Source: Macrostomum lignano
Taxonomy: Eukaryota
Reading direction: 5' to 3'
Assembly: GCA_002269645.1 (NCBI GenBank)
Contig: NIVC01000460.1
Span: 248,001-312,000, forward strand
DNA: 64,000 bases
Shown: positions 1 to 64,000 of the stretch, piece by piece
Layout: every line of letters begins with the position of its first letter
Numbering within the stretch: position 1 is the first letter of the stretch
Translations under genes and position numbers: made by a program
Notes under the pieces: model-generated
What the model was told of the DNA's origin: nothing
The model's input: the letters and a program-made list of their open reading frames with translations, nothing else
Databases searched by the model: none

Positions 1-31
1 AGACTTCAGTATCATGAGAGTTGAGCATCAA

Positions 32-228
32 GAGACTCAGTACCCTGAGAGTCTATCATCATGAGACTTCAGTACCCTGAGAGTCTATCATCATGAGACT
101 TCAGTACCCTGAGAGTCTATCATCATGAGACTTCAGTACCCTGAGAGTCTATCATCATGAGACTTCAGTACCCTGAGAGTCTATCATCATGAGACTTCAG
201 TACCCTGAGAGTCTATCATCATGAGACT
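32..228. repeat. Minisatellite, 32-bp unit GAGACTTCAGTACCCTGAGAGTCTATCATCAT, about 6 copies
   Basis: Near-identical tandem units read directly; the array probably continues beyond the window edge. Confidence 0.9.
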
Positions 229-1182
229 TTAAGAAACGGACACTTCTGTAACATAAGACTTCAGTAATATACACTTCAGTATCATGAGACTTCAGTGAAC
301 AAACACCAGTCACTTCAGCAACAGACACTTGAACAGCCAAGCCATTTTCAACCAAACATGCAAATACCTTTGCCATGGGATGCTAGCTAATGCAGTCTGT
401 GTTGATTAATAAATCAGCCATATGCAGTTTCATGCACACGGTTCTGTATCCGCCCCAGCTTCATTCCTTTAGCGCGTAATTACGCACACAGCGAATGCAA
501 AGGGAGAACGACGGCCACAAAGGACCAAAAATCGATGACCTGAATCGAAATTTTTCTCTCTAGAAGTCCTTCTCCAAGCACACCAGGCCAATGCTTGGTC
601 GATGCAGATACAGCTACACCCGGTCTCTGTGATACATGCAGGGTCATATATTATTTCCCCACAGCAAAGCAATAATTAGAGCTAGAATAGTTGACAGGTG
701 AGAATTCTCTCACAAAGAAAAATTGTCTATCATGAAATATTCACAAACACTAAACACTACACTATTATGATTATTTCTTGGATTCTGTTGTAAGGGAAAC
801 AAACAGACAGCAGTGCTGCATTTGGCAACTAATAATATTTACTCTTTTCATTTCATGCCATCTGCATATTTATTGATTTGTATTATTATTGAACAGTCGG
901 ATACAGTAAAACTCATAAGACAATGGCAGTACAGACCGACCATACAAGACAAACAGCAGGCATTTGGCGTAAAGCAAAACAAGAAAACAAGAAGATTACA
1001 AAACAAAACAAGACATATTATAATTGCGACAACAAATTTGAATTGTGTTTTGTTGCATATTTCAACAATAGAGCAATATTTAATGTTTATAAATACAGTC
1101 AAACATTGGAATTTTGTTGATTATTGGACACATTGAGAATCCAAACGCAATGCACATTTTCTATATTTGGAATTTTGCTTAT

Positions 1183-1550
1183 GGGGAGATGAAGGGAGAG
1201 ACGAAGGGAGAAAAAAGGAGAGATAAAGGGAGGGATAAAGAGAGAAAGATGAAGGGATGGATGTAGGGAGAGAGGAAGGGAGAGATGAAGTAGATTAAAG
1301 GGAGATATGAAGCGAGAGAAGGGAGATTAAGGGGAGGGATGGAGGGAGGGATGAAGGGAGAGGTGAAAGGAGATTAAAGGAAGATGAAGGGAGATTCAAG
1401 GGAGAGATAAAGGGAGGAATGAAGGGAAGGATGAATAGAGATAAAAGGAGAGATGAAGGAAGAAATGAAGGGAGATTAAAGGCGGAGATTAAGGGAGGGA
1501 TGAAGGGCGAGATAAAGGGGGGATGAAGGGAGATGAAAGGGAGAGGTGTA
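1183..1550. repeat. Purine-rich low-complexity tract (GAAGGGAGA-like)
   Basis: Degenerate G/A repeats; they explain the spurious ORFs at 1295-1759 and 1533-1823. Confidence 0.75.
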
Positions 1551-2197
1551 TTTTTAGGAGAGGAGATACAAGGAGAGAAGAAAGGGATAAAATGGAGGGA
1601 TATAAGAGAAGCATTAGCCAGCAAGAAGAAGTCAAAACGATGGGGCAACAAGAAGCGAAAGCGAGCACAGAGCAGCGGCTCTATGTTTAACACAGTACTG
1701 CAAACCCGAGCAGACACGAGCAAGCACGCGGGAAAAGCCATATACGGAAATGCTAACAATAACCAAAAAAGAACAGAAAAAAAGCATTTTGACGTAAGCG
1801 GAATTAACGAGATTAGTTTATAGAGATAGGGGAGAGGAGGACACGGGGTCAGGCTGTAACGGTCAGGCCTCTCTGAACTTAATCAATAAAATCAGCACAA
1901 AGGAAGAATTAAGAAAGCGCTCAGATGGCATGCATTGAAATAAAAAGAATGAAACAAAATCCGTTTAATGCTACTGGCATATATTTTACTCAGTAGCTAA
2001 ACGCGAATACAATTGTGTATAATTCTCCTCTATCTTTGCACAAGCAAACAAATTTGAGAGATTTAAATAAATTATCATGCAGAATACAAACAATGAATGG
2101 ATGAATTTACAAGCACACGCAAAATAAGACTGAATTTTCAAGTTGAAATACCTTGCGACTTTTGATTTTCAACTTCTCTATTTAAATTGAAAGTCTT

Positions 2198-2430
2198 AAA
2201 GGCTGCGTACGGCTGTTCAGTCCAGGGACTGGGGGGTCACCAGGGGTCACCACACACACCCTTAATTACCCCAGCTAATGCTGGCACCCATTTTACAGCT
2301 GGGTGAACTGAAGCAATGCAGAGTTAAGCGTCTTGCTCAAGGACACTAATTGTTCGAGTAGTAGGTGGAGAATCGAACCTCCGACCTTTCAGTCGTGAGC
2401 CCAACGATCTAGCCACTAGGCTACAACCAT
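2198..2430 (-). mobile_element. tRNA-derived SINE with CORE-like central domain (family 1)
   Basis: The minus strand has an A box (TAGCCTAGTGG) and a B box (GGTTCGATTC). These are followed by GTGTCCTTGAGCAAGACGCTTAAC...CAGCTGTAAAATGGG, which resembles the MIR/CORE-SINE core. The 3' end GGACTGAACAGCCGTACGCAGCC is shared with the copy at 59129-59332. Confidence 0.8.
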
Positions 2431-2509
2431 CCCCCCTAATTGGACAAGAAAGAAGTTGAAAACCAATAATCTCTAGCTACCGATATGTATCGAAAACAGC
2501 GTACAATCG

Positions 2510-3294
2510 TCACAGCTGATGCCTGTACCGGCACGAGGCGCCCCTGGTGCAGGCCCCCCGGTTCCGGCCGCCGTGGAACCACATCCGGCAGACGCCTCTG
2601 GGCGGATGCTGGAACCGGGGATGATGCGGCAGCTGCACGTGAGGCGGCGGGTGGCTCTGCGCGAACGACGACCCAGATGAGGATGAAGGGCCGCCGCCGC
2701 GGCCGCGACCGGCGCCACGAAAAGGATGCGGCTGATGGTGATGATGATGGTGATGGCCAGGGAATCCGAACGGAGGGCCTCCAGCGGCTGGAGGCGGCGG
2801 CGGAGGCGGCTGCTCAAAGTATTGAGGATTAGCCGCTGACGGTGGCGGCTGTATCGGCGGTTGCGAGGGTGGCCCCGAGGGGAACAGAGAGCGGAGCACC
2901 TGCGGGAACATCCCGCTAGCGGCCAGTTCGCCCCGCAGCGGCTCCAACAGCTGCCTGATCCTTTCCACTGTGAGGTCCTCAGACTGCGCGTGCAGGTCCG
3001 GATAGTGAGACTTAAGCAGATTCCACAGCATCTCTTTCACTGAGCTGCCGCTGCTTGAGGAAGCTGGGGCCGAGTCTGACGATGAAGCCGGCTGAGGCGG
3101 CTGTTGCTGAGGCAGCGGCGGCGGCTGTTGCTGGGGAGGCACTGAACTGCTTAAGCCGGGTGATGCCGCCGATATGCTGCTGGTAACCTGCTTCAGGATG
3201 TCCGCAATCTGTTGGGTATAGACAGGTGCACATAGGTATATTTAGGGTCTGAGAAATTACAGACAGACAGACAGACAGACAAACAAACAGACAA

Positions 3295-3335
<41 letters not shown>

Positions 3336-6003
3336 TACAAAAAGACACAGACAGACAGACAGACAGACAGACAGAGAGACAGACAGACAGAAAGACAGAA
3401 AGACAGACAAACAGACACTAAGACACAGACAGACAGACAGACAGACACACAGACAGGCAGACACTAAGACACAGACAGACAGACAAAGACAGACAGACAG
3501 CCAATCAAAGCAGGGTGCCACTCACCTCAGGCTTCAAGGAGATGCCGCCGCCACCCCCAGAGATGTCGCCAACAGCCAGCAGCTGATGACTGGCGGACTC
3601 AGTCGGCACCGCTGAAGTCGCTACTGCTGGCCCGTTGCTACTAGAAGTAGCAGCAGAAATTGCAGACGTAGCCGCTACTATTGCAGCAGAACTGGCAGTG
3701 GTTATTGTTGCAGAAATTGGGGCGCCAGTAGACAGCGCAGAAGCAGCCGCCTCTGTGGCCGCCGCCGCATCGGAGGGGTCGCTGGTCTCAGCTGCCGCCT
3801 CGCCGCCAGAGGATGTCGGAGCCGCACTTGCCGAGGTCGCGTTCTCTAGGGGAATAATGATGGGCTCTTCGGCGTCGAAATGCTCAACATCCGGCTCGGT
3901 GGCGCTGGCGGGAGTGGTGTCCAAGCTGAAGTAAATCACCTGCAGCATGGTCTCCTGCCGCTTGGCCTGCTTGGCCCGCTCCGTTGACTTTGCGCCCGAT
4001 CTGAAGGTTAGGGATTTTCGGGGTGCCCATTTAGAATCCCACATCCTTTTCCTTATCTAGAATCCCACATCCTTTTCCTTATCTAGAATCCCACATCCTC
4101 TTCCCCATCTAGAATCCCACATCCTTTTCCTATCTAGAATCCCACATTCTCTTCCCCATCTAGAATCCCACATTCTCTTCCCCATCTAGAATCCCACATT
4201 CTCTTCCCCATCTAGAATCCCACATTCTCTTCCCCATCTAGAATCCCACATCCTCTTCCCCATCTAGAATCCCACATTTTCTTCCCCATCTAAAATTCCA
4301 CATCCTCATCCCGTTTCAGAATCCCATCCTGCTCGCCACTCAGAATCCCATCCTGCTCGCCACTTAGAATCCCATCCTGCTCGCCACTTAGAATCCCATC
4401 CAGCTCGCCACTCAGAATCCTATCCTATTCCAGACGAACTCGGACAGACCCATAAAAAGATAGAAAGCAGCCAGGTGGCGCACCTATACGAGGCTGTGTA
4501 CTCAGGCATGCCGTGAATCCGGTGCGGCTTATACCACACAATAGCTTTAGCAACATCCGCTCCGAAGTCATCCGAACCGGAAGCGCCGCCTCGCCTGGCT
4601 CTGGTGAGCAACTCGCACTCGCGCTCGTGCTCCCGCCTGGCCATCTCCTCGACGCTGGAGCCGCTGGCATCGGCGCCGCCGGGAAGCTGCGGCGCAGACG
4701 AAATTGCCGACCGCCTCTCGGATGGGTCCAACTCAAAGTAAAAGACCTGCTCCAGAGCGTCGAAATGAGCCCAGGTGACTCGTTTTCGTTTGCTTTGCTG
4801 CTGTTGCTTTTGCGTCTGTTGCTCTTGAGCTTGCTCAGATTGCTTATCTTTCTGCTTCTTAGACTGGGCCTGCTTTGCACCGATTGGTTCAGCTGCGGCT
4901 TCCGGCTTCTCTGCTTTAACCGGCGCAGAAGCAGCAGACCCGTCCGAAACAGCAGACGGTGCTCGTTTTTTTCTAACAATTTTTGGCAAAGAGGACCGAC
5001 AAACGCCGAATAGCGAGTCCATGAGGAACTGGGAGCCGTCGGTTGACACGCCAGCAGGCTTCGCTACTGCAGCAGAGGAAGGAGAGGTTGGAGACGGCTT
5101 GGACGGAGGGACAGCGATCGGGTCCGCTTCTAAAGAGCTCGTCGGCCGAACTTCGATAGACGAGTGAATGGACTCGAGGTCGTTCTGCTGCTCTAATCTG
5201 GCCCGTTTTGCAGGCTTGCCAGATGAGGCGAACGCGGCAGAAGAAGCCAATTCTCCAGATAACTGTTTCTGTTGTTTTCTTTTAGATCCTGCCGGCTGCT
5301 GCTGGTCTTCAGACACCAACTCGTCCAAAGCCAGCAGGTTGGTATCGCGAAATGTTGCTGGCGCGGTTCTCACGGTGGAGGGCACCGACTGCTGGCGAAC
5401 TGACTCGGCCTCTCTATCCGGCTTCTCTTTTTTAGACTTCTTCTTTTTCTCTTTTTTGTCTTTCTTCTTTTTCTGTCGGCTAGTCGAAGACGCGGCATCT
5501 TCTGAGATGTCGTCGCCGCTTTCCGGGGCGGTGGCCGCAACCGCAGCAGCGGCCTCCTGCTCTGCGGCAGCCTTGATGCAGGCCAGCCACCGCTCCACCA
5601 CATTGGCAGCCAGCGGTGCCAGCTCCGAGTCAGCTGATTTGGCAATCTGCTTTACCACCTTGGCAGTGTTGTTGGCCTGCAGCATGTCAACGCCTACAGG
5701 CAAGCGGAGGAACACATCCAGCAAGAGTTTCTGCAAGGCGACGTTTGTTTCTGAGCAGGCTGTGTTAAGCCAATCATTGAGCATCTGCCAGCCGCCTTGA
5801 CGGCAAAACTCCGATAGCAGGCTGGAGTCTTCGGTGATCTTCAATATGTTGAGCATGATAGCCTTGCTAACCAGCTTGCTGGCCCGTTGCATCACGGCGT
5901 GCAGCTTGGCGACGGAGTCGCGCGATCGAATACCGCCGCGGTCATCGATGAGGCCCTCGCGGGCCAGCTGTCTGAAGAATTCCAAATGCTGGGCTTCCGA
6001 TTC
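2510..6003 (-). CDS. PPP1R10: PNUTS / protein phosphatase 1 regulatory subunit 10 homolog; exons 6003-4484, 4000-3526, 3208-2510 (897 codons plus stop; start codon unresolved)
   Basis: The N-terminal TFIIS-N-like domain ([10 protein letters not shown]...[22 protein letters not shown]) matches PNUTS. The PP1-docking motif [23 protein letters not shown] and the segment [14 protein letters not shown]...EPDVE...PIIIPLE also match, and the protein ends in a CCCH zinc finger ([24 protein letters not shown]). Splice phases (2, 0) are consistent at GT/AG junctions. Confidence 0.93.
3260..3500. repeat. (GACA)n microsatellite with GACACTAA variant units, in a PNUTS intron
   Basis: Direct reading; lies inside intron 3525-3209. 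Confidence 0.9.
4030..4425. repeat. Minisatellite, about 22-24-bp units (TAGAATCCCACATCCTCTTCCCCATC grading into AGAATCCCATCCTGCTCGCCACT), in a PNUTS intron
   Basis: Tandem units fill intron 4483-4001. Confidence 0.88.
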
Positions 6004-7030
6004 CTGCAATTTATTTGCGTTTAGATCGAGAATTTTTCATTATATATTCTATACTGGCCTACTTATAAACTTACTAAGTAGTGTAAATAGAGTTTTATCT
6101 ATTATTTAGCTAAATACAGAAAATCCATAGCTAGGTTAACAGATTCAGCAAAATGTCGGGACCATTTATCGAATTAAAAGCTACTAATTTAATTCAGATA
6201 AATAGCAAATTTCAATCCGCGAATTAGTCCCAGGCAGAACCATATTTTTTATAATCTGGCACGCAATCTACTCCCGAACTTACTCCACAATGCTAACAGG
6301 AGTAACGGGTTTTAATTTATTTTTGCGTGCATATTCGTGGCTTCAATTCGTTAATATTTTACTTTTTTCTTGGCTTTAGATCTTTACTGACAACAATAAC
6401 ATATTTTTATGTAATCACTATTTCATATTGGAAGACAAATTTATTTGAACTCATGGCACGCAGCCACAGCGTGTGTTGCAGCGGTGTGGAATGTTAAAAC
6501 AAGCGGAAGCTCCCCGCTATTTTTGGTCGCGCGCGTTAATTCCTCATAAATCAATAAATATAGATTGATGCAATAATTATTGATGGAATATATAGTGTCA
6601 CAGCTACGTATATAAACTTTATAGTAGGCACCATTAGAAGCTTTAAAAATTATTAATGAAAATGGAAGGATTAAATATGTACAAAGACACTGTACTTACT
6701 GATAGGGTTGTAAGTGTAAAACCCCATCGTGATATTACAAAAATTTACCAATTCAGCATGATAGGAAGCAACAAATGTAAACAGTGAGCATTTATTAGGT
6801 TGGAATGTGATTATAAAAAAATATACATTAGAAGCAAGATGCAAACAAACAAACTTAGTTGAACGAAATAAAACTTGATGTAATTTTGCTTTCAAAATTT
6901 CATTTTTATATCAGATAGAAGCGGTTAGGGTCATGAACTAACATGCTCAAATGTTGTTGTTGTTCTCAAACTGACTTATTCTTTAAAGTTTGTTGTAAAC
7001 AAAACAAAATAGAAAAGTGGTCGCACAGAA

Positions 7031-10000
7031 TCACGACACCAGCTTATCGGTGGTCAGCCAGACTGCAGCTAAGCCGGATGAAGCAGCGATCAGCAGCCAC
7101 TTGGACCAGCTGGCAGCACTGAACAGTCCACTAGCGCCATTACAGCCGTGCTTATTTTTGCAATGACAATAGCGCATCTTCACTCGCAGAGTGCCCAGCC
7201 GTTCGGTGCACCAGCGGCCCTCCTCTTGGCCAATTTCGCCGTGCACCGCGCAGTCGCGAATGTACCGCCGATCCCAGGCGCCGTCGAAATAGGCTGGCGA
7301 GGGGGGGGGGGGGTTGCGGTCGGCTGGGTCACTGATTTATACTAATTTGATTTCTATAAGTATAATATATTGCACAACTGATGCTACGCAACTCTTAAAG
7401 ACGACTGGCCCCTTGAGATATGACATTCAACATTTTCTAGACATGACACAATGACATCCCCCATTCCTAGACATCATGACATTCCTCATTTCTAGACATC
7501 ATGACATTATCCATTTCTAGACAAGATAGTCTTCATTTCGAGACATCATGACATTATCCATTTCTAGACAAGATAGTCCTCAGTTCTAGACATCATGACA
7601 TTATCCATTTCTAGACAAGATAGTCCTCAGTTCTAGACATCATGACATTATCCATTTCTAGACAAGATAGTCCTCATTTCTAGACATCATGACATTATCC
7701 ATTTCTAGACAAGATAGTCTTCATTTTGAGACATCATGACATTATCCATTTCTAGACAAGATAGTCCTCATTTCTAGACATCATGACATTATCCATTTCT
7801 AGACAAGATAGTCCTCATTTCTAGACATCATGACATTATCCATTTCTAGACAAGATAGTCCTCATTTCTAGACATCATGACATCCATTTCTAGACAAGAT
7901 AGTCCTCATTTCTAGACATCATGACATTCCTCATTTCGAGACATCATGACATTATCCATTTCTAGACAAGATAGTCCTCATTTCTAGACAAGATAGTCCT
8001 CATTTCTAGACAAGATAGTCCTCATTTCTAGACAAGATAGTCCTCATTTCTAGACAAGATAGTCCTCATTTCTAGACATCATGACATTATCCATTTCTAG
8101 ACAAGATAGTCCTCATTTCTAGACATCATGACATTATCCATTTCTAGACAAGATAGAGTTCTCATTTCTAGACATCATGACATTATCCATTTCTAGACAA
8201 GATAGAGTTCTCATTTCTAGACATCATGACATTATTCATTTCTAGACAAGATAGAGTTTTCATTTCTAGACATCATGACTGAAAGTAGCTTGCACGCAAA
8301 TGTGCTGAGTGGCCCATTTAGTTTTTCTAGTATCTGTGATGTTTCGTTAAGTAACTTTGACTTTTGAGTCGCGTCATGACATTACCCAGTTCTAGACATC
8401 TCATGACATTCCCAATTTATTGATACCATTACATTTCCCAGACATGAAATTTCGCATTTCTAGATAAGACATTGACTATTCTAGACATCATGACATTGCC
8501 CGTAATTTAGTTGTACAAAGCAGACACTTACTCTCTTGAATAATTTTGCGACACATGGTGTAGTTCTTATCTCCGGGGCACGGTTCAATCAGTCTGGTCC
8601 GATTGTCGAAGAAGTCAGCACAGCGATGGTCCAGGAATGAGTTGCAGATGTAGCAGTGGAAGACTGTGTTGTTAATCATGGCTAAATAAGGATTAAAAGA
8701 ATTGAATAATTTGTATGACATTGCTGTATTAGTTTAGAATTAGTTATACACAATTTGGCCTACAGTTTATTTAATTTATAATCATGAGAATAGTTCCATA
8801 TTTTTGTATATTGCTTCTCTGTAGTCTATAGTCAAAATGGCTTAAAATTAAATATAGTTTGCATTAATAATATATTACAAATAAGCTACAAATCTACATA
8901 GAGGGCCATGGCCTAAGCTTAAAAAATTGCACAGTCATTAATTTGGGGTTAAATTGGAATCATGGCCTTGGTCTGCTTGTAGAACTAATTCCTTAGGGAG
9001 ATAGCTCCCTAAGACACATGCCTAATGAATAATGATAATAAAGTTAAATCCATTTTACATGACTATGTGTATACATAAACAATACACATCTATGTACTTG
9101 CATGTCGATTAAGAGAGCTGGAAATTTGGACAATAATGCTAGATTATTGACATACACTAGTAAGACACTAGTGATCTTAAAGTTTGCTTTTAAAGATCAC
9201 TAGTCTACACAATTACTAGTAAAACAATTTGTTAAAGTCCAAATTAAAAGCCAATTAAACTTCCAATTAAAAGCCTTGTTAAAAATAGAATTAGACCACA
9301 ATAATGAGTTATGAATTAGTAATTACATTATTATCATTTATTTAATAAGTATTCCCAATTAGACACTCTACAAAAAGATTGAAATTGTTTAATTTGTCTT
9401 TCTTTGCTAAAACCAATTGATTAAACCAGCACACATTTTATTAAACTTTTTCTTAGAAAAATAAATTAAATGTCAATAAGCTATACTCTTGATAACATTT
9501 AAGTGGAAAGACCTAGGGACAAGGACTCAAACAAAATTTTTGGCACCACAAACAACAAACAGTTAGGATGGTGGGGGGGCTTAAGTTAAGAGGAATGAAG
9601 CCAATAGAGAAGCCCCCTAGCATCTATCACTATCTAGATTGCTATCACTATCACTATCTAGAAGGCTAGATTGCAAAGGAAAGAAGGCTTCTTAGAAATC
9701 AACTAATGAGTAGGCCATTGCCCTTGCAGATCTTGGTAAGAATAAGAGATTTTGTTACTTTGGCTATTTAACAATATGAGAAAAAGAGAAAGGGAGAAAA
9801 TAGTAAGAAGGGAAAAGAAGAGAAAGGAAAGAGGAAATAAAGAAGGGAAATGGGGTGGAGAAGAGAGGGAAGAAAGGATAAAAAAGATAACATTTGCCTT
9901 TGGCCTAGCCAATATAGTCCCTGCAGCTTAAGCAATACTAGTATTTCATGTAGTGGCTTAAGGTGCATCCTTGTATAGAATGTGGCATTAATAGAGATTG

Positions 10001-12694
10001 GACAAAATCTTGATTAATATTCAAGATTTAGATTTTTTTTCTTGATTGAATTTTTAAAAAATGTTCATTTTTTTAACTGTCCCAAGAATCTAATCAATTC
10101 AAAATAAATCAAATTAGTGCCAAAAAGTCAACTTATTTTAGTGTCACCTATATTAAAGGATTTAGCTAAGTGTTTGGAAAATGATGCACCCTAAAAGTCT
10201 AATGTTTTTATGAATTAAAGTTGTGATTTTTAACAAAAATGCATAAAGTTTACTTTTGCTTTTCATATATATAAAACATTGTACAAATGGAATTGCTATT
10301 TTTATTTTTAGCTTTGTTTTATTTGAATTAAATATCTTGAAATCTCAATCAAATCTTGTATCATATCATCAAAAATATTGAATTTCAAGTCTTGAAAATT
10401 CAATATTGTCTGACCTGAGTCTAGAAATTAGTCTCCCTGTTTAGAGTATTATAAACACTCCAAACGCTATATATAACATGACACCACATAAGTAGCATCT
10501 AGCTGCCTCTCCAAGGTGTCTATTAGGTCTCTGTCCTAGTGTTATACTAGTTATAGAAAGTTTACTAGCTATGGATATTGATACAGATAGGCTATAGAAA
10601 GATTTTTGATATATGGCTACACCTACAAATATAAATTTAGAAAAAAATTGATTGTAATATAGTAATGCTAATGCAAACTTCCTATTAAAAACATTCTACA
10701 TTAGCATTTACCATGGCTACTCAAACTTTTCTATTTGTTTCTTCTGTTCTTAGTTATACATATACATGCGCAACTTTCAAAATTCAGTTGGCTTTGCAAC
10801 TTATATGTAAAAGAAACCCTAAAGCAAAATTAACACAACTTTGGATAAATGCAAGAGTAACTATGACTGTCTTATTAAGGCAAAATGCCTTATAATATTC
10901 TTAGTATACTTGGGGGTATTTATTCAGGTAGGCATTTTTGCGACTTACCTTGGTTGGCTGCCAAATTAGTCAACTAGATTGGCTGACTTGGACAACTATT
11001 ACGCATGTATGGTTATACATTTAAAATATCAATGAAACTTTTTGCATTATATTTTCTTTTTAGGATAAAACCTAAAACTTTTAACTTTTTAATTACTAAA
11101 CTAATTTTTATTGATAAGCATTTGCTTAATGATGACTTATATAGTTGAAATATGTTACTTTTGGATTACAATTGTTTTGGTGATAAGATGTTTTGGTGAC
11201 AATCATTTTGGTAACAAGCAAAAATCATTTCAGTGATAATAAAAACACCCTTTTGGTGATAGCCATTGTAGTTATAAGCAAAAAATTATCTTGCTAATTA
11301 TAATTGATATGAAACCCAAATTTTTGAAATTGTAAAATATTTATATTTAATTTAGCTTATTTATTTTTATAGAGTTGCAATGTTTAGAATTTGTACATTT
11401 TCCAAATCCAAGGTATAATATATTTCTTTGTCAGTTATGATATATCTATGCTTTTTTTTCAGGTTAGCATTTCATGATGAGGATCCTTGATTATGTTTAT
11501 GGTTTTTGTCTAAATCTTCTAAGAAAATTAAAAATGATCTACACAAAAAACAATAATCAATATAATTATTTTTTTCAATTTCTTAAAAACAATAGCCCTT
11601 TAAAATATAAATATTAAAGCTTTTGATAGATTTATTTAAAAATATATACAAAATTAATCTTAAGAAAAATTACAAACTAATATTTATGAAGCACCTCCTC
11701 GTGCATTTTTGTTTAAGCATTTAAACAAATCTTTGCATGCATCAATTTTGCATTGTAAATAGTATAGCCAGAAAACAGAAAAATTAACCAAATTAACTAA
11801 ATTAATGGTCAATAAGTGTCTATTACACAATTTAAAAAAGTCATTTATTGTTGCAGGTAAAAAAGGTCATTTATTATCACAACACCAGCATAGTTTTGAT
11901 AATAGATATACACTCAATTTTTTTGGCATGTACTTGTAACTATTCAATTTTGTTTAATAGGCATATACCCAGCATGATTCAGACTATGGACTAAAATGAC
12001 TATGGGTATTAAATCTTTAATTTTTTTACAAAAGGTTAAATGTGTCTGTCACAGAAGAAACTTATCACCAAAATGACTTGTCATTGAAATGACTGGCACC
12101 CGTTACTTTAGTTTTGCATTAAAAAGGATCACAAAAATGTTGATCTTGTCATTTATTACTTTATAAGACACAAAAAGTTTTGTAAATTGTATATTATTTG
12201 ACCAGTTTTCAAAAGGTGTCATTTTACTCATGCAAATGACATTTATCAAATAAAAAAAGATTTAAAACTATAATTTACTTTAAAAATCTAATTGGAGCCC
12301 TAGATCTAAGACCAAATGAGTATTTATATTATTATTGTTGTTGTTATTAGGCCTAGTATTATGCTCTATGACTATAGGAACTTTTACAGCTTTTTAAAGT
12401 CCTTAATTTTTTCAATCAACTCACTCAAATTGCTAAGTAACGTGAAGATTTTGGTATATGACAAAATTGCTACTAGTCTCAAATTGGAATTAAAAAATGC
12501 AACTACAAGGCAACAAATAGTTTGATCTCCTAACTTTTTGATAAAAATAATTCGGTGTCTAGTACCTTGTAAAGGAATACAGATTTTTAATAGTGGTATG
12601 CAGAAAACTTACATGGAATTCCCGATCCAATTCTAATTTGTGCTTGTGCAGACGAGGCTGCGAGCATGACTCCTACAAAAACAAGCCAAAACAT
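7031..12694 (-). CDS. GPI-anchored Ly6/uPAR three-finger protein, crooked/quiver-like; exons 12694-12613, 8681-8532, 7293-7031 (164 aa)
   Basis: Signal-peptide exon MFWLVFVGVMLAASSAQA ends in a GTAAGT donor. The Cys pattern CYICNS..RCADFF..C..TMCRKIIQ..YIRDC..C..R.GT..YCHC....GCNGA closely follows Drosophila Crooked-type Ly6 proteins, and the hydrophobic C-terminus fits a GPI signal. Both introns are phase 1. Confidence 0.88.
7435..8280. repeat. Composite minisatellite built of TTTCTAGACATCATGACATTATCCA and TTTCTAGACAAGATAGTCCTCA subunits (about 47-bp higher-order unit)
   Basis: Tandem units in the last Ly6 intron; degenerate copies trail to about 8495. Confidence 0.9.
8900..9020 (+). mobile_element. 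Degenerate fragment of SINE family 2
   Basis: CAGTCATTAATTTGGGGTTAAATTGGAATCATGGCCTTGGTCTGCT aligns with the body of the copies at 14352-14640 and 15165-15464. Confidence 0.55.
11150..12105. mobile_element. Candidate degenerate foldback/MITE with subterminal TTTTGGTGATAAG repeats
   Basis: Several TTTTGGTGA(T/C)AA motifs at 11165-11260 are mirrored by CTTATCACCAAAATGAC...GACTGGCACCCG at 12061-12102. The interior is AT-rich and the left outer end is not recognisable. Confidence 0.4.
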
Positions 12695-13599
12695 TCTTTA
12701 AGTGGACAAGTCTAAAGTAAAGGGCTCTAGAGCTGTAGATAAAAACGTAAATATTAAATGCACACTAATTCCTATCAGCAGTTTTGAGTGATACAGGCGT
12801 TAAAGAAGAAGCTAGCCCAACTGTAGTGTTAGTTAGCCGGAACACATTAAACAGGGAAAAGTATATTTTAATTTTATTCTTAATAAAAAAAATTAATTAC
12901 TTACTTGCAAATTAATTGATATAATTAGAAAACTACAGCCTTCTGTAGAGTTAAAAACATGGAGAACAGTTTATTTACAGTTTAATAAAAATCATTCGTT
13001 TTACCTTTTGTCGTCAGAAATAAATGATCCGAATAGATTATTTCACTGTTTCATCTTCAAGCGGGTTAAAAAATGTACAATTAGCGAATAACACGGCCAT
13101 GGCGAGCTGGTTGTTAAAAAAGTTTTTAGATCTTAATTTACGTAGTCTCTAATAATAAGCTAAGTTTGCTGTTGTTCTTACAGAATTCTAAAGAACATCA
13201 TGCAGGGAGAAAATGTGTTTAGAAAACCTATACTTTCACTGCATGATTTCATGGTGAGGCTTGATGCCCTCTGCCCAAGGTCTTTGCCCTTTCTCTGCGA
13301 TTGTCGGAGTAGCAGTACACATTGCATGGTCATGATCAGCTTGACGAATTCAGAGTCCAATTAAATGGCCGTTAATTCCCGATGCCTACTACGAGCTATT
13401 ACATGCCTGCAGAACTAATTCTGCAGTGCTTTTAGCTTTTAAGTAAGTCGTTCTATGACTTGGATTGAAAGAATTCAATCAATGAATTGAATGGATGCAT
13501 TCAAATTTAAAGTCCTTTACTAGCAATTAAAAAGCAGAGAAAAAGTGCCTTATTCGGTCATATTAACCTGCGGTGGCTCGTGCATATGGAAATTTATCT

Positions 13600-14345
13600 G
13601 GAACTTGTCGTGCGGGGGTGCGATTGTCACAAGGGCCCAGTCCACAAGTTCATGCACCTGATGATAAAGTCAAGCACGTCATGCAGCATGTGCCTCCCTG
13701 CGTACCCATCTATCCGTGTATTGCCTGAACTGCCTGCACTTTTCAGTGGCTGCCGTTCGACTGTCGCCTCAATTCGCGGCCTGTGAAGTCCAATGCAACC
13801 GAAATACAAAGTACAAAACAATTAAACTACATATCAAAATGACGTTTTACACTCAACTCAACAGGCGATGCAACACTTTTTTTCGTAACAGCCGATTGTT
13901 CATAAACGTCAGCCTCAAGTGCGACCGCGAGTGGTTGTTGAGCTCCCAGCTGCAGTTGGCGAGTCCAGCCTACAATATGTTGATCTGCGCCGACTTCAAG
14001 GACTCCGTCGCGGCGCAGCCTGTCGAACGTCAAATCCGCAGTACACGCCCCGTCGGGCTTTAGGTTTTACTAGCAGTACCGACTCTTTCGTAAATCTCGA
14101 CACTATGGTCTAGACGCTGGCCACCGAGGTGACAAATATTGCTGAGAGCCACTCGAATTTTGAGTGACAACGAATTTTACTACATCTGGGGCTCGAGGTG
14201 CAACCAGCTAACGAGGCATATTGGTTGACGAGACACAGTTCAGCGACCTGCTGAGAAGCTGCTGAGTCGGGTGAACAACGGCAGAGAAGTTCAACGCGAC
14301 CGCGACAGAGCTGATGATTGGAGTTGGCAGGAACTTTGTCAGCAC
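13600..14345 (+). pseudogene. Degraded, unidentified coding-like fragment
   Basis: There is a strong acceptor (TTTTTTTCGTAACAG, ending 13890) and runs of G/C-ending codons (RLFINVSLKCDREWLLSSQLQLASPAYNMLICADFKDS). Further coding-like pieces downstream are broken by stops and frameshifts. Confidence 0.3.
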
Positions 14346-14351
14346 CATGAT

Positions 14352-14640
14352 GTACATCCCAGTGGTCTAGCGGCGCTTTGATGTGTCAGCGGCCCAGGCT
14401 CGATTCCAAGCTGTGCAGTCAAATTAATTTAATTGGGAGCTAAATTGGAATCTCGGCTTGGCTCTGCTAGTGCAAGTAACGTCCTTGAGGGCCAACCCTC
14501 AAGGTACAGTGAGAAGTATAAATGACTAGCGATAAATACAGTTAGGGCCGCTGTGCACTTCTGTGTGAGTGTGTGCCTGTGCGTATGACTGCGTAATACT
14601 CAGTGGAGTCGGTGGAATGGGCAGTAATGCCGGTTGTGTA
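14352..14640 (+). mobile_element. tRNA-derived SINE, family 2 (copy 1)
   Basis: The degenerate head CCCAGTGGTCTAGCG...GGCTCGATTCC carries A/B boxes, and the body aligns end to end with the reverse complement of 15165-15464. Confidence 0.75.
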
Positions 14641-15164
14641 ACTTAACTGACGTAAGTTAACTTAAATTAGTTAACTTAACTTACGTCATTAACTGACGTA
14701 AATGACGACGTCATGGCACTATTGGCCTCATGATAGAATTGGAAGCCTCATTTCCATCGCCCCCCTCACCCTAGACCACTCCGTACAACAACTCGAAACG
14801 GATAGTCTGAACGGCACAACTCCCTACATGCTTTCATTTGCTATGACGATGATTTTTGACGATACAGGTTCTGCAACGATATAGGTCCCTCACTGCAGTT
14901 ATAAAACTGTCAGGCTCATGAAAAAAGACAGAAAATTAATAATTGGAGAATTGGAAAAACAATTTCGAAAACCAAAGCCTAAATGTTTTTTTTTTATTGT
15001 TGAGCATAGTTCGATTTTTTAAACAAACGAACTAACCATAATCATAATCATGTAATCACAATCGTATTAATCATATAATCATATAGCTACCGGTATTCAT
15101 AATCATATATATATATATATAGAGGCAGGAGGGTTGTGTGCACCCTGGCGCACTTTAAGCGACA

Positions 15165-15464
15165 TAGGCACACAACCGGCGAGAGGCATTACTGCCCATT
15201 CCGCCGACTCCCCTGAGCAGGCATACAAGCGCGCGGATACGTACGCAGGCACACACTCACACAGGAGTGTACAGCGGCCCTAACTTTATATTATCGTTAG
15301 GCATGTACACTTCACTGCGCCTTGGGGGGTTGGCTCTCAAGGCCGTTAATTGCACGAGCAGAGCCAAGCCGAGATTCCAATTCAGCCCCAAATTAATGTG
15401 ACTGCACTTGGAATCGAGCCTGGGTCGCTGGCACACCAGAGCCTGCGCTAGACCGCTGGGCTAC
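15165..15464 (-). mobile_element. tRNA-derived SINE, family 2 (copy 2, inverted relative to copy 1)
   Basis: The minus strand begins GTAGCCCAGCGGTCTAGCGC (A box) ... GGCTCGATTCC (B box). Related 3' fragments (GGAGTCAGCGGAAT motif) occur at about 15745-15810 (-), 30980-31080 (-) and 55010-55075 (+). Confidence 0.78.
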
Positions 15465-15477
15465 GGCCCCCTGGTAT

Positions 15478-15690
15478 TCATAATCATAATCATAACCATA
15501 ATCATAAAATCATAACCATAATCATAAAATCACAACCAATCATAATCAAAATCATAATCATATATTCATAATCATATTCATAGTGATGATCATATATTCA
15601 TAATTACAATCAGAAAAACAATCACAATCATATAGTCACAACCATAATCATAATCATATAATCATGATCATAATCACAATCATAATCAAT
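15478..15690. repeat. Degenerate (ATCATA)n tract
   Basis: Direct reading. Confidence 0.8.
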
Positions 15691-16439
15691 TAGAATCGAA
15701 TAGCAACGTAGCCTTCGGTGACATCATTCACGACCGCTGAGGCAATTGTGTACATTCCGCTGACTCCTAATCGTCAGGCATGTGCACTCTCTGTGCCACT
15801 ACATCTAGAATGGGGGAATCATGGACGGAATTGAACCAGAGATCCATATCGCAAGAGTCAGAGAGTCATGAAACACGAACAAAACCCCCAGATGATAAAC
15901 CTGCACAGAATTCGCGTGTTTGCAAAAGACAGAGACAATCAAAGCTAATTGCAACGTAGGAAAATTTGGGGGAAATCCAGATGTTAACTTGAAGGGCGCT
16001 CCACCTTGACCAAACCGGTCTATTTGGGCATTTGAGGATTTTTATTAATCAAAACCAAGTATAATTCGGCCCTCGCGATTCCGTATGAGAGCAAACATTG
16101 ATTACCATCCTGTGGCCTCCTGCCCTTAACAGTCGAGTGCCTGCTCAAAGAAGGGCCTTGGCGTCTCCTGGGCCGCGGGCCTGTTTCGATTATAGCAAAT
16201 CTCTCCGGCTGCAAATAATTTTGTAATCCGCGCGCCGCCTCTTGTTTGCAGTTATAAATAACATTATTGAGTTTTGCGAGTTGTTGCACTGGTAGTCAGC
16301 TTTAAATTGATTTGCTGGGCCTTAATACAAGCACCCGGCATACCTGACCTTGCGTGGGTTTTGAGCTTCCATTCCATTTTCGCGAATCGCAAGCAAAAAC
16401 TCAGGGACCATTCAGGGATCACTCAGAATACTCTGGGAC

Positions 16440-17465
16440 CCTTCTACATGCACCAGAACCTTTCTAGATAGAGCAGAGCCCTTTTAGATACACCAGAACC
16501 CTTCTAGATACACTAGGACCCTTCTAGATACACCAGGACCCTTATGGATACACCAGAACCCTTCTACATACACCAGAACCCTTCTACATACACCAGAATC
16601 CTTCTACATACACCAGGACCCTTCTAGATACACCAGAATCCTTCTACATACACCAGGACCTTCTATAATAGATACACCAGAACCCTTCTAGATACACTAG
16701 GACCCTTCTAGATACACCAGGACCCTTATGGATACACCAGAACCCTTCTACATACACCAGAATCCTTCTACATACACCAGGACCCTTCTAGATACACCAG
16801 AATCCTTCTACATACACCAGGACCTTCTATAATAGATACACCAGAACCCTTCTAGATACACTAGGACCCTTCTAGATACACCAGGACCCTTATGGATACA
16901 CCAGAACCCTTCTACATACACCAGAATCCTTCTACATACACCAGGACCCTTCTAGATACACCAGAACCCTTCTACATACACCAGGACCTTCTATAATAGA
17001 TACACCAGAATCCTTCTACATACACCAGGACCCTTCTACATACACCAGAACCCTTCTACATACACCAGGACCTTTCTAAATACACCAGAACCCTTCTACA
17101 TACACCAGGACCTTTCTAAATACACCAGAACCCTTCTACATACACCAGAATCCTTCTACATACACCAGGACCCTTCTAGATACACCAGAATCCTTCTACA
17201 TACACCAGGACCCTTCTAGATACACCAGAACCCTTCTACATACACCAGGACCTTCTATAATAGATACACCAGAATCCTTCTACATACACCAGGACCCTTC
17301 TACATACACCAGAACCCTTCTACATACACCAGGACCTTTCTAAATACACCAGAACCCTTCTACATACACCAGGACCTTTATAAATACACCAGAACCCTTC
17401 TACATACACCAGGACCCCTCTAGATACACTGGGACCCCTCTAGAGTCACTGGGACTCTTCTAGAC
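16440..17465. repeat. Minisatellite, about 20-bp unit ACACCAG(A/G)ACCCTTCTA(C/G)AT with higher-order variant blocks
   Basis: Direct reading. Confidence 0.92.
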
Positions 17466-17967
17466 ACACTAGTCATTGAACGCCATTTATCGCAATTAAT
17501 TAGATTCATATTAATAATTGATTTTTTAGTTGTGAAATATACAGCTGGATTTATTTGACGTTATGTTTGATTCAATTTTAGACGAAACAAGCAATCTAGC
17601 AAAGATCCTTTTGTGGGCACAGAAGACTCACGACATTCTTACGTCACGCAATAATTAACAGCGCTGAGAAAGTGTCAGCTAGCTGAAGCAGAAGGCCGAT
17701 GCACGTGAAAATTTAGATTTCTGCTTTTTTAGCATTCAATTTACAATATCATGTGTGTTCGGTCCGAGGTCCACTCACAAGTTTATCTGGACATTAGCAA
17801 AAAGGATTTTTCAATTTCGGAAAGCCCATGGACAAAAAATTAACCTGCCAGCAATATGTCTATGGCCTTCACATTGTACATCGAACTGAGTGACTGATCG
17901 GCGAGTGCATGAGCACTGGAATTCCGACATCGAACCGCTTCGAGAACATCCAAGTGGTTCATCAGCT

Positions 17968-18927
17968 ACACTCATTTTAGCGTCGCAGACACTCATTTTA
18001 GCGCCGCAGGCACTCATTTTAGGGCCGCAGACACTCATTTTAGCGCCGCAGGCACTCATTTTAGGGCCGCAGACACTCATTTTAGCGCCGCAGGCACTTG
18101 TTTTAGCGCCGCAGGCATTCATTTTAGCGCCGCAGGCACTCATTTTAGGGCCGCAGACACTCATTTTAGCGCCGCAGGCACTCATTTTAGCGCCGTAGGC
18201 ACTCATTTTAGCGCCGCAGGCACTCATTTTAGCGCCGCAGGCACTCATTTTAGGGCCGCAGGCACTCATTTTAGCGCCGCAGGCACTCATTTTAGCGCCG
18301 CAGACACTCATTTTAGGGCCGCAGGCACTCATTTTAGCGCCGCAGGCACTCATTTTAGCGCCGCAGGCACTCATTTTAGCGCCGCAGACACTCATTTTAG
18401 GGCCGCAGGCACTCATTTTAGGGCCGCAGACACTCATTTTAGCGCCGCAGGCATTCATTTTAGCGCCGCAGGCACTCATTTTAGGGCCGCAGACACTCAT
18501 TTTAGCGCCGCAGGCACTCATTTTAGCGCCGCAGGCACTCATTTTAGCGCTGCAGGCATTCATTTTAGCGCCGCAGGCATTCATTTTAGCGCCGCAGGCA
18601 CTCATTTTAGGGCCGCAGACACTCATTTTAGCGCCGCAGGCACTCATTTTAGCGCCGCAGGCACTCCTTTTAGGGCCGCAGACACTCATTTTAGCGCCGC
18701 AGGCACTCATTTTAGCGCCGCAGGCATTCATTTTAGCGCCGCAGGCATTCATTTTAGCGCCGCAGGCACTCATTTTAGCGCCCCAGGCACTCATTTTAGC
18801 ACCGCAGGCGCTTTATTTTGTCACCCTAAAGCAAAACTATTAATTTCATAACGGATCACTAGGTGGATGGGGGGCAAAGCATTGGCATGTCTCCCCTGCC
18901 CCCCCCCCCCCGATGGCGACGCCCCTG
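17968..18927 (-). mobile_element. Non-autonomous hAT-like MITE carrying an internal 21-bp minisatellite (CCTGCGGCGCTAAAATGAGTG); copy 1
   Basis: The minus strand starts CAGGGGCGTCGCCATCGGGG...CATGCCAATGCTTTG and runs into the array at 18808-17968. It is homologous to 33697-35108, which ends in the matching CATGGCGACGCCCC. Confidence 0.65.
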
Positions 18928-19469
18928 TGTTTAGCTTTTTACATGCCTCTTTATTCAGCTTCCTTGTTGCCATGCAGCTAATCCCTTACAGATCTGGCTC
19001 ACCCCCCTAGAGCTGATGTCATCTGATCACGGGGGGGGGGGCAGCTACGAGTGAGTCTTGCTCAGAATTGTAATTATTATTTGTCAACCGAGAAAGTGAA
19101 TGGAATGAGAACAAAGCAATGCTTGAAAAAAGAAGATGATCGGCTTGGTTCACAAAGATGTAATTAGAGAAGTCCAGTGTCTGCATTACTCAATACGCTT
19201 TCACAGTTGGGAAGGATTAACATGCTCTTTGCGAATGGCTAACGAAATGAACGGAAGGGCAAGTCTTGTGCGCAAACAAAAGCTGACATTTCCGCTATCT
19301 GGCATCAACTTCATTGTTGCAGCACCCACACGGTACAGCGCCTTTATAGACACAGTGCATTGTTCAAACATTCAATTACCTGAGCGTCTCGTCCTGCTGC
19401 TTCAATATCACTCTCACGCCAAACAAGACCGGCCTGGGTTCTATTCCGCTAGCGGTCAAGTAAAAATTC

Positions 19470-20010
19470 TGAGATGGGTGAGATTCAGGCAAAAGAGAAG
19501 GAGATGGGTAAGAGTCACACAGAAGTTTAAGATGGAGATGGGTGAGAGAGAGTCACACATGAGTCTAGAGGGAGATGGGTGAGAGTCACACAGGAGTGGA
19601 GAAGGAGATGGGTGAGAGTCACACAGGAGTGGAGAGGGAGATGGGTGAGAGTCACACAGGAGTGGAGAAGGAGATGGGTGAGAGTCACACAGGATTCGAG
19701 AAGGAGATGGGTGAGAGTCACACAGGAGTCGAGAAGGAGATGGGTGAGAGTCACACAGGAGTGGAGAAGGAGATGGGTGAGAGTCACACAGGAGTGGAGA
19801 GGGAGATGGGTGAGAGTCACACAGGAGTGGAGTGGGAGATGGGTGAGAGTCACACAGGAGTGGAGAAGGAGATGGGTGAGAGTCACACAGGAGTGGAGAG
19901 GGAGATGGATGAGAGTCATACAGGAGTCGAGAAGGAGATGGGTGAGAGTCACACAGGAGTCGAGAAGGAGATGGGTGAGAGTCACACAGGAGTCGAGAAG
20001 GAGATGGTGA
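19470..20010. repeat. Minisatellite, 33-bp unit ATGGGTGAGAGTCACACAGGAGTGGAGAAGGAG
   Basis: Direct reading; source of the spurious ORFs between 19527 and 20060. Confidence 0.92.
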
Positions 20011-20918
20011 GATTCCATGTCAACAACGTTTAAAAAAGGAAGATTAAAACAAAGATTCAAGCTGCGCTCATAGTGTTGCTTTCATTTGAAACACATCATT
20101 TCAGCGATTGTCCTGGCACATTGTCCTTCCAATGCGCTCAAGCTACAGTCTATTAGTAGCTCACATTTCGACATTCTGCCCTGATGAGGCCGCCCAACTG
20201 ACCGTGTCTGTCCTTCTTTCTGTTTTGGGAGCGACTTAACAAATGAATATTGAATAATAGGTCTGCTGAACTCACCCGTGGATGCAGTCGGGCGCAGTGA
20301 CATGCATCACTTGAGCGGCAGGGGGAAACGAGATGGGTTTGAAATTTTTTACTTGAATCTCGGATCTCTCACCTTTAGAGAAACTTCAGAGACTTATGGT
20401 TGATATGGCAGCCTGGCACGCCTTCTGCGCCTTCAGCTTCCTTCCTATTAACATGCATTCCGATTATTAAAGTTCAGCCGACTGCAGTTGTCAATCATAT
20501 ATTAACTTGGCTTTACTTTTTTAAAATTTTGACTTACACAAATTTTCATTGTCGTTTCCAGTTGGACGATTGTCCATAGTTCAGAAGGATCTCGTCGCCG
20601 ACACTTTCTATATTGGTAGTTTTATTAATAAGACAAATTAAACAAACAACAACCAGATGAGTGTGCGATTCAAGTTGCCGGTAGTTTTATGTTAGAATTT
20701 TGTTTATTTAACTCTGCTTGGTTGTTACAATACCAGCTTATTGTCAGCTACAGTGTTCGGCAGTGAAGCTGCCCGCTCAGGACACCAGATGGAGCTGTGG
20801 GAGAGAAGGGATCTATCGCGCACTTTGAGGATTACACTAAGCACGGGAGTGGAGGCGTCATCCTGGGGTTGCAGTGCCAACAATGGCGCCCGAGTCACAT
20901 AGCTCAGTCCTGGACACT

Positions 20919-21185
20919 TCATCGCCGACCGAACTCATACCACTTCTTGCTGAGCTGCCGACTGTGACGACCTCCGCCGCGATGATGCTGCCGATGCTGC
21001 TTCTGCTGCTCAAAGGCCAGAAATTCGAGGGCGTCCTCGCCGTATCGTTCGACAAACGCGCGAACAAATGTAGCGTCTTCGGCTTGCTCGGCCAAGTTGC
21101 CGATCGACCTGGCGTCGGCGTTGAAGTCCGCGACGGACAGCAGCACGGCGGCTGCCAGCAGGATCAGGGCGGTCAGGCGCTGCAT
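20919..21185 (-). CDS. Secreted neuropeptide precursor (88 aa) predicted to yield WYEF-amide
   Basis: The ATG is followed by a hydrophobic signal peptide (MQRLTALILLAAAVLLSVA). The C-terminus SKK-WYEF-G-RR-stop has a dibasic site, an amidation Gly and a dibasic site. Codons are G/C-ending, and there is a spliced 5' UTR (intron 21362-21212) and a CCAAT+TATA promoter. Confidence 0.78.
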   Translation of the reverse strand: MQRLTALILLAAAVLLSVADFNADARSIGNLAEQAEDATFVRAFVERYGEDALEFLAFEQQKQHRQHHRGGGRHSRQLSKKWYEFGRR

Positions 21186-21481
21186 GACGGCTTGCTTGGG
21201 TAGGATGGAGGCTGCAGAACTCCGCGATGAAGAGAAACCCGGGGAAGGGGGGGTGGTGACGGTTAGAGGCGAATTTATGAGTGTGCTGACGAGTGTAATA
21301 TCAATGCCTATTAATCAAGTAGCCTAATGCACTATTCCAACCCAATCTGAGCAGTTACTCACCGGTCTAAAGGAGTCAGTGGAATGAGCTGATTCAAGCT
21401 TAATTAAAGTCTATTTTTATTTGTTTTACTTGTCTCGTCCGGACGCTTCAACACTGCCAGAACCAGCGCGGCACTGGAGCC

Positions 21482-21505
21482 TTTTTATATAGCATTCCGC
21501 ATTGG
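21482..21505 (-). promoter_or_regulatory. CCAAT box plus TATA box of the neuropeptide gene
   Basis: The minus strand reads GCCAATGCGGAATGCTATATAAAAAG (CCAAT 21505-21501, TATATAAAAA 21491-21482). A CAGT initiator-like site lies about 30 nt downstream and a GTGAGT donor at 21362. Confidence 0.6.
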
Positions 21506-22369
21506 CTTAAGGGACCTTTCAAATCGGCTCCTAATTCGAACCCCAGGGGGAGCTCGAGAAGCTGTCTTCTTTTTGGGAAGAATTAAAAATCTGCAAAATC
21601 TGTCCGGGTCCGAGAAACTGGGACAGTCGGTCAAGACAGACGCAGTCAGAATTCAAATGATTACAAATTGTGCCACTAATAATTCTAACATGAAAATTCA
21701 ATTTAACAACTTGAAACATGGATTTGTGTTTTTAGCTGCTGGAAAACCCTCGGGGCTAACCAAAATAAGCAGAAACCGACAAAAAACACCTACCTCTGCT
21801 TCCAATTAGGACTAAAAGATGTGCAGACAATTCAATTCCTGGGCGTTGTTGGCAAAGCAACTGGCGCGCACACCTGGCGGTGGGCGTTGGTTAATATACG
21901 ACTTCAGGGTAAGGGCGGGGCTACCACGCCATTGGTGCGAGGGAGACCAATGAGCAGTAATCGATATGAATCCCGCATCATCTCTGACACCGATTGATGT
22001 TTGAGAAGCCGCTGCTAGCTGGGACGGAATCGATGTCAGTATTATGGTTTTTACTCTGCGAAACACCAACAACAGGTGTGATCGATATTTATACGATTTT
22101 ATCTGGTTAAGATGCTGCGTAGAAAGCAGACAAGCAGGAAAAATATGGTAACAATGCTCTTTGTCGACTTTTTATAGCTATTTCAGCTTGAGCAAATATT
22201 GCTGCAAGAGACAAGTGGGCACTGAGACATCAAATTTGGGATAATTTTATAGTATAAAAACCGAGAGTGCAAGTGAATGTACTTTTGGACAGGGAGCTTG
22301 GTGAGTAGTAACGTGTAAGTGCAAGGCGGCAGGGAGGGCAGGACAAGCAGGTGGCTTGAGTGAGACTCA

Positions 22370-23090
22370 GATGGGAGAGGGAGATGGGTGAGATTAAGAC
22401 AGGAGAAAGAGATGGGTGAGATTCAGACAGGAAAGGAGATGGGTGAGATTCAGACAGGAGAAGGAGATGGATGAGATTCAGACAGGAGAAGGAGATGGGT
22501 GAGATTCACACAGGAGAAGGAGATGGGTAAGATTCAGACAGGAGAAAGAGATATGGTGAGATTCAGACAGGAGAAGGAGATGGGGTGAGATTCAGACAGG
22601 AGAAGAAGATGGGTGAGATTCAGACAGGAGAAGGAGATGGGGTGAGATTCAGACAGGTGAAGGAGATGGGTGAGATTCACACCAGAGAAGGAGATGGGTG
22701 AGATTCAGACAAGAGAAGGAGATGGCTGAGATTCAGACAGGGGAATGAGATGGGTGAGATTCAGACAAGAGAAGGAGATGGGTGAGATTCAGACAAGAGA
22801 AGGAGATGGGTGAGATTCAGACAAGAGAAGGAGATGGGGTGAGATTCAGACAGGAGAAAGAGACGGGTGAGAGTCAGGCAGGAGATGGAGACGGGAGAGA
22901 GTCAGGCAGGAGATGGAGACGGGTGAGAGTCAGGCAGGAGATGGAGACGGGCGAGAGTCAGGCAGGAGATGGAGACGTGCGAGAGTCAGGCAGGAGATGG
23001 AGACGGGTGAGAGTCAGGCAGGAGATGGAGACGGGTGAGAGTCAGGCAGGAGATGGAGACGGGTGAGAGTCAGGCAGGAGATGGAGACGG
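22370..23090. repeat. Minisatellite, about 27-bp units GAGATGGGTGAGATTCAGACAGGAGAAG grading into GAGACGGGTGAGAGTCAGGCAGGAGATG
   Basis: Direct reading; the core is related to the 33-bp array at 19470-20010. Confidence 0.9.
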
Positions 23091-23282
23091 GGCAGAATCA
23101 GAAACCAGTAACAAATTGAATATCTTGACTTAAAACTCTTCACTCGGTGAGTCAGTTGAAAGTTTTCTTTTTTGGATGCGAAAGAGAAAATATTTTGTAT
23201 ATACTACTGTTCTGTATATACTATCAGATACTAAAGTAGTATCTGATGCTTAAAAAGTGAAGCCACTACCAATAAATGATGT

Positions 23283-24095
23283 AGAGTGCCAGTAGATGAC
23301 GGAGAGTGCCAGTAGATGACGGAGAGTACCAGTAGATGACGGAGAGTGCCAGTAGATGACGGAGAGTGCCAGTAGATGACGGAGAGTGCCAGTAGATGAA
23401 AGGGAATGTCATTAGAGGACGGAGATTGTCAGTAGATTTCAGCGAGTGCCACTAGATGGCAGCCAGTGCCAGTAGATGACGGAGAGTGCCAGTAGATGGC
23501 GGAGAGTGCCATTAGATGACAGCGAGTACCAGTAGATGACGGAGAGTGCCCAGTAGATGGCGGAGAGTGCCAGTAGATGACAGCGAGTGCCATTAGATGA
23601 CGGAGAGTGCCCAGTAGATGGCGGAGAGTGCCAGTAGATGACAGCGAGTGCCATTAGATGACAGCGAATACCAGTAGATGGCGCAGAGTGCCAGTAGATG
23701 ACAGCGAGTGCCAGTACAGGAAGGGGAATGTCATTAGATGAAAGGGAATGTCATTAGATGAAAGGGAATGTCATTAGAATATGGAGATTTTCAGTAAATT
23801 TCAGCAAGTGCCAGTAGATGGCGAGTGCCAGTAGATGGTAGCCAGTGCCAGTAGATGGTAGCCAGTGCCAGTAGATGGTAGCCAGTGCCAGTAGATGGTA
23901 GCCAGTGCCAGTAGATGGTAGCCAGTGCCAGTAGATGGTAGCCAGTGCCAGTAGATGGTAGCCAGTGCCAGTAGATGGTAGCCAGTGCCAGTAGATGGTA
24001 GCCAGTGCCAGTAGATGGTAGCCAGTGCCAGTAGATGGTAGCCAGTGCCAGTAGATGGTAGCCAGTTCCAGTAGATGGCAGCGGCTGCCAGTAGA
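23283..24095. repeat. Minisatellite, 20-bp units GAGAGTGCCAGTAGATGACG and GCCAGTGCCAGTAGATGGTA
   Basis: Direct reading. Confidence 0.9.
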
Positions 24096-25112
24096 TGACG
24101 GGAGTATAACTGGGTTCTATCAGAGTCCAAGCCAGTTTAACTAAGCCACAGGAAGCTGGCAAACCACCCCCTACTTTCCCATTCCATTCTCATCTTGCTT
24201 GCAACGATCGGGTCGCATGGCAATAAAACCCGGCCTCAATATGATGAAGCCAAGCGTTCCCGATGATGCTTGCTAAACAATAAAATCGCCCCCGGGTCGG
24301 GCGCACAATGCTCCGTGGGCAATGCCTTTATTGCCGCTGCTCTACAACCAACAAAAAATATTTCCAACAGCAGTGAATTCAGCCTCTCTAAGAGCTGCTG
24401 CAGGTTCAGCAAAGATTCCTCAAGAGCCTGGAGTAGCCGGTGAGAGAGGCTGGAGAGCGCAGACTGAAGATGAGGGCCGTAAGTCAACCCCCCAGCCATC
24501 CCTTGATGATGATGATGGGGGCAAACCAGCCATACCAGACTCTCCTCTCCATTCTATTTCAGCTGCACTCACTGTCTGAAGCGCGGTCGGTCAGTTCCTC
24601 AATAATTGATCCAGTCAGGGATGCGAGCAGGGATGAGGATCCACGGTGACTGACTGCCCCAGCCTTGGCTAGGGCAAGTGCTGAATATTCGCGCGCAGTG
24701 GGAAGTTGAAAAGCTGAAAGAAGTTGAGAAATTCTCTGAAAGGAAAAACGCTTTTAAAACTACAATTCAGTGCGGCTGGAGTCTGCATGGCAGGCGCTCC
24801 CCACAGTCAGTGGCGGGGTTTCATTGTTGCCGTTTGGTCCAGTCCCTTCCCCATTTCCTCTCGCGATAGTTTTTTCTCCCTATTTTCCCCCATCGCTAAA
24901 CCTGGGGGGTTGGACCGATTGGTTAAAAAGGGAGAGAGGGAGAGAGCTCTGCTGAGGCGAGATTTTCTTCCCAGTTCTCTCTCTTTCTCTCTCTCTCACC
25001 AAAAACCGGCTGCTATCATCGCCTCCAGTAGAATCGCCAATTTCTCATTTTTCTGGCAACTGAGGCTAAAAATTCCGAGAACAGATCTTTTAAAAGGCAT
25101 TGAAAAAGAAAC

Positions 25113-28100
25113 ATGACGGCTGTTTCAATATTGATATTGATGGTTGTCTCAACTCAACTGATTTCTGCCAAGTGGGCCCTGCACTATGACGGAGACCGAC
25201 ATGGTGAGCCGCCTTGATCTGCCTGTCTACTAATTTATCTATCTGTCAAAGTTACTATTGCTTCTTTATACTTCTCCATCAATTGCAGAATCCTTAACCA
25301 AGCTCGACCTGGACGAATCCTCGCTCTGCGCATCGAACCGCGACTGTCGGGCCGGCCGAGTCTGCCAACTGGTCGTCGACGTCGGCCGGAAGGGACGGTG
25401 CGTCTGCGCCAGCAGCAGCCACTGCAACCGTCGCCACCGCCACCACCGCCCAGTGTGTGGATCGGACGGCAGGCTGTACCCGAGCCACTGCCACCTGCAC
25501 CGGGCGGCCTGCGTATCCGGGACGAAAATTCGAATCCATCAACGAGGCTCCTGCGGCACTCATCGAGAGGCTGACGGCCACCGACGTCCGATAGTTGGAA
25601 CACGAGCAACTGGGAGAATTGGTGAGCAACGGGTATCAACGCCGACTGAAGGCAACGCGCCTGAGGAGAGGATAGCAGCACTCACTGAAGGGCCTGAGGA
25701 GAGGGTAGCAGCACTCACTGAAGGGCCTGAGGAGAGGGTAGCAGCACTCACTGAAGCGCCTGAGGAGAGGGTAGCAGCACTCACTGAAGCGCCTGAGGAG
25801 AGGGTAGCAGCACTCACTGAAGCGCCTGAGGAGAGGGTAGCAGCACTCACTGAAGCGCCTGAGGAGAGGGTAGCAGCACCCATTGAAGCGTCTGAGGAGA
25901 GAGAGGGTAGCAGCACCCATTGAAGCGCCTGAGGAGAGAGGGAGGGTAGCAGCACCCATTAAGCGCCTGAGGAGAGAGAGGGTAGCGGCACTCACTGAAG
26001 CGCCTGAGGAGAGAGAGGGTAGCGGCACCCACTGAAGCGCCTGAGGAGAGAGAGGGTAGCGGCACCCACTGAAGCGCCTGAGGAGAGAGAGGGTAGCGGC
26101 ACTCACTGAAGCGCCTGAGGAGAGAGAGGGTAGCAGCACTCACTGAAGCGCCTGAGGAGAGAGAGGGTAGCAGCACCCACTGAAGTGTCTGAGGAGAGAG
26201 AGGGTAACAGCACCCACTGAAGCGCCTGAGAAGAGAGAGGGTAGCGGCACTCACTGACCCACTGAAGCGCCTGAGGAGAGAGAGGGTAGCAGCACTCACT
26301 GAAGCGCCTGAGGAGAGAGAGGGTAGCGGCACTCACTGAAGTGCCTGAGGAGAGAGAGGGTAGCAGCACTCACTGAAGCGCCTGAGGAGAGAGAGGGTAG
26401 CAGCACTCACTGAAGTGCCTGAGGAGAGAGAGGGTAGCAGCACTCACTGAAGTGCCTGAGGAGAGAGAGGGTAGCAGCACTCACTGAAGTGCCTGAGGAG
26501 AGAGAGGGTAGCAGCACTCACTGAAGTGCCTGAGGAGAGAGAGGGTAGCAGCACTCACTGAAGTGCCTGAGGAGAGAGAGGGTAGCAGCACTCACTGAAG
26601 TGCCTGAGGAGAGAGAGGGTAGCAGCACTCACTGAAGTGCCTGAGGAGAGAGAGGGTAGCAGCACTCACTGAAGTGCCTGAGGAGAGAGAGGGTAGCAGC
26701 ACTCACTGAAGTGCCTGAGGAGAGAGAGGGTAGCAGCACTCACTGAAGTGCCTGAGGAGAGAGAGGGTAGCAGCACTCACTGAAGTGCCTGAGGAGAGAG
26801 AGGGTAGCAGCACTCACTGAAGCGCCTGAGGAGAGGGTAGCAGCACCTACAGAGCTGTATCATAATCCATTTTGTTAGTTGAATATTCTGCACATGAATT
26901 TGAGATTTAGTTTTACGAGTACCTAAGGTAGAATCGCTGTGCAAATGATAAAATCAGGCACATTTGAACTCAACGCAGCCCATTCTGAGAAGAAGAATGC
27001 ACCCTTTCATGGTGTATTTCTTGCAGTATTTGCCATCCACAAGCATATTTCTGTGTTTGCCAACTCAGTTGCAACCAGCTAACTGCAGTCAGCTAGTGGG
27101 TGCTCAGATAAGGAAGATAAGAAAAAAGTACTTTGAAGTGGGAGACGGGGAGTGAGGGAGAACCTCAGCATCAAGAGGCTGAGTAGCCGTCTCCTATAGG
27201 ATTTCAAAGTCAGAAGAGAAAATATCAGCTTTTCGGTCTTTTGCGGTCAAAATTTCAGTAGCAGTTTTCGATGAACTAGAAATCCACGGGAGCGCCAATG
27301 CGCAATCAAGTGGCGGGGGTCTTTCCCGAGGCTTGAATTACTTCACATGCTCAAAAAATGCCCCATAGTAGAAATCCAGAGGCTTAGTGCTTGCCAATTG
27401 TTTATTTGTTTGTTTTAGTTTGCCGAGGGGGGGGGGCGTTGAGAGCACTCGACAGCGGGCCTGACTTTCTAATTGTCAGTGACGTACACTCGATGTGGGT
27501 GGTTCCGGGCATCCGGACACGGCGGGGAGGCGTCGCCGTCCATTCCGATAACCCCTGGCGACCTCAGGCAGCTGGTGCTGCGGTGTCGCGCAGGGAGATC
27601 CGGTGGTGCCGGTGTCCGGAGAGTCCCAGGAGGTGGATGGTTGCCAGAACGTCAGAAAGGTTGGAAAGGTCCGGGTTTGGGCCGAGGTAGGTGTGCCTGT
27701 CCTGAGATGAAGTGCTCCGCATTCTCAACACCGGAGAATCAGAATGGACATTCCTCGGTATTGTTTATGAATCGTTGAACTCAAAGGTACCAGTACTATC
27801 ATTGCAACTTCCTGTAACTGTGAGCTGACCTTGAGTTGAAGGAATTATCATACTAGCTTGACACCTTTGCCCAGAGGCACTCTTATCTTGAAGGACTTTG
27901 GCTTCACCTCAGCAGCCCCAGAGACTGCTGCTGATCATCTTCTACATTAAAAAGCAGCTCGACAAGTGGCAGAGAAGGAGGGCGGTAGAAACAAACGGGA
28001 AAGTCGGCACGGGATACGACGCTGGGAGAGGAGAGGATTTTCAGAATTTTTTTTCTGGCGAGGATGGGGTATAGGGATCAGGGGGCTTGACTGGATTCCC

Positions 28101-31100
28101 GGCTAGACCGCGCATAATTACATTTTCCTGCGCGATGTATCTATCCCCTGTTTTCTCTTGTTATGCGACTGTCCTTGGCTTTGAGAGCGGAGCAGCCTAT
28201 GGAGGCCAGAGCTACCAGATCCTTAGCCATCCGTTTCCCTTCGGATTCCGCGACTGCGCTCCTCTCCCCTCCCCCCTTATTTCCCCTTGTCGCTAGGGGG
28301 AGCACCGCTAAGGCTGGGACACTAGCAAGAAGTTGCAGGGTGCACCCAGCGAGAGGCGAGGGACAGACAAGAGATAAAGAGAAGGGAGAGATTAATGATG
28401 CCCTCAACAATTTCTGTAAGCGCGACTTTTCCCCGACAAGTGGTTGTTCTGCTTAGATAGTGCGCGATGGACACAGTGTTATATAGCGTATGAGCAGACT
28501 TCTTGCTTCGTTCTTGTTCCTGTTCCTGTTCTTGTTCTTGTTCCTGTTCTTGTTCTTGTTCTTGTTCTTGTTCTTTTTCATGTTCGTATTCTTGTTCTTG
28601 TTCCTGTTCCTGTTCCTGTTCCTGTTCCTGTTCTTGTTCCTGTTCTTGTTCCTGTTCTTGTTCTGGTTCTTGTTCTTTTTCGTGTTCTTATTCTTGTTCT
28701 TGTTCTTGTTCTGGTTCTTGTTCTTTTTCGTGTTCTTATTCTTGTTCTTGTTCTTGTTCTTGTTTGTGTTCTTGTTCTTATTCTTGTTCTTGTTCGTGTT
28801 CTTATTCTTGTTCTTGTTCTTGTTCTTTTTCGTGTGCTTAATATTGTTCTTGTTCTTGTTTCTGTTCTTGTGCTTATTTTTGTTCTTTTTATTGTTCTTG
28901 TTAGTGTGCTTATTCTTATTCTTGTTCTTGTTAGTGTGCTTATTCTTATTCTTGTTCTTGTTCGTGTTCTTATTCTTGTTCTTGTTCTTATTCGTGTTCT
29001 TATTTTTGTTCTTGTTCTTGTTCTTGTTCGTGTTCTTATTCTTGTTCTTGTTCTTGTTCTTGTTCGTGTGCTTATTCTTGCTCTTGTTCTTGTTCTTGTT
29101 CGTGTGCTTATTCTTAATCTTGTTCTTGTTCGTGTTCTTATTCCTGTTCTTGTTTTTGTTCTTATTCGTATTCTTATTCCTGTTCTTGTTCTTGTTCTTG
29201 TTCGTGTGCTTATTCTTATTCTTGTTCTTTTTCGTGTGCTTATTCTTATTCGTGTTCTTGTTCTTGGTCTTGCTTTAAATAGAAAATGTACCCTCTAAAG
29301 CGGGTAGTTGACTTCAACTTCGGCACTGCCAATTTGACTTGGATTAAAATAATCTTGCGAAGCTCATTAAGTGCGGAGAGATCGATTTAAGCTAATCAGT
29401 CTGCCCTGCCAAGCTGTTGAGCTCCCAAGGGATTAATTTAAATTTGATTTCGAGTCAACGGAGAAACGTAGACGATATAAACTCAACTAATGACTTGGCA
29501 TTGACATCGAGTCGTGAAGAAAGAAATTCTCTGCGATTCCAATCAGTGAACAGAAAAAAATTGACTTGAAGGAAAGAAGTTCGAGTGGACTCGGCAGCTT
29601 GGACAAGATAATTTAAGCGCGGATTATCCCAGCAAGATTGGAGGATCATCGTGGTTTGTTTTTTGGTAGCCGTAAAATTCATCAATCTGCATATCCAGCG
29701 AGGATTAGGCGGAGTCACTCCGGGGGGGGTTGCTAAGGAAGATGAGGAGGGCAGATCCGCAATTATGAGCTGCAGTGGCTGGCCAAACTCTCGTCTTCTT
29801 CTCTCCTCTCTTTAGGAGTCGTTCTGGAAAAAAGTTTTTTTTCGAACTCATTCGAACGTGCGACCTGTGAGGGAGGGACTGGAGGGCTGGAGGGAGAGGG
29901 CTGGAGAGGGCTGGAGGGACTGTCAAATATCCTGCTAATGGTGTGGGTTCAGGGAGCTATCCAACTCGTGACGATTCAGCCCCTGCTGGGTCGAATAACT
30001 TTTAATAATTGATTTTTTTCGTTTAGCTGCGCGAAATCAACTTTAAGACCAGAGTTCTATTGGGATGCTCTACGAGTAACGAACAGATTCTCTTAATCCT
30101 TTCGACAGTTGAAATAAGAAAATATTTTGGATTTTAACCTCCGCAAGTTCAGAGCAGCCTCGAATTCCGTCACTGGCGTCCCCTGTCCAATGTCCTCCTT
30201 CAGCTGAATGTCGTTTGTAATTTTCTCTAATTTCACGCTCGAGAGCTCGCGCATAGCAGTTGTGCGGTTGGGCAGGAGACAGACCAGTGGACCCCAGCGC
30301 CAAAATTCAATTTCCTTTGCTAGTCACTCGGATTGCTTTTCCCCCTACAGCCGAGTTCTGTCTAACTCTGTTGCTCAGCGCTACGAGCGTATTCAACCAA
30401 AGGCAAAAGATGCACTGCATTAAGCAGCAGCGAATGAGCCGTTTAGCTGTAAGGCTGAGCAATTTCTTAGCCAAGACACATGTACCGTCACTGGAAAGTT
30501 TCTGATCGAATGGTTCAAGTTTGAAGAAGATCGGTTGAGCCGCTTTTTCTGAAATCGATCACATACATAATGGACAGACAAACCATTTTTAGTATATTAG
30601 ACTAGCAAGCTAGTGCCCCCCTTCGGGGCGCCCAATTAGCAAGAGACGAAAATTATTTATGAGAATCCTTTAAAATGAAAGAACATTTTCTTAAAATCAT
30701 TCCTAGTTCAGTTTAATAAATCACCTTATTCAAGTAATTTTTTTAAAGAATGTAATGAAACTTTTGAATAAACTACATGTAGCTTCTAACCTCTCAGCCT
30801 TGATATCTTAACAATTCCCCCAGTAAGCCTTGACATCTCAGCGATTCCCACCGTGGTTTGGCATATCGACATGGTAAAATTTCCTCGTACTTCTGCACAT
30901 ACACAGATTAGTGCTTAACTTGTCTTAAAAAGAGCTGTATGGACAAAATCTCATGTTCTCAACTCCCAGGCCTTCAACTTGTACATTCCGAGTGCAAATC
31001 AGGCAAGCAGTCGTTTCCATTCCACTGACTCCTGAGCTTGGGTGACTTTCTAATCGTCAGGCACGTACACTCTCTGTGCCTTAGAGGTTGGCCCTCACGG

Positions 31101-34100
31101 CTGTGAATCGCACAACAAACCCATCGGTGAATTTTTCGTGCACGCAGCCCAAGAGAATGAGGGGTCGTTTGCGCCTGAGTCTACTATTGAGCTGCTCGCC
31201 CCCCCTCTTCTCAATGGCGTATATAAAAATTAATAAGCTAAAGCTAATCCAACAAAATTTTCAGGGCATCCAGTCCGCAAGCCGTTCACCAAGTTCCTAT
31301 CAGTGAAATCCGGGGATCACCAGGCTGAACTTCTGTGCGACATCGAACTGACCGATGCGTTTGACAAAATTGAATGGCTGAAGAATGGCGAGCTTCTCTC
31401 GACTGATGAGCTCGTTGGAAAGGTGAGTCTATACAAACAATACTTTATTGTGCTATTGATCCGATTTCACTATCATTTTTGTTAAACACACACATTTACA
31501 GTCAAAAAACGCAAGTCGATTACTAACGTTGAGCGACGTTAGCCCAGAGGATGCTGGGCAATATCGTTGTCGAAGCTTCATCTATAATCAGCTCGCTCAG
31601 AATATTTCTCTGGCGGTTATTGGTAAGATTGATTGCACCTGTCCTTTAATCTCTCGGAGTGAGAGTGAAAGGGAAGTGAAAGTGAAGGGGCGGTAAGAGT
31701 GAACGGGTAGTGGGAGTGAAGGAGGAGTGAGAGTGAAGGGACAGTGAGAGTGAAGGGGCAGTGAGAGTGAAGGGACAGTGAGAGTGAAGGGACAGTGAGA
31801 GTGAAGGGGGAGTGTGAGTGAAGGTGGAGTGAGAGTGAAGGTGGAGTGAGAGTGAAGGTGGAGTGAGAGTGAAGGGGATGAGAGTGAAGGGACAGTGAGA
31901 GTGAAGGAGGAGTGAGAGTGAAGGTGGAGTGAGAGTGAAGGGGCAGTGAGAGTGAAGGTGGAGTGAGAGTGAAGGTGGAGTGAGAGTTAAGGGACAGTGA
32001 GAGTGAAGGTGGAGTGAGAGTGAAGGGGCAGTGAGAGTGAAGGTGGAGTGAGAGTGAAGGGACAGTGAGAGTGAAGGTGGAGTGAGAGTGAAGGGACAGT
32101 GAGAGTGAAGGTGGAGTGAGAGTGAAGGGACAGTGAGAGTGAAGGTGGAGTGAGAGTGAAGGGACAGTGAGAGTGAAGGGGCAGTGAGAGTGAAGGGACA
32201 GTGAGAGTGAAGGGACAGTGAGAGTGAAGGGACAGTGAGAGTGAAGGGGCAGTGAGAGTGAAGGGACAGTGAGAGTGAAGGTGGAGTGAGAGTGAAGGGG
32301 ATGAGAGTGAAAGGGGAGGGCGTGAGGGGCGAAATAAAATCACGAATTTTCTGAAACGCGACACCGCAGCCGCTCCAAGAGTGCGCGTGTACCCGTCCAT
32401 GCTCGTCCGTCGGGTCGGCGAGTCGGCTGACTTTTATTGCGACATTCAAGCGACGCTGAGCGTCTCCCGAAGGCGCTGGCAGTTCGACGCGGAGCCGCTG
32501 GAGCTGAGGCCGGGCGAGGAGAAGATCAAGACTTCCGGTGAGACTGTCAGATTTGTACTATGGTTTATGGAGAAGGCAGTAAACGGATATTAAAGTTGAG
32601 AAGGAAAGGCAAAAGTCCGATCGCGCCATGCATTAGGATCCAATGATCTCTGACCTGAAGTCGGAATACGGAAGCAGATCTGTCTCAAGATTCTCTGCTT
32701 CCTCTGCTCATGCACATTGATGCAGTGTGAGTCAGGCTCCCATCATTGCAATTAGCCTTTGTGGGGGGGGGGGTTGCAGTCTCCGGTTTCTGAGAGGTGG
32801 ACTTCCACGCAAGGACAACCAGAACCAAAGTCTGGAATGGAAAGTTCTGACAGCTGTAGGGTTACTGAAGTTCCTTTGTTTGCACCAGGGTTCGGAAAAT
32901 TCCGGCCCGCGAAGCCTCTCTTTCCGGCCCTAGGGTCTCAAGGTTTTTCTCTCCTCAGCTCTCTCTCTCTCTCCCTTTCTCTCTCTCTCTCTCCCTTTCT
33001 CTCTCTCTCTCTCCTTTCTCTTCTCTCCCCTCTTCTATCTCTTCTACCATCCCTTCTCTTGACTTACCTCTCTTCTCTCATCTCCCATTCCCTCTCCTCT
33101 CGACTGTCATCTGGCCCGCAGCCATGAGCTGGATTTGCTGTTCGGCCCTTAGGTAAAAAAGTTTGCCGATCCTTGGCTTACACTGAAAAGCTTACACTCG
33201 GTTTTTGCGTCAGCTGTCTGAAAATGGGGGAGGGTTGCGACTCCAAGTTCTGGCTGTTAGTCTCCTTGGCCCCCCCGCTCTAGATTGGATTCGCTCAAGC
33301 GAGCAGACTAATACCAATAATTAATTGTTGCCCGAGGGCTCGTGTGAAGTCGACAACTTTTTTGCAAAGGTGATCGAACGGGTGGGGCTCCCCTCCCCTT
33401 CCCGGAGATGCAATTATTAGCTAATTCCCGGTTGTCGGGAAGAGTAGCAGCGCCGCTGTAAAGCTGTCATCATCGCCGACGAAATTCGTCTCGGGTCGTA
33501 AATTACGCAACGCGAGTGTGCAGCATTTCTAGGAAAGGGAAGTTGATTATTTCCGCAAACCGGTGACTCATGACTCGCAGGGCCTCATTTTCATGGTGAT
33601 GAACTCTGTGTGGGAATGAGGATATTCATGATTAGTGATGTTATGCAAGGTTTTCTTCTGGGCATTTTTTTCTGAGTTATGTCCTCAGTAAAAGCTATGG
33701 GGGGGGGGCATGCCAATGCTTTGTCCCCCCACCCCACCTTGTGACCCGTTGTGGTAATCAATAATTTTTCTTCAGGGCGCTAAACTGAGTGCCCGCGGCG
33801 CTAAAAGGAGTGCCCGCGGCGCTAAAAAGGAGTGCCCGCGGCGCTAAAAAGAAGTGCCCGCGGCGCTAAAAAGAAGTGCCCGCGGCGCTAAAAAGGAGTG
33901 CCCGTGGCGCTAAAAAGAAGTGCCCGCGGCGCTAAAAGGAGTGCCCGCGGCGCTAAAAGGAGTGCCCGTGGCGCTAAAAAGGAGTGCCCGTGGCGCTAAA
34001 AAGGAGTGCCCGCGGCGCTAAAAGGAGTGCCCGCGGCGCTAAAAAGGAGTGCCCGCGGCGCTAAAAAGAAGTGCCCGCGACGCTAAAAAGAAGTGCCCGC

Positions 34101-37100
34101 GGCGCTAAAAAGGAGTGCCCGTGGCGCTAAAAAGAAGTGCCCGCGGCGCTAAAAGGAGTGCCCGCGGCGCTAAAAGGAGTGCCCGTGGCGCTAAAAAGGA
34201 GTGCCCGTGGCGCTAAAAAGGAGTGCCCGCGGCGCTAAAAAGGAGTGCCCGCGGCGCTAAAAAGGAGTGCCCGCGGCGCTAAAAGGAGTGCCCGCGGCGC
34301 TAAAAAGAGTGCCCACGGCGCTAAAAGGAGTGCCCGCGGCGCTAAAAAGGAGTGCCCGCGGCGCTAAAAGGAGTGCCCGCGGCGCTAAAAAGGAGTGCCC
34401 GTGGCGCTAAAAAGGAGTGCCCGCGGCGCTAAAAAGGAGTGCCCGCGGCGCTAAAAAGAAGTGCCCGCGGCGCTAAAAGGAGTGCCCGTGGCGCTAAAAA
34501 GGAGTGCCCGTGGCGCTAAAAAGAAGTGCCCGCGGCGCTAAAAGGAGTGCCCGCGGCGCTAAAAGGAGTGCCCGTGGCGCTAAAAAGGAGTGCCCGTGGC
34601 GCTAAAAAGGAGTGCCCGCGGCGCTAAAAGGAGTGCCCGTGGCGCTAAAAAGGAGTGCCCGCGGCGCTAAAAAGGAGTGCCCGCGGCGCTAAAAAGAAGT
34701 GCCCGCGGCGCTAAAAAGAAGTGCCCGCGGCGCTAAAAAGGAGTGCCCGCGGCGCTAAAAAGAAGTGCCCGCGGCGCTAAAAGGAGTGCCCGCGGCGCTA
34801 AAAGGAGTGCCCGCGGCGCTAAAAGGAGTGCCCGTGGCGCTAAAAAGGAGTGCCCGCGGCGCTAAAAAGGAGTGCCCGTGGCGCTAAAAAGGAGTGCCCG
34901 CGGCGCTAAAAAGGAGTGCCCGTGGCGCTAAAAAGGAGTGCCCGCGGCGCTAATAAGAGTGCCTGCGGCGCTAAAATAAGTGCTTGCGGCGCCAAAATGA
35001 GCGCTGACAACACTATTTTCAAAATAATGGAATGTAAGAATTTAGTCATGTACATGTTGAATTCTTGGCTTTGTCCCCCCCACCATAAAATCCATGGCGA
35101 CGCCCCAGGAAGGGCCGTTTTGCTTTCAATAACTGCTGTGCTGGATACGTCACTAGTTCATAATAAATAAATTTGTTTTATTCGGTTTTAAAATCATATT
35201 TCTACTAACCTAATTGTCGTTAATTGACAGACTCCGGCCATTGGCTGCATATTTCCAACTTGGACCGAAATCACACGGGCATCTACTCGTGTCGAGTGGA
35301 GAACATGGCCGGCGCCTCGGAGGTGGCCGGGTCTCTCTACGTGCGAAATCCTGCTGAGAATGGTGAGTATAGTCTCAACAGCTAAGAAAATTTAAGCAAA
35401 ACGGTTGCAAGGCATGAACCCTTTAAATTTTTGTCTCCGACATTTGACTGTCACAGTTTGACTGTCACAATTTGACTGTCACAATTTGACTGTCATAATT
35501 TGACTGTCACAATTTGACTGTCACAATTTGACTGTCACAATTTGACTGTCACAATTTGACTGTCACAATTTGACTGTCACAATTTGACTGTCACAATTTG
35601 ACTGTCACAATTTGACTGTCACAGTTTGACTGTCATAATTTGACTGTCACAATTTGACTGTCACAGTTTGACTGTCACAGTTTGACTGTCACAGTTTGAC
35701 TGTCACAATTTGACTGTCACAGTTTGACTGTCACAATTTGACTGTCACAATTTGACTGTCACAATTTGACTGTCACAATTTGACTGTCACAGTTTGACTG
35801 TCACAATTTGACAAAAGGCTTGAAAGTACATTATTAAACAAAAAAGATGCTCATGATGGAAAAATTGGAAAAAATGGATGCTCATGAAGAGTTTAACTTT
35901 TTTACGATCTGAAGATAAGCCCCTAATCACAAGTGCTCGCTAGATGGCTTGCGCAGAAGAGCACTATAGAGTGATTGATTGATATATCCTTTTTCGAGTC
36001 CAATCATAAAACTACCCATCAATCTGAGACAAAAATACGAAATGATGAGCACTATATTTATCGATGATGAGATCATTGAGCACTTCAAAAAAGCCTGCCT
36101 GACAGCTGGAGATAGCGAGAGAGAGGGAGAAGCAGCACGGTGAAGATTATATACTCGTAGAGAAGGATCGGCTTTTTCCTCTAGATGAGTCTCTCCCAAA
36201 TGGCTGAGCACTGATTTACTGCTCCTAGATCACCGGGTGTTTTCATATCGCGTTGCTACTCAATAAATACTCAGCCATGCGAGTTGAATCCCCTGAGGCT
36301 GCTGGGAGAGACCACTGTAGGTGCCAGTGGATGTGGCAGAACGGAATGATGTGTGTATGCGGCTCCCGCTAGGATTTAGAAACCCCAGTTTCATAATTAC
36401 TACTGTTCCCAAATTGCTTGTGGAAGTCCACAATGTATGACTACGTTCACGCTGAAGAATATTCTTAAAAAAACCATCATCAATGACTGTTCTTTGTCAA
36501 ATTTCCCATGGTTTACTGCAAGTAGCGAGTTCGCAAAATATCGCTTCTTTTTAACTAAAATCAGATTTAACATTAAAGAGAAATTCATCGCAAGCAGCTC
36601 ATAGGATACTCGAAGACTCTTTTAGCGTAATCGTGATTTCAATCATAACTCGTCATTTCATTTCGTTGCTCAACCGCCAACAGCAGTGACAAGCTATCCG
36701 CTTAGCGACGCCACCTTCGACACCTCGGTGCTGCTTCTCCACGCCGGCGGCGCCTCCGTCTGGAACGGCGACAGCTGTCAACGGAGCAAAGACCCGACGG
36801 AGGCAAGCGTGGTGGACAATTGGGATTTGAGCACCGACTGGGATGTGACGCTGTGCGAGAATCTCATCGCCTGCGACTGGGGAGCCGCTGTGCTGGCCGG
36901 TCGAAGCTGGGTCTTCGCTGCTCAACCGTCGCTTGGTCGCTTGTTGCGATTCAAGCCCGGCCAGCAGCGACCGTCGGGTCAGAAGAGGACCTACGACACT
37001 GTGCAGCTGAATTGCGCGGTGACGAGTCTCAGCTACCAGCAGCTGGCCGACAGAGTCTGGGCCGCGTGCAGCGACGGTCGAATCTTCGCCATTGACTCGG

Positions 37101-40100
37101 CCACGCTGCAGAGTCCGCCAGTTGGTCCACTGTGGCGACAAGAGGCCGGCGAGACGGTGCTGGCGACTCCCGACGGGGTCAATGGGTACGTGGTCGTGCG
37201 AACACGCAGCTGGGTCGATGGGGCACCGGTGACCATCTCAGTGCTGGACAGGAGCGGGCAGAAACGACTGGCGGTGCAGCTCACGGTCGAAGAGGACTCG
37301 GCGCAGAGAGCTCGCGGACTGAGGCAGATGGCCACGGTGCTGCCGCAGGGTGAGGCCATGTTGTTGAGTATCACATGCACACGTGTCATCATCGTCAGCT
37401 GATCTGAACTCTCATCGTCGCTGGTCTTGACTCCTAACTCTCTCTCATCATCAGCTGGTCTTGACTATTAACTCTCTCTCATCATCAGCTGGTCTTGACT
37501 ATTAACTCTCTCTCATCATCAGCTGGTCTTGACTATTAACTCTCTCTCATCATCAGCTGGTCTTGACTCCTAACTCTCTCTCATCATCAGCTGGTCTTGA
37601 CTTCAGCTGGTCTTGACTCTTGACTCTCTCTCATCGTCAGCTGGTCTTGACTCTTTACTCTCTCTCATCGTCAGCTGGTCTTGACTCTTTACTCTCTCTC
37701 ATCGTCAGCTGGTCTTGACTCTTTACTCTCTCTCATCGTCAGCTGGTCTTGACTCTTTACTCTCTCTCATCATCAGCTGGTCTTGACTCTACTCTCTCTC
37801 ATCATCAGCTGGTCTTGACTCCTAACTCTCTCTCATCATCAGCTGGTCTTGACTCCTAACTCTCTCTCATCGTCAGCTGGTCTTGACTTCAGCTGGTCTT
37901 GACTCTTAACTCTCTCATCATCAGCTGGTCTTGACTCTTTACTCCCTCTCATCATCAGCTGGTCTTGACTCCTAACTCTCTCTCATCATCAGCTGGTCTT
38001 GACTCTTTACTCTCTCTCTCATCATCAGCTGGTCTTGACTCCTAACTCTCTCTCATCATCAGCTGGTCTTGACTCCTAACTCTCTCTCTCATCATCAGCT
38101 GGTCTTGACTCTTTACTCTCTCTCATCGTCAGCTGGTCTTGACTCCTAACTCTCTCTCATCATCAGCTGGTCTTGACTCCTAACTCTCTCTCATCGTCAG
38201 CTGGTCTTGACTCCTAACTCTCTCTCATCATCAGCTGGTCTTGACTCCTAACTCTCTCTCATCGTCAGCTGGTCTTAACTACTGGGCTATAAGTTCACTA
38301 CTCATTAGTAGTACGTAGAAAGGCGGTACCATACTTTTAGACTGGTTGAAGACTTACCAAATCTATGGAATTTCAGGCGGCATTCTGCTTGTCTATTCGA
38401 CGTTCTCGAACGCCGAAAGCGTCGGTTCGAACTCCACAGCCACCGACGGAGCCGGGCCACCCATAGTGGCAGTTGACTTAAGAACCGGCAACCGTCTGAA
38501 CGACTATCTGTCTGCTAGAGGACGAGCGGGTGACGGCAGCCCAGCCCGCGGCTGCTTGTTCGTGTCGCCCTACGGAGATTTCGTGCTGCGCGTGTCTGGC
38601 CAGCGCATCGTGGCGTACAAAATCCGACCGAATGGTGAGTCGCATGGGACAGACTGAAGCTGCAGTGCGCTGTAAGCTCAAGGGAACTAAAAAATACTTT
38701 ACATCTATCTCTCTCTCTCTCCCTCGGACTCACTGCTGACCTCAGCGCACTCTCAAACACTCACTGTTACCCTCAGCACACTCTCAAACACTCACTGTTA
38801 CCCTCAGCACACTCTCAAACACTCACTGCTACCCTCAGCACACTCTCAAACACTCACTGTTACCCTCAGCACACTCTCAAACACTCAGTTACCCTCAGCA
38901 CACTCTTAAACACTCACTGTTACCCTCAGCACACTCTCAACCACTCACTGTTACCCTCAGCACACTCTCAAACACTCACTGTTACCCTCAGCACACTCTC
39001 AAACACTCAGTTACCCTCAGCACACTCTCAAACACTCACTGTTACCCTCAGCACACTCTCAAACACTCACTGTTACCCTCAGCACACTCTCAAACACTCA
39101 CTGTTACCCTCAGCACACTCTCAAACACTCACTGTTACCCTCAGCACACTCTCAAACACTCACTGTTACCCTCAGCACACTCTCAAACACTCACTGTTAC
39201 CCTCAGCACACTCTCAAACACTCACTGTTACCCTCAGCACACTCTCAAACACTCAGTTACCCTCAGCACACTCTCAAACACTCACTGTTACCCTCAGCAC
39301 ACTCTCAACCACTCACTGTTACCCTCAGCACACTCTCAAACACTCACTGTTACCCTCAGCACACTCTCAAACACTCACTGTTACCCTCAGCACACTCTCA
39401 AACACTCAGTTACCCTCAGCACACTCTCAAACACTCACTGTTACCCTCAGCACACTCTCAACCACTCACTGTTACCCTCAGCACACTCTCAAACACTCAG
39501 TTACCCTCAGCACACTCTCAAACACTCAGTTACCCTCAGCACACTCTCAAACACTCGCTGTTACCCTCAGCACACTCTCAAACACTCACTGCTACCCTCA
39601 GCACACTCTCAAACACTCACTGTTACCCTCAGCACACTCTCAAACACTCACTGTTACCCTCAGCACACTCTCAAACACTCACTGTTACCCTCAACACGCT
39701 CTCAACCACTCACTGTTACCCTCAGCACACTCTCAAACACTCACTGTTACCCTCAGCACACTCTCAAACACTCAGTTACCCTCAGCACACTCTCAAACAC
39801 TCAGTTACCCTCAGCACACTCTCAAACACTCAGTTACCCTCAGCACACTCTCAAACACTCACCGCTACACTCAGCACACTCTCGAACACTCACTGTTACC
39901 CTCATCACACTTGAGACACACTGTACATCCAGGAAAGCTTACGCTTCCAAGAATTTCAACTCCGTGAACGGAATAACCTGGCAAACAAGCGCCTACCGAA
40001 ATGTAATCCTAAATTAAAAAAATCCTTTCAATCACAGGCAAATTGGCTCCAATATTGTCCGACACAGCTGGTGTTCGACTTCGTAGCGTCGCTTTCCACC

Positions 40101-40465
40101 GAGGCACGGACGCGAAGCAGCGCGTTCTCGCTGTCACTAACAGGCCAGGCTGTCTGCTGACTGTCTGGCTGGAGAAACAGCAATTCCAGCTGACATTGGG
40201 TAGGTCCGAGAGGGACAGAATGGGACAATGGGAGAGGCCGAGCGAAACCTCAAGCCAAGCCCATCTCCCAATTCCAGATGAGAGCTTCTCGGACAAATCG
40301 GTCGTCACAGCTCCGGTCTTCGGCGACCGCGCCCTGCTGCACTCGACTGACTCGGCGCAGTTCCTTCGGACAGATCGGCAAGGCGGAGTTCAACCCGCTG
40401 CCGGCGACGGGTGCGGCAAGCGGCTCTTTCTGCAGCTGCAGCAAGCATTATGGCTGATCGACTGA
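25113..40465 (+). CDS. FSTL4/5: Mahya / follistatin-like 4-5 type secreted protein (signal peptide, follistatin-Kazal, two Ig domains, beta-propeller); exons 25113-25203, 25289-25621, 31265-31422, 31502-31622, 32370-32537, 35231-35362, 36684-37349, 38377-38634, 40038-40465 (784 aa)
   Basis: Signal peptide MTAVSILILMVVSTQLISA. Kazal motif [21 protein letters not shown]. Ig motifs LCDI..IEWLKNG / DAGQYRC and PRVRVYPSM..FYC / LHISNL..TGIYSCRVENMAG. Propeller segments CDWGAAV..WVFAAQPSLGRLL, LSYQQLADRVW and FVSPYGDFVL are collinear with FSTL5. All eight junctions are GT-AG and phase-consistent, and the 2355 nt total gives an open frame. Confidence 0.9.
25660..26848. repeat. Minisatellite: 33-bp units (GCGCCTGAGGAGAGGGTAGCAGCACTCACTGAA), then about 37-bp units with extra AG dinucleotides
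   Basis: Direct reading; starts just after the exon 2 donor of the FSTL-like gene. Confidence 0.92.
27276..30601 (-). mobile_element. Non-autonomous Helitron, about 3.3 kb, in intron 2 of the FSTL-like gene
   Basis: The minus-strand 5' end is TC-TAATATACTAAAAATGGTTTGTCTGTCC...GCTCAACCGATCTTCTTCAAACTT at 30601. The 3' end is an imperfect hairpin (GCGCATTGGCGC within CCAC...GTGG) followed by CTAG (27279-27276) and a flanking T. No Rep/helicase ORF is visible. Confidence 0.55.
28510..29270. repeat. Degenerate (TTCTTG)n low-complexity array
   Basis: Direct reading; source of the VL-, FL- and SC-repeat ORFs. Confidence 0.9.
30602..30635 (-). mobile_element. Helitron 3' terminus (hairpin plus CTAG) fused head-to-tail to the neighbouring Helitron 5' end
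   Basis: The minus strand reads GGGCGCCCCGAAGGGGGGCACTAGCTTG-CTAG and is immediately followed by TC at 30601-30600. Confidence 0.55.
31660..32310. repeat. Minisatellite, about 17-bp unit GAGAGTGAAGG(GACAGT/TGGAGT)
   Basis: Direct reading; intronic. Confidence 0.9.
32886..33175. mobile_element. hAT (Charlie-like) MITE with internal (CT)n
   Basis: Imperfect TIRs CAGGGTTCGGAAAATT / AAAAAGTTTGCCGATCCTTG, subterminal GGCCCGC motifs, and flanking 8-mers GTTTGCAC / GCTTACAC (6 of 8 identical) that fit a decayed 8-bp TSD. Confidence 0.6.
33697..35108 (+). mobile_element. Non-autonomous hAT-like MITE with an expanded 21-22-bp minisatellite (CCCGCGGCGCTAAAA(A)GGAGTG); copy 2
   Basis: The left part GGGGGGCATGCCAATGCTTTGTCCCCCC..GTGACCCGTT is homologous to the copy at 18927. 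The array spans 33785-34995, and the right end CATGGCGACGCCCCAG complements the CAGGGGCGTCGCCAT terminus of copy 1. Confidence 0.65.
35445..35812. repeat. Minisatellite, 14-bp unit TTTGACTGTCACAA
   Basis: Direct reading; intronic. Confidence 0.93.
37395..38278. repeat. Minisatellite, about 33-35-bp unit CATCAGCTGGTCTTGACTCCTAACTCTCTCTCAT
   Basis: Direct reading; intronic. Confidence 0.92.
38738..39905. repeat. Minisatellite, about 31-bp unit CACTCACTGTTACCCTCAGCACACTCTCAAA
   Basis: Direct reading; intronic. Confidence 0.93.
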
Positions 40466-40489
40466 ACAGCTGACTGAGTGCTGATTGAT

Positions 40490-41221
<732 letters not shown>

Positions 41222-42611
41222 AATTTCGTCACACGGACAAAACTTAAAAGGCCTTCATTGCCCTTCATTGCAATATCTCCTATTGAAATTTAAATCATAA
41301 TTACAAGCAGTTCTCAAGGACCTTTAAAACCCCTGGACTGGACTCAATGTGTTTGTAAATTGATAATTTATGTTATTATACACTTACTAAACAGACGGAT
41401 GTTTGAAAAAACGAATTAAGCTTGCATTTCGATACTGAGTGTCCATGGAGACTTCAAAGGTCTTTGATTTCCGTTCCCTTGAAACTGTTGTGTTTTGTTC
41501 ATACTGCCACTGGTGTGGCTCGATCTGCTCTCATACTGTCATTAACCAGATTATTCACTTTGATATCTAAGTATAGATTTCATAAATTTAGCATCTTGTG
41601 GGTCAAATATAACAACCAATGGTACCAATAATACTAGTAGGTGAACGTAATTTCAAAATTAAATGATTTTATGCTAAATAAAGCAGAAAAATGATGCACA
41701 ATGTAAAATTCTTGACTTCATAAAGCACATTTAATAAGGTTCATAGCTTTTAATACCCATATAAATAATAACCTTAGTAATATTATTAAATAATTAATTC
41801 TACTAATCTAATAATTTATCTGGAATTTGTGAGCTGATAAAAAAATAATAAATAATTGAATGAATAAGTAAATAAATAAATAATATACTAACCGCGACCA
41901 GCTCTGCTTAACTTGCAGATGTTAGTGACAAAAATTCGCGGAATTTCACGATAAAGAAATTCAATTATAATAATTGCTTTAAAAACGAAAAATCTCCAAC
42001 TCTGTGAATATTATTAGAGCACCCTTCATCTCATGATAGAGGCCATATTGAGACGGAAAAAGTATTAAGTTAAATTTTTATAGCTTTCATTTCTATTAGC
42101 GAAATTATAGTTGAAAAGTGGCGTTGAGAGAGAGAAAATGAAAAAAAGTGATTTAAGGCTACTGTTTATCTCTGAGCGTCAAAACAAATAAACCCGCAGT
42201 CCCATACTACGGTAATTACCTTTTATATTTTAGCTGAATCATGACAAAAACAAGTTATGCTATCGGAGAAGTCTAGACAGTCAAAATAATACAACAGAGC
42301 CCGCCTCAAGGCCGCTCTAACAACCGAATCCGGTTGGCTCATTATCGATGATGGGACCGGTTTGTAAAACTAGTCGGTGACCGCGCATCATTGTTGATGT
42401 GTGCTTCATCAGGGAGACATTAAACAGATGTCGCTTTGATACAAATTTTCAATTACATTAGCACAAAAGATGCGAGCTTCTAGAGATCATGTTTCAATTG
42501 AATTCAGTGCTTCAATTTTCAATGTACGAATTTTTATTCACAAATAGCCCACGCATGCATCATGAGAAGGCTAGGAAGAGAGAAGTTGAATGGGCAGGTT
42601 TAACACAGCGC

Positions 42612-43170
<559 letters not shown>

Positions 43171-43664
43171 ATTTATGGTGTTGTTCTACAAGTATTTGCT
43201 TTATTCTTATCTGAAATTTTAAGGTCTTTAAGGCCTTCTTGTATAGGTATAGCTATATATTTAGTATCTAGTTTTTAATATTTTTTTCATTCATTTTTTT
43301 TTATTACTCATCATACTTAATCTATTTATTTTGCCAACCTTTTTTTCTCCGGACCTATGTAGCTCGTACTATCGTACTCTACTTTTAGCCACCAAGCTGT
43401 TTTTTAGAGTCTCTGACTCATCATATTGTACATGCACTCACCTTGCGTAGTGCTTCACGCGCTTGTACTTCTTTATTCCTCTCTCTCTTTATCGATTTTC
43501 CTCCCTGGCGTTATCCCCTTTAAATATTGACGGCAAATCGCACAAATAAACTTTATACTCGCCCTGACGAAGAATATACAATATTCGAAAAATCGGCAAA
43601 TTTAACTAAACTGACCTTTATCAGTCCTTTTTACCGAGTCAGTGCCTGAGATTGGAGGTGCCCT

Positions 43665-43665
43665 C

Positions 43666-43701
<36 letters not shown>

Positions 43702-43752
43702 CCCCTCTCTCTCTATCTCTCTCTCTCTCTATCTCTCTCCCCTCTCTCTCTA

Positions 43753-43785
<33 letters not shown>

Positions 43786-43810
43786 ATCTCTCTCTTCCCC
43801 CCCTCTCTCT
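43665..43810. repeat. (CT)n/(CTAT)n microsatellite
   Basis: Direct reading. Confidence 0.9.
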
Positions 43811-43938
43811 CTCGGCTTCCCCCTGTCAAGCCGCATCACTTCAAAAACAAAAACAAAAACTCAAACACTGAGTCTCTGAGCTAGTGTCAAGAGAGGACAA
43901 CAGAGGTTAGAAAGTCAATGCGGTCTCCGCGAGAGGAT

Positions 43939-44030
43939 ATTGGATTGGTAAAAAAGTGCGCGATTGGTTGCTAAATGCGATGGCTTCCTCCCCGTAGTCA
44001 AAACAAAATGAAATCAATTATTTATATATA
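43939..44030 (+). promoter_or_regulatory. Candidate core promoter of the DEG/ENaC gene
   Basis: Three ATTGG (inverted CCAAT) motifs at 43939-43967 and TTTATATATA at 44021-44030, about 85 nt before the ATG. Confidence 0.4.
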
Positions 44031-44114
44031 CGTCTAACTCTGCCATGGTAGGCAGAGAGAGCGTGACTTTTCAGAAATAAACCGACCATAAAATACAGTT
44101 TGACTTTGACTATC

Positions 44115-47100
44115 ATGGATAGCGAGCGAAACAACGACGGGATGAAGGAACTGCTGAGGGGCTTTGCTAGCCGGACCACGGCTCACGGAGTCCAACGGCT
44201 GACGATGGGCCTGAAGATGCAGCGCCTATTCTGGCTGATCATCATCCTGGCCTCCTGCGTCGGCTTCAGCGTGCACCTGAACGAGCTGGTCAGTCGGTAC
44301 CTCAGATATCCGGTGACCAGCGAGGTTCTAACCGGCATCCGGGACATCCAATTTCCATCTGCGACCATCTGCTCAACGGACAATGTGCCTAGAATGTTTT
44401 TCGACCAGGGCATCCAGCCGCCTGACAATCTCAATCCAGGTGGGGAATATTGGCATTATTACTACGCTCGTATTATTATTATTATTACTACTATTGTTAT
44501 AATTAGTGTAAGGGGGTTGTGGGCATCTTAGCGCAAAGCTCTTGGCAACAACAATACGAGTATTCCAATACGAGTTACGAGGATGATACATACATTTACA
44601 TTATATGCAAGGACCAATGCATATTTTTGACTCAGAGAAAATTCTAAGTAAACAAATAAGGTCTTAGAATTAAAAAAATGATAGTAATTAACATCAGCTT
44701 CCTCTACAATTCCGCTACAGGCTTTATCCTTATAATTTCACAGTGTAGGCACATGATAGTCATACAACTGCCACCACTGCTGGGTCCTATAAAATTAGAA
44801 TTGCATTAGCTCATGGTTGAAATTGCATTTTTGCTGAGGTGTGATTTCAAACCTTTAACTTCTCCCTAACGCCATCCAGGTAGTCCAAGAAAGGCCAGGT
44901 CGATCATCCTGGATACGGCCAGGCTCTACTATCAGCTGCGAATGCTCAACTCCAGTCTGAACCCGCTGGTCATGCATTGGCCAAATGAAACCTTCGACGA
45001 TGGCCGATTCGCTGCCAGAAAGATCGTCGGCGGCATGAGGGACAGCTTCCAGCAGCCGTACGAGATCGTGCTGAACTGCCGGTTCAACTCTCAGCCCTGC
45101 AGCTACGAGAACTTCACTGTCTACAGAGACGAACAGATGTGAGCATGTGAACTTGTTTTCAGGGTCTGTTTGCCCAACCTTAGCGGGGCAGCCAAGGTCT
45201 CCGCGCTTCGTTGAAGTGCGGGCAGAATGTGACGCGGTTCTCCGCCGTTTCCTTCTCTAGACCAACAACAACAACAACAACAAAGTAATTCAACCGCCAA
45301 CCACTCAGTGGCCAGAAAGGGGGAAGTCAGAGTGAGCGTCTCTGGGCCATAGCCCTCAGAAAGTCACACCCCCCCCCCCAGCTTGGTCCGGTCGTATCCT
45401 GGTACATCGACATGATGGCGGAAATCAGTTGCTCCGGTACATTGTATGCGCTATAGATCACAAAAGAGGCAAATGGAGGAGCAAACGCTTTGCATTGAAG
45501 TAGCTCGCATGCCTCTAAAAGGAGCCATGATCAAGGATATTAGGTATTTGATCGAATACCTTCCGGTTTATAACAGGCATCGTCTTACAGATACGAACAG
45601 ATGTGAGCTTTAGAATTCTATTTTCAAGGGGACTGGCGATGACTTCTGACTAGCAGAGGTAGTTAAGTATAATCATTCTTCCGACCGATTCTTCGGAGCA
45701 TTCAGACGCACTCCTGACGTTTAAATAAACTCTTCAAAATTCCATATTAAGGTACTACTGTCTGACCTTTGACCCACCCAATGGCACTGTGGCTCGCCCA
45801 GACGTCGGCAACGGCCTGTACATGGTTCTGATGGGGGTGAGCGACTCCCTACGCTCTGATGACGAGCAGGCCGAGTACACTGCTGGCTTCCGGATTGCTC
45901 TGCACGACAAAGGTGAGGCTTTTGATTCTGGTCCGCTCTGTAAACTTCAAGCAGTGTCCGAATTCAGATGCAAAAAGCCTACAAGCAAGTAAACACAGCT
46001 TGCGGATCTCCTTCAAAGCAACTTCCAGGCAAGTGAATTCCATCAAGTCTGAGAAAATTCTGTTGCTAACGGATTTTTTAATCGAAATTGGCTTTAAGTC
46101 AACATCCAAAGGGATATTCACAGTCCTTGCACAACGCCTTCTGCGACATTGTCACACAACTAGCGCTGAGGCAATTGGTCCTCGTGAATGTGAATCGATG
46201 ATTTTCTAAAAAACACTTCAGGCGTGAAACCGGATCTATCAATGGCTTCGTTCATGGCCCCTTACGGAACCAAGACAATGGCAAAGTTCTCCGTGCACTC
46301 CTTTGAGCGAATCAACCGGGCGAATTCTCCCTGCGAGAACCAGCTGCCAAATGCTGAATACACTGAGGTCTACTCATCACCTACTCCGAGCGGATTCGAG
46401 CATCGGACCTTCAGAGGCTGGACGCGCGACTGCGAGTGGCGCCGAATGCAGGACGAGTTCGTGTCCGAGTGCGGCTGTCTGGCCTCGCACCTGCCGCTGC
46501 CCAGAGACCTGATGGAGAGCGGCTTGAGGCCGTGTCACGATGGACTTCCTGACGATGTGAGCTAAATTTGACCATGTGAAATGAAAATTTGGTGGAATAG
46601 CGCTTATGGCACTTGATGCAGGAGCTGAGACTGGCTGACAGATGGTTGGTCTCGGGCCCACGTCCCTGAGTTCGATTTCTGTGCCAAATGGCCGCATTTA
46701 ATACTGAGTAATTTGAGTTCATCAACGATAATTTAAATCCTAATAATATCTACAGCATTGGGTCTGGCTTCAATCAGAAGCAATTAGAAATTTTGTGCTG
46801 AATTTTGTGTGGAATCGAACTAGGGGTCGTTGTGGAACTAGAGTCAGTGTTTATCACAGAGCTGCTATGCCACCCCTAAGTAACTAGTTATGTATCAATT
46901 TTTCTAAATTTAATTTACGCTTAATTAACATTTCCTATGGGCCTCTGATTTTTCTGAAGCTTTGCAACTGCAATTCCTCTTTTTGCAGTTTTTCTACCGC
47001 GACATACAGGTAGTGGACAATAACACTAGGAGCAACAGACACTATATGATTCTGAACAGCACAGGGCACTATGAGCGACTCACGCAGTATTTGGCTGACA

Positions 47101-49319
47101 ATAAGGCAATTTTTGGCGGAGTTATTGAGTCAGCCAAATGTTCTGACAGAGTCAGGTGAGGTCTGTTTTAGATTTTTTAATTTCAAAGCTGTACTCTAGT
47201 TTCTTAATCCCATGTTTTGTCAGTTCCTTTTTCCCTAGTTCCCTAGTTCCTTAGTTCCCTAGTTCCCTAGTTCCCTAGTTCCCTAGTTTCCTAGTTCCCT
47301 ACTTACCTAGTTCCCTAGTTCCCTAGTTCCCTAGTTCCCTACTTACCTAGTTCTCTAGTTCCCTAGTTCCCTAGTTCCCTAGTTCCCTACTTACCTAGTT
47401 CCCTAGTTCCCTAGTTCCCTAGTTCCCTACTTACCTAGTTCCCTAGTTCCCTAGTTCCTTAGTTCCCTAGTTTTCTAGTTCTTTAGTTCCCTAGTTCCCT
47501 AGTTCCCTAGTTCCCTAGTTCCCTAGTTCCTTAGTTCCTTAGTTTCCCTAGTTCCCTAGTTCCCTAGTTCCCTAGTTCCCTAGTTCCCTAGTTCCCTAGT
47601 TCCCTAGTTCCCTAGTTCCCTATTTCCTTAGTTCCCTAGTTCCCTAGTTCCTTAGTTCCTTAGTTCCTTAGTTCCCTAGTTCCCTAGTTCCTTAGTTCCC
47701 TAGTTCCCTAGTTCCTTAGTTCCTTAGTTCCCTAGTTCCCTAGTTCCCTAGTTCCTTAGTTCCCTAGTTCCCTAGTTCCTTAGTTCCTTAGTTCCCTAGT
47801 TCCCTAGTTTCCTAGTTCCCTAGTTCCTTAGTTCCTTAGTTTCCCTAGTTCCCTAGTTCCCTACTTACCTAGTTCCCTAGTTCCCTAGTTCCTTAGTTCC
47901 TTAGTTTCCCTAGTTCCCTAGTTCCCTACTTACCTAGTTCCCTAGTTCCCTAGTTCCCTACTTCCTTAGTTCCCTAGTTCCCTAGTTCCTTAGTTCCTTA
48001 GTTTCCCTAGTTCCCTAGTTCCCTAGTTCACTAGTTCCTTAGTTCCCTAGTTCCCTAGTTCCTTAGTTCCTTAGTTCCCTAGTTCCCTAGTTCCCTAGTT
48101 CCCTAGTTCCTTAGTTCCTTAGTTTCCCTAGTTCCCTAGTTCCCTACTTACCTAGTTCCTTAGTTCCTTAGTTCCCTAGTTCCCTAGTTCCCTAGTTCCT
48201 TAGTTCCCTACTTACCTAGTTCTCTAGTTCCCTAGTTCCCTAGTTCCCTAGTTCCCTAGTTCCCTAGTTCCCTAGTTCCCTATTTCCTTAGTTCCCTAGT
48301 TCCCTAGTTCCTTAGTTCCTTAGTTCCTTAGTTCCCTAGTTCCCTAGTTCCTTAGTTCCCTAGTTCCCTAGTTCCTTAGTTCCTTAGTTCCCTAGTTACC
48401 TAGTTCCTTAGTTCCTTAGTTCCCTAGTTCCCTAGTTCCTTAGTTCCTTAGTTTCCCTAGTTCCCTAGTTCCCTACTTACCTAGTTCCCTAGTTCCCTAG
48501 TTCCCTAGTTCCTTAGTTCCCTAGTTCCCTAGTTCCTTAGTTCCTTAGTTTCCTTAGTTCCCTAGTTCCCTAGTTCCCTAGTTCCTTAGTTCCCTAGTTC
48601 CCTAGTTCCTTAGTTCCTTAGTTCCCTAGTTCCCTAGTTCCCTAGTTCCCTAGTTCCCTAGTTCCTTAGTTCCTTAGTTTCCCTAGTTCCCTAGTTCCCT
48701 AGTTCCGTAGTTTCCTAGTTAGCCAGTTTCCTACTTCTCTGTTCACTTGCTTCCTAGATCCATTGTCCCTGTTTCCGTAAATCCCAAGTTCCCAAGTCGT
48801 CTCAGTTAGGAGTTAATTTTCGGTCAAAGCTTTTCTGGTATTCCTGATAAAAACGGAACAGGCTCGTACGTCGCTGTCTCATTGCTCAGGCACCGCCAGA
48901 ACACGGCTGGCGTGAGCGCTGCCGTGGCCTCCTGCAAACTGCTCTGCAATGTGAACCAGTACAACGTATTCCCAGACAGAGTGCCCTGGCCATCGAACCT
49001 GAAATTGGCCGAGTTCATCATCAACCGCATTGGCAGACGGCGCAAAATCCATTTGAAGTCGCAGAACATCACCAGCAAGGTGGTCCAGAATCTGGTTGGC
49101 AGAACGCTGCACGTCATAAATAACCCGTCAATTAGTGTAGTGGATTTGTACCCAATCAGCACGAAGGCCACTGTCACTTCCGAGGCTCTGGCCTACGAGT
49201 TGCGCAATCTATTCTCAGATCTGGGCGGAATTCTCGGTAAATTATAGGCAGTTTTGGCTTTTCGAGTTGCTCGATTTTAAAATGTTTTAAAAAAATTAAT
49301 GTTTTGAGGGTCGTGACGG

Positions 49320-49370
<51 letters not shown>

Positions 49371-49373
49371 CTA

Positions 49374-49416
<43 letters not shown>

Positions 49417-49465
49417 AACTAAGACAGACAGACACTAAGACAGACAGACAGACAGACAGACACTA

Positions 49466-49530
<65 letters not shown>

Positions 49531-49533
49531 CTA

Positions 49534-49574
<41 letters not shown>

Positions 49575-49577
49575 CTA

Positions 49578-49650
<73 letters not shown>

Positions 49651-50071
49651 TGTTTTAAGGGTCGTGGTGCGAGACTCAGTCATAATATGACAGTCATTTG
49701 CCTTTTTGCACACTCTACAAAAGATTTGCTTTAAATTCTGTTATTGCTACTCTTTAGTAGGCGATCTCTTACTTAGTCTTTTCTTGTCTATGGTCGAGTG
49801 TAGTTATTTGGGAGTGAATGAAGACTTTTACTTTACAGCACTACTAAGACACGTACGAGTATGTAGACGAATTAAACTACAAGTTGTACTTCAAATTCAC
49901 CAACATCTTTATTAAGCTTTGTTTACAGAATTAATAGTTTGCAGCGCTTTTCGGCCCACAGGCTTGTGGATTGGAACTTCGGTGATCACTCTGCTGGAGC
50001 TGCTGGAGTTCCTTGGCCAGCTGCTGATTTCTGGACTGTACTCTGCTCGAAAGAAGTGCTCGAAAGCTTAA
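44115..50071 (+). CDS. DEG/ENaC-family (amiloride-sensitive, ASIC/FaNaC-like) channel subunit; exons 44115-44439, 44880-45138, 45752-45912, 46222-46556, 46989-47155, 48890-49236, 49962-50071 (567 aa)
   Basis: Pre-TM1 motif [11 protein letters not shown]1, and the post-TM1 motif YLRYPV..FPSATIC. The ectodomain has [14 protein letters not shown], Cys-rich ECGC and WPS. TM2 reads [22 protein letters not shown] with a GxS filter. All junctions are GT-AG and phase-consistent (1704 nt). Confidence 0.93.
47230..48720. repeat. Minisatellite, 9-bp unit TAGTTCC(C/T)T
   Basis: Direct reading; intron 5 of the channel gene. Confidence 0.95.
49316..49650. repeat. (GACA)n with GACACTAA variants, flanked by a 17-bp near-perfect direct repeat
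   Basis: ATGTTTTGAGGGTCGTG (49299-49315) and ATGTTTTAAGGGTCGTG (49650-49666) bracket the array. Confidence 0.88.
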
Positions 50072-50417
50072 CGACAAGAAAGAAATCTTTACAGAGAGTT
50101 TCTCTTGAACTTATGAAGCTTATGCAAGCAATATACATTGCGGAGGGATGCATTGGTTGCAAAGAAAAAAATGCTAGAATACATTGCTGTGATTTGCCAC
50201 GAAGTGCTTGAATAGTGGCAAATAGTCTGGCAGTTAGCGCTGCGTTGGGTTCACTTATGCGCCGCAACTTGGTCTCTTGTTATTTTTTTATCTGCATTTT
50301 TCCATTCGATTAGTTATGGCATGGAAATTTTACAGTGGGTGAATAGGCTAAAATGGGGCTCACATCAACGCTGGCTTTATACAGACTGCATGTTGGCATC
50401 CATGAATTATTTCTTGA

Positions 50418-50638
50418 TAGACACTAAGACAGACAGACAGACACTAAGACAGACAGACACTAATACAGACAGACACTAGGACAGACAGACAGACACTAAG
50501 ACAGACAGACACTAAGACAGACAGACACTAAGACAGACAGACAGACAGACAGACACTAAGACAGACAGACAGACAGACAGACAGACACTAAGACAGACAG
50601 ACAGACAGACACTAAGACAGACAGACAGACAGAGACAC

Positions 50639-50688
<50 letters not shown>

Positions 50689-50747
50689 CGACAGACAGAC
50701 AGACAGACACTAAGACAGACAGACAGACAGAGACACAAAGACAGAAC

Positions 50748-50783
<36 letters not shown>

Positions 50784-50786
50784 CTA

Positions 50787-50867
<81 letters not shown>

Positions 50868-50870
50868 CTA

Positions 50871-50965
<95 letters not shown>

Positions 50966-51046
50966 TAGACAGACAGACACTAAGACAGACAGACACTAAG
51001 ACAGACAGACAGACAGACACTAAGACAGACAGACAGACAGAGACAC

Positions 51047-51077
<31 letters not shown>

Positions 51078-51092
51078 CTAAGACAGACACAA

Positions 51093-51169
<77 letters not shown>

Positions 51170-51215
51170 CTAAGACAGACAGACAGACAGACAGACACAC
51201 TAAGACAGACAGACA
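50418..51215. repeat. (GACA)n with GACACTAA variants
   Basis: Direct reading. Confidence 0.95.
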
Positions 51216-51569
51216 TTCGAGCTTGAAGGCTTCATAGGCAAAAATAGAAGTGGAACAGAAACTCGCAGCGAATGTACTGTGCAATGAGGCCAAGCAGGAA
51301 TGGGCAGAGGGGTTAAAATAAAGCTGAGCCGTGACAACTTTGCGCATAATTCTTTCAGCAACTTTGGCACAGCGAATTTCTCTAAATTCGTGCATTCGTC
51401 CTTTACTTTTTGTACGGTGACGTGAGAGTTCTGTGCCAGCAGTTCGTCTCTGTGTTTGGCAGCTGCATACGAAAATGCAGTTGATAAATACCAGTTGCGA
51501 GCCTCTACGCCTCTACGCGCTTTATTACTGGCTTTCACTTTTAATAAAATAACTGACTGAGCGGCCGAG

Positions 51570-53779
<2,210 letters not shown>

Positions 53780-54039
53780 ACTCGTTCCTGGCGGTCCGGG
53801 CATAACGGAATTCGCAACTTTCATTCAGATTTTTTAATTCTCTCCCTCATTCTTCACTGAGCTTATATGCGCATTTTTACTAGCGAATCGGCACGCACAG
53901 TTACTGCAATGTCAATTATCCATTCTTATTGCGGATTCTCAATTTTATTTTGTGTCTGTGCCTTAAATTGAGCGTCATAATTACACTTTTCTACGCTTCT
54001 CCCGGATTAGTATTACATAATTAGTTATTTGGTTAGTTT

Positions 54040-55008
<969 letters not shown>

Positions 55009-55794
55009 TCTGTGGGCGTGTGTGCTCAGGAGTCAGCGGAATAGGCAGAATTGCCACCTCGCTGGCTGCAGGTCTAGTGTCACCAAATAATGTGCCATTG
55101 CCAGCAGCCCTCGTGCAACCCTGCAGCCCTTCTTGTTATTATTGTAAATTAGTTTCAGTTGTGTAACTAACTTAGTTTATATCTCTCTATACTCCAAAAG
55201 AGTAGATTCTAGGCCTCGATCGAAACACCAAAGGTTCGAATGTTAAAGGCTTAATGCTTGCTTTTTGCTTCCAATCGCGTCAAAATAGAGATATGAATGA
55301 TGTAGAACAGCGCATGATCGCATGATTCTATTTTTTAGTGCCAGTTTCAGCGCTTGCATGCGTCGAGAGCTAGAGACATATCATACAGACGCTGTCACCC
55401 ACTTCTCTCGTGCCGTGTCATGCCAGCCGGTGCCGCTGTCTGCAGTATCTTCAAAGCTCAAGAGACCAAGCCAGGTCGCTCTGCGACGAGTCTTATCGAC
55501 GGGGCCACACTTTGCGTTTACCGTTTCAAGTTTTATCTTGTCCGAGCTGTCTTATCTAGCTGCATAGGCATTCGAGCTCGGCCTGTGCTGCCTCAAAGTA
55601 CGATCGTCATCGAGTCTCGAGTTCTCTAACGGCTCATATGGCGCATGCTTTTTTGTGCTGATAATTTTTCGAAACAGTGGTCCCGATTGCCCCACTTGTG
55701 AAGCTTCATTTAACTTTCATCTTAACTAACCTCTGTTCGCTGAGTATAATACAGAATCAAAACACTTTTGCAGACTGAAGGCTCACACTTTCTT

Positions 55795-56061
55795 TGCTCA
55801 GGGCGTGGAGTCGCTGGGTTGGCAATTAGGCTTATCAATCGTTGGTTTGAGTTGATAGCCAAGATAAAATTAGACATGAGCTCAGAACAGAGGTACGAGG
55901 TTTCATGCTCAGTCTCTAACACTGACGGATAAGACGGACGTTATAAATGCGAATTGCTTCTGAAGCAGAAAACACTGTTCGATTCGCCGTATCATTGTGC
56001 TCTCCGTCAGATTTCTGGACATTTTTGTCGGTTTTTTAAGCGGACTCGCGCATTCAGTTTG
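55795..56061 (+). promoter_or_regulatory. Conserved promoter and non-coding first exon of EEP gene copy 1
   Basis: Collinear similarity to 58745-59062, including an identical 18-mer TTGGTTTGAGTTGATAGC, several GATA motifs and a GTGAGTTACA donor at 56062. The acceptor CCCACAG ends at 56208. Confidence 0.6.
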
Positions 56062-56231
56062 GTGAGTTACAGGAATGCCTTTTTAACTAACAATCAGAAT
56101 TAACATCTGAGGCTAAATTAGTTTTGTTCGTGGATCAGGGATCAGGGAATGAAGACAGGGACTGGGGTCACTGAATGGGGTCAGGGACTGCCTGACTGTG
56201 ACCCACAGTTCATCATCTACAAGGCTGAAGG

Positions 56232-57512
56232 ATGGCGGCCGGCGGAGGCGAAGGCGTCAAGTTCGTGGCCCTGGCCATCAACGCGGATGCTTCAAAGCGA
56301 GAAGAGCAACTGGAAAGAGACAAACTGGCTAGCGGACTGCACGAAATCGCACAGCTGGCGGCAGCACAGGCAGCCATGCCGGAGAAGGCGGAAGCCCTGG
56401 CGGCTTTGCACGTCTCACAGCATGCGTCCAGGCAGGCGAAGGCGGCTATCGAGGCGGCAAATGAGGAGGGGAGTGAGGTCACTCGGGCAACAGTTGCAAC
56501 AGTTAAAGAAAAATGGCAAAAGACAATGGAAGCAGCAAAACTTGCTACTCAGCATTCTGAGACTGCAATGCGAGAGGCGATGGAGGCAGCAGAACTGACA
56601 CCTGATAAAGTACAACCCAGCATCGTTACGATTTCTGAGATGAGCGGAGAGGATGCGCTAGAAACATTTCGAGAAAAATTAGGTACAAGTTGGAAAGTGC
56701 TCTCGCACAGTTTCAAAGCTAAATCTGCAGATAGAATAGTCACAGCTTACAACACAGATATCTGGGAATTGCAATCCAATTATCCCGCATCCGACGAGGG
56801 CCACTATCTCTTGACGAAACTTAAGATGACAGCGAATAATATGGTCTTGGCCTACTTCTCTGTGCATCTGCCACACAAGAGTGGCAAAGAAAAGGCTTAC
56901 GACTGTATTAAAACAGCTATTAAGGACTGCTGTAAGGATGCAGACTTGGTCATGATCGGTGGCGATTGGAATATGACGCCACAGGACATAGAAGATCAGT
57001 TCAAGGATTCGACAAGCCCAATCGACAAATCTAAGCTAGCCTTTATCACAGGTCGAACAAACGAAGGCAGCATTGCGAAAGTGATTGACAACTTCGCCCT
57101 GATTTCTCAACAGCAGCGATACACTGCAGGCTTCAGCGAGAAGAGGATAATGAATGAGATGCAAGTCGAGAAGTACACGACTCATGCTCCGATCTGCGCA
57201 GAGGTTCGATTCACCCCGAGCAAGAAGTCTTCCAACAGCAGGGCCAACACGCCTTCCAGCAGCAAGGCCAACACGCCTTCCAGCAGCAAGGCCAACACGC
57301 CTTCCAGCAGCAAGGCCAACACGCCTTCCAGCAGCAGGGCCAACACGCCTTCCAGCAGCAAGGCCAACACGCCTTCCAGCAGCAAGGCCAACACGCCTTC
57401 CAGCAGCAAGGCCAACACGCCTTCCAGCAGCAAGGCCAACACGCCTTCCAGCAGCAGGGCCAACACGCCTTCCAGCAGCAGGGCCAAAAGGCAAATCAAC
57501 AAAGAGCCTTAA
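56232..57512 (+). CDS. Stand-alone endonuclease/exonuclease/phosphatase (EEP, DNase I/APE fold) protein, copy 1 (426 aa), with a C-terminal (K/R)ANTPSSS x10 tail
   Basis: EEP motifs appear in order: LAINAD (N), IVTISE (E), SVHLP (H), MIGGDWN (D-N), IDNF (D) and TTHAPI (H). The CDS is uninterrupted and paralogous to 60173-61240, and no RT domain follows. Confidence 0.8.
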   Translation: MAAGGGEGVKFVALAINADASKREEQLERDKLASGLHEIAQLAAAQAAMPEKAEALAALHVSQHASRQAKAAIEAANEEGSEVTRATVATVKEKWQKTMEAAKLATQHSETAMREAMEAAELTPDKVQPSIVTISEMSGEDALETFREKLGTSWKVLSHSFKAKSADRIVTAYNTDIWELQSNYPASDEGHYLLTKLKMTANNMVLAYFSVHLPHKSGKEKAYDCIKTAIKDCCKDADLVMIGGDWNMTPQDIEDQFKDSTSPIDKSKLAFITGRTNEGSIAKVIDNFALISQQQRYTAGFSEKRIMNEMQVEKYTTHAPICAEVRFTPSKKSSNSRANTPSSSKANTPSSSKANTPSSSKANTPSSSRANTPSSSKANTPSSSKANTPSSSKANTPSSSKANTPSSSRANTPSSSRAKRQINKEP

Positions 57513-57949
57513 AATCTCTAGCAATTGCAAAATAGAAGAAATTGACACTGCCTTCATTATTCTTTTTGTAATTTGGGTTTTATTGGTTTCTTAGATCAAC
57601 GGTTTCCTGGAAATATGAACAATTCTCAGAGAAAATTAGAGAGAATGGCTGTTGGAAAATTTTCAAATGAAATGGTCTGCAGAGCTTTAAAAAATTTTCT
57701 CTTGTTTTTATTGATTAATTTTAATTGCATGCCAAATTTATGGGTCATTTCCTTGTACGCAAACTTAGTTTTATTCAAATAGCGTGTTAAAAAAACTCAT
57801 CATCATACAGACCTGTATGCCCATGCGCTAGTGCTTTGAATACTTGTTTAGTTCTATGGCATGATTTGGCATAGAAAATCATTAACTAGAATACCTACAG
57901 TGCCCAAGCGAAGTGCCCACAGCATCACAGTGCCCACATAATCCTGGAT

Positions 57950-58410
57950 TTGATCGGAAAGGATGGGACTGGGCAGAATGTGAATGGACAGGATGTAGCT
58001 AGAAAGGATGGGACTGGACAGGATGGGACTGGACAGGATGGGACTGGACAGGATGGGACTGGACAGGATGGGACTGGACAGGATGGGACTGGACAGGATG
58101 GGACTATATAGGATTAGGCTGGATAGGATGGGACTGGATAGGATGGGACTGGATAGGATGGGACTGGATAGGATGGGACTGGACAGGATGGGACTGGACA
58201 GGATGGGACTGGACAGGATGGGACTGGAAAGGATGGGACTGGAAAGGATGGGACTGGAAAGGATGGGACTGGACAGGATTAGGCTGGATAGGATGTAGCT
58301 AGAAAGGATGGGACTGGACAGGATGTGAATGGACAGGATGTAGCTAGAAAGGATGAGACTGGGCAGGATGGGACTGGACAGGATGTGAATGGACAGGATG
58401 AGGCTGAATA
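57950..58410. repeat. Minisatellite, 15-bp unit GGATGGGACTGGACA
   Basis: Direct reading; lies between the two EEP genes. Confidence 0.92.
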
Positions 58411-58744
58411 GGATGGGACGAAACAGCTGTTTGTGTTTAGTCTTTGAGTCAAGACAAAGAAAGGGAAAAATGGAATGGCCAAGTCTGTCTTAAAAGCGGT
58501 TTTTAATCAAGGAAAATCAACGTAGATTTGCTGCTGCTTTCAACTCCTGCTGCATCTAAAACAATTTTCGAAGCGAAGTGTCATCATTTGAATTTTTTAT
58601 GAAAGCGTGCTTCTCAAAATTCAACATTCGAAGGTTTGAATTCAGTGAAACATTTTGAGCAAAACTAAAAAATTAAACTCAAAAGCTAATTTTAAAAAAC
58701 ATACTCAAAATTTCGACAGAAAGTGTGCTCAGAACACTTTCTGA

Positions 58745-59062
58745 GCTCAGGGTACGGAGTCGCACGTTTGGCAAGATAGCCTATCGAACCCATTTGGTTT
58801 GAGTTGATAGCGGTTTATGCAACTGCTTTGAGTCAGTGAGGCATCGATAGATAAGCGAAAGGGAAAACAGCAATAATGGGTATGCTCTCTGAATAGAGAA
58901 AGCTTTAAGTGGCAATTTCCAAATTAGAAGGAAAATTCAGAGGCTATAATATGCGACTTGCAGAAGATAATACTCACATTTGCTGCTGCGTTATTGCGTC
59001 CACCGTCAGCTTTCTGAGGTTCATTTTAAAAGGTTTTAAGTGGACCCTTGCAGTTCAACGAG
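58745..59062 (+). promoter_or_regulatory. Conserved promoter and non-coding first exon of EEP gene copy 2
   Basis: Homologous to 55795-56061. The donor GTGAGTTACA is at 59063 and the acceptor GGTTTCAG ends at 60130. Confidence 0.6.
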
Positions 59063-59128
59063 GTGAGTTACACGTGTCTTGATACGTATTTCAAGTGTTA
59101 ACGAGTAAAAATGTCTTATACAGTACAT

Positions 59129-59332
59129 GGTAGCGGGCTGTAGCCTAGTGGTAAGAACGTCGGACTCACGATTTGAAGGTTGGGGGTTCGATTCTCGACT
59201 CCACTGTAACAATTTGTGGAGCTTTACATGCTTCTTCTCACCCAGCTGTTAAATGGGTACTAGCATTAGGTTGGATAATTGAAGGTGTGTGGCGCCCCCA
59301 GTCTATGGACTGAACAGCCGTACGCAGCCTTC
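59129..59332 (+). mobile_element. tRNA-derived CORE-like SINE (family 1), in the 5' UTR intron of EEP copy 2
   Basis: A box TAGCCTAGTGG, B box GGTTCGATTC and CACCCAGCTGTTAAATGGGTAC. The 3' end matches the copy at 2198-2430; part of the core is deleted. Confidence 0.8.
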
Positions 59333-59374
59333 AGATGCGCCAAGCGATAGCTGCGGCTGAGCTGTCGCCTACAC

Positions 59375-60035
59375 ATCTGTAATCATAGGTGTATTCATTG
59401 GTGTAATTGTTGGTGTAATCAATGGTGTAATTGTTGGTGCCATTATTAGTGTAATCATAGGTGTAATCATAGGTGTAATCATAGGTGTAATCATAGGTGT
59501 AATCATAGGTGTAATCATAGGTGTAATCATTGTTGTAATCACAGGTGTAATCATAGGTGTAATCATAGGTGTAATCATAGGTGTAATCATTGTTGTAATC
59601 ATAGGTGTAATCATAGGTGTAATCATAGGTGTAATCATGGGTGTAAGCAATGGTGTAATTATGGGTGTAATCAATGGTATAATCATGGGTGTAATCAATG
59701 GTGTAATCATGGGTGTAATTAATGGTGTGATTATGGGTGTAATCATTGTTGTAATCATAGGTGTAATCATAGGTGTAATCATAGGTGTAATCATAGGTGT
59801 AATCAATGGTGTAAACATGGGTGTAATCAATGGTATAATCATGGGTGTAATCAATGGTGTAATCATGGGTGTAATTAATGGTGTGATTATGGGTGTAATC
59901 AGTGGTGTAATCATGGGTGTAATTAATGGTGTGATTATGGGTGTAATCAGTGGTGTAATCAGTGGTGTAATCATGGGTGTAATCATTGGTGTAATCGTAG
60001 GCATAATCATAGGGGTAATCATAGGTGTAATCATT
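59375..60035. repeat. Minisatellite, 12-bp unit GGTGTAATCAT(A/G)
   Basis: Direct reading; intronic; source of the spurious ITPM/GVIM ORFs. Confidence 0.93.
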
Positions 60036-60172
60036 GTTTGTTCACTATAAGCGACTTAGTGAGGCATAACAGATCAGAGACAGACGGGGCTTACTCGTTA
60101 TGAGCATGTTTATATACATTTCGGTTTCAGGTTGCAAAGTCAGTGTTTAATATTCTTTTAACGACGTCCAGA

Positions 60173-61240
60173 ATGGCAACCTCTGGATACACTTCAGCAT
60201 GTAGCTTCTTGACGTTGGCTATTAACGCGGATGAGTCACACAGGCTTTTGGGGCTGAGGAAGATAGGACTTAGTGGCATGGTGGAAAAAATTGTGGCAAC
60301 GGAGGACAACGCAACAGCAGTTACACTCTGGAATCCGGATAGTTATCGTCTGACCGGGAATACAAGAAAATTGTCAAGACATCATGACGCAACGCAGCAG
60401 AGAAAGCGTTCAGTTAGCTTAGGCTCAGTTGGCCCGCAGTCTCCGATTGTTAGCTTAATTACAATTTCTGAATTGAGCGGAGTGGAAACAGAGAAGAATT
60501 TCGCCTCTCAATTAACTGAAAACATAAGAGGAAAATGGCAGAGTTTCTCATACAGATTAGGCCAACGTCCTGCGGATACAATTCTTACAGCATTCAACAC
60601 TGAACTCTGGGAATCGGAGGATGAGTGTTTCACCGTATCGGACAAGGGCCGCTATCTGTTAACGAAGCTCAGGATGAAGGCCAATGGAATGATCTTGGCC
60701 AACTTCTCTGTGCATCTGCCTTATACTCACGAAAACGATAGGTTCCGATGTTATGATCTCTTAAAGAAGGCGATCGATGGCCTTTGCAAGGGCACCCCAT
60801 CACCAGACTTGATTATGATTGGTGGCGACTGGAACATGGAGCCTGATGACATCCGCAAGTATATTGCTCGTGACGTTTTTCTAGCCTTTGAAAATAGTGA
60901 TGGCAGTACAAGCAGAACAGACTATCCAATCGACAACTTCGCACTGATCTGGCCACCACGCTCGAGACTACTGAATATGCCAGAGTTGGGTGAACGGCTT
61001 ATAATGAGAAATCTGCAAGACATATTGACAAAGCATGCTCCGATCTTGGCGGAGGTTCGACTTGCAATGACGTCTGAGCCTGAAATGGAGGGACTAAGCA
61101 ATCAGATGGCAAATGTGCAGTTGGGTACTCAGCATTCTCAATGGAATAATTCGGCTGGTCAGTACTCGGAGTGTGGGCATCCGGCACCCATGTCTCAAAG
61201 CTGTCCACCGCCGAATCAGTCCTACGGAGGATGGTATTGA
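60173..61240 (+). CDS. Stand-alone EEP (DNase I/APE fold) protein, copy 2 (355 aa)
   Basis: The ATG at 60173 follows a spliced 5' UTR. Motifs are LAINAD, LITISE, SVHLP, MIGGDWNMEPDD, IDNF and TKHAPI. It shares long blocks with copy 1 (YLLTKL.M.AN.M.LA.FSVHLP) and has an uninterrupted CDS. Confidence 0.8.
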   Translation: MATSGYTSACSFLTLAINADESHRLLGLRKIGLSGMVEKIVATEDNATAVTLWNPDSYRLTGNTRKLSRHHDATQQRKRSVSLGSVGPQSPIVSLITISELSGVETEKNFASQLTENIRGKWQSFSYRLGQRPADTILTAFNTELWESEDECFTVSDKGRYLLTKLRMKANGMILANFSVHLPYTHENDRFRCYDLLKKAIDGLCKGTPSPDLIMIGGDWNMEPDDIRKYIARDVFLAFENSDGSTSRTDYPIDNFALIWPPRSRLLNMPELGERLIMRNLQDILTKHAPILAEVRLAMTSEPEMEGLSNQMANVQLGTQHSQWNNSAGQYSECGHPAPMSQSCPPPNQSYGGWY

Positions 61241-61999
61241 ACAAACCAGAGTTGCTACTTGGCAGTAGGCAGTGCGGATAAATTTCAACACACGGTTTTT
61301 ATACTATTGTTTATAAACTAAAATTGCTGCCGCTCGTAATTTGCGGATTGTACGGACTGAAGAGTCACGTTGATTGTTAATCGATTTTTGATCTGTCATA
61401 ACAAATCCTTGCCTTCAAATATTTTCTGACTTTACCCAAGAAATCGCACACTGATCATACACTTGGAGTTTTTTTATGGAAAATTAGATCGAGAATAAAG
61501 GTGATGGTCAAATGACACTGCCCTGTTCAAGATAACAGCAAAATCGATGCCAGTTTAACCGCTTTATCCGAAGTTATTTTCTAATTGCCGCCTATTCGTT
61601 CGATTTTTTTAGTTTCGCTTTCATTGAGCCTTCTTATTCCTGTTCTTTTCCAGCGCTCGTAATTTAAGCAGACACTTTTAATTACTTTCCTTGCATACTG
61701 ATTTTTTTAAGTTGCACCCCATATGCATGCCTAATAAAGTCTATTACCATGCGCCAGCGGTTTCATTACTAATTTAATTATACCACAGCAGGTATCAATA
61801 CTAATCAAACATTTGTTTAACTTTCGATTATAATTGCGTAAACAACTTCTTGCCTCTCTATTTGACTAGGATGTGCTAAACGAGCATCTTCATCGAATTT
61901 TAATTGTGTGCAGCAAATTTAACCCAAGTATGTAGTCAATATAAATAAATACCTAAATGATAAAAAAGCCATTGCAAAGATTAATTATGCGTGCATAGA

Positions 62000-63140
62000 T
62001 AGATCTCATCTCTCTCCTGTCTCATCTCTCTATCCTGTCTCATCTCTCCCCTGTCTCATCTCTCCCCTGTCTCATCTCTCCCCTGTCTCATCTCTCCCCT
62101 GTCTCATCTCTCCCCTGTCTCATCTCTCCCCTGTCTCATCTCTCCCCTGTATCATCTCTCCCCTGTCTCATCTCTCCCCTTTCTCATCTCTCCCCTGTCT
62201 CATCTCTCCCCTGTATCATCTCTCCCCTGTCTCATCTCTCCCCTGTCTCATCTCTCCCCTGTCTCATCTCTCCCCTGTCTCATCTCTCCCCTGTCTCATC
62301 TCTCCCCGGTCTCATCTCTCCCCTGTCTCATCTCTCCCCTGTCTCATCTCTTCTGTGTCTCATCTCTCTCCTGTCTCATCTCTCTATCCTGTCTCATCTC
62401 TCCCCGGTCTCATCTCTCCCCTGTCTCATCTCTCCCCTGTCTCATCTCTCCCCGGTCTCATCTCTCCCCGGTCTCATCTCTCCCCTGTCTCATCTCTCCC
62501 CTGTCTCATCTCTCCCCTGTCTCATCTCTCCCCGGTCTCATCTCTCCCCTGTCTCATCTCTCCCCTGTCTCATCTCTCCCCTGTCTCATCTCTCCCCTGT
62601 CTCATCTCTCCCCTGTCTCATCTCTCCCCTGTCTCATCTCTCCCCTGTCTCATCTCTCCCCTGTCTCATCTCTCCCCTGTCTCATCTCTCCCCTGTCTCA
62701 TCTCTCCCCTGTCTCATCTCTCCCCTGTCTCATCTCTCCCCGGTCTCATCTCTCCCCTGTCTCATCTCTCCCCTGTCTCATCTCTCCCCTGTCTCATCTC
62801 TCCCCTGTCTCATCTCTCCCCTGTCTCATCTCTCCCCTGTCTCATCTCTCCCCTGTCTCATCTCTCCCCTGTCTCATCTCTCCCCTGTCTCATCTCTCCC
62901 CTGTCTCATCTCTCCCCTGTCTCATCTCTCCCCTGTCTCATCTCTCCCCTGTCTCATCTTTCCCCTGTCTCATCTTTCCCCTGTCTCATCTCTTCTGTGT
63001 CTCATCTCTCTCCTGTCTCATCTCTCTATCCTGTCTCATCTCTCCCCTGTCTCATCTCTCCCCGGTCTCATCTCTCCCCTGTCTCATCTCTCCCCGGTCT
63101 CATCTCTCCCTGGTCTCATCTCTCCCCTGTCTCATCTCTC
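62000..63140. repeat. Minisatellite, 16-bp unit CCTGTCTCATCTCTCC
   Basis: Direct reading; source of the spurious ORF at 62355-63245. Confidence 0.95.
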
Positions 63141-64000
63141 GCGATTACGCGAGCAGACGCAGCGTCTCCCAGCCAGTTTACAGGACACAGATACGCAACC
63201 CGACAGACCTCGGGCAGACTACGGATTGTTCATTCGAGGGCGTAAATCAGGAAGACCCGTCGTCCACCTATAGGCTGGTTACAGTGGGCAACAACCTTAG
63301 AGCTTGGGACTGCCAAGCCATTTTGTCCGGGTTTTATACCAAGGAGGGAGAATATTTTACTAGCGAATGCTAACAGCGTTGGGTGGTGACTGATCGGTTG
63401 ACAGACTAGGCAATGTGTCCTGTGCTTGAGCTGAGTTTAATATTTAGAGTGGTCCAGTTCCACCTGTCGTAGCCCTTGAAGGTCCAGCAGTCCGTCAAGA
63501 TAAAGGTAGGTGACCACCGAAGACGGAGATTATGCAGGCACATTCGGGTGACATGCTGATAAATTTTGAAGGCCTGGTGTAGTGTGAGCATCTTTTGCGA
63601 TAGCCTTGTATTCTATTAGTTAGGTTTTGCATTATTGTTATTGAATTATTATTTTGCTTTAGTTTAGTCATACGTTTTTGGTGTACTTTTTCCTTGTTAG
63701 TTAGAATCAATTTTGCGTAAACAGGTTAGAGTTAGACGCCAATTTTGTGACTCAGCGGAGGGTTGAGTTTGTCTGCGAACCCCAGCTTTGCGCGGCCAGC
63801 CAATCAGAACCGGCCTGGACCCTGGCACGCGGCAAGTTTCAATTCTACCCGGCGCCGCGGGCACAGTACAATTCGGCTTAAGCGAGCGGCCGGCCAGACG
63901 ACCACCACCCGGCTTGAGGGGGTTTTGAGGGGTCGTGACTCTGACTATATATGAAAGTGTGTTTTGGCAATCGGATCTCGCTTGCTCCCTTTCCCCGGTT

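Follow-up and report, generated by a model that had tools for sequence, protein, structure and literature searches.

Tandem genes and their upstream regions

Gene 1 and gene 2 are old tandem paralogues in the nuclear genome of the flatworm Macrostomum lignano that had not been annotated before, and they lie on the forward strand of a 64-kb window, the whole stretch of DNA analysed here (Table 1). The two proteins are 32% identical over 334 columns (BLASTP, E 1e-46) and 42% identical over 253 ungapped columns, and a tblastn search of the 64-kb window found no further copies. Because the other ORFs of at least 80 aa between 54 and 64 kb are tandem-repeat translations only, the two genes stand alone, with no reverse transcriptase (RT) or transposable-element (TE) context, as the preliminary description had stated. 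The species is borne out by the neighbouring ORF at 4420–6009 (reverse strand), whose product and a UniRef protein of M. lignano are 100% identical. A third paralogue of this species, BOX15_Mlig011052g1 (P0001), lies on another contig (L001; E 4e-20) and is already labelled an endonuclease/exonuclease/phosphatase (EEP) protein in UniRef; all three paralogues have in common a Met-Ala start with ATGGC.

Table 1. Positions of the two genes and of their upstream and repeat features in the window
Feature	Positions	Strand	Remarks
Conserved upstream non-coding block, gene 1	55785–55859	+	contains CACTTTCT..GCTCAGGG..GGAGTCGC..TTGGCAA..TTGGTTTGAGTTGATAGC
TATA-like box, gene 1 (TATAAA)	55942–55947	+	predicted; 120 nt upstream of predicted donor
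Non-coding exon 1, gene 1	55975–56061	+	predicted; start approximate (TATA box + ~30 nt); no ATG
5'UTR intron, gene 1	56062–56208	+	predicted; 147 nt; GTGAGT ... CCCACAG
CDS, gene 1	56232–57512	+	426 aa; intronless ORF
Minisatellite in gene 1 tail	57229–57487	+	in frame; 24-nt unit, 10.8 copies; TRF, 97% matches
Conserved upstream non-coding block, gene 2	58734–58811	+	homologue of 55785–55859
TATA-like box, gene 2 (TATAATA)	58945–58951	+	predicted; 118 nt upstream of predicted donor; aligned with gene 1 box
Non-coding exon 1, gene 2	58978–59062	+	predicted; start approximate; no ATG
5'UTR intron, gene 2	59063–60130	+	predicted; 1068 nt; donor GTGAGT, acceptor TTTCAG
CDS, gene 2	60173–61240	+	355 aa counted from first ATG; intronless; ORF opens 60143

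The conserved blocks upstream of the two genes are 75.6% identical to each other, occur nowhere else in the window or on contig L001, and show no significant RNA fold; judging from the sequence, they probably act as a promoter or enhancer element common to both genes. Matches to the GATA consensus WGATAR are found at 55832, 55853 and 55862 upstream of gene 1 (three within 36 bp) and at 58774, 58805 and 58849 upstream of gene 2, and this clustering in a conserved promoter block may hint at gut expression. Further downstream, GGTGAGTTACA splice donors are predicted at 56062 (gene 1) and 59063 (gene 2), with AG acceptors at 56207-8 and 60129-30, respectively, just before each ATG, and the predicted first exons have the blocks CCGTCAG.TTTCTG, TTTTAAG.GGAC and G/GTGAGTTACA in common. 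Within the predicted intron of gene 2 lie a SINE-like element of tRNA origin (59121–59380), whose head is weakly tRNA-like (Rfam tRNA, 16.7 bits, below threshold), and a 12-nt tandem array (59378–60034), both of which add to its length. The tRNA-derived SINE is also present on another M. lignano contig, which likewise fits the species. An analogous intron is predicted for the third paralogue (GTTAGT...CTGCAG, L001 positions 9875–9998), ending 2 nt before the ATG. The preliminary description had given each gene a spliced non-coding first exon and an intronless CDS: the intronless CDS stands, being collinear with the relatives, and the spliced first exon is plausible as a prediction, yet the proposed start of exon 1 at 55795 has no support over a TATA-based start near 55975. 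With the latter start, there would be no upstream ATG.

Fold and catalytic residues

The N, E, H, GDxN, D and final H motifs described earlier for the adjacent paralogues are all present and mutually aligned, and they also align with the third M. lignano paralogue and 86 distant relatives, in the contexts LAINAD (N/D), TISE (E), FSVHLP (H), GGDWNM (D/N), IDNFAL (D) and T(T/K)HAPI (H). Across the 89 sequences, the catalytic columns are 95 to 100% conserved; in this alignment, the catalytic residues are N17, D19, E136, H212, D245, N247, D286 and H318 in gene 1 and N18, D20, E100, H181, D219, N221, D254 and H288 in gene 2. Motifs I to V line up with their counterparts in 3g6s and DNase I. In motif VI, the His is kept (H318/H288) and the preceding Asp is replaced by Thr in gene 1 or Lys in gene 2. 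The earlier reading of TTH and TKH in place of SDH was thus correct, but not as a peculiarity of the two genes, as a residue other than Asp is the family norm (S/T in 56 of the 89 sequences, D in 6, H in 6). Loss of this Asp might alter metal binding or activity.

Pfam gave no threshold match for either window protein (the gathering score of PF03372 is 24.5 bits), and PF03372 was not matched at E ≤ 10 by gene 1, gene 2 or P0001, so that EEP membership rests on profile and structure evidence, both of which bear out the proposed fold. Among the relatives, 17 of 32 match PF03372 at E ≤ 0.1 (best, 6.7e-9). A profile of the 89 family members, searched against the PDB, matched 3g6s (3.7e-11), 3mpr and 4c1r (6e-7), DNase I (1.5e-5), LINE-1 endonuclease (EN; 3.6e-5) and nocturnin (1.6e-4), with motif-by-motif correspondence, and TDP2 at only 0.038. 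For gene 1, AF2 gave a model with a mean pLDDT of 75.7 and core blocks at 87 to 97, which matched ~190 EEP chains at E ≤ 1e-3 in Foldseek; E values of 1e-9 to 1e-7 and a TM score (target) of 0.5-0.6 were reached with more than 180 EEP chains, in agreement with the four-layer alpha/beta sandwich of the superfamily. In this model, a compact EEP catalytic core (residues 9–17 and 131–329) is interrupted between strands 1 and 2 by a three-helix insertion of 90 residues (29–119) and followed by a disordered C-terminal tail (pLDDT <50), in which the minisatellite encodes (ANTPSSS[K/R])n. Gene 2 combines the EEP core with a low-confidence insertion of ~70 residues (21–91) and a Q/S/P-rich tail; its model is of lower confidence, and its Foldseek matches are to the same EEP families. 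Strand 1, with the catalytic Asn, begins at residue 9-10 and aligns with the N-terminus of mature DNase I, which leaves no room for a signal peptide, in agreement with the earlier observation. Gene 1 and gene 2 have the EEP fold and keep all core catalytic residues in intact ORFs, and we consider it likely that they are stand-alone enzymes of the EEP (DNase I-like) superfamily.

Age, distribution and origin of the family

Synonymous divergence (dS) between the paralogues is saturated and dN is 0.55 to 0.66; given this saturation and a dN of ~0.56, the duplication is old. That the ORFs are intact and the active-site residues invariant despite saturated dS argues for constraint on both genes. 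The label "fast-evolving" does not suit such old paralogues, with a crude dN/dS of ~0.23 (gene 1/gene 2) and fully conserved catalytic columns. The genes differ in what is inserted between strands 1 and 2 and in their low-complexity tails, and gene 2 has a Glu where the EEP subfamily keeps a conserved Lys after motif III, from which we infer a divergence of the two copies in function or regulation. Despite the differing insertions and tails, the promoter and 5'UTR architecture, as read from the sequence, is still common to both.

Both genes are missing from the public protein sets searched, M. lignano sets included, and could be either overlooked or unexpressed. In the latter case, the ORFs might be relics, that is, decaying duplicates or the remnant of a domesticated LINE endonuclease without RT. 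Along with the absence from M. lignano protein sets, the extremely repeat-rich surroundings (a minisatellite in the gene 1 tail, a SINE and satellite in the gene 2 intron) and the presence of LINE-1 EN among the profile matches (3.6e-5) would fit such relics. However, both ORFs are intact over 355 to 426 codons despite saturated synonymous divergence, their catalytic residues are all kept and their in-frame insertions stay open, the promoter/5'UTR blocks and predicted splice signals are conserved between the two genes, no RT, poly(A), target-site duplication or further copies were found, and LINE-1 EN is matched no more strongly than other EEPs. We therefore regard unexpressed relics as very improbable and constrained, intact enzyme genes as the better account.

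An exhaustive search yielded 83 representatives at E ≤ 1e-3 among 1.84 billion, and the only close match was M. lignano's own paralogue, all other relatives being found at E 5e-22 or weaker. The subfamily has the signature aINxDgsNR ... TxSE ... GKY ... SVHLPHKxGR ... GDFNxxP ... TTxxGxxIDN ... [FLY][ST]HxPI. Its named sources outside M. lignano are the protists Mantoniella beaufortii and Lapot gusevi, one relative lies on a picoeukaryote-like contig (L016), and others are on dense, virus-like ORFan contigs nearly without Pfam matches (L002, L013/14 and L017); M. lignano is the only named animal with the subfamily, and the remaining relatives are protist, picoeukaryote-like, virus-like or environmental. 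A search of IMG/VR found no relative. The three flatworm copies are 37 to 45% identical to one another over ungapped columns, compared to 17 to 34% to any other member.

Of the earlier proposal that the genes were "domesticated or acquired," acquisition is plausible, M. lignano being the only named animal with the subfamily. A horizontal transfer into the Macrostomum lineage, with a protist or giant virus as donor and a later gain of a host promoter and of 5'UTR introns and duplication to at least three loci, concerns the origin and not the function of the genes and is compatible with their being EEP enzymes; we hold it to be possible, if doubtful. It would account for the lack of close matches outside M. 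lignano, for relatives in M. beaufortii, L. gusevi and the picoeukaryote-like contig and on dense, almost Pfam-free contigs typical of large DNA viruses, for the greater identity among the flatworm copies than to other members and for the intronless CDS. Against this, the majority of relatives are without a taxonomic label and some of the Logan contigs could be from animals, no relative is present in IMG/VR and no viral hallmark gene is shown on the dense contigs, the GC3 of the genes (0.49 to 0.54) is only slightly below that of their neighbours (0.57 to 0.76), and the paralogues are old. Vertical inheritance from an ancient ancestor, followed by massive loss, is an alternative. Less probable still, in our estimate, is the fuller scenario in which Macrostomum captured a compact protist or giant-virus EEP nuclease family that acquired host promoters and 5'UTR introns and gave rise to three or more paralogues, in which new helical insertions arose. 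If true, this capture would be a rare documented case of virus- or protist-to-flatworm gene domestication, giving a new intracellular nuclease activity.

Activity and comparison with known EEP families

Both proteins are most likely active intracellular metal-dependent phosphodiesterases, the absence of a signal peptide suggesting action inside the cell. Under the mechanism standard for EEP enzymes, the motif I Asn and the motif II Glu would bind one divalent metal, and the motif III His would hold the scissile phosphate together with the Asp and Asn of GDxN. The final His, which the motif V Asp would orient, would activate the water that hydrolyses the phosphoester bond. A nucleic-acid phosphodiester appears likelier as the substrate than a small molecule: the profile matches include DNase I, ExoIII and LINE-1 EN, the tail of one relative (P0030) is strongly basic and of SPxK type, and several have a Cys/His-rich N-terminal motif, all of which are weak hints in this direction. 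The same fold and chemistry could instead serve phosphatases or phosphodiesterases acting on a sugar phosphate, a phosphoinositide, a sphingomyelin-type lipid or a dinucleotide, a reading that we consider possible but less likely. The top profile matches form the Bacteroides EEP group (3g6s, 3mpr and 4c1r), the only characterised of these best bacterial matches, 4c1r, is a mannosyl-6-phosphatase, neutral sphingomyelinase is the best single-family PDB match of the three-flatworm profile (8j2f, E 0.056) and ranks fifth by Foldseek, and nocturnin, which acts on NADPH, is also matched. Yet DNase I, TDP2 and LINE-1 EN are matched at least as well as these enzymes, whose identities are 9 to 17%, neither a membrane anchor nor a lipid-binding segment is apparent, and the basic and Cys-rich extensions of the relatives suit nucleic-acid binding better. 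A role in defence or genome surveillance, as once suggested, found no evidence of any kind: PADLOC gave nothing, the one match to its defence models (E 0.021) falling within the low-complexity tail of gene 1 and not being meaningful.

In keeping with the first impression that the genes match no known animal subfamily well, TDP2, DNase I, neutral sphingomyelinase, EEPD1, LINE-1 EN, nocturnin and bacterial EEPs are about equally weak matches (9 to 17% identity). CdtB-type nucleases, which are secreted bacterial subunits with partner subunits, were rejected: the flatworm genes are eukaryotic and nuclear, have predicted introns in the 5'UTR and lack both a signal peptide and partner genes, and NCBIfam gave only sub-threshold matches, which occur in 9 of 32 relatives (best E, 0.0012) but not in the window proteins. 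L1-type LINE endonucleases have a minimal EEP core of similar size (~235 aa; Foldseek E 2e-8) but a different family signature, and an APE-type retrotransposon endonuclease was dismissed in view of the missing RT ORF and TE termini, the presence of only two copies in 64 kb and the tandem-array flanks. EEPD1, neutral sphingomyelinase 2 (SMPD2), nocturnin and ExoIII/APE1 share the general fold and local matches to the GDxN(M/I)xP and H...P motifs at an equally low level, whereas the flatworm genes have no HhH, membrane or leucine-zipper parts. ExoIII/APE1 was further set aside by motif III, whose His is present in 89 of 89 subfamily members and absent from ExoIII/APE1, where this motif is of the Y/N type; of ExoIII (1ako), only the local GDxN segment aligns (E 5e-4 to 5e-3).

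TDP2 resembles the flatworm genes: it too is compact and intracellular and has the NxD of motif I and the His of motif III, and it accounts for many Foldseek matches (E ~1e-8), but it keeps SDH; a profile E of 0.038, the lack of a UBA or other Pfam domain and 9 to 12% identity in structural alignments speak against orthology. DNase I has the fold and the N/E/H/GDFN/D/H catalytic set in common with the flatworm proteins, the profile aligning from its mature N-terminus (E 1.5e-5) and the gene 1 model matching it at Foldseek E 1e-8 and rmsd 4.5 with 13% identity. It is secreted, however, and has disulfides, Ca2+ sites and a signal peptide, whereas the flatworm proteins start directly at strand 1, and DNase I family membership was rejected on the missing signal peptide, a fold-only profile match, the 13% identity and the lack of orthology.

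The Bacteroides-type EEPs (3g6s BVU_0621, 3mpr, 3l1w and 4c1r BT3783) are likewise single-domain proteins, with profile E values of 3.7e-11 to 1.7e-6, the top Foldseek match of the gene 1 model and motifs I to VI that align one to one. They are only 12 to 14% identical, however, keep SDH, have longer loops (~260 to 290 aa, compared to ~210 aa for the flatworm-family core) and are without the PHKxGR and TT..IDN signatures of the flatworm subfamily; the substrate of BT3783 itself is a sugar phosphate. The genes had been ranked as the strongest candidate for an undescribed system in the window, a view that does not fit a pair of single-domain enzymes, which is no multi-part system and whose third paralogue UniRef already labels EEP. 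The subfamily is uncharacterised, compact and patchily distributed, and the kind of enzyme is an ordinary one, with the well-known EEP fold.

The two tandem genes and their upstream regions

In this study, we found that the 54-64 kb part of the window holds two long, intact nonrepeat open reading frames (ORFs), gene 1 and gene 2, both on the + strand, all remaining ORFs of at least 80 amino acids there being translations of tandem arrays. Their products are paralogous (BLASTP E value of 1e-46 with 32% identity, and 42% identity across 253 ungapped columns), which bears out the preliminary description of two adjacent EEP (DNase I/APE-fold) genes, and tblastn across the 64-kb window found no extra copy. 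Both proteins start with Met-Ala (ATGGC) and reach their first β strand within ten residues, which leaves no room for a signal peptide, and both reading frames are collinear with those of all relatives, so that the coding sequences are intronless; on these two points we agree with the earlier reading. No exact record of either protein was found among ~15 billion proteins, and neither an indexed nor an exhaustive search returned a near-identical one. The two genes thus appear to be unannotated in public gene sets, and since the product of a neighboring Macrostomum lignano gene is present in the public protein collection from which they are missing, the locus has an apparent annotation gap.

Between strand 1, which carries the motif I Asn, and strand 2, which carries the motif II Glu, gene 1 has an insertion of ~90 residues (29-119) that AlphaFold models as three long helices (pLDDT ~70-85), and gene 2 has one of ~70 residues at the same place, modeled with low confidence; the corresponding segment measures 25-30 residues in P0001, a third M. 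lignano paralog, and in most relatives. Both insertions are in frame and open, for which we estimate a chance of ~5e-4, that is, (61/64)^90 x (61/64)^70, and they are therefore taken as coding. The tail of gene 1, disordered in the model, is encoded by a 24-nt minisatellite, repeated in frame 10.8 times at 97% identity, that reads (ANTPSSS[K/R])n and produces a spurious, subthreshold Pfam match to "Cornifin."

Features of the two genes and of the surrounding window
Feature	Position	Strand	Remarks
Gene 1, ORF	56232-57512	+	426 aa
Gene 2, ORF	60143-61240	+	First ATG at 60173; 355 aa
Conserved upstream block, gene 1	55785-55859	+	~78 bp; 75.6% identical to that of gene 2
Conserved upstream block, gene 2	58734-58811	+	
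Putative TATA-like box, gene 1	55942	+	Called from sequence
Putative TATA-like box, gene 2	58945	+	Called from sequence
Predicted donor G/GTGAGTTACA, gene 1	56062	+	120 nt past TATA-like box
Predicted donor G/GTGAGTTACA, gene 2	59063	+	118 nt past TATA-like box; identical to that of gene 1
Predicted acceptor CCCACAG/, gene 1	56208	+	23 nt before ATG
Predicted acceptor TTTCAG/, gene 2	60130	+	42 nt before ATG
WGATAR sites, gene 1	55832-55867		Three within 36 bp
WGATAR sites, gene 2	58774-58854		Three within 80 bp
Minisatellite, gene 1 tail	57229-57487		
SINE-like repeat	59121-59380	+	In predicted gene 2 intron
SINE-like repeat	2199-2428	-	
SINE-like repeat, contig L001	13405-13560		
CCCH zinc finger ORF	2510-3142	-	
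TFIIS-N/Med26-type ORF	4420-6009	-	
Kazal-type ORF	25258-25923	+	
EF-hand ORF	52345-52803	+	Starts inside TGTC array
Tandem arrays	52002-52528, 53004-53221, 54021-55008, 57956-58419, 59378-60034, 62004-63140		Many more upstream

The regions upstream of the two genes align as discrete blocks. The conserved ~78-bp block has no other copy in the window or in L001 (the contig of P0001) and, being unique to genes 1 and 2, is not a dispersed repeat; it shows no significant RNA fold (z = -0.95 and +0.72). Downstream of the putative TATA-like boxes, the genes share the blocks CCGTCAG.TTTCTG and TTTTAAG.GGAC, and with a start ~30 nt past the box the predicted noncoding first exons would be ~85 nt long and free of ATG. 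At P0001 the arrangement is analogous: the predicted donor, GTTAGT, lies at 9875, and the predicted acceptor, CTGCAG, precedes the ATG by 2 nt. A SINE-like element, along with a 12-nt satellite, enlarges the predicted intron of gene 2 (1,068 nt). The spliced noncoding first exon proposed earlier is thus consistent with the shared blocks, donors, and acceptors, with promoter, exon 1, and intron all being predictions from sequence. As trans-splicing also occurs in M. lignano, the predicted acceptors could instead serve a spliced leader; the presumed spliced-leader sequence of the species has no match in the window or L001. The clustered WGATAR sites (GATA-factor type), one of which (TTGATAGC) lies inside the conserved block, compare with a background of ~1 site per 410 bp and may hint at GATA-driven expression, for example intestinal.

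Genes 1 and 2 form unique-sequence islands in a window saturated with short-period tandem arrays (4- to 20-nt units, up to 1.1 kb), lying between these arrays, which account for most of its long "ORFs" and for wide swings of its GC skew. Copies of the SINE-like repeat are 70% identical at 2.2 kb and 76-90% identical on an M. lignano contig, and a SINE-like repeat of the window is shared with M. lignano contig NIVC01001626; the degenerate head of the repeat is tRNA-like (Rfam tRNA, 16.7 bits, below threshold), with no tRNA called in it by ARAGORN and no Rfam match at gathering thresholds in the whole window. The TFIIS-N/Med26-type ORF adjoins the CCCH zinc finger ORF in an arrangement (2510-6009) like that of PNUTS/PPP1R10; it matches one M. 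lignano protein of UniRef at 100% identity, which identifies the window as M. lignano, and a second at 90%, which, given the published polyploidy of the species, we take to be its homeolog. In the Kazal-type ORF, an (EERVAALTEAP)n repeat comes after the protease-inhibitor domain; both this ORF and the EF-hand ORF probably represent exons of ordinary genes of the host.

A divergent family within the EEP superfamily

An indexed protein search returned a single relative, P0001 (BOX15_Mlig011052g1, 293 aa, E value of 4e-20), which UniRef labels an endonuclease/exonuclease/phosphatase protein. Its location on another contig and its identities of 45% to gene 1 and 37% to gene 2 (ungapped columns) mark it as a third paralog and not an ortholog. 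A profile of these three sequences, searched against 1.84 billion representatives, matched 83 proteins at E ≤1e-3 (24 at E ≤1e-10), with P0001 at 2e-125 and the next match at 5e-22; a word-indexed homology search with a 32-sequence profile found only two proteins. A literature search on the locus tag and on the family found nothing.

The family alignments (A3 and the 89-sequence A4) share the signature aINxDgsNR, TxSE, GKY, SVHLPHKxGR, GDFNxxP, TTxxGxxIDN, and [FLY][ST]HxPI. Counted over the sequences with a residue at each column, the EEP motifs named in the preliminary description are indeed kept, in motif I (N and D, each 76/79), motif II (E, 84/85), motif III (H, 89/89), motif IV (G, 88/88; D and N, each 87/88), motif V (D, 80/83), and motif VI (H, 80/85). 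The residue preceding the last His is Ser or Thr in 56 sequences and Asp in only 6; the TTH and TKH of the two genes, correctly described before, are therefore not a peculiarity of this pair but follow a family-wide rule. After the PH of motif III, gene 2 has Glu, compared to Lys or Arg in 75 of the 89 sequences. Ahead of the EEP core, the distant members P0004, P0008, P0009, and P0018 (and, similarly, P0027) carry a Cys/His-rich motif, MxC(G/S)CCG..(x6-8)..GCSC..(x3-8)..SHxC, which the flatworm genes lack and which may form a small module that binds zinc or is acylated.

When the two proteins were scanned directly, Pfam yielded no EEP match and NCBIfam no usable match, and a search of the PDB with a single sequence returned spurious PDZ-protease matches (E value of 0.02). 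At the level of the family, three lines of evidence—Pfam, PDB profiles, and structure—establish that these proteins belong to the EEP superfamily. PF03372 is touched by 17 of 32 members at E ≤0.1, the best at 6.7e-9. A first AF2 model from three sequences (pLDDT of 54), which served as a lead only, was replaced by an AlphaFold model of gene 1 from the 89-sequence alignment, with a mean pLDDT of 75.7 and core blocks at 87-97. Searched with Foldseek, this model matches bacterial EEPs, EEPD1, neutral sphingomyelinase, DNase I, TDP2, LINE-1 endonuclease, and nocturnin, all with E values of 1e-9 to 1e-7, TM scores of 0.5-0.6, and 9-17% identity; predicted EEPs of giant viruses and phages match at the same level.

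Age, distribution, and origin

The preliminary description called the pair fast-evolving, a view that our estimates do not support. Among the three paralogs, dN (Nei-Gojobori) is 0.55-0.66. The dS of genes 1 and 2 is 2.5, and no value could be computed for either of the two remaining pairs, so that dS is saturated and the duplication of genes 1 and 2 is old; they share 42% identity, compared to 90% for the apparent homeolog pair of the neighboring gene. The dN/dS of ~0.23 for genes 1 and 2 is crude, with dS saturated and the ratio, as a test of fast evolution, informative for saturation alone, and together with the invariant active site it argues for long-term purifying selection.

The relatives come from protists, from eukaryote-like contigs, and from dense, virus-like contigs. 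The named sources are transcriptomes of the green alga Mantoniella beaufortii and of Lapot gusevi, presumably a rhizarian; the remaining relatives derive from assemblies of Logan, ENA, and JGI. Of their contigs, L016 is eukaryotic and compact, carrying ubiquitin, a split Arf gene, RCC1, EMC4, and JmjC, and L006, L009, and L010/L011 are sparse and eukaryote-like. On L002 (a 68-kb ENA contig), L013/L014 (JGI), and L017 (Logan), ORFs are tightly packed on both strands and almost none has a Pfam match, including proteins of 938 and 1,182 aa; the neighbors of P0030, the family member on L002, have none. By their gene density and ORFan content, these dense contigs look like fragments of large DNA viruses; IMG/VR holds no relatives of P0030 or of P0084 (L013/L014).

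This unusual, patchy spread is what speaks for the proposal that the family was acquired. Yet most relatives carry no taxonomic label, and the genes have a GC3 (0.49-0.54) just slightly under that of their neighbors (0.57-0.76), so we consider horizontal transfer into the flatworm lineage possible but rather unlikely, and not demonstrated. If the family was acquired, the simplest reading is a single entry followed by duplication, since within the family the three flatworm genes are each other's closest relatives. Transfer, if true, would make this a clear example of a captured gene in a model flatworm capable of regeneration, testable by RNAi.

Catalysis, substrate, and comparison with known enzymes

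Genes 1 and 2 retain the full EEP catalytic set, on an EEP core predicted with confidence, and we judge that they probably encode active intracellular EEP phosphoesterases. By analogy with APE1, DNase I, TDP2, and CCR4-type enzymes, the motif I Asn and motif II Glu would hold a divalent metal. As in other EEPs, the Asp and Asn of GDxN and the motif III His would bind the scissile phosphate, and the last His would activate the attacking water, oriented by the motif V Asp. The Asp before the last His contributes to metal binding in some EEPs but, as reported from work on APE1 D308 mutants, is not strictly required. The Ser or Thr in its place across the family suggests that the enzyme is not dead but has a modified metal site.

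For an active enzyme of this kind, we would put nucleic acid as the substrate at somewhat short of an even chance. It is weakly favored by the profile matches to DNase I, ExoIII, and LINE-1 endonuclease, by the strongly basic, SPxK-rich tail of P0030, and by the Cys/His-rich N-terminal motif of several relatives. On the other hand, the best matches are to a Bacteroides EEP group that includes a mannosyl-6-phosphatase, and neutral sphingomyelinase is also among them, which favors a sugar or lipid phosphoester as the substrate. A role in defense or genome surveillance, as first suggested, is not supported: a PADLOC scan was null, and the genes are solitary, each encoding a single domain and having no partner genes.

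Our results are modest and extend the gene set of M. lignano by two apparently unannotated members. They also delineate an EEP subfamily, so far uncharacterized, that comprises at least 80 sequence clusters, lies below Pfam thresholds, and has no studied member; its hallmarks are PHKxGR following the His of motif III, IDN within motif V, and [ST]H for DH in motif VI. The substrate of one member would settle that of the whole clade, which spans protists, probable giant viruses, and one flatworm.

Compared with enzymes of known structure, the 89-sequence profile matches 3g6s best (E value of 3.7e-11), followed by 3mpr and the mannosyl-6-phosphatase 4c1r (6e-7), 3l1w (1.7e-6), DNase I (1.5e-5), a LINE-1 endonuclease variant (3.6e-5), nocturnin (1.6e-4), and ExoIII (5e-4), and the N, E, H, GDFN, D, and H of the family align onto the corresponding motifs of 3g6s, 3mpr, 3l1w, and DNase I. 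No characterized EEP subfamily stands out as a match, here or at the low identities of the structural comparison, in agreement with the earlier view that the pair fits no recognizable subfamily. The pair, proposed before as a candidate for an undescribed system, is, in our analysis, a new member of a well-known kind of enzyme, not a new kind of system.
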